A DNA stretch of 63,810 nt, counting the filler, from Globobulimina sp. (taxonomy: Eukaryota): NCBI GenBank assembly GCA_003354225.1. It is 48 parts of 48 records of this genome, joined end to end, with 100 filler letters (N's around TTAATTAATTAA, not from the genome) between each part and the next. Parts side by side here need not be neighbours in the genome. Positions count along the whole stretch, not along the records: positions 23,986 to 25,217 come from PIVH01020473.1; 47 more parts are not named here. The stretch is one strand, 5' to 3'. Below, one piece after another: positions 1 to 63,810 of the stretch. Both the position numbers and the translations under genes were made by a program. Position 1 is the stretch's first letter. Every line of letters begins with the position of its first letter. The notes under the pieces are model-generated. The model was not told the origin of the DNA. It did no database searches and was given only the letters and a program-made list of their open reading frames with translations.

Positions 1-13112: not shown

Positions 13113-13329
13113 GTACACAAAAACACGCATTAACACACATAAAACATAAATATATTAACTTTAGCTGTTAACGTACGATTCCCCACATTGTTCTGCACCA
13201 ATCTGTACGCTCCCCACCGCATAATATGCNNNNNNNNNNNNNNNNNNNNNNNNNNNNNNNNNNNNNNNNNNNNTTAATTAATTAANNNNNNNNNNNNNNN
13301 NNNNNNNNNNNNNNNNNNNNNNNNNNNNN

Positions 13330-14037
13330 CCCTGAATCTATCTTTTTCGAATTTATTCAAACCCGCCATTTTTTCGTTTAAATTCACCATTTTCCCAACT
13401 TGTTCCCATATGGTGCCATGTTTAAAAACCGCATCCAAATCATCCCTCAAATCGTTCTCTTTCTCTCTGTTCTCCTTTTTTTTATTCTCGATACGTTTGG
13501 CGCGATCACTCTCAAATTTCTCTAATTCGATTTGCGCAGTTTCGAGTAATTCTGCCTGGGCTTCTTTTTCTTGATTGCGTCTTTTCTCCAATTCCAATTT
13601 ACGTTCTTCTAACCACACACTGTTTGCATATGTATTTTCATGCGATTTTGCGAATCGATGGGGACAGTTTCTATATCCTCGCATGCACAGCGCACACAGC
13701 CATACCTTAAAAATGTCGGTTCAACGTCGGTTTTTTCTTTCTGTTCACTGCCACCAATTTGATCCTGTTTTATGTCGGCATCGCCACCGGAACCTAATAA
13801 TAAGGCATCGTTTTCGTTTTTTTGTTCCACCATCGATGCAAATATATCCTCCGTTGCGTCTGGTTTCTGTGGTTCAGATTCGATGTTTTTACTATCATCG
13901 ACTTGGTCGTATGGATTGTTTTCATCCATAAATGCAAACTCATCTGTGCCGGTTTGGTTGACTACCACTGCATCGCCGGTGGGTTGCATTTGTTGATCAG
14001 TGGGTTTATCGTCTGCTGCGTTTAAAAAGTCATCCAT
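13330..14037 (-). CDS. CLC1: Clathrin light chain (3' partial); intron 13620-13705
   Basis: Acidic N-terminus, W-EER..E coiled coil, KKKENREKE, GTIWEQVGKMV; GT-AG splice gives FLSVWLEER. Confidence 0.85.
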
Positions 14038-14369
14038 ATTGCTTGTTGCGTGTTAGATGTAAAGTGGACAGTCGTGGCAGGATGGCTCGAAAATGTGAAT
14101 TAGTTTTAGCTCACTTTGTTAAAGAAAGTTTTTAATTCGAATTTAATTTACACCAAAATAAACTCTTGCAGTTAGAGTGTGGCGACATGTAATGATAATG
14201 TGGACGGTTGGAGGTATAAACTACATATACATAAATCTGGCTGATGCACTAAGTCAGACTGATGCACGAAGTGGAAAATACTCAACATATGATATTGTGC
14301 ACTTAATATCGGTTCAAAATGTACATTATCATAAAAAAATATGCAAAAACAATAAAAAAATTAATTAAA

Positions 14370-14561
14370 TCATTGCTTAATTACCAAACAATCCAAGCGA
14401 CCATCTTTTGATAGATTTATATTCCATTTTTTATCATTGAATCTTTGTTTTATTGATTCAGTAAAAATCTCACTTAACCAGGATTTACCACTTCCATATT
14501 CTATCCTTGCTTTAATAATATATTTAATCGCTTTTGAAAGGAGTGGGGGGTGGAGTTTACC
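14370..14561 (-). CDS. C-terminal fragment of a hypothetical protein
   Basis: Open frame from contig end (GKLHPPLLSK...CLVIKQ) to TGA. Confidence 0.3.
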   Translation of the reverse strand, partial: GKLHPPLLSKAIKYIIKARIEYGSGKSWLSEIFTESIKQRFNDKKWNINLSKDGRLDCLVIKQ

Positions 14562-14661
14562 NNNNNNNNNNNNNNNNNNNNNNNNNNNNNNNNNNNNNNN
14601 NNNNNTTAATTAATTAANNNNNNNNNNNNNNNNNNNNNNNNNNNNNNNNNNNNNNNNNNNN

Positions 14662-14775
14662 TGGGTTTTATAAAAATAAAGTATGAATAGTTTTATTTTT
14701 GGGTTTCACAAAAATAAAGTATGAATAGTTTTATTTTTGGGTTTCACAAAAAAAAAGCAGGAAAAGTTTTTTTTT
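14662..14775. repeat. 38-bp tandem repeat, ~3 copies, running off the contig start
   Basis: Unit TGGGTTTYAYAAAAATAAAGTATGAATAGTTTTATTTT at 14662, 14700 and 14738 (last degenerate). Confidence 0.85.
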
Positions 14776-14989
14776 ACGAATTCCATTAAACCATTTTCTA
14801 TTAAGTAGCACCATACATTATTAACGCCTTTCTAACACAAAAGTCAATATAATATGGTTCCAGGCAAATTGACTTACAGCTGCAGCTTCCTGCTGCAATT
14901 TCCACAACATTTCGCACATTAGCTATCGACAAATAACCTTATTAATAAATCACGACAATGTACATGATTACAAGTACAAACATCATGCA

Positions 14990-15600
14990 ATTACAAAACG
15001 ATGGACTGAAATTACGAAACGATCAACTAATACGCAGATTATTCATCAGTTGTCTGATAGTAACCTTACTTGCAATATAATTTCTCTTTCGGACTCATAG
15101 CATTGTCATTAATTGTAATTGGTTTTGCGATGAGACAGATTGATCCAATCTTGTGTGATCCAGATTCGATATTTCAATTCCATTCCGTTATTAATTCATA
15201 TTACTGTGGCTATTGGATTATTTTTTGCATATTTAATGCTTAGAACGTTAACGGAAACGTATTCAACAAAAAGCAAACAGAAACAATTTATGAATCAATA
15301 CGATTTGTGTATCTGACGCTAATTCTCAACAATACAGTTGAATTACCACAATTGCTCACATACAAAAGTTTCAATGAATATTTGAATTTATTGGTTCATG
15401 TTTGCAATACATTTTGTTATTTGACACACATCCTTCACTACGATATTCCCAAAAGATAACCTCACCCCTTGGTCAATAAGTTGTTTACATAGCTTTGTGT
15501 TGGGTTTGCTCTATGTTTGTTACATTAGTAACTTTGTTTTGGGTTTGCAAATCCAGAACAACTGTATAACTGAGGGTTATCCATTAATGTCTTCAAAACT
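14990..15600 (+). pseudogene. Possible decayed multi-TM gene
   Basis: Hydrophobic peptides (RRLFISCLIVTLLAI, FGLIALSLIVIGF, IPLLIHITVAIGLFFAYLML) spread over different frames with stops. Confidence 0.3.
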
Positions 15601-15775
15601 AAGACAAGAATAACTCATCGACGATCAAGGCAATCGACTTTGTATATTTCAGTTTTATAGTCTTCTTTCTTTTGTTGTTTTGGTTCGTATGATATAAAAA
15701 CAACACTGTTCAATTCGCAGAAACCCGAAAATTTGAGTTGTTCACAGCAAAGTTAAATAAACTCAGTCCTGAAAC

Positions 15776-15893
15776 ATGCTGCACACAAGTAATGAAGGTG
15801 AAGACACAGCATTCAATTTCGACGCTTGGATCAATAAGAATGGATTGGAAGAGGTTAAAGATTTGTTTATCAAACATGACGCAGTCACACCGC
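15776..15893 (+). CDS. N-terminus of SAM-like-domain family protein, paralogue of 52718
   Basis: MLHTSNEGEDTAFNFDAWINKNGLEEVKDLFIKHDAV, near-identical to the 52718 ORF; not in the ORF track. Confidence 0.65.
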
Positions 15894-15993
15894 NNNNNNN
15901 NNNNNNNNNNNNNNNNNNNNNNNNNNNNNNNNNNNNNTTAATTAATTAANNNNNNNNNNNNNNNNNNNNNNNNNNNNNNNNNNNNNNNNNNNN

Positions 15994-17225
15994 ATGTTTA
16001 TGAATACAAAAAAAGTTAATATCAATTCAGATTATAACATAATGAATGAAAATGAAGAAGAAAAACAAGAATCAATATCTCGATCGGATACAGCTTCAAC
16101 AACATTGGATATGCAGCACGATCAAATTGGATTTTGTTTTTGTGTGATTTGGAGATGTTTGACTGAAAAGAAAGACATTCAAAAACCTGGGAAATATGGA
16201 GAGCGGATATATTTACGACGCTTATTTTTAACGGTTGGAACATTATCCTTTGGCTACATTTCAATTAAAGATTTTCTCAATGTCTTAAATATAACGGTTA
16301 AGCAAATGGTGATCAATTTTTTGAATGAATTGAATGTTGGAGTGACATGGCCCGATGATGACGAAGGAGGCACATTATTTGATTCTACATTTCATGTTTA
16401 TAACGAAGCGAGAATTATTGCTGCGTCGTGTGCTTTGTGTGCAGCCATTTTGTTTGGAATGAGTCTGTTGTGCGACGTCTGTGTTATGGGAAAGCGTGGA
16501 TTGAAATTGTCGAAAATCTTCGGTTGGCTGAGTATGATTGCTTTAATGGCAGGAATCTTTACCCCCTCTTTACCGAATTATATATCTTCAACTCCAATAC
16601 ATGACATTTGTCCATTTTGTGCTCCTCAATTTACAAATGCTGTGTATTTGTTATTTGGCGATGTGATCGGTTTATTTTGCAGCGCTTTGTTTACCGTGGA
16701 TATGTTGCCAATATTGGTGGTTGCCGTGATTCCGGCAATTGCCAGGTCGTCATATATGGTTTTACATTCTTCACAAAAATATAAATTGGATTTGAATGAA
16801 GAGGATACATTGCGATACATCTTTATTTGTGGCAGTTTTTTAGGTCCATTCACAACATTTGCTCCGTTATTGGTGTATCAACAAACAATGGGCGATGTTG
16901 TGGTATCTTGCATTTTGATCATATTTTGGATATTGCCAATAATGATAGCCATCCAAATTAAAAGCAAGAATGCCACATTTATTTATTTATTATACATGTG
17001 TACATATTATGGATCATTGTCAGCAATCTTTGTTTATCATTGTATTCAATATGGTTTACCTCATTGGCTTATTCTCGTATTACAAACTCCAAATTGGACC
17101 ATCCATACCATCTTAGAAATTGCCGCTGAAGTCTGCTTAACAAATGTATTATTATCGGATTTTTTGTATACCATTATTATGGGATTTAGAACAAAACATA
17201 AAAATGAAAAGAAAAAAAGATTTTC
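15994..17225 (+). CDS. Multi-pass membrane protein of unknown function
   Basis: ORF spans the contig, about 9 TM segments, CPFC motif. Confidence 0.75.
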
Positions 17226-17326
17226 NNNNNNNNNNNNNNNNNNNNNNNNNNNNNNNNNNNNNNNNNNNNTTAATTAATTAANNNNNNNNNNNNNNNNNNN
17301 NNNNNNNNNNNNNNNNNNNNNNNNNT

Positions 17327-17686
17327 GTTAAATATTTTTATCCAAAGCTGGCTGTTCTCGATAATATAAATGAAAAAGGTGATGGAGTTATGGATGACTT
17401 ATTTGTCAATTTTAATTATCCACAATTTCCATATGATTTAGCAATGATAATATTGCAATTTGTATTTTTTAAACCAATGAATGGTTTAAAATCAGTATTG
17501 TTGTCTGGAAATTCATTACATCCGACATTTTCTGCTTGTTTTAGAAACACAGAGTTATTATCAAAAAATATGTTGCATAAAATATCTCTCACAAAATCAA
17601 GATATAACATTGATCCAAACGAAACAACAAATGCATCATCACTTACATTTGGCCACTCTGCTAAATTTGTTAAAACAATGTACTGA
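17327..17686 (+). CDS. C-terminal part of a hypothetical protein
   Basis: Open frame from contig start to TGA. Confidence 0.4.
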   Translation, partial: VKYFYPKLAVLDNINEKGDGVMDDLFVNFNYPQFPYDLAMIILQFVFFKPMNGLKSVLLSGNSLHPTFSACFRNTELLSKNMLHKISLTKSRYNIDPNETTNASSLTFGHSAKFVKTMY

Positions 17687-17775
17687 TAAAAGTGTAGTGT
17701 ATATCTCCAGTATAATATATCGTTATAATTTAAACGCTTTTTTACTTAAAAGCTTACTTCACTTCAAATCAGCTA

Positions 17776-18557
17776 ATGGCACTTTTAGTCAGTCTTCTGG
17801 CCTGGTTAATCATTATAACCTGGCCATGTGTATTGCTATTACTATACACAATGTTTCAAACAAAAGTTCGTTTTGTATTGCAAACACTTTTCATATTTCC
17901 AATAACAATCATAGTATCAAGCATCGTCGGTGTGATAGGATTAATTGTAAAATGTTTAACATTCTCCTTAATATCACCAGCCTTTCGCATATTTTTATTA
18001 TCCTATATATCGCAGCAATTCTGGCAATTTATGTTATTTTCCTTTGAATTCTGGCCAAATCTTAAGTTCGTGGTAAGCGACGAAAATGTAAATGATGATA
18101 TTTTTTATTTAAATTCGATACTTTTATACAATCATTGTCGATCCCCATTTGATTGGATATCGATCTGTTCCTTTGCTGATTATTTAGAACGGTTTCAAAA
18201 TTCATTTATTTTCATGAAAAAAGAGTTTGCGTATATTCCTATAATTGGATGGATTGGCTCTTTAAATTCAGCAAAGCCATTACAAAGAGATTGGAATGAG
18301 GACAAAAAATATATTAAAAGTTTATGTCAAAAATTTAAGCCAAACAAAGATTATCGTTTAGTTACGCCGTGGTGTTGGTTCTTTTATCCTGAAGGTTTGA
18401 CAAACGAAGCCATTAAAAAAACGTTTTTCGTTTTCATGCTAAGTGTTGCTTAAATGTCAGGGACTCGATTCAGTGCAAAGAAGCTGATGGCAGCACAGGA
18501 GTTTGCAAGGAAAAGAGGTTACGCAGTCTATAATCATTTGTTGCAACCCAGAGTCAA
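17776..18557 (+). CDS. Lysophospholipid acyltransferase (AGPAT3-5/LCLAT1-like), 3' partial; intron 18395-18460
   Basis: NH...DW, MKKEFAYIPIIGW, LQRDW; FYPEG|TRF restored by splicing. Confidence 0.9.
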
Positions 18558-18658
18558 NNNNNNNNNNNNNNNNNNNNNNNNNNNNNNNNNNNNNNNNNNN
18601 NTTAATTAATTAANNNNNNNNNNNNNNNNNNNNNNNNNNNNNNNNNNNNNNNNNNNNA

Positions 18659-19889
18659 ATGGCGTTGCAGTGGTATACGATCAAATATTTTTATGTGCAA
18701 ATGTTATTTTTCGTAATTGCCGATTCACACAAAACTATGGATGGACCATTGTTGACATGGATCACGCCACACCTCTGCGGGATGAATCTATTACAAGATT
18801 TACAAATGTCTTGTTTGAAGATAATACTGTCGTGTTTGGCTTAATTAGATTGGAAGTGAGTCACGCACAGATTTATGATTCAACAATCAAAGGAAATACA
18901 AATACTCTCTTAATTTCAACATTTGTATTGGTGACCGATGTAACTATTCAACATTCGGAATTTAGCGATAATTATGGTAAATATGATGGCATTGTAACCA
19001 TCAATGAATTTGCAATTGCAACAATTTCTGATTGTAATTTTACAAATAATCGAGGTTGGTGGGAAGTAGCGTGCGATTTATACATTTAACTTAAAGTCTA
19101 TATAGATTTAAATGTATTTATCGCACGCTACTTATCTCCAATCATAATAAAGTTGGTGGTGTTGGTGGCGCAATCCATAGCAAAGCAAATGAACTACAGA
19201 TTGATCGATGCGAATTTCGGCATAACACCGCTGGATTAAATGGTGGCCATATAGCACAATATGAACACGAATTAATTATAAATGACTGCTTATTTGAAGG
19301 AGGAGAAGCCATTCTTGGTAGTGGTGGTGCTATCTGGATGTCTAGATATCAAGGTATATATTCCTAAAATAATTTTATCTCTCACAATTACATATATCCA
19401 TTGCCATAAATACAATAAAGTAATATCTGGCACTATAATGAGGATCTATGGGAGCATATTTGAGGATAACTATGCCTCATTGCATGGTGGTGCCATATTA
19501 CAAGACAGTCCCTCGCGATACAAAGAAAATAGTTTATTCTTAAATGAAGTTGATTTTGTCAGGAATTATGCAGGTCATTCGGGTGCTGCTATATATATCA
19601 AAAATAAATTCGATGTAGAATTATATATAGATGAAAATGTGACATATTATAATAATTCTGCAGGTGTTATCGATAGTGATTTACAGTCATGGCCAGATAA
19701 ATATAATTTAACATCAAGTCAGAAATATATGTGTCCCGGTTGTAATGTGTCGATTGCAATGGATGCTATAAACGTATTTGGCGAACCATGGCAAGTTCAC
19801 GAGTTTACAGAATATGTATTTACCAGTTTGCCCGATGATTTTGTACTTACCAAAGATACAAACATTGCAGATGTAGCCACCAGAGTAAA
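18659..19889 (+). CDS. Right-handed beta-helix (Pmp-like GGAI/FxxN repeat) protein, partial; introns 19055-19152 and 19354-19420
   Basis: FSDN, FTNN, GGAI, FEDNYA-LHGGAI, FVRNYAG-SGAAI repeats joined in frame by two GT-AG introns. Confidence 0.8.
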
Positions 19890-20169
19890 NNNNNNNNNNN
19901 NNNNNNNNNNNNNNNNNNNNNNNNNNNNNNNNNTTAATTAATTAANNNNNNNNNNNNNNNNNNNNNNNNNNNNNNNNNNNNNNNNNNNNGTTTTATTAAA
20001 TAAAATAGAAACGAAAAACACTTTTATTACCCTACATGCCATATAAAATAGAAACAAAAAACAAAAATTTAAGACTCAAAAAGCAGAGAATATATTACAA
20101 AAAATAAAGAAGATTTGAACCCAAATCTTCTTTAATAAGATGCTCCCATTGAGCTATCATCACAATAGA

Positions 20170-20257
20170 AAAATCGGTTTCGACCGATGAGGTGACTTCG
20201 TCGCCCATAGATACCATATTAAAATCGGTTTAAACCGATGAGGCGACTTCGTCGCCC
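20170..20257. repeat. Two direct copies of a 37-bp double-hairpin unit
   Basis: AAAATCGGTT(TCG/TAA)ACCGATGAGG(T/C)GACTTCGTCGCCC at 20170 and 20221. Confidence 0.8.
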
Positions 20258-20403
20258 CCTCGACCAAAAACTGTGTTTTCGGAAACACGTTACTTATCTC
20301 GAAACGAAAAAGTTGGCCATCAATAATATACTATTATGAAATAAAAATGAACCATCATTATATGTTCAATGTTACTATATGTTTATGTAAATTATGTGCT
20401 TAG

Positions 20404-20893
20404 ATATGTAGTGACCAATTCAGACATCACCTTCACAAAAGATGGTCCTTTAAGTGAATACAGACATGATTTATTTGGCTTTTTTAGTATGTTGTCATTT
20501 TTAACAGCATTGCAATCATTGTTGTTTTCTGCTGGCTTGTTTGGAATGGTTAATTTATTGGGAGTTGAAAATACAAATTGGTTTGTATATAGAAATTGGT
20601 GGGTTATTGATATCCCATTGGTTTCTTGTTTGGCGTCAATCATTTTAATGTTAGTATCTGCTATGATTAGCATTGGTGGAATTGTCAATAAGTGGGTCTA
20701 TTATACATTATTGGTTATTGGTATAGCAACTTTCCTATGTTTTGCTGTCATTTTTTCGAGAGTGCAAAGGGATATGTATTCCAGAACGATAATACCCAAA
20801 AATCGGAAAAAAATAGATGACCACATACAATCCAACAAACAAAATGAAGAAATTATCATTGAAACAAACACAAATGCGAACAAAGACAAATGA
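20404..20893 (+). CDS. Last exon of a multi-pass membrane protein
   Basis: Three TM segments; likely acceptor TTAG at 20400-20403. Confidence 0.6.
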
Positions 20894-21321
20894 TTACATT
20901 TTTTTCTGTTCTTGCCACATTTACAGTTTTTATGCTGCCTAACATTTACTACAATCAATTTGGGTAAAATTAATTAAGAATAATCATATTTCCATATAGG
21001 TTCATTTTCCATTTTTTTGTTCATTTTCAATGGGCATTCCTTCTCAATGTTGCAATTTACCTCTTGGTACTTTCTTCTTTTATACCCAAATGTGTTAATA
21101 AAGTGCAAAGAGATTATAAAGACAAGATTTGATTGAGGAATTCTGTAGTTTTGCTAAATGTGTTGTTTAAACATTAGCAGAGGTTAATTCAAAACGAACT
21201 AATCTTTCGCCTTTTACTAAANNNNNNNNNNNNNNNNNNNNNNNNNNNNNNNNNNNNNNNNNNNNTTAATTAATTAANNNNNNNNNNNNNNNNNNNNNNN
21301 NNNNNNNNNNNNNNNNNNNNN

Positions 21322-21684
21322 GATTTAGCAACAAACAATAATTATTTTTATTCGCCATGTGCAAATAAATTATATTGCCATATTAAATACAATGGAATGA
21401 TAACAAATCAAGGGAGAGTTGATGAGTACAAGTATTGTGATACATTGGCAGTATGGGATGGTGGCAAAACAAAACCTAATTTGCATTCGGAATTAGAATA
21501 TTGGCAATTTACATATAATACACCAGAAGTAAGCGGTAATATTGCTGTAAAATGGCATTGTAATCAAACAGTTGGTTTACAAGAGACATATATTATCAGT
21601 ACTACTTATATCAATGAGTTTGATTATGTTAGTTTCACTATGGACATTGCGTCTAAATATGCATGCAAAATGCACATTCGTTGA
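21322..21684 (+). CDS. C-terminus of a mannose-6-phosphate-receptor-homology (MRH)-like domain protein
   Basis: YSPC-N-L-C, WHC, FTMDIASKYAC cysteine pattern. Confidence 0.55.
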   Translation, partial: DLATNNNYFYSPCANKLYCHIKYNGMITNQGRVDEYKYCDTLAVWDGGKTKPNLHSELEYWQFTYNTPEVSGNIAVKWHCNQTVGLQETYIISTTYINEFDYVSFTMDIASKYACKMHIR

Positions 21685-21873
21685 ATCTGTTTATTCATGT
21701 TTTATTTAGTTAATTAACATCTTTTTGTCCAAAACGGTTTAAATACCACAGTTTGGCTACGTAGAATTTCTGAGCTGTCTGGCCAGACTGCACTGTGGAA
21801 CACACAGACAGTTGTTATTTGCGTTGCAGAACCAGTTTTTTTTGTCAGTTTGTTTGACTAAGAGTTTTTAGCA

Positions 21874-22553
21874 ATGTCGGAATTATTGGAAGGTGGCTAT
21901 GTAAAGGTGAATACATCTTACACTGGCTGGAAAAATGTTAAATGTGCAGAGCTGTTTCAAATGGTCACGACATCTTTCTTTTGTATATCGGCTGGAATGT
22001 ATGGATTTGAATATTTCCTTTCCATTGTATCTCCTCCAATTATTTTTATCACCATTTTGCTCTATTTAATATTATTTTAATTTCCAATTACATTCATCTC
22101 GATCCAAACATTATCCATGTTTCCTAAAAATTGTTTTTCTGAGATGATGATGGTTGCACTCGGAGATACCATTGCTAATCATTGCTTATATTGGTCGTGG
22201 ATATGTAATTTAACAGATTGTTGCATTTTTACTCAATTAAATATATTATACATTCAAAAATATATTCCTGTGGTACCAATTTATTTATCGTCCGCAACAT
22301 CCATCAATATAACCTCAAACACATTAATTGGATACGCAATAATTACAATTATCGCAATACTTAATTTATTCCATTATGCATTGATTTCAATCATTAACCA
22401 ACTTGTATTTATTATTGTTTTTATATGCTGCATTTTATTTATTTTGATTGGATGGCAACACACAAATATAACATCAATATCTGAGTATAAACAAGCCTCA
22501 TTAACAGATTTCTCATTAATATTTTCATGGATAATTTGGATAAATTCTGGTGT
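21874..22553 (+). CDS. Multi-pass membrane protein, interrupted (intron or frameshift near 22060-22110), partial
   Basis: Two consecutive hydrophobic ORFs on the same strand. Confidence 0.5.
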
Positions 22554-22653
22554 NNNNNNNNNNNNNNNNNNNNNNNNNNNNNNNNNNNNNNNNNNNNTTA
22601 ATTAATTAANNNNNNNNNNNNNNNNNNNNNNNNNNNNNNNNNNNNNNNNNNNN

Positions 22654-23429
22654 CTTTTCGAAGATCCCAAAGAAAGGCCATTCCTTGCATTCATTCCTCA
22701 AATACTTAGCAATCTCAATGTAAATACCAAAGGTGGCACTGTGGTGGATATTGGTGCGGGAACAGGGGTTTTAATGAAACATTTCACAAAAGTCATTGGC
22801 AACGATGGCACTTACATTGCCCTGGAACTTTCTAAAAGTTTTGTCGAACATCTTAATAATTCCATTTCAGAACAAAATATAAAAAATGCCATTGTTGTCA
22901 ACAATACAATCAATTCCTTCTGTTTACCGCTCGATTTTAAGGTATTTATCATTTATATCCTTGTACACTATGTATGTTTATGTATACTGTATCTGTGTAG
23001 GGTAAAATTGATGTGTTTGTTTGTCTTAATGTTTGGCATCATGTTGAAGATAAAAAATCTGCGCTTGAAGAGATTTATAACAATTTACAAGATGGCGGAG
23101 CTTTTATGTTAATGGATTTTAAGCAATTTACTGATTCAGAACGAAAGGGATTGAATTTACCCAATTTAACCATATTCAAAATCAAATTGGCTTTATATAC
23201 CATTGGGTCGTGGTTCTCCTTCGGACATAAACATAGTTTGAAAGAGTTTAGAGAAATGTCAAAAAGACATGGTTTTGAATCTGTTATGCAAATGGCTCGA
23301 TGTATGACGCAGTATTCGCCCATGGAAATTAAAGATGAAATATTGCAAAAAAGTGAACTCGTTTTTGAGAAAGATGTGATGGACGATGTGTTGCAAAATA
23401 TTTTTGTTCACATTTATAGAAAACAATAA
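22654..23429 (+). CDS. Class I SAM-dependent methyltransferase (5' partial); intron 22942-23000
   Basis: VVDIGAGTG motif I, ALELS, DVFVCLNVWHH, LQDGG. Confidence 0.88.
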
Positions 23430-23581
23430 TACAAATAATTTTGTATAACGTAACATTTATGGACATTCTTGGTCTTTTTAGTTTTAGATATTGCCTTTGA
23501 TACATTCGATCACTAAACACTTTAGAACAGCAACAATTATGTTTTAAAAGTTTTTTTTTAGTTTCCACACCTTAAAGAACA

Positions 23582-23885
23582 ATGGAAGCCAGACCTAATA
23601 CTCTTTCTTTCTACAAAAATAGCTTACAAGAATGCGTAGGATCGACTGACTGTATAAATGATTTAATCGCAATGTTACATGTCATTCCTCTTACTCATAT
23701 CAAACATTTTATTAGTCAAGAAATTGATGGATTAGATTTAAATTGTTGTAAAAAATTGTATTATGCACAAACATCAATTCATGATATATTCCCATCCGAT
23801 ATTATTCAATATATTTTATCATTTGGTGGCTTATATCATACAAAAGCAGTCAGTAAAAAATGGAGACAATACTCTGAGATTAATG
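23582..23885 (+). CDS. F-box-like protein, N-terminal part
   Basis: IHDIFPSDIIQYILSF...KAVSKKW. Confidence 0.65.
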
Positions 23886-23987
23886 NNNNNNNNNNNNNNN
23901 NNNNNNNNNNNNNNNNNNNNNNNNNNNNNTTAATTAATTAANNNNNNNNNNNNNNNNNNNNNNNNNNNNNNNNNNNNNNNNNNNNAA

Positions 23988-25049
23988 TATACATTACGAA
24001 ACTTAATTCAATATACAATTAATGAAGAGGAATATAAAGAAAAACACAATCTCGAATATACACGAATTGGCCAAGGCACAATTGTGTATGGACATAAACG
24101 CATTGAGGGATTCCAACATTTATTATGCACTCTAGCTGATTCAATTCGTCCAACTGATGATTATGGCAGATTTAGATTGCAATACAAAATTGGTATTCCT
24201 TTTTTTGGAATGAAGGGTTCATATATTATTCTTAAAAACAATGACATATATCAGTTATACGATGATGATAATGGCATTACATTTGATAACGGCATAGATA
24301 GTAGTGTGACTGAAGATGCGTATCTTGCATTATATGCTCGTTCCAAGGGTATAAAATTTAGTTTTGTTGATGGCAAAATGTATGAGAGAAGCACATTTCT
24401 AATACATGATTTTTGCAAACAGCGAAAGCGATGGATTACGGGGCTTTTAATGACATCATTTTCGAAACATTTACCATTTTATGTGCGAAAAGAATTATTA
24501 ATTACGGTATTATTATGGATGATACAGCCAATTTCATACTTTTTCATTGTATTTAATATGGTATATTATTATGAAGATATAAGTTCAATAATGTTTTTTT
24601 TATTAAATCCATTTGTTTTTTTATATATGTTTGGCTTTATTTTTAATTTTAGTATCAATGAATATAATATTTTCGAATACATATGTTTATTTTTCTTGCA
24701 AATTATATTATTACCGATATTTTCGTTAATGGAATTTTCAAGTGTTGTTATAGCAATTTTAAAACCGGATAAGGGTTTTTATATTGTCCAAAAAGAAATT
24801 AACCCAACAATACCAGAAAATAGTATTGATATAATTATTGATATTGATGATAGTGCTAGTGAAGATATTATCGAAGACGTTGTTGAATTGCAAATAGTTG
24901 ATGATAGTGGTGGTGAAGATATTATTGAAGATATTATTGAAATACAAATAATTAATGACAATAAATTATCAACCCCAAAGGGTTTTTTTGAGGAATTATT
25001 TAATAATACAAAATGGGCAGACGTAGATATTATACAAAATATTAGATAG
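23988..25049 (+). CDS. egh: Egghead/BRE-3-like GT2 beta-1,4-mannosyltransferase (5' partial)
   Basis: GQG-IVY, LADSIR-TDDYGRFRLQ, GMKGSY, SVTEDAY, ERS, DF-KQRKRW-TG, C-terminal TM helices, FYIVQK. Confidence 0.85.
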   Translation, partial: YTLRNLIQYTINEEEYKEKHNLEYTRIGQGTIVYGHKRIEGFQHLLCTLADSIRPTDDYGRFRLQYKIGIPFFGMKGSYIILKNNDIYQLYDDDNGITFDNGIDSSVTEDAYLALYARSKGIKFSFVDGKMYERSTFLIHDFCKQRKRWITGLLMTSFSKHLPFYVRKELLITVLLWMIQPISYFFIVFNMVYYYEDISSIMFFLLNPFVFLYMFGFIFNFSINEYNIFEYICLFFLQIILLPIFSLMEFSSVVIAILKPDKGFYIVQKEINPTIPENSIDIIIDIDDSASEDIIEDVVELQIVDDSGGEDIIEDIIEIQIINDNKLSTPKGFFEELFNNTKWADVDIIQNIR

Positions 25050-25142
25050 TTTATAGTTATATATTATATATAATTTTAAAATAAATAATTTGTGAAGAAA
25101 ATAAAATAAAATTTATTGTATATTTATTACTAAACAATAAAT

Positions 25143-25217
25143 ATGAAGTATAATTTCGAAACAGTATATGCAACGGTATTTAAAATGCTTAAAGAACGTG
25201 GATATAAAGTTAAATCC
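25143..25217 (+). CDS. RPB5: N-terminus of RNA polymerase Rpb5-like subunit, NCLDV-like
   Basis: MKYNFETVYATVFKMLKERGYKVKS matches the Rpb5 TxxxMxxDRGY motif; only 25 codons visible. Confidence 0.6.
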
Positions 25218-25318
25218 NNNNNNNNNNNNNNNNNNNNNNNNNNNNNNNNNNNNNNNNNNNNTTAATTAATTAANNNNNNNNNNNNNNNNNNNNNNNNNNN
25301 NNNNNNNNNNNNNNNNNT

Positions 25319-26293
25319 TAAGAAGAAGAAGACAGGGAATCCGAAGAAGAAGAAGACATTGAATCTGAAGAAGAAGTACATGCAAAAGCAAAAAGAAAGA
25401 AAAAACGCAAAAGCAAGTCAAGCAAAGTAAATGCAAAAGCTGTGGTGCCTTTGATGGCTGTTAACGATTTGTTTGGCGCTATGTCTGACACTGACAATAA
25501 AGCAGCGGATCCATTTTCAGGTGCAAGTTATGATCCATTTTCAAAAAATGATTTTGGTGCTAATATTAATGCACATACAACACAAACACATTCAAATGCA
25601 TTTATGAATATGGCCATTGGAAGTATGGACTGTATGGCACCAATGAGGTCTTTTGATTCTGCGGGTTTTGGTGCTGCACAAAATAATAATAATTTTAACG
25701 ATCCATTTGCAAGTTTCGGTACTGGCTTTGATGAGAAACAGCATAAAAAAATGGATAAATCGAGCATTTTATCCAAATATAAACCAAGCGGAAAGAAATC
25801 AGAGTCGGCGACGACTAGTACTGTGCCATGGGATCCTTTTGCAGATTTTGGATTGACTGCAGCGGCAGATACAAATAAAGAGGAATCTGATTTTTTTAAT
25901 GCGTTGGGATCAGTGACACAAATGAACGCTGTTAACAAACAACGAGATTTTGTAGCTTATGATAAGTATGGAATTAAAATTCTATTTAAATTTTTGGAAA
26001 ATTGGAAAAAAAATACGTTTAAAATATTGGCAGTGTTTGTGAATAATAATTCATTTGAAATTAATGATTTTTCATTTAAAATTGATGTGCCTAATTGGAT
26101 TAAATTGCATTTTAAATCAATAAATAATAAGCAGTTGTTACCATTTTCAAGAAATAAAATTGAACAACCATTTGAATTAACAAATACAATGTATCCACAA
26201 AAGGAATTTATAATGAAAATACAAATTAGTTTTAAACAGAATGGACAGCAAAAAACGTATACCGCTCAGGTGAGACTACCTAAAAGTAATTGA
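25319..26293 (+). CDS. Trafficking adaptor with DPF motifs and C-terminal gamma-adaptin ear (GAE) domain (5' partial)
   Basis: Four DPF motifs; AYDKYGIKI-F, F-N...INDFSF-IDVP..IKL, IEQ, MKIQISF. Confidence 0.75.
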
Positions 26294-26483
26294 ATATTAT
26301 ATAGATGCTAATCTTGTTAACAATTTGTAATATTGTCACTGTATTTCATTTTATTTATATTGAACTGCAGTGAATTTTGAATGATAGTTTGACGCGTAAA
26401 GTGAGATTCGTTTAATTCTGACAAAATTAGGCAGTGACCGAAGTAGTTTGTCAGCTCATTTCAAAAGTATTCGGAACGGCATA

Positions 26484-26549
26484 ATGGCAGCGGAACAAAA
26501 AGAAAACAAAATCGAGGCTATAATATGTCCATCGATGCTGAGCAGTGAT
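26484..26549 (+). CDS. RPE: Ribulose-phosphate 3-epimerase N-terminus
   Basis: MAAEQKENKIEAIICPSMLSSD matches the IxPSxLSxD start of RPE. Confidence 0.7.
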
Positions 26550-26649
26550 NNNNNNNNNNNNNNNNNNNNNNNNNNNNNNNNNNNNNNNNNNNNTTAATTA
26601 ATTAANNNNNNNNNNNNNNNNNNNNNNNNNNNNNNNNNNNNNNNNNNNN

Positions 26650-27580
26650 CACGACGTTGTGGACGCGCTAACTGCCGCCAATCAAGACGTCAATTTAGCC
26701 ACACAATATCTCATTGACGTTACGTATAAAACAATCAGCAATTAAAACCATGCAATAATAAATGGCAAAACCACAGGGTCTTCCAGATGCAAAACAGGAT
26801 AAAAATGAAATGAAAACAGACGACATTGGAAAAAGCGAGAAAATCTGCAATTTAATGTCAATGGGTTTTGAATGCGAACAAGTCTTAGAAGCGCTGGAAA
26901 AATGTAATTATGATCAAATGCGCGCCGCAGATGATTTATTGAGGACAAATAGCAAAAGTGATGGTGCAATGCAATATTTATTAAACAAACAAAAACATGA
27001 AAAGAAAAAGAAAAAGAAAAAGTCAGCGTATTATTTATATTCTTCAACTGACAAAGAAGAAGCACTCAAATATCGACCTAAAAAGATCGAGAAAATAGAA
27101 ACAGCGAAAAATAAGAAACTGAAAGGTAGCGAATGGAACACCGGTGCCACTGTGGAAGAGTTTGATTATTCATTGTGGATGAAACAAAGATTGAAATATT
27201 TATTATTGAATCATGTCAGTATTACATGCGAAGCAGACACGGATTGCATAGAAATCGATGAAGTGCTTTCCGTGGATGGCTCTGCAACGTTTTTGTTGAT
27301 AAGAAATGCGTTGAGACCTGGCTATGATATCAGCGTTGAATGTAAATGGAAGGGCCACGTTATGGTTGACAATGAGAAAAAAGAGGTTTCCGGCAAATTG
27401 TGTCTGGATGATATAACGTCTGAGGATGACCCAGAAGATTGGGAATATGCTGTGACTGTAAGTGAGAATATGAGGGAATACAGAATTGCGAGGGACATTG
27501 TCAAAAAGGAGGGCAATAAACAAGCAGTATTGAATGTGCTTGATATGTTTATTAAAGAATTTAAAGCAAAGAAGCAATGA
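26650..27580 (+). CDS. UBA-domain plus Aha1-N (Hsp90 activator) domain protein (5' partial)
   Basis: LMSMGF...ALEKCNYD..RAADDLL UBA; second UBA end DALTAANQDVNLATQYL at 26650; SEWN-G-T-EE-DYS-W, VDGSA, YDI-V-CKWKG. Confidence 0.75.
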
Positions 27581-27981
27581 TGGATTATGTAGTGTATTTG
27601 AGTGAAATTGATTATTTAGTGAATGATCACATAATTTTGCTTTATAAATCATGTCAGAGACTACAATTTTGTATTTGTAAAGCAAATAAAAAAAACAGAT
27701 TGCAAACCCAAGGCAAAATTAAAAACAGTTTTTGATCAAAAATAGAGAGATATGTGACTATATATTTAGGCAACTATTTAGGCTCCAAAAATATGATCGA
27801 ATCAGAGTGCATAAATTAAAAAGAATTCTTTCTCTACACCCTGTTTTTTTGTTTGTATTGTATATTGCAAATAATTCAGATNNNNNNNNNNNNNNNNNNN
27901 NNNNNNNNNNNNNNNNNNNNNNNNNTTAATTAATTAANNNNNNNNNNNNNNNNNNNNNNNNNNNNNNNNNNNNNNNNNNNN

Positions 27982-28655
27982 GAGGAAAAATTTTTTCTTG
28001 GATAATAATTAACTTTTAATGATGGGCTCATGTATGTAGTAAATCCGGCTTTTTCCAAACGATAATTTAACTCTACATCTTCACAAGCATCAAAACTTTC
28101 ATCATATTTTCCAATAGTTTTAAAAATATGTTTTCGGTAAACAGCACCAAGGCTTACTGGAGAGACAAAGCCTTCATATTCAGAATAGATTAAAGAATTT
28201 GTTGCATGTCCAAATTTTGAATTTCGGACAATAGCAACAGCATTTTGGAATTTAGATATCCCAGGTGGATTTAATGGCTGTGGGCGACCTAAACAATCTG
28301 CCCCCGACGAAATAAAGCAATCGATAATATTCCTAATAAATTTATTTGACGGGATATAACAATGGCCATCGATCACAACAAAAATGTCTCCTTTAGAATT
28401 TGCCAAACCGATATTACGTCCAGCACTTGCTATTTTTTTGAGATTTGTAAAATAAAAAACATTAGAATATTTTTCTGCATAGCGTTTTGCTACTTCAGAC
28501 GTGCCGTCATTGCTACATCCATCGACAACAATAATTTCATAACGATCATTCGAATAATCTTGCATTAATAGTTGATCAAGCAGGGGGCGAATGTAGTTAC
28601 ACTCATTAAATACTGCTATGCAAATAGTAATAAACGGTATTTGAGTTTTTGTCAT
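27982..28655 (-). CDS. Bacterial GT2 glycosyltransferase (ExoA-like), 3' partial
   Basis: IAVFNE, VVDGCSNDGT, GRNIG, IDGH, G-YDESF-ACEDVELNYRL, YYPR; intronless. Confidence 0.9.
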
Positions 28656-28980
28656 GCAATCCATAAAAATGTGCGTATTCATATAAGTATTCAAGTCTAA
28701 AAAAAACAAGGCCATTTCCGCCCCTGCTTCACCACAGGTATGGCCTTATCTTGTAATCATATGATTTATTTTCGAACATTGTTTAGTGAATATGCACATC
28801 GTTTACTTAATGTCAAGAACGTTTTGTTCTATACATTAATATGTTATGAGCTATTTTTGTGGTTTCGTCAGCCTAATACAACCGGCCAAAGGAAAACGAC
28901 GCTGGTGATCTTTTCAGGAATAATCACAGGTGGCAATCCAGATTTTATGTTATAATCTTGAATATTCAGGCACTTAGAAA

Positions 28981-29155
28981 ACCTGAGATACGGTTATCTA
29001 ATCTGCACCCTAACTGATTTTTTCAGGATGATGTCGAGCAAGTCCTTATGACCTGAGATACGGTTATCTGATCTGTGGTTTTGGCCAACCGTTGATCAAT
29101 TAAAGAACTAAGCCACTTTGTGGCAGTTTAAGGCCGCAGTTATGCAAAAGCCCTC
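28981..29155. mobile_element. Possible bacterial IS remnant: 25-bp direct repeat plus an IS5-like terminus
   Basis: ACCTGAGATACGGTTATCTRATCTG at 28981 and 29051; GTTATGCAAAAGCCCTC at 29139-29155 resembles GAG-C-TTTGCA-type IS ends. Confidence 0.3.
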
Positions 29156-29565
29156 GTTTTTCCCATAGACTTTTATTCTTCCAAAGCTTTGATTATAAAA
29201 TCTCCTTATTTTANNNNNNNNNNNNNNNNNNNNNNNNNNNNNNNNNNNNNNNNNNNNTTAATTAATTAANNNNNNNNNNNNNNNNNNNNNNNNNNNNNNN
29301 NNNNNNNNNNNNNCCCAGTTTGATTTTATATACCTGTTGACACAACATCCTGACCTAAACACTAAACAAGGATTACTACTTGTACCACCTCTGTTGGCAT
29401 TTTCTTTTTTGTACTGAAAAAGCAACTAAATAGCGGCAACTATTTAGGAAACCTAGGCTCATTACAGGAGAACATATTGGGCTTTAACTCGAAATTGCTT
29501 ACCATAAATCAATTGTGTCAGTGCGACAGTGCCATGTTTAGTAATTCACCGTTCATGCATTCACA

Positions 29566-30545
29566 ATGTCCAAGGGGAAAATAAAATATATTACAAGTAA
29601 ATTATCCAATGTAACAAGCCATCAATGGCTTGACAATGTAAAAAATAGCAAACAGTTGCGAGGACAAGCAACGGTACTTAACTATGTGAAGATAGATCCA
29701 AGTATCAATTCAGACATTCAAAATGTAATTCAAAATTCAAATAATAGCAAGCAAATTCTATCTACCATCAAACAGAATGTAAATACCATACAACATGCAT
29801 CAGTATTTGGCAAAGCAATGAAAAAATGTAATACATTAAGAGATGGGAGAGTTGTGCATGAAATCATGAAACTGTGCGTCAAATCTAATACCGAACCTGG
29901 CATTATTGAATTCAATGTGTTTTTCAACGGTGCAGCACATTCCGATTCACCTGAGTTGGCAGCAAAATATTTTATTTTGATGAATAAATATAAGATAACA
30001 CCTGATATCATAACATTTTCAACACTAATAAAATCATGCAGAAGACAAGGAAAATTAGCTCAAGCAGACAATTATTGGAATATCATGATAAATAAATATC
30101 AAATTGAACCTAATGAATTTTTGTATTGCGAAATAATATCAGTTTATGCAACGTGTCATGAGAAAGATAAAGTGGTTCTGCTATTTAATGAATATTTAGA
30201 AAAAGTGAATGACGGATTACTGCCGGCCAGCATAGCGACATTTGGTGCATATATAAATTTGTTCAGCAGATGCGGAGACTTAAACGGAATGGAATGTGCA
30301 ATGCAATTGTTTTATCAGCATGGATTTAAGTTAAATAAGGTAGTGATTACAGATTTGATGAGGGGATGCCATGCAGCGAGGAATTATGACAAATGTATTT
30401 ACATATTACAGCAATGGGTAAATGCAGGGAATGCTCCGTCAATGTCAATGATGCACATGAAATGTTGTGCTTTGGTTGGAAAAATTAAGGACAGTGCTGA
30501 AGAGTTTGAAGTAAAGAATAATATTTATTTAGAATTGAAAGCTAC
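29566..30545 (+). CDS. Pentatricopeptide-repeat (PPR) protein, 3' partial
   Basis: 35-aa repeats: PGIIEFNVFFN, PDIITFSTLIKSC, PNEFLYCEIISVY, ATFGAYINLF. Confidence 0.88.
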
Positions 30546-30645
30546 NNNNNNNNNNNNNNNNNNNNNNNNNNNNNNNNNNNNNNNNNNNNTTAATTAATTA
30601 ANNNNNNNNNNNNNNNNNNNNNNNNNNNNNNNNNNNNNNNNNNNN

Positions 30646-31679
30646 TATGTTTCTTTGTTCGTAAAAAATGGATATTAAGATACGAAAGAGAATTGTTAAC
30701 ATGTTCATTAGGTACAATTTTTGCCATTGTATTTGTTGATCTTATTCCTGATTTAATTGAAGATTCAAAACATCCAAAATATGATGGATATTCAATCTTA
30801 TTTTCATTAAGTATTTTTGCAGGAATTGCATTTGCATTCCTAATGAATTCGATGCATGACATTATGGAACAATCACATTGTAAAAATTGTGATGCTGACA
30901 ATCCGTGCAGTGAATGTAAAAAAAATCATAAAGTTTAGTGTTTATTAAATTTAAATTAGATTAATCATCCAACTCATGATCATCTTACATAAAACAAGAC
31001 AAATAATAATACCGCGGACATTGAGTCAAATAAGAAACCAGTCATAAATAAAAATAGTTTACCATGCCAAGTGAAGGTATTTTTGTCAGCGATTGTAATC
31101 GATTTTATTATTGATGGCTTTATCATTGCTTGCCAAGGCATTGTGCTTTCAATTGCCTTATTACCGCATGAATTTGTTCATGTTTTAGGTGATGTTGTGT
31201 TTTTAGTTAATTTTGGTTTAGGTAAGACACAAGCAATTATAATACGGTTATTAGCACAGTTAGCAACCCCTATCACTGGGTGCATTGTGAAATTATTTCA
31301 AGAAAAGTTCGAAGATACTTTTGATACAATGCATACATTTGGGCATGGTCTAATTGCTGGAATGTTTATTTATATTTTATTAATTGACATATTTCCGATG
31401 ATTGAAGAAGGACATTTAGAATCTCATCAACATCATCCATACTTAGCATCGCCTACAAATTTAGCATCACCAATCAAAAGAACAAGTCATTCAAATAGCA
31501 TACAATCACAATCAGAATCACAAAATATTTCAGATATTTCAAATGAAAATAAAAAAATTTCCCCCAAAATATTGTTACCTTTATTTTTTATACTTTGTTT
31601 CTCGATGACTGGAACACTCATTTACAGTAAAGATCAAATAGAGACTTTGGTGAAACAGTTGAAACAGTGGTTTCTTTAA
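30646..31679 (+). CDS. ZIP-family metal transporter (5' partial); intron 30933-30998
   Basis: F-DLIPD, DFIIDG, PHEFVHVLGD, AGMFIYILLIDIFP, His-rich loops. Confidence 0.85.
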
Positions 31680-32102
31680 ATTCAATTCAATTTTAAATAA
31701 ATGGATCACTCGACAATTCGTCGATAAATTTTTCTGATTACAATTACTTTTGATCAAACATAAAGAATGATTTTTATAAACTAGGATAATTAATTTTCGA
31801 GTAGCTTGCAGTTTTTTTTTAGTTTACCAATACCGTGCCCACAGTTACCAATAACATTACCCATACAACATTGCCGNNNNNNNNNNNNNNNNNNNNNNNN
31901 NNNNNNNNNNNNNNNNNNNNTTAATTAATTAANNNNNNNNNNNNNNNNNNNNNNNNNNNNNNNNNNNNNNNNNNNNTAGGATAATCCCTTTTTTGAGATT
32001 TCTCTCTCTCATGTATATGAATGGTGCAAAGAAGAATGGTAAGAATAAGAAATAAAACCGAAGAATCGTAGCAAATCCAATTAAGAGACCATAAATAAAA
32101 AA

Positions 32103-32879
32103 TTGGATATATTAGCATATAAAGAGAATAAAATCAAAATTATTACATGGAATGTGGACGGCGGTATGAATGCAAAATCGATTAAAAATCCAAAAATATT
32201 CACATATATCAACGAAGTCCGACCGCATATATGCATGTTCCAAGAAACAGTCGGTTTTAAAAATTATAGAGGATATAAGATAGCGAAAGAAAGTGAATTT
32301 GCAGAATTGAATGGTATGACGCGTATTACAAACGACATAATTGGTATAACTGCGATTTATGTAAGCGATGATCTCGTGAATAATATCAGTTCTATCGATA
32401 TCCCGTATGATTTAAATGAAACTGAACCACAGAATAACATATATTCGTGTGCTGTGGTATTAAAATTAAATAAAATGTACAGAAACAGAGACAAAATTAT
32501 ATTATGTAATTGTTACCGATCACCAAATCCGAACGCAATAAAACTATCAAAAATTGGTATAATACACAGATTTATCGCTAATTATATGAGTGATACGGCG
32601 CCGACGATAATTATTGGTGGCGATTACAATATACGCTCACAGCAAATCGGTGCCATCGACAGATTACATGAACCGAGACCCAATATTTTGAAAAAATATA
32701 CTGATGGAGACCACCTTTTTAATGCAATGAATAAATTAGGAATTAAAAACATAAACAAATATGGACAAAAAACCAGATTTAAAGTAAATAAAAATGGTAT
32801 AATCAAAGAAGCAATAATTGATACAATATGGACAAATATCAATAAAAACGGACGAATACAAATAAGAAATAATTTTTGA
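32103..32879 (+). mobile_element. Non-LTR retrotransposon (LINE) AP-endonuclease domain, truncated
   Basis: ITWNVDG, FQET, YRSP, GGDYN, IIDTIW; terminal SDH motif and RT are absent. Confidence 0.8.
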
Positions 32880-33307
32880 ATGCTTTTTGCATCACCATTT
32901 CTAACAAAAAAAATGGACAAATAACCTGGTTTCTTGCTTCTGTGCTTCTTGCCTCTGGGTCTCTCGACCTGCAATGCTACTGTGTTGCCCCCTCTATATA
33001 TGTTATATATATTAGATATATTAGTATATATGATCCCTTGACAGGTCCACCATTTAGTAAATATATTAGCTGTACTAATATATATATTAATACAGGGTTA
33101 ACTCCTATAAGACGCAGAATCATATATATTATGACTATAATATGACTATAAAGTATGGAGGAACTTTTCCACCAAATTATAGTCATATATTCAACTATGT
33201 ACAAGTCNNNNNNNNNNNNNNNNNNNNNNNNNNNNNNNNNNNNNNNNNNNNTTAATTAATTAANNNNNNNNNNNNNNNNNNNNNNNNNNNNNNNNNNNNN
33301 NNNNNNN

Positions 33308-34538
33308 GTGCAAGTGCGAATCAATTACGGGAATTTTTCTGTTTAATATTGGTACATAATACGCCTACCAATTCGAAGAACATATGGGATAAACATAAAA
33401 ATAAACTTATGGATGACAGTGAATTTTATAGAAACGGTGAGATGGATAAAGCAGAAAATTTAGCCTTATTAAAAATACAAAGCATATTAGAAACGCATAG
33501 ATGCACTATGGAACAATTTTTATTACCTGTACCCGTTCCGGATGAAGTATATATTAGTAATATACCGATAGATTTATTAGCAGAAATAGATTATGATAGA
33601 AGGGACTGTGAAAAAAAATGGAAATTAGCATATGAAAAGATAAAAAGAAATAGAAAACAAAAAGAGATATTTGATGAGATTACAGGTTTAATTGATTCAG
33701 GGAACCCAATCGGCAAATATTTCTTTGTTGATGGACCAGGCGGTACCGGTAAAACACTATTATTTAATGCCTTACTTAGTTATGTACGATCAAAACAACC
33801 AGCAGCTAATGGTGATAGACATATCGCTGTGGCATGTGCAGCCTCTGGTATCGCTGCATTATTATTAGCAGGTGGTAGAACAGCACATAATAGATATGGT
33901 TTAGGTGTTGAAATTGGTCCGACAACATCCTGTCAATATAATATATATAGAAACTGTGCAAGGACACAAATATTAAAACGTGCAGAGATTATTATTTGGG
34001 ACGAAGCGACCATGTCTTCGAAATATATGTTACAAGCTGTGGATAGATGTTTACGTGATATTATGAACAACGATAAAGTGTTTGGTGGCAAATTAGTGGT
34101 ATTCGGTGGTGATTTTCGACAAACATTAAGTGTGGTAGAAGGTGGTAATAGAGCGCAAGAAATTGATATGTGTATTAAAAGTTCCCCTTTTTGGAATGAT
34201 ATTTATATCAGAAAACTTACTGAGAATATGAGAGTAAAAAGTAACGAAAACGAACATAACAGAGAAAGATTAGAATTTTGGGGTAATTTTTTATTATCTG
34301 TTGGTAATGGCGAAGAAGGTGTGGAAGATGAGATTCAAGAAGAATTTAAATGTGGCGATCACAATATAATTAAATTACCAAGAAATATCATATCCAAATC
34401 AAGAACAGCTGAAGGATTAATTGAAGAAATATATCCGAATTTAGAACATGAATTAAATGATGATGATATTGAAAGGAGTGCAATATTAACCCCATTAAAT
34501 AAAGATGTAGATACATTAAATGAACTTGCGATGGCACG
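33308..34538 (+). mobile_element. Helitron Rep/Helicase, PIF1 helicase region, partial
   Basis: FVDGPGGTGKT, AASGIAALLL-GGRTAH, IIWDEATM, FGGK-VVFGGDFRQ, LTENMRV, AILTPLNKDV. Confidence 0.93.
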
Positions 34539-34638
34539 NNNNNNNNNNNNNNNNNNNNNNNNNNNNNNNNNNNNNNNNNNNNTTAATTAATTAANNNNNN
34601 NNNNNNNNNNNNNNNNNNNNNNNNNNNNNNNNNNNNNN

Positions 34639-35869
34639 ATGGTGTTGGTGATGGGGTTGGTGGTGGTGTTGGTTGTCCAGTTGGTTTTGGCGTAGGGGAT
34701 GGTGTAGGCGATGGGGTTGGCGATGGTGTAGGGTATGAGGTTGGTGATGGTATGGGTCGACTTGTAGGTGGTTGAAGCGGTGATGGTGTAGGACTAAATG
34801 TTAATGTATTGGAGACTTCCCATGATTTATATGTTTCAGTTCCGGCAGTATTGGTTCCACCAAATACATAGATTTTATTAGCAACTGCAATGACCGCAGG
34901 AGAGCTTCGACCGGTATTCAATCTTCGAGAACTATCCACTAATTCTAATGTATCAGTGGCCGGATCATATATTTGTATATTTTGTGATGCGTCGCCAGAC
35001 CAAGAATCTCGTCCTCCCACTAAATAGATATGATTGTATAAACTATGTACCACTGCTCTGTGATAATATACATTGGAGTTGGAGTTATAAGCAATGTTTG
35101 ACCATGATCCAAGAGATGGCATATTGCCGATATATAATCTTTCTGAAGAGAGACGGGCGTATTGAGTACTCCCCGACATGTAAGCGCCACCAAACACATA
35201 TAAATAATTATTATGTATGACGCAGGCATGTTGTCCTCTGCCCAACTTCATATTTGGTCCATTAGACGTCCAACCTACTCCGTTATCGTATATTTGTAGA
35301 TAGCGACTTTCTTGGCCTGCTGCGCCCTCTGCATCGGTTGTTATTATCATGCCGCCAATGACAAAGATCCAATCCGGATTTACCGCAGTAAGGCAAGGAG
35401 CCTCACGAAGATAATCTGGTGCGCTATTAAAGCTTGTCAAGCCCGGGGTGCCATCCCATGAAAATTGTCTTACGGTTATATGCAAATGAAATCACGGTCA
35501 TGGTGGGTTTGTACATAATATAATTGAAATTAACAAGGAATTTTTATTGTTTCTGAAGATTATGTACGATAGAAACATGTATATAAATTATATTATGTAC
35601 AGACATTGCATTATTTGATTTGATTGCCATACCTTATTCTTCCAGCATTTGCGAATAAAATGCTAGTATCACTCCATTGACATGAGCATTGTGAATTGAC
35701 TATGTCTAATTGTAAATCGTTGCTAAATGCAGAGTAAGATTGCCATGAACCTCCTATGGTATACGCCATAATTCGTTCAGCATCATCACCAATTAGCCAT
35801 ATTTTATTTGCGGATGATTGATACGCTGTGTTTACATTTATATAATATGGATATATATTCGAGTGTATT
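34639..35869 (-). CDS. Kelch-repeat protein with Pro/Thr/Ser (PTPS) repeats, multi-exon, partial
   Basis: IFVIGG, LYVFGG, IYLVGG, IYVFGG blades; (PTPS)n linker; upstream exon boundaries uncertain. Confidence 0.8.
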
Positions 35870-36143
35870 NNNNNNNNNNNNNNNNNNNNNNNNNNNNNNN
35901 NNNNNNNNNNNNNTTAATTAATTAANNNNNNNNNNNNNNNNNNNNNNNNNNNNNNNNNNNNNNNNNNNNTGGGTTAAATTCATTAATGGAAAACCGATTC
36001 AAAGTTGGCAGACTAAAGCGTAAGTGCCATGTAATTAACTTTGAAAGTATTAGCACTCAGAAAAAACTTAGTTAGCACTAGTCTAATGCAGGCACAGTAG
36101 TTTCGATAACAAACCACTGAGGAAAAAGAGGCGCTGTATATGT

Positions 36144-36219
36144 GCATTATATACTAGTTATCGCATTATATATTATCGCATTATATGTCAGTACAAAATT
36201 ATCGCATTATATACTAGTT
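36144..36219. repeat. Short degenerate repeat cluster (TATCGCATTATAT)
   Basis: 3-4 copies visible. Confidence 0.6.
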
Positions 36220-37430
36220 TCAGTCAGGATCAAATAAAAACTTAACATTGGACAGGCTGGACAGGTGCCGTTCCCCACCAAGGTTTTTTTTCCAGCTTTG
36301 CTGCCTTTGCAATTGCTCCACTCTAAAAAGCAGCTGATGTTTGATTCTACGATAGTCTCTGTGCTTTTTTCAAAGCATGGCTCGCTGCAACGACCATCCA
36401 TTGGGCAGTACCAGCACTAGCGTCAATTATTGGAAATAAGAATAGCTCATTATATTCATTGATATGTCGAACAGCATCCCCTTTGATTAAATGTGATGCA
36501 TTTTTTTTTAATTTCCACATTCTGTAATTTCACACAAAGTGGATTTTGTTTGATAAACAAAACAAGATGCGGTGTATTCAATTTTTTCTCATCATCCTGT
36601 TGTGAATCTGATTGCAACCATCGATATTTAGCATTCTCTGAGAAAGTTGTCATGCGCAACCAAGCTTTTTTTGTATTTACTAGCTGTACATTTTCAGCAA
36701 TGCTTCGTTCTAATTCTTGTTTCAATCGCTTAATTATCACTTGTTAATCTTCTTTCTTGTCACTTTTTCTTTCGTCCGACTGATAAGTTGTATTAACAAT
36801 TAGTTTCTGTAATATTAATATTGTTATTATGCTTTTCTTCGTTGATATCGGTATTATTTATGACATTAATTTGTTTTAATATATATTTTCTTTGTTTGTT
36901 TAATAAGGCACATAAATCATCAAATATGCGATTTATTTTTAGTTTTGTTGCATGGATCTTTTTAGATTTTTGTTTTGTTAATTTTTCAATGATTTTATGT
37001 TTTGATTTTAGTAGTTTACCAAAAGGCAGTAATTTCGTGGCGCCCCGAGACCTTAAGAACTGTTTTTTGGAAACACGTTCATAGCCGAGAATAAACCTGC
37101 TTTTTGGTACAATGTTTTACCAAAAAAAAGACAATACAGTGGATTTTTGTGAATCTATGTAATAATAAAAACTAATGTATGTTTTCGGATTTTGATTGGT
37201 NNNNNNNNNNNNNNNNNNNNNNNNNNNNNNNNNNNNNNNNNNNNTTAATTAATTAANNNNNNNNNNNNNNNNNNNNNNNNNNNNNNNNNNNNNNNNNNNN
37301 TAAATATTTAATTTTGACAGTTTTTCATGATTTGCATACATTTTAACATTTCATCATATTTTTACTTTTACAACTTTTGATAGAAAAAAAAAGGGTAAAT
37401 CAATTCGAAATCCGTAATAACACAGTTCAG

Positions 37431-38531
37431 TCAGATATTGAGCCACGCATTCAAATAGGGACAATCAGTGGGATTTATAACCGCACCATCCGAACATGCA
37501 TAAGCAACTGGACAAGATTGACAGGGTATTTCTGAAAACGGTGACTCATAGCTATAATTATTATATCTAAACTTAATATCACTATATTTCCCAATATCTA
37601 TTTTATTAAAATCTCCCTCCTTCATATCGCCATCCTCCTCCTTTATTAAAACCTCCTCATTCTCATCCTCCTCTTTAATGACATCATATTCCATTTTTAT
37701 TTTCATTGCCTTGCCATCATTTAATTTCCTCTTCTTTTTCCATTTCTGTCCATCTCTCATCTCAATGGATTTCCTTTTTTCCTCCTCAGTCTCTTTATAT
37801 CTTATCGCTTGCACTGCTTTCATTAAATGATAAAATGTATTTTTTGACGGAGTTAAAAACGAATCCAACTGAGTCCGAGGCACTGTACATGGTATAATAC
37901 AGATACGTTTTTCATAAATCAATAACTGAATAACGAGTTCGATTTCATTTATGGACAAATCGCAATTATCATTCAATACGCCACTGATTTGAATCGTATT
38001 TAATAACTCTCCGCATGACACACCTTCCATTTGCTTACATGTTTTAATTTGATGCAGAACAATCATAAAAATGTCAGTCAAGAAATCTTTATCTTTATGG
38101 AACTGGCCACCGATTGCATGAGGTTGGGGTTCGTAGCTGGTGGCAATATAATGTATTTTATTATTTCTTATATGTTTAAATTTTGTGGTCAGATTCTGAG
38201 GCTGCAATATCTTGGATATAGTTTTGTGAATTTCTGGCTTGGGAATGTGACTCATGTTATTCAGCAGTCTATGCATTATAATTCCCTCTCGTTGAGACTT
38301 TTCAATTTGTTTGTAAATATCATAGTGTTTCTTGTTTAGTTTGATTAACTTATTGGCATCCTTTGGAAGACGCATTGTGACTATGTATGGATCTGTTGAT
38401 AGAAATGCAATCAAACGATGCTTTGCCTCCATTTCATTCATAAATGAACAAATAAAATCGTGTGAATAAAGGGCAGCTTTTTGGTTTGCATTTATTTGTT
38501 GAGACAATACGTTCATTGGAATTCCGTTTGG
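37431..38531 (-). CDS. POLR3F: RNA polymerase III subunit RPC34/RPC6 (5' partial)
   Basis: YEP...GGQFH-D-DF; C-terminal PF..IPCQSCPV..C...INPTDCPYL..WL Fe-S motif. Confidence 0.9.
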   Translation of the reverse strand, partial: PNGIPMNVLSQQINANQKAALYSHDFICSFMNEMEAKHRLIAFLSTDPYIVTMRLPKDANKLIKLNKKHYDIYKQIEKSQREGIIMHRLLNNMSHIPKPEIHKTISKILQPQNLTTKFKHIRNNKIHYIATSYEPQPHAIGGQFHKDKDFLTDIFMIVLHQIKTCKQMEGVSCGELLNTIQISGVLNDNCDLSINEIELVIQLLIYEKRICIIPCTVPRTQLDSFLTPSKNTFYHLMKAVQAIRYKETEEEKRKSIEMRDGQKWKKKRKLNDGKAMKIKMEYDVIKEEDENEEVLIKEEDGDMKEGDFNKIDIGKYSDIKFRYNNYSYESPFSEIPCQSCPVAYACSDGAVINPTDCPYLNAWLNI

Positions 38532-38890
38532 NNNNNNNNNNNNNNNNNNNNNNNNNNNNNNNNNNNNNNNNNNNNTTAATTAATTAANNNNNNNNNNNNN
38601 NNNNNNNNNNNNNNNNNNNNNNNNNNNNNNNTTATCAAATACATTTAAATAGTTTCATAATATCTGATATCAAGTTTGTTCACCCACTGCGGATTTTGTG
38701 ACCTAAACTAGAGTACTTTTCATAGACTCAGACAACCGAAAAAAAAACAGTGATTGAATCGTTTGCGCAAAGTAGCTTTCTATCATCACAAACTATTTCA
38801 ATAAATCATAGTGTTGATGTGAAATTAAATTATCAGTTAATAATACAATACAAATGATTTCAAGTGAAGTCCAACCATAAAACACAACAA

Positions 38891-39862
38891 TTATTTTGTG
38901 GCAGTTTTCTTCCGGTATGAAGCAATAACGACAGCATGATCTCTTTCGTACGGTTCCAATGAGATCTGTTCTTGCATGAAAAACCCCTCAGTCCTCAAGG
39001 TCTCAACCTCAGCGGCAATAACATGCGCCGGCGCCATTGTAGAGTCCACACAATTTGCTTTTATCGACATCACCAAATGGCCTCCAGTTTTCAAAAAATA
39101 TTTCGCATTCAATCCAACAATACGGGCCTGATCCGGTTGGGCCACATCACTGAAAAGAACATCCACCATTCCACAAATCATTCTGTACTTCAATGGTTTG
39201 CGCGCATCCTCGATAATGGGCACAATATTCCTCCGACGCTGGGCCACTGACAATAGGTCCCTCCCACAGCGAGGACTAAATTCAACTGCATACACCACGC
39301 CTTCTGGGCCCACAATGTCAGAACAGTGCGATACTGTGGTCCCGGAGGCCGCGCCTAAATATAACAACTTCTTTTTTGGTGTTATGTACACATTGCCGCT
39401 TCCTCTCAATATTGCTGCTCCAAATTTGGATCGAAATGGGTTCCAGACTCTGTACTCTGTGCGTTTGTCGCTATCCTGTCATTACAAAATAAAATAATTA
39501 TAATTTATAAGTGCAAGGATGTGTACTTAACAGCAACAGATATTCGCTTCTCACCATACACATCTTTGCCTGGATCGAGGTTTTTAGTCAATAATGCGTC
39601 CTGAGCCCCTTTACAGACAAATATTCCAGGATGGCGATGCGTGATCACTGCTACTTTGCTTCCACCTGTTTTCATGTTAAAATTCGTTTTTGATGATAAA
39701 GCAAAGTTATTTTGAGTCATTATCAAAAACAAAAACAAAAACAAATAGCATACCTCTGCCACCGCCACGACCACGTCCTCTGCCACGGCCTCGACCACGT
39801 CCTCTGCCGCGGCCACGGCCAACACCGCGGCCTCGGAAACCCCCACGACCTCTGCCCCTGCC
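38891..39862 (-). CDS. FBL: Fibrillarin (5' partial); introns 39476-39531 and 39666-39753
   Basis: RGG/GAR domain, [59 protein letters not shown]. Confidence 0.97.
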
Positions 39863-39965
39863 NNNNNNNNNNNNNNNNNNNNNNNNNNNNNNNNNNNNNN
39901 NNNNNNTTAATTAATTAANNNNNNNNNNNNNNNNNNNNNNNNNNNNNNNNNNNNNNNNNNNNTCA

Positions 39966-41193
39966 TACCTGCACAATATGCGTGTTGGAACCGACAATGA
40001 TTCGATTGTGTGTTTTTCCAGCACCAATGCTCCAGATTGAATTGTCAGCTTTGTCCGGAATAATATTGCTTAACTTAACCATGCCGGTTTTGACATGTTT
40101 ACAGTAAATGATATTAATATGGCCAGCATAATCCACAGCATATACTACAGGCTCTCCATCAACAGCGGCATATAACAATCTATTTATAGCTGTATCTATA
40201 TTTGTGATCACATGATATGGTGATTTATAATTAAGTTTTGCAGATTGCGCAGTCAGTGCTAACTTATAAATATAAATATGATTCCGAGAGGCAATAAATA
40301 TCAATTTAGAAATTGGATCAATTGCTAATAAATTCATTTTCCATTCAGCTACATTTAGCGGCGTATTATCTTTCTCGTCTTGTTCGGTTTCATATAAAAT
40401 ACACTCATTTTCTTGAATTACTGATATTAATGGATAGCAATCAGGTAATTTAAAAGTAATTTGTTCTTGTTTGTGCATATTAGCACGCGGCGGTGTTAGA
40501 TTATAACTTGGATTAAATAAATTACATTGTTTGTCATACACAGAATATCCATACGATTTATTTGCAATGTCACACTTTTCTTCATGCTCGTTTTTCATGT
40601 CAATGTCATCATTTTTATTGTCTGAAATATCTGTCATACTCACATCGCTGTTGTTGTCATAATTAATCCAACACAAATTATTGACTTCATCAATGATGGA
40701 GAATAATGTCTATTTTGTTTGTTATTATTAAATATGATGATAAGTGCAAGTATATATTGCGACTTAACCGTAGTTAATCGTTTTAAGTCTTCATCTCTTT
40801 GTCTTTGTGCAGTATCAATGTTATTTGATTCATCATTTGCATTGTTGTTGTGATAATAATTAAGTGCATTTCGTATTAAATTGAGTGAATCATCAATATT
40901 CTCGTTATTCATACTAAAATTATTCCAAAATTCATTCAAATCTACCTTATGTTCTTGTTGTTGGTTTTCTTCTTCTTCTTCGTGTTCGTGTTCGTTTACT
41001 ACGAGAAATGGACCGCCTCCCCAATTATTATCATTATTATTTGGAGGTTCATCATCATGATCAGAGGAATTGACATTATTATTATCATCAACAGCGGCAT
41101 TATCTGAATCATTATCCATTATTGGTGGCATTGAAGAGTGCGTTGATACTGACGACATGCCATCTGATTCATTTTCTACGTCATTCTCCATAT
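39966..41193 (-). CDS. Hypothetical protein with acidic N-terminus and WD40-like (CRT10-like) propeller, multi-exon, partial
   Basis: WKMNLLA, AINRL, DNSIWSI, VGSNTH; two ORFs probably joined by an intron. Confidence 0.6.
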
Positions 41194-41352
41194 NNNNNNN
41201 NNNNNNNNNNNNNNNNNNNNNNNNNNNNNNNNNNNNNTTAATTAATTAANNNNNNNNNNNNNNNNNNNNNNNNNNNNNNNNNNNNNNNNNNNNCAAAGTC
41301 ATTTAATTTTAATTATTTCGAGACCAACGTTGTTTACCTTCCTGTACATAAT

Positions 41353-42524
41353 ATGGATATTAAATCATTTAAAAAGATGGTGGCTAAATTTAAGAGTTTA
41401 TTTGATGAAAACCCAAAAGAAAAAAAGCGGTCCTTTGTATGGAATTGCGTTTCATTGTCATTTATGACAAAGATATTGGTGGTGTTGTTTGTATTACGCT
41501 ATGTTTGGTTTTATCTATTTATTGTGCTGGCCATCGCGTATTATTTCTTACGGCCGACCCGAATATTTCGCGATTCGGTGTATCGAGGGGTCAAAGAAGC
41601 GCGTATTGTTGCTGGTGATAAGAAAATCTGTGCCATTGTGACTGGAGCCACTGGGTTTTTGGGCGAAGTTTTGGTAAAAGACCTATTAGATTCATATCCT
41701 GCCAATCAGATCAAATTATATCTGATTGTTCGCGGTAAAAAGGGTGAATCCGCACAAGAGAGAGCGCAGAAATTATTCAGTCAATATATACGCAAACACG
41801 GCCAGCATAATATACAAGTGATTGATATGGAATTAGATTCATTAAACATTGATGATATTAATATAGCGCAAAACATAACGCACATCATTCATTGTGCCGG
41901 CAATGTAAAGTTTGCAGATACTCATAGTAACATAGCTAAAATAAACATTACATGCACCTTAAAATTAAAAGCATTGTCGGACCGATATAACAGTAAATTT
42001 ATTTATATATCGACAGCCTTTGTTGGTGGCGCAGATTATTCAAAATCCACCAATTATTTGTCGACGGCAGCCGTCTATTTAGATTGCGATGACCTATCGG
42101 CAGAGAAATTATTTAGTTTAATGTTAACAAATAGGGTCGAGATTGACGAGTATATGAAACGACATCATATTCGCAATAATTATGTGTTATCGAAGATGGT
42201 GGCTGAGAGCTTAATTGGTGCGGAGAGTATAATTATTCGGCCGTCCGTCATTTCGCCAGCATGGAATTTCCCTGAACCCGCCTGGGGCGGTCAAAACCCT
42301 TCGACAATAACTCTGGTAATGGCCGGTGTGGCCGCCAGGTTAATCCGCGCACCAATCATGACTCGATTTTCCGGACAGACAACGATGCCCGTTGTGCCCG
42401 TTGATTTCGTGACCAAATGCATTGTAAATAACATGAATAGTGCAGTGAATAAGATATATTTAGCGGCCTTAAATACCAACACGAAATATAACAAAGTGTT
42501 TTCATTTTGGGAGGGAACCTGGAT
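41353..42524 (+). CDS. Fatty acyl-CoA reductase (male-sterility family) with N-terminal TM segment, 3' partial
   Basis: VTGATGFLG, IIHCAG-VKF, YISTAFV, NNYVLSK, IIRPSVI, VVPVDFV. Confidence 0.88.
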
Positions 42525-42625
42525 NNNNNNNNNNNNNNNNNNNNNNNNNNNNNNNNNNNNNNNNNNNNTTAATTAATTAANNNNNNNNNNNNNNNNNNNN
42601 NNNNNNNNNNNNNNNNNNNNNNNNA

Positions 42626-43179
42626 CAGGGTGGGCCACCTAAGTGTAGCGATTTTAATCTTTTATAACTTCTTGAATTTATAAAGAAATGTGTTGAAATT
42701 TTAACACAGCATAGACACTCCTATAGGATTTATGTTGACAAAATATTATCCAATTCGACCAATAATATCGATAGTTCTGGGAGCTTTACTGAAAGCGGTA
42801 AAATCAATTATTTGATAGCTGACAGACCGACTTTGCGTAATTGGTGGTGTCTAATTGTTATTTCTTCAGTTTTTTAGACAAAAGTTCCATTTAAATTCTA
42901 TTGTGCTATTTTTGGAGTCAATGATACAGTTCTAGATCACTTTGAGACAGAATAAGCAAATTGTGCAATCGGGTCGCCATCAGCTGAACAGCGTTATCCA
43001 AAATGACAGTGGTTACGTTTTGATGCACAACTCATGCATTTTTGGACAGAATTGAACGAAATTTTGGGACAATAAATCCTATATAAGTGCCTATGTTGTG
43101 TAAAATTTCTATAAACTTTCATTGAGTAACAAAAAAGTTATAACTAATTAAAATCGCGACACTTAGGTGGCCCACCCTG
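42626..43179. mobile_element. Non-autonomous Tc1/mariner-type element (MITE), 554 bp
   Basis: TIRs CAGGGTGGGCCACCTAAGTGT-GCGATTTTAAT and its reverse complement ending CCCACCCTG; TA at 43180-81; imperfect inverted repeat continues for ~130 bp; no ORF. Confidence 0.9.
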
Positions 43180-43422
43180 TATATTGAATTACATTTAATT
43201 ATTAAAATAAACTATTTCTATTTAGTATTTCATATTTTGGAACTTAAACATACACGGTTTTTAATGCAATTTTTATTTGTGATTTCATATTGCATTATTT
43301 ACATTTAATTATTAAAATAAACAGTTGATATTCGTTATTTTGTGGTGGCTAGCAGATTAGCAGGCAATGTATGAGTCATCCGACTACAAGTAACGAAATG
43401 AAAATTATGCAATAATATCGGC

Positions 43423-43855
43423 GAGAGTCCCAAGAGTAAATTGATTTCTTATCCCACATATCCCATAGTTACAGGGTGGTCTGAAAATCAGAGAGAGAGA
43501 GTCTCAAGAGTGAATAGATTTCTTATCCATCATATCCCATGGTTTTAGGGTGGTCTGAAAATTACAGAGTCTCAAGAGTAAATTAGTTTCTTATCCCACA
43601 TATCCCATGGTTATAGGGTGGTCTGAAAATCAGAGAGAGTCTCAAGAGTAAATAGATTTCTTATCCCACATATCCCATGGTTTTAGGGTAGTCTGAAAAT
43701 CAGAGAGAGTCTCAAGAGTAAATAGATTTCTTATCCCACATATCCCATGGTTATAGGGTGGTCTGAAAATCTGAGAGAGTCTCAAGAGTAAATTTGTTTC
43801 TTATTCCACATATCCCATGGTTTTAGGATGATCTGAAAATCTGAGAGAGTCTCAA
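43423..43855. repeat. ~70-bp tandem repeat, more than 6 copies, runs off the contig
   Basis: Unit GAGAGTCTCAAGAGTAAATAGATTTCTTATCCCACATATCCCATGGTTATAGGGTGGTCTGAAAATCA; marker CYCAAG at 43429, 43503, 43571, 43641, 43711, 43781 and (cut by the contig end) 43851. Confidence 0.95.
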
Positions 43856-43955
43856 NNNNNNNNNNNNNNNNNNNNNNNNNNNNNNNNNNNNNNNNNNNNT
43901 TAATTAATTAANNNNNNNNNNNNNNNNNNNNNNNNNNNNNNNNNNNNNNNNNNNN

Positions 43956-45186
43956 TCCCAATTATCCCTGCTTAGCGGGTGGAATCGAGCGTAGTGTACA
44001 GCCAAATAATACGGCAAGAAATGCCGCTTCGAATTTGAGGAATCCCAATCATGCAATGCATGTTCAGAGCACTTTGATTGAAAATCAGAGGGCTTCAAAT
44101 AACACCACAAATCAACAACCATATGAATACCCTCCAGTACGACCGTCAGTATTAACACAAAGAGGACCCAATCAAGGACCTCATGTTACTGAACCAGTAC
44201 CAAGATATCCGTGGGATCCTGATTTTGATCCTGAGCAAGATATCAATCCAATAACGGGTATTAATCAAGTTACAACAACACAAGGTTTGACCCCTCAACC
44301 TGACCAATCTGAGCGGGTACCGCAAAGTTATAATTTGGGTGGGGAGGGTTCTAATTCTATTTGCCCCTGGACACAACCACCTAACTACCAATATTTGGGT
44401 CCTAGTCGATCGCCACCATACTATCCGGAGGCACAAGGACCCAACGGAACAGAACATAGTTCACAAGGATATCCGTCTGGTCGGGGACCGGCTGCTCCAT
44501 CCACTTCTGTACCACCTACACAGTTTGGACGCATGCCTTCCTACCGTATTCCAGCGGACCCTTTGAACCCAAATGGTGTACAACCGTTAGCTGATATAAA
44601 TGCTGCTGCAGATCAGCTCAGACAAAACGCCAACGTTTTTCAGCGCATACCACCCATCTCTGAATTGGACCATGGGCCAAAGGTGAGTGTAAAATGCAAG
44701 GACTACACCACTGCTCAAGACATCGAACAGTGGTTTGTACAGTTCGAAGTGTACTTGTGTATGATTCGATGTCGAACTGAATACGATCGAGTCACTAACT
44801 TGCATCATTACATGGCCAATCACAATTATGCATTTCTGCAAACCTTGTCCCCACATGTCCAAAATAACTACCAATTGTTCAAAGCTGCTTTATTGCGCCG
44901 TTTCCGTGAACGTGGCGATGATCGTGACAAATTACGACGAGCTATGGAAATCAAGCAATCTCTGAGTAATGATGAGACGGTTGACACCTATTATGAACGT
45001 TATGAACATGCTTTAGCAAAAGCCTTGCCAAAACAAGACATTGCTACTAGTCGTGTGTGGATCACTGTCTTTGAAACCAATTTACGACCAGACATCTATG
45101 CTAAATATAGAGATCGAGCTGGTGGTACAACTATAGAAACATTCGAACAGGACAGAGATTTGGCTGTTGACTGTGAACAACTTTTG
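43956..45186 (+). mobile_element. LTR retrotransposon (Ty3/gypsy-like) Gag, partial
   Basis: Pro-rich N-terminus; DIEQWF-QFE, NYQLFKAALLRRF, KQ...ETVDTYYERY, F-TNLRPDI. Confidence 0.82.
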
Positions 45187-46617
45187 NNNNNNNNNNNNNN
45201 NNNNNNNNNNNNNNNNNNNNNNNNNNNNNNTTAATTAATTAANNNNNNNNNNNNNNNNNNNNNNNNNNNNNNNNNNNNNNNNNNNNTTACAATAACAAAA
45301 ATAATAAAAAAACCTTCTTCAAATGTCGTCGTTATTGTATCTCGCTCTCAATTTGTGTATCGCAACCAACAACCAAACAGTCGACAGACAAACTGCAGAT
45401 TCAATCATTGCAACGTAATCTATATTTAATATGATATCATATATGTTATATTTAATAGCATCCCAAAATCATATAAAACAACGTATAATAAAATAACAGC
45501 CATACAATCGTTAACGTAGCCAGTGTCGATATCACTAGTAATGGGTCATTCGTATATAATGTGCATGTCGCAACAATCGATATTGATATACCATACGTAT
45601 CACATACAAACATCGCAATTCATCATAACGACGCAAATCTAAATATATCCGTCAATAACAATGCAGAATCATCGCGGTTAAGGTATTGTATTATGGTTTT
45701 TATACAATAATTTGTCCATAATTCAAATATGTTTATCCTTACACAGGGAACAAACATCAACAGCTGATGCCATCTAGTAATTATATTAGTTTCCACCATC
45801 ACTTTCTGCATCAAATGACATATCTATCCGTTATGTGGCACCAATAATCATCCAGTTATAACCATATATAACCATATTTATCATTATATTTTGAGTGTTC
45901 CAGAATTTTTTTATTCCACGATAGAAATTCCATTTTATGCGCGGATATCATCAATTAGCATATGATACATATGTAAAATAATTCTCAGCTTTGGCGGATC
46001 GTGGGAACCATTTTTTTTTTAATGGTTTCTGTTGATATGTATAAAATGTATAAATCCGATTGATAGGTATTGGGTTTTTTTTATTTGATGGGATTGGTTA
46101 TTTTGAGTGTCTGTTGTGTTTGTGTGATGATGTGAGTGTATTTAAAATCGATTATAACGTCTTTGCAAAGCCATTGAGGGCATCTTGATTCCATGCTTTT
46201 CTTCATAGTTCTCCATTGCAAAAACTTTCCAATCTTGACACACAATCCTTGCTCTAAATCAAAGGCTATCATGAATGGTTGGACAAAGAAAGTTGCAGCT
46301 AAAATAGCTAAATCAAATGAACATAAAGAACAAATCAGAATCCAACGTCGCGAACTTGCAATCAAACTTAAAAAGGACAAGGTAAATGTACCTAAATTGA
46401 CTAGTGCTAACTAAGTATTTTCTGTGAGCTAAATCAAAAAGGTTTGAAAAACACTTAGTGGATTGCATGCAAGGAGCGTGAATTAGTTAAAAGTACTCTT
46501 TCCTCTCCTATCTATGCNNNNNNNNNNNNNNNNNNNNNNNNNNNNNNNNNNNNNNNNNNNNTTAATTAATTAANNNNNNNNNNNNNNNNNNNNNNNNNNN
46601 NNNNNNNNNNNNNNNNN

Positions 46618-47348
46618 TTTGGATATCTTTCTTGTGACATTAAGCTCCGTCCCGATGACGCATTAATTGCTTGCAAGGCAGTTCCAATATCAATTCCATA
46701 GTATTCGACACATTGTAATCCCTCACATAATATTAGTAAATTGCTAACATTTAATAAATTATTTACACATTTCAATGAATGGCCAGCTCCAACATTTCCA
46801 ACACGGACAGGGTTAAGCGATATATGTTGCAATATTTGCGTTTTACATTGGTCAAATATCCATTCATTATCGATGTCACATCCAGCCATACAAGAAATTG
46901 TGCCTTGTTCCGCTTTGAGTGGACCACCAGACACTGGCGTATCCATGAAATATAATTTACATTTCTTATTTGAAAAATATGTATTTGAAATGAGTTGGGA
47001 TGTTTTAGCATCTCCCGATGTACAATCCATCCAAACGCAGCCTGATGGAGCAAATGGATTAAACTCTTTACTTGTAGCAAAATCAAAACATTCTGCAACT
47101 GTGTTCAATACATTTGTCGAGTTTGGCAAACACGATATCATATAATTTGAGTTTGAGATTGCTTCATCCAATGAATAGGCACCATATATATTTTTTATAT
47201 TGTTGCTACTCAGTTCTTCTAACAAAGAGCTTATTGCTTTTTTATTGGTATCATAAAGATACAAATGAAATGATGGCTGCTGGGTTGATAATCGTTTTGC
47301 GATCCTAGAACCCATAGATCCTAAACCTATGAAACCTACTTTTGTCAT
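46618..47348 (-). CDS. 3-hydroxyisobutyrate/beta-hydroxyacid dehydrogenase family, 3' partial
   Basis: GFIGLGSMG, DTPVSGGP-KAEQG, GAGHSLKCVNN, INASSGRS. Confidence 0.92.
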
Positions 47349-47948
47349 TGTTTTTATGAGGTTTTTGAAAAAAACAATGGTTTATGTATTTTAGTGGTTC
47401 ACGCTGAAACAATTAATTGATGAATCAGTTATATATATTAATAATGTATATAGAATATTGTAATTTGGATGGAATCTTAGATATTTCCCACTGAATTTAT
47501 TTTGTAATCTGCAGTAATTATTTGCTCCTTTAATAAAATGAACAATCCATTGAGAATACGTGCATTTTTCGCCTTGCCCGTCTATTAATGATTGACTTTC
47601 TGGAATTATTCGAACGCATTTATTCTGAGTATGTTTTAATATTATTTCACATTGATTCTAGCTCTGTGAATGAGTATGGGACGTTAAACATTGAAAGTAT
47701 ATCAATAATTATTGGATAATATGACAACTGAACTTAACTCGAATTAATTATGATATATGATTACGGCGATTATTCGAAACGAGTAGGTGAGAATCCTGAG
47801 ATTGCGGTAATTTAAAAAGTTGTTTATATTTAAAGGGATACTACTTTTNNNNNNNNNNNNNNNNNNNNNNNNNNNNNNNNNNNNNNNNNNNNTTAATTAA
47901 TTAANNNNNNNNNNNNNNNNNNNNNNNNNNNNNNNNNNNNNNNNNNNN

Positions 47949-48200
47949 AACAATCGGCCATCGCGGAAGGCCGGGCTGGTCACACATTCTTCGCCGAGAT
48001 TGCCTTGGCCCACGACCTCAGCCTCTTCCTTACCCGGCTTGAGGACATTGCAGGTCTCCAAACCGAATAGGTAGATCAGGTCGCCGACCAGCGTGGGCGA
48101 CGAGGTGTACATGTCGTCAGATTCCCACTCCCACAGGAGTTCGCCACTCTCTGTGCCGAAGCAAGTAAAAAAGCCGTAGGAGGCCAAAGCGTAAATATAT
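47949..48200 (-). CDS. Fragment of bacterial PQQ-type (BamB-like) beta-propeller protein; GC-rich
   Basis: SGELLWE, YTSSPTLVGDLIY, LGEECVTSPAFRDGRL; abrupt change in composition near 48190-48210. Confidence 0.75.
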
Positions 48201-48696
48201 TCCTGTGTCAGCTGTGTAGTTCCAATTGATAATATGGCATATTTTCTGTGGTGGCATTTTGATATGTTTGGTTCGATTCGCAATTACATTGCTTAGTGTT
48301 ATATTTGGTGGGTTAAGAAGGACCAAACAACATTTTACATATCTAGGATATGAATTGTATCCAATAAATCGCGCATTGATATATATACGCATAAATATGA
48401 AGATCGTGATTGGTTGTGCTATTGGTTGTGCATTTTACCAGCTGTTTTTTATGCACTTTGTTTACATGTGGCAAATATCTTAAATATGCATATCGATTTG
48501 AGACTGGTGTATTTGGCATGGAGTTTGGATATGGATTTGGCATTGTTGACGAAGAAGATCTACCAAACGCAAGATATCATAATAAAATGATGGAATATAA
48601 AAAAACTTGCATTTCCCCATGATCATAAAGTTGCATTTATTGGCCTGTATTTATAAAATATAATATGACATTGCTGAACCAAAAAGAATTGTGATT

Positions 48697-48922
48697 GGCT
48701 TAGTAGCTCAGCGATAGAGCGTATGTCTGCAGCTTTATGCTGTGTCCCTTGGAATGTTTCGACGTTTCACTCCCAACCAAAACCCCGATATTGCTTTAAT
48801 ACCATAAATTAGCAACATACTTCAATTTATCTGTGTGTTCAGATATTCTGTAAATATTATAACAAAATGAAGTGATTGAGTTGTATTTCATATAGATGTG
48901 GGTTTAAATCCCACCTAAGCCA
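48697..48922 (+). ncRNA. Interrupted tRNA-Cys(GCA)-like gene, 226 nt
   Basis: Acceptor GGCTTAG/CTAAGCC-A, D arm GCTC-AGCGATA-GAGC, anticodon arm TATGT-CT-GCA-G, T arm GTGGG-TTTAAAT-CCCAC; about 154 nt of extra sequence between the halves. Confidence 0.7.
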
Positions 48923-48934
48923 AATTATGAATAT

Positions 48935-49021
48935 GCGCGGATGATCCTCACTGGTGTGGTGTGCAGACTTCAAATCTGTAGGTGTATAACAACACAGTGG
49001 TTCGATTCCACCTTCTGCGCG
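48935..49021 (+). tRNA. tRNA-Sec: tRNA-Sec (anticodon TCA), eukaryotic 9/4 type, 87 nt
   Basis: 9-bp acceptor, extended D stem, TGCAGA-CTTCAAA-TCTGTA anticodon arm, long variable arm, 4-bp T stem GTGG-TTCGATT-CCAC, G73; closely resembles vertebrate tRNA-Sec. Confidence 0.95.
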
Positions 49022-49332
49022 GCGCTTACTCTTAATTTTATTTTTTATATTCCCAAATTTCTTTTGTATCATATATAGTTAAGCGAGAAAACACATTATG
49101 TGATCGACATTTTTCTGCGTTGTGCTGGCCAATGCATACAATATACACTCCGAATTTTACATTGTATACATTGACTATTNNNNNNNNNNNNNNNNNNNNN
49201 NNNNNNNNNNNNNNNNNNNNNNNTTAATTAATTAANNNNNNNNNNNNNNNNNNNNNNNNNNNNNNNNNNNNNNNNNNNNTTGTATGTATATTTGTGTGGA
49301 GTCTAAAGAGTCTAAATTCTAAAATAAGAGTT

Positions 49333-50085
49333 TTACGGTTTTTTGAGTCTGGACAATAAGGCTAACCAATACCTTCTGTGCGTAACAAAAAGAATGGAGC
49401 TGGAACCAAAAAATATAGGAAATAACAAAAAGAATGTGGATTGAGTCCAATGTGCCGTAATTTCCAGTGCTAATTTGCATCGATACACCATTTGTTTAGA
49501 ATTGCATTCAAATATTTTTTTGTCATAAGCCAATAACTGCTTATTTCCATATTCTAAATTGAGATATTTGGCATGTTGGTCATCCAAACCGTATGGTTTT
49601 CCGTACAATAAAGTTTCAAATAAAGTAAAAACTCCAAACATTCCATAAAATACAATCAGTGTAAAGCCAGAACAATGTATTAATGTCAATGGTGTTTTAT
49701 TTACTAAATATCCTAAAATTCTATAAAATCGCTTATAATCTCCTAATTTAAACATTTTATATTGGTATACTTTGCCAGCAACATAGCCATAACACATTGA
49801 ACATGTTAAAAATAACGCAATTAATTTAGAATTATTAGTATCGGAATCAGAATTATTTTTATATAAATTTGTTTTATTTGGAAATGGTAAACATATTTGT
49901 GTCTCGATATAATGTGTTGGAATAAGTATGACAGATAAACCAGAAATTAATCCCGTAAAACCAAACAATGTGCAAACATTAAAAGTTAATGGAATTTCAG
50001 AGATGTGGCTGATTGTTTTTCGTATTGCAATTGGTGTTTGTTGGATTGTTGGAGCTTTGTAAATTGAGAGAAATTTCTTAAACAT
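49333..50085 (-). CDS. Hypothetical membrane protein (true start probably ATG 50085)
   Basis: Four TM segments; basic, presequence-like N-terminus MFKKFLSIYK; the upstream part of the track ORF is antisense to FBPase. Confidence 0.6.
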   Translation of the reverse strand: MFKKFLSIYKAPTIQQTPIAIRKTISHISEIPLTFNVCTLFGFTGLISGLSVILIPTHYIETQICLPFPNKTNLYKNNSDSDTNNSKLIALFLTCSMCYGYVAGKVYQYKMFKLGDYKRFYRILGYLVNKTPLTLIHCSGFTLIVFYGMFGVFTLFETLLYGKPYGLDDQHAKYLNLEYGNKQLLAYDKKIFECNSKQMVYRCKLALEITAHWTQSTFFLLFPIFFGSSSILFVTHRRYWLALLSRLKKP

Positions 50086-50137
50086 TGTTAGATATATATA
50101 TATATAAAAAAAACTTAAATAATACTTGACTGACTCA

Positions 50138-50510
50138 ATGGCCACAGCACCAACAAGGAATCCATATACTTTGACTCGTTGGATACTGTCGGAACAACAG
50201 AAATATCCATCTGCCAAAGGCGACTTGTCGATAATAGTAAATTCAATAGCTTTGGCGTGTAAAATAATATCATCCGCAGCCAAAGGAGCGGGCATTTATT
50301 CACTGTATGGCTTACAAGGGGATAATGTGCAAAATACGAGTGGCGATATGGTGAAAAAATTAGATGTTTTTAGTAATGATTGTATGATAAATGCATTGTC
50401 GTGGAGTGGTAAGATCGCATTGATGGCGTCGGAAGAGAACGAGAGGGAAATCATTGTGGATAATTGCGAAGATCCGAAGTATTGCATCGTGTTTGATCCA
50501 TTGGATGGTT
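50138..50510 (+). CDS. FBP1: Fructose-1,6-bisphosphatase class I, N-terminal part
   Basis: TLTRWIL-EQ, ACK-IS, GD-VKKLDV-SND, ASEE, YCIVFDPLDG. Confidence 0.96.
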
Positions 50511-50795
50511 NNNNNNNNNNNNNNNNNNNNNNNNNNNNNNNNNNNNNNNNNNNNTTAATTAATTAANNNNNNNNNNNNNNNNNNNNNNNNNNNNNNNNNN
50601 NNNNNNNNNNACCGTCGAATTTTTTCTAATTCTTCTATTAGGTATAGATATGCATAAGCAACAATACCTGAGCTCGGTAGGTGCTGTACTCATACCATAC
50701 TCAAAGCGAACCAGGTTTTCAGCTTGGTTGCATATTCTTCTATTTTAGTATTCTTGAGGGATTAATTAATTAACAAACAAAAACTTCTGTTTCCT

Positions 50796-51839
50796 TCAAG
50801 AGTTAAAATCAGGCGGTAATTGTGTCCGGCAAGTCGGACAAGTCAACTTTTGTTGCATCCATGTTGCTAAACAATTGTCATGAAAATAATGATTGCACGG
50901 AGTAACCATAATCGATTTGTATTCTTGTTTCCAATTTATATCTTCTAAACAAATTGAACATTGTTTCTTTGTTGTGTCACTTGTGTGATTTTCAGTCAAT
51001 TCCATTGTTTCATCATCATCATCATCATCATCATGTTCTTCATCAATATCATAATTTGGTGTTTTATGATATTTATAATGTGTTGGTTTCATATTTTCAG
51101 GAAGAAACCATCGTGAATTTAATTTATAATCCATTGAATACAGCATCAACATTTGAACAATTGACCAACAAACAATTATAAAACAAAAGGCGTAATTTGT
51201 TTTATTCGACAGTAAATTGAAAGGGCAGCCATATATATATAAAGGAAAGAATAATTTGGAGAGCGTTATCATAATATAAGCCGATAATTTCCAGGACAAA
51301 ATATGGCCAGTTTTTACAGAATGAAGTATTTGACAAAGCCAGTCACTGCAAAGGACAAAATAAAGCACGAAATTATATGTTCCAAACAAACAATATCGAG
51401 ATAAAAATAATATTAGAATAAAAGTTAATATTTTTATAAAGTTTAATATTTTTAAATTATTTGTGTTTAATGTATATCGTAACGACCATATATTTCTCAT
51501 CATTCTCTGATATAAATTAGCATTCATCATACAGATAAATGTAATAATTAAAAAGGTTGTGAGCAATAAGTCAATTCCTAAGGCGATGTCAAAGTGAATG
51601 AAGCCAATAATTCCATTCGATAAAAATTGTAAATATAACGTAAGTAATGATATTTTAGTGACCCGCCCCATGCTGTTGCTGTATTCATGTTGCTTAAATA
51701 CGAAATAACATATAATTGATACGCTGATTAAACTAAAAATACCATAAATATTTGCTTTATGCTTAAATTTTTTAAGCGGTGTAAATGATAAATTCCATAA
51801 ACTCATATTATATTTGCAACTCGTTAGATTAGCATCTCT
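50796..51839 (-). CDS. Transmembrane RING-H2 E3 ligase (Tul1/Dsc1/FLY-like), 5' partial
   Basis: Multiple TMs, W-CQI, PLYIYGCP-N, RWFLP, CSIC...TPCNHYFH..CL..WM...CPTCR. Confidence 0.88.
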   Translation of the reverse strand, partial: RDANLTSCKYNMSLWNLSFTPLKKFKHKANIYGIFSLISVSIICYFVFKQHEYSNSMGRVTKISLLTLYLQFLSNGIIGFIHFDIALGIDLLLTTFLIITFICMMNANLYQRMMRNIWSLRYTLNTNNLKILNFIKILTFILILFLSRYCLFGTYNFVLYFVLCSDWLCQILHSVKTGHILSWKLSAYIMITLSKLFFPLYIYGCPFNLLSNKTNYAFCFIIVCWSIVQMLMLYSMDYKLNSRWFLPENMKPTHYKYHKTPNYDIDEEHDDDDDDDETMELTENHTSDTTKKQCSICLEDINWKQEYKSIMVTPCNHYFHDNCLATWMQQKLTCPTCRTQLPPDFNS

Positions 51840-51940
51840 TNNNNNNNNNNNNNNNNNNNNNNNNNNNNNNNNNNNNNNNNNNNNTTAATTAATTAANNNN
51901 NNNNNNNNNNNNNNNNNNNNNNNNNNNNNNNNNNNNNNNN

Positions 51941-52272
51941 GAAAGAAAGGCGTCATCGGATAACAGTGCTAAGTTGACAAATATCGGTGGTAGCGAGCAA
52001 CTGATAATCCATGAAGTTTCATTCATTTTTGTATTCGCGTCAGCTTCTACTTTTTTATCTGCTGCGTCTTGCGTTTCTTGTGCATCTGTAAATGTATCAG
52101 GTTTCAAATTCAGTAATTTTTTCTGAATTATTTGCTGAATTTGCTGGCGATTTTCATGGTATAGGGTTGAATGTAAATTGTTTAATTCTGATTGTTGAGT
52201 CAATGTTAGATTTTGTTCATCATCATGGATAAGTTTTGGTTCTTGGTTGTCATTCTCGATGAGTCCATTCAT
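51941..52272 (-). CDS. Hypothetical protein, N-terminal part
   Basis: Open from ATG to contig end. Confidence 0.4.
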
Positions 52273-52717
52273 TCTAATTTGGTTGAAAGTTGAAACTTAA
52301 CCAGAACACGACGGGATGGCTAAAAGTAAAGTTTTCGGCACGTCGCAGTGGTCGGATTTCAACACCGATCCACCGTTTATATCATCAAAAACAAATGTAT
52401 TGATAGGAGCAGCATAACGAATTAAATTAAGTGTTCGACAAAATAAATCAAGAAATTTTGTCAATTTTTTATAAAAACAATTAATTTTATAACCGATGCT
52501 TTTGAAAGTGATAACAATAAAATACTTCATATTTGGCAGAGAATTTTAATTATATGTTGTATATTTTTTGTTGTTTTGTTCTTTTTTTCGCTGTTGCATG
52601 TGCGTAAATTAAGTCTTCTTTCTTTCTTTGGTTGTTTGGTTCATATGATATGATACAAAAACAACACTGTTCAATTCGCAGAAACCCGAAATTTTGAGCT
52701 GTTCACAGTGAAGAAAA

Positions 52718-53170
52718 ATGCTGCACACAAGTAATGAGGGTGAAGGCACAGCATTCGATTTCGACGCATGGATCAATGAAAATGGATTGGAAGATGTTAA
52801 AGATTTGTTTATCAAACATGACGCGGTCAAACCGCAGTCTTTATCAATGGCATCAAAGGAATTGCAAGGTTTGATGAGTGATCCACAATTATTTGCCAAA
52901 GGTTTGATGAGTCTGATCCCGAATATTATGAATGCTGTCAATAAGATGCATAAGTATGTATACTCTGATAATTGCCATATATGTCAGAATAATATGATAT
53001 ATAACCACAGATATCATGTCATCACAGAAGATGAAGAATTGGCAATGGAGAAAATGAAGCGACAATTAACTGAATTGGATAAATTTGATAATATATTTTG
53101 TGGATTAAAAAGAAAATATCCTCAAAGTATTGAGCGTATTAAAAATATCAAATTGAAGCAAATCGAAGAA
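52718..53170 (+). CDS. SAM-like-domain family protein, 3' partial; probable in-frame intron 52954-53010
   Basis: FDAWINENGLEDVKDLFIKH; paralogue at 15776; GTATGT...CACAG 57 nt. Confidence 0.65.
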
Positions 53171-53374
53171 NNNNNNNNNNNNNNNNNNNNNNNNNNNNNN
53201 NNNNNNNNNNNNNNTTAATTAATTAANNNNNNNNNNNNNNNNNNNNNNNNNNNNNNNNNNNNNNNNNNNNCAAAGAAATAGAAATCAAATCAATTTTAAT
53301 GGCTGCAAATCTTGTGTTTGGTTGTAATGTTTGTTGTGTGTTTTTGTGTACGTGTTTTTGTGCGATTTGCGTTT

Positions 53375-54395
53375 TTATTGTGGAATCACAGGATTTTGAA
53401 CCAATTGGACCCGATCATGTGCAGTGTACAATGCAACCACAAATACAACACCCTTATCCACATCCATATAATTCTTCAAATTGGCTTCCTCTTTTTGCAA
53501 TACACCATTGTGGTAAAATGAAATTGTTGCCACATTGGATTCCTTACTCAATTTAACCAATGCTCCAATTCTGTCACCAGAACAGAATGCTTTGCCCCAT
53601 CCCTGATTACTTTTACTACGATACAGATTACCAGAATTGCCATAATAGGAACATCCTGACATAGTGTTTCCAGGATAATTTCCGATTTTAAACGGTGTTG
53701 CTTCGGTGACACCCAACATAATATTTCTATCTCCATGGGTTGCAATATTAATCTCAACGTATCTTGTTACTGTTCCTGATAACACACCATAGATAGCTGT
53801 CGATTGCCAAAGATCGCCAGATATTCCTTCTCTAATCAATACAGTTGAGTTATGTGACAATTTATTTAATGGTGAACCTAAATACGGGTCGAATCTAGCA
53901 AATAGTGCACTTGTTACAACATTATAAAACGTTTTTAGTTTATAATATGCTGCATCGTTTTGTAATTTTTCCAATTGAATTACAGTTAATTCACGTAATG
54001 GATGTTGCAAATTATAACCACGTAAATAATTAAGAATATAGGAGAATAAATCTGAATCACGATCAAAATCTAAGAATAATGTTTTTGATGCCATCGTTTG
54101 TGGTTTTGATTCTATATTTTGTTGTGATTTATTATCATCATTCTGATTCTTATCAACTCCTTCCATCTGATCATATTTTTCAAAAAAGGTTTGCAGAAAT
54201 AAGGTATTTCCATGTTCCTTTGTTGAATAACGTATGGGTCTTTGTTGTGAATTCCTTATTTGAAATCACCAATTTTATAGCAATATTTGTACCTTTGTAT
54301 TGTAATGAGTCTTTTTCCTCTTTCTGTTCCATTGCGACATTCAGTCTTTGTTGCAATGCTTGGAATTGCTTTTGAATGTCATTCAATTCTGCCAT
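53375..54395 (-). CDS. BTB (KCTD-type) plus SPRY domain protein with a frameshift near 54220
   Basis: IKLVISNKEFTT..TL and FDRDSDLFSYILNYLR lie in different frames; SPRY motifs IMLGV, SYYG..G, GDRIG. Confidence 0.8.
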
Positions 54396-54600
54396 GTCTA
54401 ACAGTAAGGATTTATTTATTTAGCAGATATTTTGCAACTACAGATCAAAAGAATGGCACCACGACAGAACTTCTTGACATTGCTGACAGTCTATGTTTTA
54501 NNNNNNNNNNNNNNNNNNNNNNNNNNNNNNNNNNNNNNNNNNNNTTAATTAATTAANNNNNNNNNNNNNNNNNNNNNNNNNNNNNNNNNNNNNNNNNNNN

Positions 54601-54965
54601 GTTACAGTACAGTACAGTACAGTACAGTACAGTACAGTACAGTACAGTACACTACACTTACAGTTACAGTACAGCATGGTTCATACAGTACAGTCACAGT
54701 ATGCTCAGAATTACAGTACACTCACAATTACAGTACAGTACAGTACAATACAGTACACTCACAAGTACAGTTCAGTTACAGTTACGGTACAGTACAGTAC
54801 AGTACGGCACGGTACAGTATACTCAAAATTACAGTTACAGTACAGTACAGTACAGTACACTTACAGTTACAGTACAGCGTGGTACATACAGTACAGTACA
54901 GTACAGTACACTTATAGTACAAGTACGGTACAGATATAGTACATCATGTATACAGTATACATACA
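54601..54965. repeat. (TACAG)n microsatellite, degenerating
   Basis: Direct inspection. Confidence 0.95.
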
Positions 54966-55432
54966 GTATGCATGCAGTAGTACAATGCAGTAGTGCATGC
55001 CCATTTTCGGATAATCAATTTCCGGACCAGAATTCAAAATTTTTAAAAAATTACTAAAATGGTATGAAACTAATAATAAATGGTGCGATAATTGCAAAAC
55101 AACTTAGCAGCTTTGTTATTCACTTTCATAATGATAGACAGATATGTGACCTTATATGGCCTGTAGCAAAAAAAGGATACAAGAACACATGGGAACATTG
55201 TAAATTTTGATTTTATTTGATGATGTTTGTCTATTTGCCCATAATTTACAATAAATTGATCATATGCCATGAAATATAATTTTTCGTAAAAAATAAGGTA
55301 TCCCAACGTGTTCCACGCGAAATTCGGCTCTAGATGCACACATTTATATAGAAAGTCAAAAAGTAATGTGTCATTAGATTTTGTACCAAAGCAATAGTCA
55401 TGTCCATGTTTGACTGAAAATTTTTGAGTATT

Positions 55433-55830
55433 GACAAATACGGCCGTATCGGTATAAAATGTTGAATAAGTCAGCGAATATTAAAGTTACATAAAAATAG
55501 AGTAGCCCGGCATACTCACCATAAAATTTTGATCTAAATACATATTTAAAATAATAAAACCAAAAGTTATTGGGCATAATTAATTGTCATTGCCGGCGAC
55601 GGCCGCCGTTGACCGACTGACGGAAGTTCGTTGCCATTCGATTTACGACTGGGCGGGATCGATGTTACCGATATTTAATAATACCCCTATGCCAATACAA
55701 TACAATAATAATTTTAAATATGTATTTAGATCAAAATTTTACGGGGAATACGCCGGTGTACTTCATTTTTATCAAAAATCATTATTCACTGACTTATGCA
55801 ACGATTTATACTTCTGGCACGTATTTTGTC
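55433..55830. mobile_element. Foldback/long-TIR element core (inverted arms around a GC-rich centre)
   Basis: CCGGCATACTCACCATAAAATTTTGATCTAAATACATATTTAAAAT (~55507-55552) is the near-perfect reverse complement of ~55711-55756; similarity extends to the contig end. Confidence 0.75.
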
Positions 55831-55930
55831 NNNNNNNNNNNNNNNNNNNNNNNNNNNNNNNNNNNNNNNNNNNNTTAATTAATTAANNNNNNNNNNNNNN
55901 NNNNNNNNNNNNNNNNNNNNNNNNNNNNNN

Positions 55931-56411
55931 TAAACACTACGCATTTTCCATACGGTTTTGAGCCATTCCTCACAAAAACCTTTTTCTTGTTTTTCTTCAG
56001 CAACCTTCGTTTCTTTCTCTTTTACTGCATCGCGTTCAATATCCGGTTCGTTTTCGTTTTCTTTGGTGTTACCTTCTGTTGTTTGTATATATAAAAAATA
56101 TGTTGTATTTTAATTATAAAAAGTGATATAAAATCTGCTCATTTACACCGCGTTAAAATGGGAATATGGAAAGTGATGATGCAAAGTGATGATGCAAAGT
56201 GATGATATAAATGATTTCTGTGCATAGAATGGACGCAACTTGGTTTTGATATGGTTAATTCGATAGATTTGGCCAACTCAGACTCAGTTTTTGCAACCTT
56301 TTCTTGTAAACATTGGCGAACATGAATTGCGCCAATGATAGACACTGCGATGCTTACTGTGACTTGGATTGTGGCATAAGACACCGCTAAAATGAAGTTG
56401 ATGCGTTTCAT
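55931..56411 (-). CDS. Hypothetical membrane protein, multi-exon, 3' partial
   Basis: N-terminal TM; presumed intron carrying a 14-bp tandem repeat; charged downstream exon. Confidence 0.45.
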
Positions 56412-56694
56412 GATGGGACTGCTTCTAAGCTTTGTTTGTGAAATACTACTCTTGAGTTGCGAGGATGTTAGAAATTGTTGTTTTGAGAAATCCCGAAAAT
56501 CTATTTTTAAGTAAACTTGTCATCAATAATGCGGTTTGAAGTTTGAACTTCCCGTGAATAACTTGAATATGATCCCTGTGTTATTTATAATTGTGGAATT
56601 CCATATAATTCCATTGGTTTATTTCACAGAAAATACAATATCGGACAGTGGCGGTATTAAACTGATAATTGACAAATACAAATTAATATACTCA

Positions 56695-57060
56695 ATGCCA
56701 TCAAATAATAAATATGCAACTTTGGAGCCGGGACATAATGATTTTGTATATATGGGACATAGTGAGATGAAGAAAGAGCACATTTTGGAGAAGAAGGCGT
56801 TGTATAAAATGGAGTTAGATCGGCAATGCAAAGAGTTGCAAGAAAAGAAGATGAGAGAAAAACTATTGAATGAAAAAGAAGAGTCGCGATTAAATGATAA
56901 AATTAAAAGAGATCGAAAGCAAATAATCAATGAAAAATACAAAGACGATTTGGACGAACAAATGAAAGAATTACAGGAAAGACGGAAAAGTCAAAAGATG
57001 TCTGACCATGAACACGGTATGAAATTGGAAATTCAAATTAAAGGAAGGAAAATAGGTTAA
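56695..57060 (+). CDS. Small coiled-coil protein
   Basis: K/E/R-rich heptads, YK-ELD-Q repeated twice. Confidence 0.5.
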   Translation: MPSNNKYATLEPGHNDFVYMGHSEMKKEHILEKKALYKMELDRQCKELQEKKMREKLLNEKEESRLNDKIKRDRKQIINEKYKDDLDEQMKELQERRKSQKMSDHEHGMKLEIQIKGRKIG

Positions 57061-57260
57061 TAATAAAATGTTAATGGTTCCCGATAAAACACAACCTTTA
57101 AGAATTCAATTTTGACTTTCAATGTTTTTATTTTGAATAATCTGTAAAAAACTGTAAATTNNNNNNNNNNNNNNNNNNNNNNNNNNNNNNNNNNNNNNNN
57201 NNNNTTAATTAATTAANNNNNNNNNNNNNNNNNNNNNNNNNNNNNNNNNNNNNNNNNNNN

Positions 57261-57746
57261 GTTTTATTAGAGATTATATTGCTTTTGATTTATTGTGATG
57301 ATATTCCACATAATATTCACGTAGCAACACAAGATTTAATATATATTTCAATTTGTATTTTATGTTTATTTTTGGTTGAGCTATCACTTCATGTTTATGC
57401 GTATGGTCCAAAGGAATGGTGTTGTAAACCTTTACATGTTTTTGATTTTGTTGTGGTTCTTACGACATTGGTCGGAGAACTAATTAGTTTACTTTTGGAA
57501 GATGGCCGCGTTGAATCTCTTGTTGGATTATTAATCGTTTTTAGATTATGGCGATTGGTTCGAGTGATTCATGTCACAGCAGAAGCACTGGAGAATAGTG
57601 CTGAAATAAAAATGATTCAGTTAGAACAAGAAATTGCGGAATTAAAAGAAAAACTGACTAGATATGAAGCGGGTAATGTCGATACATATGAACCAAGTGT
57701 TGACTCTGTTGAGTTATCAAAGACGCGGCCAAAAAATGAAAAATAA
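57261..57746 (+). CDS. HVCN1: Voltage-gated proton channel Hv1 (5' partial)
   Basis: S2 ILCLFLVEL, S3 FDFVVV, S4 RLWRLVR (RxWRxxR), then a coiled coil and no pore domain. Confidence 0.88.
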   Translation, partial: VLLEIILLLIYCDDIPHNIHVATQDLIYISICILCLFLVELSLHVYAYGPKEWCCKPLHVFDFVVVLTTLVGELISLLLEDGRVESLVGLLIVFRLWRLVRVIHVTAEALENSAEIKMIQLEQEIAELKEKLTRYEAGNVDTYEPSVDSVELSKTRPKNEK

Positions 57747-57816
57747 ATTTTAACGCATCTCCTATTGTATCTCCGAATGACTCCTATATTGCAACAATAA
57801 AAATAAATTATGATGT

Positions 57817-58105
57817 TTAATAATATCTTGGTTCCATGATAACAAAATATCCCACATACAACCATGAAAAAGCACCATGAATGCATGCCCACAAAACGGA
57901 ATGTGTATGATATAACAATTGCAAGGGATGATCCAAATGAGATTCCATGCCCTCCATATTGACGAATATACGGTTGGTACTGATATTGATGATGTTGAAA
58001 TCGTTTTGTGGCGGAATGCAATGAATTGTGCAATGTTTCATTCCAAATTCTCATCGATGGTCTGTTTTTGGATGCTATTTTTAAGATTTTCTGAAAAGTT
58101 GCCAT
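57817..58105 (-). CDS. Small membrane protein with presequence-like N-terminus, frameshifted near 57900
   Basis: GISFGSSLAIVISYT and HSVLWACIHGAFSWLYVGYF read in different frames. Confidence 0.55.
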
Positions 58106-58309
58106 TATCAAAATACAACTATAAAAAAAATGCTGACAAAAAGTACTTTGACTTGAAAGCCAGATCTCTTGTACTTTGACTTCTGATCCAATATTTTGCA
58201 CACACACACACATCCCTATAAATTGAATTGGAAATAGAATGTATGACAACTTCCATATCTGATGAAAGAAAAAAAACTTCAAACTGACTTAATATATTTT
58301 ATTTGAATC

Positions 58310-58490
58310 ATGGGTCTGTCTGAGTCCAAACCACAACCACTCCCTACAAATTCAATTATCAATATCCAAAAACCTGAATGGGGAACGTGTTATTGCGGTC
58401 ATTCTGGAGCAGTTACTCCGTCATGGAATGCCTGTACAGTAAATTCAAGGTTGGTGTCAGCAGGATTCACTCAACAAACATTAAGGAAAG
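58310..58490 (+). CDS. Hypothetical protein N-terminus, possible N-myristoylation (MGLSES)
   Basis: MGxxxS start; open to contig end. Confidence 0.45.
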
Positions 58491-58845
58491 NNNNNNNNNN
58501 NNNNNNNNNNNNNNNNNNNNNNNNNNNNNNNNNNTTAATTAATTAANNNNNNNNNNNNNNNNNNNNNNNNNNNNNNNNNNNNNNNNNNNNAATATCATTA
58601 ATGTTAATGGCATTAATTATTTCAAAGTTTGGTATAGCCACATTTCCATATTATATTATGCTAATATTATTTGTTGGATTAATCGTTGTAGTTGTTCTTA
58701 ACATAAAATATTTGTTATACAAACACCGATTACGTCTCACTCACTGAATCGTGTTACAACTTTTTACTTTATCGTGTCTTTAGTTTTGTTTGTGTCTTCA
58801 TGTTCTTTTGTTCCGTGGAAAAATTATAAAATTAAAGAAGCATAG

Positions 58846-59820
<975 letters not shown>

Positions 59821-59943
59821 NNNNNNNNNNNNNNNNNNNNNNNNNNNNNNNNNNNNNNNNNNNNTTAATTAATTAANNNNNNNNNNNNNNNNNNNNNNNN
59901 NNNNNNNNNNNNNNNNNNNNCTAATAATAGTAATAAGGAAGTA

Positions 59944-60495
59944 CTAGGGTTTAATATATATCGTAGTGGTGTTATGATCAATTCCAGTTTGTAATGTGGT
60001 GGATGACTCATCATTATACTCTGCAGTTATTTTGCCAGCGTTCCAATATAGTTTTAATAACTGAGTCGATAATCCTTTAACTTGTTGAACAATGGTTCGG
60101 GTCGCTGTTATATTGGAATCAATGCGATAGGTTCCATTCAAAAGATAAGTTCCATCCGTATGGACATCCCAATTATATTTAGATGAAGAGCTTGGATCGC
60201 ATTCTTGTCTTAATTCACTGCGTGGATAATGTGAGTTTGCTGTGGTACATTTTCCAGCATAGATCATAAATGTCATTGAACCATCTTTTTTATCTGTATA
60301 AAAATAGGGACTTTCAAATCCATTCTCCAATGATGAAGTTGATATTGTTCCACATGTTGTGTATGATGGTGGTTCTGGTGACTGTAAATTCCAATGCGAT
60401 AAATCAAAATTTTTGTTTGGAGGAACATTTGGATTTAAGCTTAATGTCATAAACACATGGAAGATTGCAACGATCATAAACATTTTATAATACAT
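59944..60495 (-). CDS. Polysaccharide lyase family 7 (alginate-lyase-like), secreted; C-terminus not seen
   Basis: Signal peptide, NFDLSHWNLQ-P, PYFYT, TTANS-YPRSELR, QQVKG, LLKLYW. Confidence 0.8.
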   Translation of the reverse strand: MYYKMFMIVAIFHVFMTLSLNPNVPPNKNFDLSHWNLQSPEPPSYTTCGTISTSSLENGFESPYFYTDKKDGSMTFMIYAGKCTTANSHYPRSELRQECDPSSSSKYNWDVHTDGTYLLNGTYRIDSNITATRTIVQQVKGLSTQLLKLYWNAGKITAEYNDESSTTLQTGIDHNTTTIYIKP

Positions 60496-60572
60496 TTCGA
60501 GCTATTTGATGGTATGTCTTGTTGAACTCCAGTAAAAATCTTTAAAAAACCTTAACAAATACTTTAAAAAAC

Positions 60573-61150
60573 ATGGCACAAGAATTAAAGCGAAATGACC
60601 AAGATAAACAACCTGCGTCACTCCTCGTACGTACAGTACATCTATAAACAAAACTACATAAAACTACATAAATACACCCCCTTCCGTGCAGGCAGGCAAA
60701 ATATTGGTATTGGACGGTCCGCCCGCCAGTGGCAAAGGCAGTATCGCTCAGTATCTCATTGGGAAATTCGGCTGCGTTCATATTTGTACGGGAGATGTAT
60801 TCCGCAAACATGTTCAAGAAAAAACGGAGCTCGGTCGCCAAGCCAAGAAATATTTCGATATGAAATCGTTTATACCCGACCAATTAGTGGTGAATCACGT
60901 ATTGGACCGCTTATCGCAACCAGACGTCAAGCAATATGGCTGTATCTTGGATGGCTTTCCCCGTACACCGGCCCAGCACACTGCGTTACAGCGCGCCAAC
61001 ATCACCATCGACCGAGTGATCACCATCCAATGCCCCGATAAGGTGTTATTAGAACGAGCCAAAGGCCGAAGAATCGCTGCCCGGACCGGCCAGATCTATC
61101 ACGTGGATTATGTGCCTCCTCCCAAACATATTAAACTCGTCAAACGCGAC
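60573..61150 (+). CDS. adk: Adenylate kinase, 3' partial; intron 60627-60691
   Basis: GPPASGKGS, HICTGD-FR, LDGFPRT, GRR...TGQIYH. Confidence 0.93.
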
Positions 61151-61250
61151 NNNNNNNNNNNNNNNNNNNNNNNNNNNNNNNNNNNNNNNNNNNNTTAATT
61201 AATTAANNNNNNNNNNNNNNNNNNNNNNNNNNNNNNNNNNNNNNNNNNNN

Positions 61251-61933
61251 GTATATTGCTCATTATTTGTCAATTCAAATATATGAATGTTATCATAATC
61301 ATCGTAGGCATCACCTCCGCCTGCAACAATTACAAATTTCCCATTTGATGTCAGTAATGTTGCTGCCCCATAACAAGGGCAGTTTAATAATTGTATATAT
61401 TCCATTTTTGTAAATGTTTTTGAGGTTAATGAATATATCCAAATCTGTGACAGTGACATTGCTTCAAAATTGTCATCGCCCATTAATAAAATCGCGTTTT
61501 TTGAAGGAATAAAAAATACAAAATCTGTATATGCAAAAAAATTCTCCGGGCAATCATTAATTTTCTGGAACGAATTAGCAATATAATTCCATGTCATATG
61601 TATCGGAGTTTCTTCATTTTCACATCCAAACAAGTGAACTTCAGAGTGTGTCTGTACTATGGTTTCATAACTAATGTCCAATGTGTCTGTATCAACTGTG
61701 CATGTGTTGAATTTATGTGTTTCTAAATCCATCAAAACTAATGTTTTCGTCAATGTGTTGGTGCTATTCCAAAGTAAGCGTAATTTTTGATGGAATTGGT
61801 TGAATACTAATTTATCATCAAAATGCAATCTAAAATGATTCCATTCATCGGAATGAACATTATATTTATATATATCAATTGAATCATTTTGAATGGAAGA
61901 GATAATTGCAAATTCATGATTGCTTATTTTCAT
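61251..61933 (-). CDS. Kelch-like propeller protein, 3' partial
   Basis: YKYNV-SDEW, VHLFG, ILLMG, VIVAGG. Confidence 0.75.
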
Positions 61934-62099
61934 TGTAAAAACAGAGAGAATTGCTTTTGGTGCAATATTAAGAGAATATCAATATTAATATATTCCATAT
62001 TTTCAAACCTGAGCAGAACATTTTGAGTGTGTATTCTTGTGTGTAATGTTTGAAGTGAAAAACTTCATCAACTCCCCCCTCCTTCTCCCTTGGGTTATA

Positions 62100-62480
62100 T
62101 ACAAGGCTGCAGCGTTTTCAAATTCTGGTTTGAAAAAGGATTTTCTTACTTTTCTGATTATTTTTCTGACTTAGAATGATTTTCTGATCACAGTTTCGTT
62201 TTTCTAATTTTGTACTAGAAAACGTCAGAAAACAGTCAGAAAATACTTTTCTGAGTTAGAAAAATAAACAGCCAAATTTTCTAATAGTTGTTTAATACTC
62301 AGAAAACTATTATGATATTAACAAATACTAATAAAACAGTCAGAAAATGATTAGAATTTGAAAATGATCATAAAACGTTAGAAAATAGTCATAAAAACAC
62401 TTTCGTCAGAAATCTTTTCTGATTTCAGAAAACGATCAGATAATGGTCAGAATACGTCAGTAAATCTTTTTATAAGTCAG
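62100..62480. repeat. Low-complexity array of TCAGAAAA/TTTTCTGA motifs, possibly a transposon subterminal region
   Basis: Motif recurs more than 10 times in both orientations. Confidence 0.5.
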
Positions 62481-62580
62481 NNNNNNNNNNNNNNNNNNNN
62501 NNNNNNNNNNNNNNNNNNNNNNNNTTAATTAATTAANNNNNNNNNNNNNNNNNNNNNNNNNNNNNNNNNNNNNNNNNNNN

Positions 62581-63526
62581 GTAACAATTCCTCATTAGTA
62601 TCACCCCCTTCATCTGTTTTTAAATCGACCACAGTTTTATTGATATCACTGATATCTTCTTTTATGTTTTCAAATATTTTATGAAAGCAATTTGTGGCGT
62701 CTTTGTATGCCAATTCCATATCAGTGCCACCGCCCGCTTTAATATTTAATATTTCTGTTTTTAGTTTATTTAAGTTAATATGTTTGATGCATTGTAATTT
62801 TTGGTATATTGTTGATTTATCATTAAATACAATCAAACTAAACCTATCGTCGTCATTTAATTGGGATAATAAGGTAATTACTGATTGGTTTGCAATGTCC
62901 ATTTTGGACATATGTTCGGTTGCAATTATATGTTCTAATCGTGTTTGTTCTTCGTTATTAACCACTGATTTATTACACATTGATTCAATATGTTCATTCA
63001 TAATATTATCCCATGCAATATATGAATTACTTCGTGACACAAATTTGTTACAAAGTGGACATTTTGGCGGCAAATCACGTTTTGTTTGGCTGTCGATATC
63101 ATTGTCGTCATCAAATCGTGCTTGCATAGAACCGCTATTATCCAAAACAATTACAAGATTTAATTTATTCCGTTCCATTTCATTTACATCAAAGTTTTCA
63201 TTTAAACCAACATTCATAAAATATTCATATTGTTCCTCATCATTATTCGTTTCTGGTTTGTTAATTGCATTGTTTTTGCTATTTAACGTTTCTGCGAATT
63301 GTAACGACTTTGGTTTCATCACTTTAGCAAAACAATATGTTGGTATTAATAATTGTTGTTGTTTTGTATAACTTTTCTCATCATCACCTTTAATATTTGT
63401 CAGTGTATCAAAATAATACTCGTTGAACATCCCTTCAAATGTTATATTTGATACATCCGGCAATGTATTACGTTTTAGTTTCTTCCGAAATGTATTCACA
63501 TCCATGGCTCCACCTAAATATTGCAT
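62581..63526 (-). CDS. vWA-domain protein with inserted C2HC zinc-finger-like segment, 3' partial
   Basis: GGAMDV-TFR...ITFEG-F-EYYFDT, LNLVIVLDNSGSM (MIDAS), DDRFSLIVF, GGGT; insert CPLC...EH...C. Confidence 0.85.
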
Positions 63527-63810
63527 CTCGATGAGAGTAAATGTTGCAAATAGAAAATTTAATTAACGTACTTGCACAGAATAACATAATTAATATTCAA
63601 GTAAAATCCTAAGCAGATACTATTTAATACGATTAATTACCTGTTGTTTTTTTGGGCATCATCCAAAAAAAGTTCAACCAACAATATTAATCTAATGAAT
63701 TAAGCATTCAAAAAAAAAACTTTTATAAAAATATGTTAATTAACTTTTTTTCTATAATTTTTTTTGTTTTTTTTTTTATTTTTTTTTTTTTTTTAATTGA
63801 TTTTTTTAAT

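Follow-up and report, generated by a model that had tools for sequence, protein, structure and literature searches.

The contig at positions 23986 to 25217 (plus strand) of the DNA analysed here from Globobulimina sp. raises the question of whether a membrane glycosyltransferase gene of the Egghead family, followed closely by the probable start of an RNA polymerase subunit gene, belongs to the host or to a giant virus associated with it. The initial annotation had favoured a giant virus, and our analysis confirms that reading in part: the features of the contig are real, yet its origin from a giant virus is beyond proof on 1.2 kb.

Setting of the contig

The whole stretch of DNA that was analysed, referred to as the window, is 63,810 nucleotides long and consists of 48 unrelated contigs of 1230–1233 bp each, sorted by length and joined by artificial linkers (44 N + TTAATTAATTAA + 44 N). 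The contig under study is 1,232 bp long and its GC content of 26% is the lowest among the 48. Because it is flanked on both sides by artificial linkers, its neighbours in the window are uninformative. Among public sequencing runs only one was found to contain part of the contig, and weakly so, with 0.18 of the sampled words; two further runs of the same sample contain next to no words of the contig, and no RNA run was found to contain it.

A membrane glycosyltransferase with an acidic tail

The first gene, ORF1 (23988–25049, plus strand), is present as its 3′ 353 codons and a TAG stop. Its 5′ end is open, the coding part spans 23988–25046 (353 aa) and the stop codon lies at 25047–25049. Residues 42 to 214 match the Pfam family PF13632 (Glyco_trans_2_3) with an E-value of 4.5e-15 and 56.4 bits (gathering cut-off 27), and the assignment to the Egghead family of membrane GT2 enzymes is further supported by alignment and tree. 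Alignment with relatives indicates that about 190 N-terminal residues are absent, including the N-terminal membrane helices and the acidic HLDEE motif that binds metal and nucleotide; ORF1 begins just past the HLDEE block of its relatives (alignment A1). The two catalytic motifs that follow are present. The TED motif is located at residues 108–110 (24309–24317), with E and D invariant in 43 aligned relatives including animal egh, and the QRKRW motif at residues 145–149 (24420–24434), with Q, R, R and W invariant in the 43 aligned sequences. The latter corresponds to Q(R/K)xRW, a signature motif found in membrane GT2 synthases.

Downstream of these motifs, hydropathy reveals a C-terminal hydrophobic block of three to four membrane helices (residues ~169–259, 24492–24764), corresponding in place to the helices 352–450 in the model of P0003, a close metagenomic relative. 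The protein ends in an acidic tail of 83 aa with 22 D/E (24798–25046), in which two 15-residue repeats are found (24861–24905 and 24915–24959). Such a tail is absent from the bacterial relatives, and P0003 has one at the same place. In a sequence search of the PDB, residues 105–210 of ORF1 match the cellulose synthase BcsA (2e-4), and a protein atlas returned generic bacterial GT2 clusters only (0.94).

The P0003 model (pLDDT 89.4) resembles BcsA, the Chlorella-virus and Xenopus hyaluronan synthases and chitin synthases in Foldseek, with E-values from 1.5e-10 to 3e-7 and query-normalised TM-scores of 0.36–0.50 against solved membrane GT2 synthases. With BcsA, Chlorella-virus HAS, Xenopus HAS1 and yeast Chs1 the model shares a GT-A domain placed between N- and C-terminal helix bundles as well as the TED and QxxRW motifs, although sequence identity is only 11–14%. 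In contrast to the solved synthases, PilZ or other accessory domains are absent. BcsA, HAS and Chs1 are processive polymer synthases, whereas the characterised enzyme of the Egghead family attaches one sugar only.

Membrane GT2s, including hyaluronan, chitin and cellulose-like synthases, are known from giant viruses. In the BFVD, the structural look-alikes are ESV-1-84 and GT2s or chitin synthases of Yasminevirus, Edafosvirus and Terrestrivirus. These giant-virus proteins share the membrane GT2 fold (E 1e-11 to 1e-8, TM-score 0.42–0.54), but at an identity of 12–14% they fall into other subfamilies of GT2. Nothing Egghead-like was found among the best viral look-alikes in this database, where the top identity is 14%.

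Relationship to animal Egghead

On sequence grounds, ORF1 can be placed firmly in the Egghead-like GT2 family, as the initial annotation had proposed. Named animal egh proteins match it at 31–37% identity across ~245 aa with E-values from 1.9e-35 to 5.9e-27 (P0119 from Potamilus, 1.9e-35; P0147, Haliotis egh-like, 1.7e-31; P0189 from Mesorhabditis, 4.0e-28; P0207, the oyster Magallana gigas egh cluster, 5.9e-27), and 18 of the 64 matches of ORF1 carry the JGI name 'egghead protein'. The family is also widespread elsewhere, in bacteria as well as in algae and other protists: 124 genome matches were found at 28–40% identity, and the named eukaryotic relatives include Mesostigma, Eucheuma, Cymbomonas and Diplonema.

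In the IQ-TREE phylogeny (48 rows), ORF1 forms one clade with P0003/P0068, P0004 and P0005 (100/99) and is the first branch within it; the same group of 6 was recovered by FastTree from 285 rows. Between the ORF1 clade and the animal Egghead clade (100/96) with its protist sister lies a 99/98 branch, and an algal/protist GT2 clade (100/99) also excludes ORF1. P0016, a protein from a 'Magnetococcales' MAG, is placed near the ORF1 clade, and large bacterial groups (Chloroflexota, Actinomycetota) lie within the family tree. The phylogeny thus puts ORF1 in a clade apart from animal Egghead, of which it is not an orthologue.

Animal Egghead/BRE-3 is a beta-1,4-mannosyltransferase whose product is mannosyl-glucosylceramide. 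The animal proteins resemble ORF1 in PF13632 and in the invariant residues including TED and Q-R-x-R-W, and belong to the same size class (441–482 aa, against 458–520 aa in the ORF1 clade). They differ from ORF1 in lacking its 7-residue insertion (residues 87–93) and the 83-residue acidic tail with repeats. As ORF1 is no orthologue of animal Egghead, a specificity for glucosylceramide or the arthro-series can be proposed for it by analogy only, and this applies to the earlier suggestion of an arthro-series-type enzyme as well. The glycolipid itself is mentioned in PMC6202054.

The second gene is most likely the start of Rpb5

ORF2 (25143–25217, plus strand) starts with an ATG at 25143 and is cut by the contig end after 25 codons. 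It was recognised as the beginning of a probable Rpb5 (RPABC1-like) gene by Pfam and by HMMs of Rpb5 N-termini. Rpb5_N (PF03871) is the sole Pfam family reported for it, at 17.1 bits (cut-off 27; E 0.0088) for a peptide of just 25 residues. A genuine GVMAG Rpb5 (on contig L216; Rpb5_C 2.5e-17) also stays below the cut-off on Rpb5_N, with 21.2 bits over 55 residues. Residues 8–24 of ORF2 align to profile positions 10–26 of 89. An Rpb5-like start lacking the usual cellular N-terminal RL(W/Y)R segment had been described here; since ORF2 and the profile begin at corresponding positions, there is no deletion, and the segment is present with a diverged sequence.

ORF2 scores 23.6 bits on an HMM of the full set of giant-virus Rpb5 N-termini, a family that was gathered using a motif taken from the ORF2 peptide itself, and 20.0 bits on an HMM of 7 diverged members that all lack the exact motif. 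With both HMMs it ranks right behind true Rpb5, and neither the 6,952 background N-termini (at most 13.0 bits with the full and 9.6 with the diverged HMM) nor the 2,000 shuffles (at most 9.7 and 10.1 bits, respectively) reach its score.

In the giant-virus Rpb5 proteins (L216; P0229–P0268), as in ORF2, an N-terminal helix precedes the motif (M/I)L(K/E)(E/D)R(G/N)(Y/F)x(V/I), which in these relatives lies near the start of a 201–224-aa protein. The motif starts at residue 15 in ORF2, compared with residues 10–24 from the native starts of the relatives and residue 37 in P0239, which is N-terminally extended. The Rpb5 gene of L216 is also preceded by a short AT-rich spacer like that of ORF2, the gaps flanking it being 85 and 27 bp by ORF coordinates, but the gene upstream of it is a putative ERCC4/Mus81-like ORF and not a GT2. 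Adjacency of GT2 and Rpb5 was found neither in L216 nor in L001, one of the two contigs that carry P0003.

It is improbable, in our judgement, that ORF2 is instead the N-terminus of a PD-(D/E)xK-like protein (restriction-endonuclease fold) or of another protein with a helix followed by ...LKERGYxV. A phmmer search of the PDB with the 25-mer gave 6 matches with no Rpb5 among them, the best natural ones being archaeal tRNA-splicing endonucleases (E 0.3), and 27 of the 28 exact IMG/VR matches of M-[L/F]-K-[D/E]-[R/S]-G-Y-x-V lie outside Rpb5 genes, several of them near the N-terminus of phage ORFs; the sub-cut-off Pfam score of ORF2 would fit such a protein as well. However, the motif-bearing phage N-termini reach 7.9–13.0 bits on the Rpb5 HMMs, well short of ORF2, and the two phage ORFs that were compared with Pfam matched none of its families, whereas ORF2 matches Rpb5_N alone and does so collinearly with the start of the domain. 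Searching with tblastn the 25-mer against 109 viral and metagenome loci returned noise only, and the Rpb5 families gave no match in 3 giant-virus records. ORF2 is thus most likely an Rpb5 start, as first annotated, and its 25 residues cannot separate a viral from a cellular gene.

The intergenic spacer

The two genes are separated by a spacer of 93 bp with 7.5% GC (25050–25142), between the stop of ORF1 and the ATG of ORF2, in agreement with the initial annotation. An inverted-repeat scan places two 9-bp AT hairpins at 25055–25075 and 25120–25144. The former, whose stem contains one G-U pair, begins 5 nt past the ORF1 stop. Mimivirus transcripts end at hairpins, and the AT hairpin after the stop had been read in this light. 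The inverted repeat is indeed present but does not exceed chance: it folds with a z-score of -0.19, 80 of 200 shuffles folding at least as well, and when the spacer was shuffled 5,000 times with dinucleotides preserved, 1,256 of the shuffles (25%) contained at least one such hairpin. On these figures the hairpin does not count as evidence for a mimivirus-type terminator. At least two hairpins are seen in 139 of the 5,000 shuffles (2.8%), and the whole window contains 20 hairpins of this class.

The octamer AAAATTGA, the mimivirus early-promoter motif, was not found in the contig. It is not enriched in the window (13 copies against 17.3 expected) or in L001 (3 against 2.2 expected). Two of the three L001 copies precede a start codon, by 50 and 41 nt, in contrast to the contig under study, which has none.

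Closest relatives and search for viral signs

The nearest relatives of the ORF1 protein are unnamed metagenome proteins with 45–50% identity across 77–92% of the fragment. This clade (P0003/P0067/P0068, P0004, P0005) is similar to the ORF1 contig in being encoded by AT-rich DNA with intronless and closely packed genes. P0004 and P0005 are encoded on contigs of 8.9 kb and 132 kb. P0003 is carried by L001 and L002, with 24% and 23% GC and 89% ORF coverage, where its neighbours are genes for a RING-H2 protein, an Ulp1 protease, an LNR+PT-repeat protein, a GT10-like protein and phosphatidylserine decarboxylase (PSD). Gene order is not common to L001 and the contig, because it is the RING-H2 gene and not Rpb5 that lies downstream of the GT2 in L001; GC3 of the GT2 is also lower there (0.10, versus 0.20 in the contig).

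The Ulp1-type protease of L001 has 141 confirmed relatives out of 190 pattern matches in IMG/VR. Among the best 80 of these 141, 21 bear GVMAG names, with 34–56% identity. L110, the contig with the closest relative of the protease, encodes a Pox_A32 ATPase above the cut-off, and L112, another IMG/VR contig with a relative of the protease, encodes a ribonucleotide reductase with an intein as well as ATG9. The viral label of the ORF1 clade rests on this one gene of a single contig pair, L001/L002. IMG/VR scans with the window protein, alignment A1 and P0005 found no relatives of the GT2, and none were found there for the GT10-like and PSD proteins of L002; 81 giant-virus loci likewise contain no relatives of the GT2. 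In a tblastx comparison with 1.12 Mb of giant-virus loci, the contig at 23986–25217 was the sole window contig to match, apart from a generic RING match.

Major capsid, PolB, A32, VLTF3 and D5 helicase-primase genes were searched for as viral hallmarks, and none is present on the contig. A scan of 40 ORFs, taken from 38 of the 47 other window contigs, revealed none either, these ORFs all being cellular or transposon genes. Two genes of the window look bacterial, a PF00535 GT2 at 27984–28745 and an alginate lyase at 59947–60501. For a kinase of the window, the best named relatives in one search (42–50%) are from Reticulomyxa, a Cercozoa MAG, oomycetes and ochrophytes, which weakly suggests a SAR-type protist as the host. 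GC3 of the contig (0.20) is the lowest in the window, against 0.31 +/- 0.06 in host ORFs. At z = -1.75 it is only marginally below the host, so composition does not separate the contig from host contigs and was discarded as a discriminator between virus and host.

Origin of the contig

Since one of the closest relatives of its GT2, P0003, lies on giant-virus-like DNA, the contig is probably derived from a giant virus, either free or integrated. The GVMAG relatives of the L001 protease and the Rpb5-like start favour the viral assignment made initially, while hallmarks, composition and hairpin do not. We infer the viral origin, and with it the donor, the acceptor and the biological role of the enzyme set out below.

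Unlikely is the alternative that the two genes belong to the normal nuclear gene set of the host and lie together in a compact region, the one coding for its own Egghead-family GT2, perhaps anciently acquired, and the other for a cellular Rpb5/RPABC1. Composition of the contig falls inside the host range, an ORF of another contig having a GC3 of 0.208, and intron-free stretches of at least 400 codons occur on 8 other window contigs. Egghead-like GT2s are present in diverse algae and protists, the GT2 is absent from IMG/VR and the window is elsewhere devoid of viral hallmarks. Moreover, the 17.1 bits of ORF2 on Rpb5_N come from 17 residues, versus 21.2 bits from 55 residues for the GVMAG Rpb5, on a profile presumably built mostly from cellular sequences. 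The tree argues against host genes by grouping the GT2 with the L001 clade and outside the algal/protist one (both 100/99), as do the giant-virus contigs carrying relatives of the L001 protease. The 93-bp gap of 7.5% GC from stop to ATG is also tighter than any seen in the cellular contigs of the window, one of which has a non-coding tail of >250 bp past the stop at 26293, and no other contig has a GC content as low. Very unlikely is a source foreign to host and virus alike, be it a contaminant from another AT-rich organism or a chimera of two reads, although the contig is a 1.2-kb orphan in the bin of shortest contigs, the window contains the two bacterial-looking genes mentioned above and a single public run contains only part of the contig. 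An N-terminal domain of Rpb5 would exclude a bacterial source. Archaeal RpoH is not known to have this domain, and a family test with the C-terminal Rpb5 domain matched archaeal control genomes only. ORF1 and ORF2 further share strand and composition, and the AT spacer between them is clean, with no visible joint.

On the favoured giant-virus reading, the contig would be an AT-rich, mimivirid-like fragment of a member of the Nucleocytoviricota, co-sequenced with, or integrated in, the AT-rich, intron-bearing protist represented by the rest of the window, and would comprise two same-strand genes 93 bp apart. The first would encode a membrane-integrated inverting GT2 of ~520–550 aa in total, of which the contig contains the final two-thirds. 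By homology with the confidently modelled P0003, its predicted layout is N-terminal helices, a cytosolic GT-A domain carrying TED, QRKRW and, upstream of the contig, HLDEE, a C-terminal bundle and the acidic repeat tail. Such an enzyme would use a nucleotide sugar bound at the cytosolic face to attach a single sugar, in beta linkage, to an acceptor anchored in the membrane; with Egghead as the analogy, this could be mannose from GDP-mannose onto glucosylceramide. In this way the virus may remodel glycolipids in the cell that it infects or in the membrane of the virion. The second gene would be the start of the Rpb5 subunit of the virus's own RNA polymerase.

Implications

Coccolithoviruses remodel host sphingolipids. 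It is conceivable, though we consider it doubtful, that the contig and L001/L002 represent an uncatalogued giant-virus lineage with an Egghead-type glycosyltransferase that mannosylates or in some other way glycosylates glucosylceramide-like lipids of the host in the course of infection. If true, the window virus would be the deepest branch of the clade and would infect, or be integrated in, an AT-rich SAR-type protist, and a step acting on the glycolipid head group would join the sphingolipid remodelling known from coccolithoviruses. We found no literature pairing 'egghead' with giant viruses. The case for giant viruses having an enzyme of the Egghead family comes from 1.2 kb of sequence and a single informative relative, and is a lead and not a result; if true, such an enzyme would be a new route to editing the glycolipids of host or virion. 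The tree also shows that the Egghead family is far broader than animals, with bacterial, algal/protist and virus-like clades, and this breadth bears on the source of the arthro-series pathway of animals.

Layout of contig 19

The window is not a single locus but consists of 48 separate contigs, sorted by length from 1,233 down to 1,230 bp, each pair of which is joined by a linker of 44 N, TTAATTAATTAA and a further 44 N. Because these linkers are artificial, the neighbours of contig 19 (23986-25217) in the window are unrelated to it, its ends are assembly ends and any inference from adjacency across linkers is void. Contig 19, at 26% GC, has the highest AT content among the 48 (GC range 0.26-0.445). 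On its plus strand, ORF1 (P0001), a GT2 fragment of 353 aa, is open from the first bases of the contig to a TAG stop at 25047-25049. As described in the initial annotation, a spacer of 93 bp separates this stop from the ATG of ORF2 (P0002) at 25143, which runs on the same strand for 25 codons and off the contig end. The GC content of the spacer is 7.5%.

A hairpin after the ORF1 stop had been taken as a sign of a mimivirus-type transcript end. The inverted repeat exists (25055-25075; 9-bp stem including one G-U pair, 3-nt loop), but this reading is not upheld, as its folding z of -0.19 is at chance level, with 80 of 200 shuffles equal or better. Hairpins of the same class occur 20 times across the window, and when the spacer was shuffled with its dinucleotides preserved, 1,256 of 5,000 versions held at least one. 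A second spacer hairpin is located at 25120-25144; two together are mildly unusual (139 of 5,000 shuffles). The hairpin is uninformative as to origin.

ORF1 and the Egghead family

ORF1 matches PF13632 (E 4.5e-15), and among 1.84 billion cluster representatives 541 relatives were identified at E <= 1e-3, 91 of them at <= 1e-30. These include proteins named by NCBI as beta-1,4-mannosyltransferase egh or egh-like (Haliotis and the oyster Magallana) as well as nematode and mussel homologues, the animal egh relatives being 31-37% identical to ORF1 across ~245 residues (E 1.9e-35 to 5.9e-27). The JGI label 'egghead protein' is carried by 18 of 64 matches in a word-indexed search. ORF1 begins right after the HLDEE block of its relatives, so that ~190 N-terminal residues are missing. 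Its motifs TED (residues 108-110) and QRKRW (145-149) occupy columns invariant in 43 sequences, animal egh included. Further features are an insertion of 7 residues, a C-terminal hydrophobic region of three to four helices and an acidic C-terminal tail of 83 residues bearing two 15-residue repeats.

Trees from FastTree (285 rows) and IQ-TREE (48 rows, LG+C20 PMSF, ultrafast bootstrap/SH-aLRT) agree. ORF1 is the first branch of a clade shared with P0003/P0068, P0004 and P0005 (support 100/99). The animal egh proteins group in a clade of their own (100/96), whose sister is a protist group containing Siedleckia, and a 99/98 branch splits both from all other sequences. A further clade (100/99) is made up of long forms from algae and protists (Mesostigma, Eucheuma, Cymbomonas, Diplonema) and adjoins a large assemblage of bacterial sequences. 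Prokaryote genomes, when scanned, yielded 124 relatives of 28-40% identity, mostly from Chloroflexota and Actinomycetota, with one archaeon (Nitrosotalea). Judged from its sequence and this placement, ORF1 is a member of the Egghead family and not an orthologue of animal Egghead. The egh-like assignment of the initial annotation thus stands at family level, given the Pfam match, the egh matches and the motifs, but does not extend to orthology with the animal enzyme.

ORF2 as a probable Rpb5 start

The sole Pfam match of ORF2, whose 25 residues score 17.1 bits where the cut-off is 27 (E 0.0088), is to Rpb5_N. Residues 8-24 fall on profile positions 10-26, and the match is therefore collinear with the start of the domain. 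Against PDB sequences ORF2 found no Rpb5, the best natural look-alikes being tRNA-splicing endonucleases (E 0.3). The degenerate pattern M-[L/F]-K-[D/E]-[R/S]-G-Y-x-V occurs at 28 places in IMG/VR, 27 of them in phage-type contigs, several close to ORF starts. The remaining one, in the giant-virus metagenome (GVMAG) contig L216, is a true Rpb5 (Rpb5_C 2.5e-17) whose own N-domain reaches just 21.2 bits on Pfam.

Searching with the L216 Rpb5 brought up 40 proteins (P0229-P0268), one of them the query itself. From their first 60 residues two HMMs were built, one of 39 sequences and one of 7 diverged sequences, none of these 7 with the exact motif. ORF2 scores 23.6 and 20.0 bits, respectively, directly behind real Rpb5 on both, although this family was reached via the peptide's own motif. 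None of the other 6,952 N-terminal 25-mers taken from the loci and the window reaches these scores (best 13.0 and 9.6 bits on the full and diverged HMMs), nor does any of 2,000 shuffles (best 9.7 and 10.1). Given this ranking above background and shuffles, we accept that ORF2 is very probably an Rpb5 start, as had been proposed; its 25 residues fit viral or cellular Rpb5 alike.

Phage ORFs of IMG/VR at L192 (5704-6396), L199 and L204, which match no Pfam family, open with a helix and then (L/F)K(E/D)RGYxV, resembling Rpb5 N-termini and tRNA-splicing endonucleases. From these sequences, it is possible that all three groups share an endonuclease-like fold.

Genomic context of the ORF1 clade

The context of the clade was read from one member, P0003; two others, P0005 and P0004, are encoded on contigs of 132 kb and 8.9 kb. 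P0003 is encoded on the overlapping metagenome contigs L001 (5.7 kb) and L002 (4.3 kb), whose GC contents are 24% and 23%, compared with 36%-72% in the other 27 metagenome loci, and whose ORFs, on both strands, cover 89%. Neighbouring genes encode RING-H2, Ulp1-type cysteine protease, LNR+PT-repeat, weak GT10-like and phosphatidylserine decarboxylase (PSD) proteins. The protease has 141 tblastn-confirmed relatives from 190 pattern matches in IMG/VR; among 80 of these, 21 are named GVMAG, at 34-56% identity. The closest, on L110 (20.5% GC), accompanies a Pox_A32-type ATPase above the Pfam cut-off, and another relative lies on L112 with intein-bearing ribonucleotide reductase, isocitrate lyase and ATG9. 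Protease relatives on such contigs, low GC and dense ORFs mark L001/L002 as giant-virus-like.

Several results count against a viral reading of the clade. Three scans of IMG/VR and the 81 giant-virus loci contained no GT2 relative, IMG/VR relatives of the L002 GT10-like and PSD genes were not found, and the best viral look-alikes in BFVD (ESV-1-84, Yasminevirus and Edafosvirus GT2s) are merely 12-14% identical.

Two further features of these contigs were observed. The octamer AAAATTGA lies in L001 at 2317-2324 and 3939-3946, 50 and 41 nt before the GT2 and RING start codons, but its count there (3 versus 2.2 expected) is not above chance. The ATG9 gene of L112 (16594-18387, plus strand) encodes a full-length homologue of the autophagy scramblase (5e-145) and adjoins isocitrate lyase (10920-12386) and the ribonucleotide reductase (5062-9759).

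Host background in the window

Forty ORFs from 38 of the 47 other contigs are cellular genes (among them fibrillarin, Rpc34, GGA/adaptin ear, Aha1, PPR, CaMK-PH kinase and glutamate dehydrogenase) or transposon genes (including LINE endonuclease, PIF1 helicase, Ty3 capsid), with no viral hallmark gene among them. Transposon fragments at 5333-6379, 32085-32876, 33310-34536 and 43957-45186 comprise a reverse-transcriptase-like frame without a Pfam match, a LINE-type endonuclease, a PIF1/Helitron-type helicase (3.2e-61) and a Ty3-like capsid. An NADP-type glutamate dehydrogenase (58846-59820, plus strand) carries an 18-codon in-frame insert that splits its Pfam match in two and looks like a short (~54-nt) unspliced intron, which suggests that the host has small introns. 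A tRNA-Sec gene (48935-49020, plus strand; Rfam RF01852, 73.3 bits) indicates that the source organism probably uses selenoproteins. Relatives of the contig 8 kinase, unnamed at 73-82% identity and, for the best named, at 42-50% from Reticulomyxa, a Cercozoa MAG, oomycetes and ochrophytes, point weakly to a SAR-type protist. Two other small contigs each carry a bacterial-looking gene, in one case a PF00535/PF13641 GT2 (27984-28745, minus strand) and in the other a PF08787 alginate lyase (59947-60501, minus strand); these genes may be horizontal transfers or contaminants.

Origin of contig 19

The GC3 of the contig 19 ORF (0.20) is the lowest of 40 ORFs, yet at z = -1.75 composition does not decide the origin; the GT2 of L001 has a GC3 of 0.10. 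When the window was compared by tblastx with 1.12 Mb of giant-virus loci, contig 19 was the only one of its contigs to match, barring a generic RING match of contig 39. The clade shared with L001, the Rpb5 gene on the same strand 93 bp downstream of the GT2, the extremely AT-rich spacer and the lowest GC in the window lead us to lean towards a giant-virus origin, free or integrated. Against it stand the absence of a hallmark gene, the GT2 missing from viral catalogues, the host-compatible composition and a GT2 family widespread in cells. That both genes are native to the host, a reading which the last two points would fit, is rather unlikely. That contig 19 is a contaminant or chimera appears highly improbable. 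In titles and abstract openings, a literature search found neither 'egghead' paired with 'giant virus' or 'Nucleocytoviricota' nor 'egghead' with 'mannosyltransferase' and 'horizontal gene transfer'.

Predicted mode of action

P0003, the closest full-length relative of ORF1, gave a confident predicted model (pLDDT 89.4, pTM 0.84) in which a GT-A domain lies between four N-terminal helices and a C-terminal helix bundle, with a helical tail after the bundle. In structure the model comes closest to cellulose synthase from bacteria, the hyaluronan synthases of Chlorella virus and Xenopus, and chitin synthases (11-14% identity, E 1.5e-10 to 3e-7). Egghead adds one sugar, and the ORF1-type enzyme may add one or more. 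A glycosphingolipid function may be suggested for ORF1 by analogy only. From the structural matches, the ORF1-type enzyme is predicted to work at the membrane face, as the inverting GT2 synthases do.

Follow-up and report, generated by a model that had tools for sequence, protein, structure and literature searches.

A split tRNA-Cys-derived gene directly ahead of tRNA-Sec in Globobulimina sp., probably made with it as a single transcript

Introduction

Does a tRNA-Cys-like gene that is interrupted by a long insert and lies directly ahead of tRNA-Sec in Globobulimina sp. decode cysteine codons, lead the transcript of its neighbour, or do neither? Vertebrates and trypanosomes are the only groups in which transcription of tRNA-Sec has been examined, and the two differ radically from each other, according to the accessible part of PMC2943599. 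The vertebrate-type gene has no working A box and relies on extragenic elements, with a required TATA box at -30, a PSE at -70 and an activator element, in addition to an internal B box; T. brucei found another solution, in which tRNA-Sec belongs to Pol II polycistrons (same source). The locus described here lies in a window of 63.8 kb, meaning the whole stretch of DNA that was analysed, and its features are collected in Table 1.

Table 1. Features of the tRNA-Cys-like/tRNA-Sec unit and of its surroundings in the window
Feature	Position	Strand	Basis
AT-only stretch TATTTATAAAATATAATAT, candidate TATA-like TFIIIB site for the unit	48648-48666	+	-49 to -31 of the tRNA-like start; putative function
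5' half: acceptor strand, D arm, 5' anticodon stem, loop CTGCAG	48697-48732	+	direct reading, ARAGORN tRNA-Cys(gca)
154-nt insert at the canonical intron site 37/38, without TTTT	48733-48886	+	ARAGORN, direct reading
Hairpin within the insert, 8 bp, UUCG loop	48750-48769	+	predicted in every fold
AACATA, alternative A38 plus perfect 3' anticodon-stem strand (reading B)	48814-48819	+	direct reading
3' part of the insert, found outside the tRNA frame too	48820-48887	+	X1/X2 contigs
3' half: T38, TCATA, variable loop, T arm, acceptor strand, A73	48887-48922	+	direct reading, ARAGORN
T loop TTTAAAT, possible TATA-like element for tRNA-Sec	48903-48909	+	-32 to -26 of tRNA-Sec +1; putative function
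12-nt spacer AATTATGAATAT	48923-48934	+	no terminator inside; read directly
tRNA-Sec, anticodon TCA, 9-bp acceptor, long variable arm	48935-49021	+	Rfam RF01852, ARAGORN tRNA-SeC
TTTT A TTTTTT, candidate Pol III terminator of the whole unit	49036-49046	+	earliest T-run past 48447

The tRNA-Cys-like frame and tRNA-Sec

The 5' half of the tRNA-Cys-like gene reads as acceptor strand GGCTTAG, TA, D stem GCTC/GAGC with D loop AGCGATA, G26, the stem strand TATGT and CTGCAG, which holds G37 and the anticodon GCA, as in tRNA-Cys. The 3' half continues with T38, TCATA, TAGAT, T stem GTGGG/CCCAC with its loop, CTAAGCC and A. Watson-Crick pairing holds at 16/16 positions of the acceptor, D and T stems and at 4/5 of the anticodon stem, where T31.T39 is mismatched, giving 20/21 pairs over all four stems and no G.U. 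Once the insert is removed, the general cloverleaf is present in its arm and loop sizes, U33 and purine 37, save for U31.U39; splicing would yield the anticodon loop CTGCAGT, in which U33 and G37 are present, and arms of standard size. The first-pass annotation had described a 7-bp acceptor, D arm, T arm and anticodon GCA in a frame split by about 154 nt and ending 12 nt ahead of tRNA-Sec on the same strand. Direct reading, together with ARAGORN for the arms, agrees in every part, as it does for the A19 (48714), T56 (48905), A73 (48922) and T31-T39 mismatch that it had listed.

G18-G19 and T54-Psi55-C56 are near-invariant in cytosolic tRNA, with G19:C56 as the elbow pair, and U73 is the main CysRS identity element. 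In the tRNA-Cys-like gene the elbow pair is replaced by A19 and T56, between which Watson-Crick pairing remains possible, and the discriminator is A.

The tRNA frame of the leading element is real, because it was called at 98% of the ARAGORN default threshold, against 0 calls in 2.39 Mb of shuffled DNA. ARAGORN was run with introns of 0-300 nt allowed and with the threshold lowered stepwise from the default, at which 0 genes were called in the window. tRNA-Sec appeared at 99% and the split gene at 98%; the latter was called as tRNA-Cys(GCA), spanning 48696-48923 and interrupted at 37/38 by 154 nt. No further gene was called in the window down to 93%. In dinucleotide shuffles (n=40) the number of calls was 0 at 98% and 12 at 95%. 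Rfam, another of the searches proposed for the locus, gave a divided answer at E<=10 over 48500-49180: tRNA-Sec was matched, and the split element was not recognised as tRNA beyond a 17-nt fragment, the T arm. The tRNA-Sec match to RF01852 (48935-49020) scored 73.3 bits, above the gathering score of 47, and covered model positions 1-91. As expected of a eukaryotic tRNA-Sec, the gene has the anticodon TCA, a 9-bp acceptor, a long variable arm and discriminator G at 49021; its B box is GGTTCGATTCC at 48999-49009. A snoR137 match over tRNA-Sec (E 3.5) was not credible.

Proposed transcription and processing of the unit

The split tRNA-Cys-derived gene and tRNA-Sec are probably made as a single transcript, as the 12-nt distance and the one terminator common to both genes make probable. 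In fact, the spacer is devoid of a T-run, as the first reading of the locus had it, and TTTT is absent from 48447 to 49036 (589 nt), the first one downstream of tRNA-Sec lying 15 nt past the gene end. TTTT-to-TTTT gaps of this length number 5/1010 in the window, but TTTT-free windows make up 8% of those of 338 nt and 27% of those of 154 nt, and so the T-run argument is mildly supportive. The layout is that of dimeric Pol III genes, with a common strand, the short spacer and a terminator behind the second gene only. AT-only motifs like the candidate TFIIIB site upstream of the leader are common in 31% GC DNA.

The leader's own type-2 promoter looks poor. Its A-box-like TAGCTCAGCGA at 48704-48714 agrees with the A-box consensus TRGCNNAGTGG at 7/9 specified positions, its B box GGTTTAAATCC carries T in place of C56, and the two boxes are about 185 bp apart. 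According to the accessible part of PMC11811891, the distance between A and B boxes is usually 30-67 bp, and TFIIIC contacts base 56 of the B box, where C56G lowered binding 370-fold in yeast SUP4. Initiation upstream of the leader is assumed since T56 and the box distance leave it a poor promoter. Transcription would then begin upstream of the leader and run through both genes, and the retained acceptor/T-arm fold of the leader would be recognised by RNase P and RNase Z. A cut by RNase Z after A48922 and one by RNase P at G48935 would free tRNA-Sec. The first-pass annotation had suggested a tRNA-like promoter or a processing leader; all that was seen agrees with the leader or processing role, whereas the promoter role is weakened by T56 and by the box distance in view of the data in that source. 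As a whole, a head-to-tail unit at 48697-49046, made by Pol III and consisting of a probably non-decoding tRNA-Cys-derived leader, tRNA-Sec and a single T-run, is put forward tentatively as the preferred reading.

Alternatively, tRNA-Sec could initiate by itself from the TTTAAAT that forms the leader's T loop. In metagenome relatives, TATATATA or CATATAAG precedes tRNA-Sec at positions of about -30 to -21. Compared with the vertebrate-type gene as outlined in PMC2943599, the one in the window likewise has a standard body and B box, with an AT-only heptamer near -30, where the metagenome relatives have a clear TATA. It differs in that its -30 region falls in the T loop of a second tRNA-like gene and in that the last part of the insert occupies -45 to -70. 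No PSE was recognised upstream of tRNA-Sec when looked for without a PSE model.

The insert and decoding as tRNA-Cys

The insert occupies the position of eukaryotic tRNA introns, and of the two foldings proposed at first, reading A, with the whole insert at 37/38 and the T31-T39 mismatch left behind, is the one called by ARAGORN. The sequence needed for reading B, A38 followed by ACATA, is likewise present; the chance expectation of such a 5-mer in the insert is about 0.3 by our estimate, and AACATA stands directly 5' of the repeat-like part that starts at 48820. The TTCG-capped hairpin GGAATGT-TTCG-ACGTTTC, also noted before, was recovered in all predicted folds, among them a constrained fold that left the anticodon stem unenforced and was used for the hairpin pair list alone. 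Folded by itself the hairpin has z -1.44, and 19/200 shuffles fold equally well. A diverged copy in X1 and X2, two public sequencing runs described below, has GAAATAT-TTCG-ATATTTC, with 4 stem substitutions and 8/8 pairs kept when aligned by eye; each of these changes is a GC-to-AT transition, a kind that mostly preserves pairing anyway.

Thermodynamic support was found neither for the insert nor for its halves (z +0.17 to -0.72 against shuffles), and the insert alone folds no better than shuffles. Rfam at E<=10 over 48500-49180 returned nothing credible in the insert, a minus-strand MIR395 match of 16.2 bits (E 2.1) being set aside, and no convincing box C/D, H/ACA or Sm-site motif was seen in it by eye. 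A likeness to vault RNA in the 5' end and the TTCGAC motif was dropped because Rfam returned nothing for its Vault model at E<=10.

A working intron-bearing tRNA-Cys(GCA), unusual and lineage-specific, is a somewhat unlikely explanation of these features. Splicing endonuclease would remove the 154 nt and the product would decode UGY; the gene would either form a dimeric tRNA gene with tRNA-Sec or merely adjoin it. Once cut out, the intron may survive as a stable RNA, linear or circular. Placement of the insert exactly at 37/38, the loop CTGCAGT and the standard arm sizes agree with this. X2 contig borders at 48732 (adjoining adapter letters), 48736 and 48886 lie 0-3 nt away from where splicing is predicted, which would fit a discrete excised unit, and X2 depth peaks at 434-872 over 48820-48872, with 434 in record 11 (48820-48857). 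A precedent is given by the Drosophila tRNA-Tyr gene CR31905, whose 113-nt intron has a conserved, covarying structure and yields the abundant circular RNA tric31905, with a small-RNA pile-up over 45 nt, as reported in the accessible part of PMC4536317.

Against a spliced tRNA-Cys stand both the tRNA body and the splice sites. A73 replaces U73, the near-invariant positions hold A19 and T56, U31.U39 is mismatched, and the ARAGORN score lies under the default threshold. In Drosophila intron-bearing tRNAs a proximal C32:G(-3) pair and a 3-nt bulge at the 3' splice site are invariant in 16/16, according to the accessible part of PMC6614914; both are absent here in readings A and B, which weakens the intron reading offered in the first-pass annotation. 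In reading A, intron position -3 is U48884 with G at -4, and pairing of 32-35 with -3 to -6 yields 0 Watson-Crick and 2 wobble pairs; position -3 is A in reading B and U in the diverged copy. Predicted folds put the 5' splice site within a helix. Furthermore, the insert exceeds the 6-133 nt spanned by eukaryotic tRNA introns, a 2014 figure taken from the accessible part of PMC4090602. Neither an exon-exon joint nor a back-splice joint (last insert base to first) was found among the X1 and X2 contigs, which cannot show absence. The leading element is most likely no ordinary decoding tRNA-Cys, because its discriminator is A rather than U and because the C32:G(-3) pair and the bulge are missing in the window and in the diverged copy.

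Copies of the unit, and drift versus selection

Contigs from X1 and X2 were aligned to the window; X2 is from another organism, and none of the 4 runs listed is on record as RNA. X1 depth was 12-82 over 48626-49022 and 3.8-5.1 in the unique flanks, although the higher depth of the exons may partly stem from unrelated tRNA genes aligned at 80% likeness. X1 record 2 (48626-48724, 2 other letters, depth 23.9) indicates that copies share the stretch upstream of the leader, and record 6 (48882-48950, 0 other letters, depth 19.1) runs from the 3' exon through the spacer into tRNA-Sec. At least 3 upstream continuations occur in X1, with loose ends at 48611 and 48691 besides the window's own. Alignment over the exons persists in copies whose insert ends have diverged (loose ends 48747 and 48889), one of them keeping its exons with insert ends about 20-30% different when aligned by eye, and one diverged copy has G for T at 39, by which the U31.U39 mismatch would become U.G. 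These contigs suggest that the unit is multi-copy and that a diverged copy retains exons and hairpin.

Other contigs suggest that the insert, or its 3' part, is also present outside the tRNA frame. X1 record 5 (152 nt) matches 48820-48887 alone, with both flanks unlike, and X2 record 12 matches 48831-48886 and then runs on for 385 nt unlike the window. The abundant X2 record 10 has upstream-flank/acceptor-like letters almost directly joined to the insert, so that the D arm is missing, and no X2 contig covers 48697-48704 or the flanks. A low-depth joint from 48849 to 48927 (7 letters between, depth 2.3) was disregarded, as it may be chimeric. Searches of genome contigs and viral contigs with fragments of the 3' exon or of the insert gave 0 matches. 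A degenerate tRNA-Sec pattern found 7 more distant metagenome loci, all from GC-richer organisms and with tRNA-Sec 83-94% identical; no tRNA-like element stands upstream of tRNA-Sec in 7/7 of them, and so the arrangement is at best lineage-specific. As to open reading frames, a FAR-like ORF had no relative at 1e-20, and a 3-hydroxyisobutyrate-dehydrogenase-like ORF had relatives at 66-75% identity.

It is unlikely that the leading element is a dead tRNA-Cys gene that was hit by a dispersed repeat and stands before tRNA-Sec by chance, with no RNA function; at most its DNA would then serve as the tRNA-Sec promoter, the T loop acting through C56 to T as a -30 TATA box. The four departures (G19A, C56T, U73A and the 31.39 mismatch) are of the type that drift produces where the genome is AT-rich. 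The 3' part of the insert behaves like a dispersed repeat in having unlike flanks in X1 and X2, ACATA (48815-48819) and TCATA (48888-48892) flank it like an imperfect target duplication, and the insert shows no fold signal (z +0.17). TTTAAAT also stands where the metagenome relatives have their TATA-like motifs and where vertebrates need a TATA box (PMC2943599, in its accessible part), but an AT-only heptamer near -30 often arises by chance, with an estimate of 0.3-0.4. Against a dead gene, a random insertion would strike exactly 37/38 in about 1 in 70 cases, and the diverged copy has kept its exons despite the difference at its insert ends. Moreover, 20/21 stem pairs without a G.U have stayed intact in a 31% GC genome. 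By a rough estimate in which stem G/C sites change at the loop G/C rate, about 4 stem changes were expected, against 0 stem disruptions seen, and intact stems together with altered near-invariant loop bases fit selection on the fold over free decay. The A19-T56 pair had been advanced as the sign of such selection; both changes are present and could pair, but as proof they are weak, because both are GC-to-AT transitions, and paired transitions of this kind are the likeliest double change by drift.

That the element is a high-copy tRNA-derived SINE was named beforehand as what would speak against it, and this is partly borne out, in that the unit is multi-copy and the 3' insert part has unlike flanks; the unit is not simply a dispersed SINE, however, because one contig class bridges the 3' exon, spacer and tRNA-Sec. 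It is judged highly improbable that the block 48611-49045, instead of being a cellular gene pair, represents a composite repeat or a mobile short interspersed element of tRNA origin, as its multi-copy state with several upstream continuations in X1 and the high X2 depth would allow. Against this stand the lack of a second copy of the unit in the 63.8-kb window, a likeness that in some copies begins 70-86 nt ahead of the tRNA-like start and ends at the T-run, the absence of an A-rich or simple-repeat tail, the score of tRNA-Sec as a complete standard gene, and known multi-copy tRNA-Sec, with 8 genes in T. cruzi (PMC2695483) and, in L006, two on the same contig.

Relation to known systems and significance

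The preferred reading of a tRNA-led transcript has its closest counterparts in dimeric Pol III genes, which comprise tRNA-tRNA, tRNA-5S (intergenic 4-17 nt) and tRNA-snoRNA pairs whose upstream gene drives transcription, according to the accessible part of PMC2566860. The precedent cited in the first-pass annotation, a leading tRNA gene that drives a second Pol III RNA, is therefore a published one. Like these genes, the unit is arranged head to tail on the same strand, with a spacer of 12 nt as compared with 4-17 nt there; it lacks a T-run behind the leader and has one terminator behind the second gene, and its second RNA, as with 5S, is one that normally uses another promoter type. Unlike them, its second gene is tRNA-Sec, its leader is non-standard (154-nt insert, T56 in the B box, A73), and its co-transcription is predicted. 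No description of a tRNA-led tRNA-Sec was found in the literature searched.

The insert resembles that of Drosophila CR31905, as far as described in PMC4536317, in being long, in lying at 37/38, in keeping a hairpin in the diverged copy and in a depth pile-up of about 50 nt in one run. It differs in lacking the C32:G pair and 3-nt bulge that are invariant there (PMC6614914, accessible part) and in its host, which in Drosophila is a standard tRNA-Tyr. A further relation is to the companion tRNA genes of trypanosomatids, which through their A and B boxes provide the U6, U3 and 7SL genes with an upstream promoter (PMC2943599, accessible part). In both cases elements of a tRNA gene would serve a neighbouring Pol III gene that has no full internal promoter; the trypanosomatid companions are divergent and not co-transcribed, whereas the genes here share their orientation across a 12-nt spacer.

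A bolder proposal, improbable as a whole, is that in this thinly sampled lineage the U6-type tRNA-Sec promoter has been replaced by an exapted, non-decoding tRNA-Cys, which would be the obligatory leader of every tRNA-Sec copy, as transcription entry and as RNase P/Z handle, and that the insert is a discrete mobile or excised unit which would accumulate as a small RNA and has spread to other loci.

The finding would be ordinary if the leading element were a mere decayed pseudogene. The insert may be a tRNA intron gained from, or spread as, a dispersed repeat, a possibility raised because it is longer than the 6-133 nt reported in the accessible part of PMC4090602 and because its borders coincide with contig borders in X2, another organism. 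If the preferred reading is true, the locus would join the few known dicistronic Pol III genes, and a tRNA-led dicistronic tRNA-Sec would be a third solution for the transcription of tRNA-Sec.

Anatomy of the tRNA-Cys-like/tRNA-Sec unit

The layout claimed in the first-pass annotation, 36-nt tRNA halves around 154 extra bases and a 12-nt spacer before tRNA-Sec, was borne out by direct reading of the sequence. The acceptor (7 bp), D (4 bp) and T (5 bp) stems of the tRNA-Cys-like frame are wholly Watson-Crick and the anticodon stem consists of four pairs and U31.U39, with 20 of 21 stem pairs intact and no G.U despite the AT-rich genome. Without the insert, the anticodon loop reads CTGCAGT with anticodon GCA. 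A19, T56 and A73 were all found as described, but the argument drawn from A19/T56 against decay is insufficient alone, as no type of mutation is more common than these two changes. No TTTT occurs across 48447-49036, and gaps this long account for 5 of the 1010 TTTT-to-TTTT gaps in the window; because TTTT is likewise missing from 8% of random windows of 338 nt and from 27% of those of 154 nt, this is mild support only.

Features of the tRNA-Cys-like/tRNA-Sec unit
Feature	Position	Strand	Basis
5' tRNA half, 36 nt	48697-48732		sequence reading
Extra bases (insert), 154 nt	48733-48886		sequence reading
3' tRNA half, 36 nt, discriminator A at end	48887-48922		sequence reading
Spacer, 12 nt	between 3' tRNA half and tRNA-Sec		sequence reading
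tRNA-Sec	48935-49020	+	Rfam, 73.3 bits vs gathering score 47, full model covered
First T-runs (T4, A, T6)	start 15 nt past tRNA-Sec discriminator		

ARAGORN at default made 0 calls in the window and missed tRNA-Sec too. With introns of 0-300 nt allowed, tRNA-Sec was called at 99% and tRNA-Cys(gca) with the 154-nt insert, i(38,154), at 98% of the default threshold, with no further call in 63.8 kb down to 93%. In 40 dinucleotide shuffles of the window, 2.39 Mb searched on both strands, no call was made at 98% of threshold and 12 were made at 95%; the frame at 48697-48922 is therefore tRNA-derived beyond reasonable doubt. At gathering thresholds, tRNA-Sec is the one RNA gene that Rfam reports in the whole window; the general tRNA model at E<=10 missed the tRNA-Cys-like element except for a 17-nt T-arm fragment, the insert making the model blind to it.

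The insert

The insert occupies exactly the canonical 37/38 site, and it exceeds the range of 6-133 nt quoted for eukaryotic tRNA introns (PMC4090602) as well as the 113-nt Drosophila tRNA-Tyr intron, itself termed "unusually large" (PMC4536317). According to PMC6614914, spliced metazoan pre-tRNAs are marked by pairing of C32 with a G at intron position -3, next to a 3-nt bulge that this pair closes at the 3' cut; the motif is invariant in the 16 Drosophila tRNAs that bear introns, and reporters need it in order to be spliced. Pair and bulge are missing in the tRNA-Cys-like gene, where position -3 is U48884; the central helix would have 0 Watson-Crick pairs, and predicted folds place the 5' splice site inside a helix. 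The alternative folding proposed earlier, with an 81-nt intron, holds in so far as A38 and ACATA at 48814-48819 give a perfect anticodon stem, but it places A at -3 and requires a second, 68-73-nt insertion after position 43.

No thermodynamic signal was seen in the insert, whole or in halves (z +0.17, -0.02, -0.72, -0.24), and an Rfam search of it at E<=10 returned no known RNA family. Its sole robust element in predicted folds is the TTCG-capped hairpin already noticed at first pass, an 8-bp stem with a UUCG loop at 48750-48769 (z -1.44 when folded alone). For an element at the intron position the insert is unusually long, and it is possibly repeat-derived.

Copies in two public runs

The stretch is partly contained in two public runs, X1 (organism A) and X2 (organism B), with word shares of 0.39 and 0.16 and neither on record as RNA. 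Their contigs were aligned to it at 80% likeness. Depth in X1 is 3.8 and 5.1 in the unique flanks versus 12-82 for pieces over 48626-49022, where exon depth may come partly from unrelated tRNA genes at this likeness. Upstream continuations of the unit differ, with at least three kinds, and some contigs match an exon and then diverge within the insert (loose ends 48747, 48889). Read by eye, a diverged copy carries the hairpin as GAAATAT-TTCG-ATATTTC, with four stem substitutions, 8 of 8 pairs kept (one G-C to A-U, two G.U to A-U) and indels just outside the stem, all four changes being GC-to-AT transitions, most of them pair-keeping anyway. Another diverged contig has G, not T, at tRNA position 39. 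The X1 copies are read as a small gene family in which exons and hairpin appear better kept than the remaining insert.

Coverage in X2 is confined to 48732-48886 (depth 134-872, peak 48820-48872) and tRNA-Sec (depth 10-34), with adapter letters adjoining 48732 and 49019. One X2 contig stops matching at 48886 with unlike sequence beyond, an abundant one fuses letters resembling the upstream flank/acceptor strand almost directly to 48736, and an X1 contig matches 48820-48887 alone between unlike flanks; from these contigs, the insert or at least its 3' part evidently occurs outside the tRNA frame. Its borders in contigs lie 0-3 nt from the predicted splice sites, a coincidence with two possible readings, an excised unit whose RNA has defined ends or a dispersed repeat whose borders show in a short-insert DNA library.

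Related tRNA-Sec loci

No second copy of the unit was found within the window. A metagenome scan with a degenerate tRNA-Sec pattern gave seven loci (42-46% GC, tRNA-Sec 83-94% identical). ARAGORN at the same relaxed settings and blastn found no tRNA-like element upstream of tRNA-Sec at any of the seven loci, the upstream region of one (L003) being read directly, so that the leader is no general feature of tRNA-Sec genes. In X1, by comparison, a 69-nt contig with 0 differences (depth 19.1) runs from the 3' exon over the spacer into the beginning of tRNA-Sec. In the metagenome genes, TATATATA or CATATAAG lies near -30 to -21, which is an arrangement of the vertebrate type, where TATA is found at -30 and PSE at -70 (PMC2943599).

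At least two tRNA-Sec genes (999-1085 and 8617-8678) lie 7.6 kb apart on contig L006, and tRNA-Sec of L006, L002, L004 and L005 shows two upstream/downstream flank classes, both with GGTATATATACC near -32 to -21, so that this metagenome organism, too, has more than one copy of tRNA-Sec. Contig L004 also holds, at 622-712, a tRNA-Tyr(GTA) with an ordinary 17-nt intron at 37/38, so long inserts are not the rule in those organisms.

Genomic surroundings

The window is eukaryotic DNA of ~31% GC whose long ORFs encode ordinary eukaryotic proteins, including FBPase, a RING E3 ligase, a BTB/SPRY protein and a Ty3-like capsid; Pfam families were assigned to six of eight ORFs. About 3.5 kb upstream of the tRNA pair, ORF 43912-45234 (+) has a weak Ty3 capsid-like match (PF19259, E 1.1e-05, under the curated cut-off) and may be a retrotransposon remnant near tRNA genes. 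Downstream, just before an N mask, 49130-49173 is a 44-nt imperfect inverted self-match (blastn, 77%, E 7.6e-4). The 94 N runs (4136 bases), with paired 44-N blocks every ~1330 bases that cut several ORFs, look like operator masking rather than assembly gaps. For a FAR-like ORF at 41296-42522 (+) (PF07993, E 9.5e-37), none of 3858 word-sharing candidates was a relative at E<=1e-20, and a 3-hydroxyisobutyrate-dehydrogenase-like ORF at 46618-47348 (-) had only seven relatives at 66-75% identity, the next being 53% and lower; the protein collection covers the lineage sparsely.

A candidate leader for tRNA-Sec

PMC2566860 describes dimeric Pol III genes, in which a leading tRNA gene is followed by a few-nt spacer, a second RNA and a single terminator. 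Their transcription needs only the upstream gene, the products are freed by RNase P and RNase Z, and in Yarrowia this arrangement makes 5S rRNA independent of its own factor. The tRNA-Cys-like/tRNA-Sec unit has the same layout. In vertebrates the A box of tRNA-Sec is non-working and extragenic elements are needed, so that tRNA-Sec is a natural client for a leader; T. brucei follows another route, with tRNA-Sec lying inside a Pol II polycistron (PMC2943599). The favoured reading, at somewhat below an even chance, makes the Cys-derived element a leader that would be retained for its position and its acceptor/T-arm fold, with tRNA-Sec cut from a common precursor; the element would no longer decode, given A73 and the absent splice-site motif.

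The weak point of the leader reading is initiation. B-box base 56 is read by TFIIIC, and C56G in SUP4 lowers binding 370-fold (PMC11811891). T56 alters this base in the leader, and its A and B boxes lie ~185 bp apart versus the usual 30-67 bp (PMC11811891), so that entry would have to depend either on an AT-only stretch between -49 and -31 or on the B box of tRNA-Sec.

A73 and the absent motif also speak against a lineage-specific tRNA-Cys that works and is spliced, its intron perhaps persisting in the manner of a tricRNA; we regard this as unlikely. The T loop, turned into TTTAAAT by the C56-to-T change, sits at -32 to -26 of tRNA-Sec and may serve as its TATA box in a dead, repeat-hit tRNA-Cys gene, a rather improbable reading. 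Plain decay is opposed by the near-complete, G.U-free stem pairing in an AT-rich genome and by exons conserved in diverged copies. A mobile composite repeat is very improbable.

The first-pass interpretation is supported in part, and its observation is confirmed. Every proposed functional step draws on inference and on X1 and X2 contigs from runs not recorded as RNA. In the literature searched, in the portions available, no tRNA or tRNA-like gene was described as sharing a transcript with tRNA-Sec. In conclusion, by analogy of layout, the tRNA-Cys-like/tRNA-Sec unit is provisionally filed among the dimeric Pol III genes.
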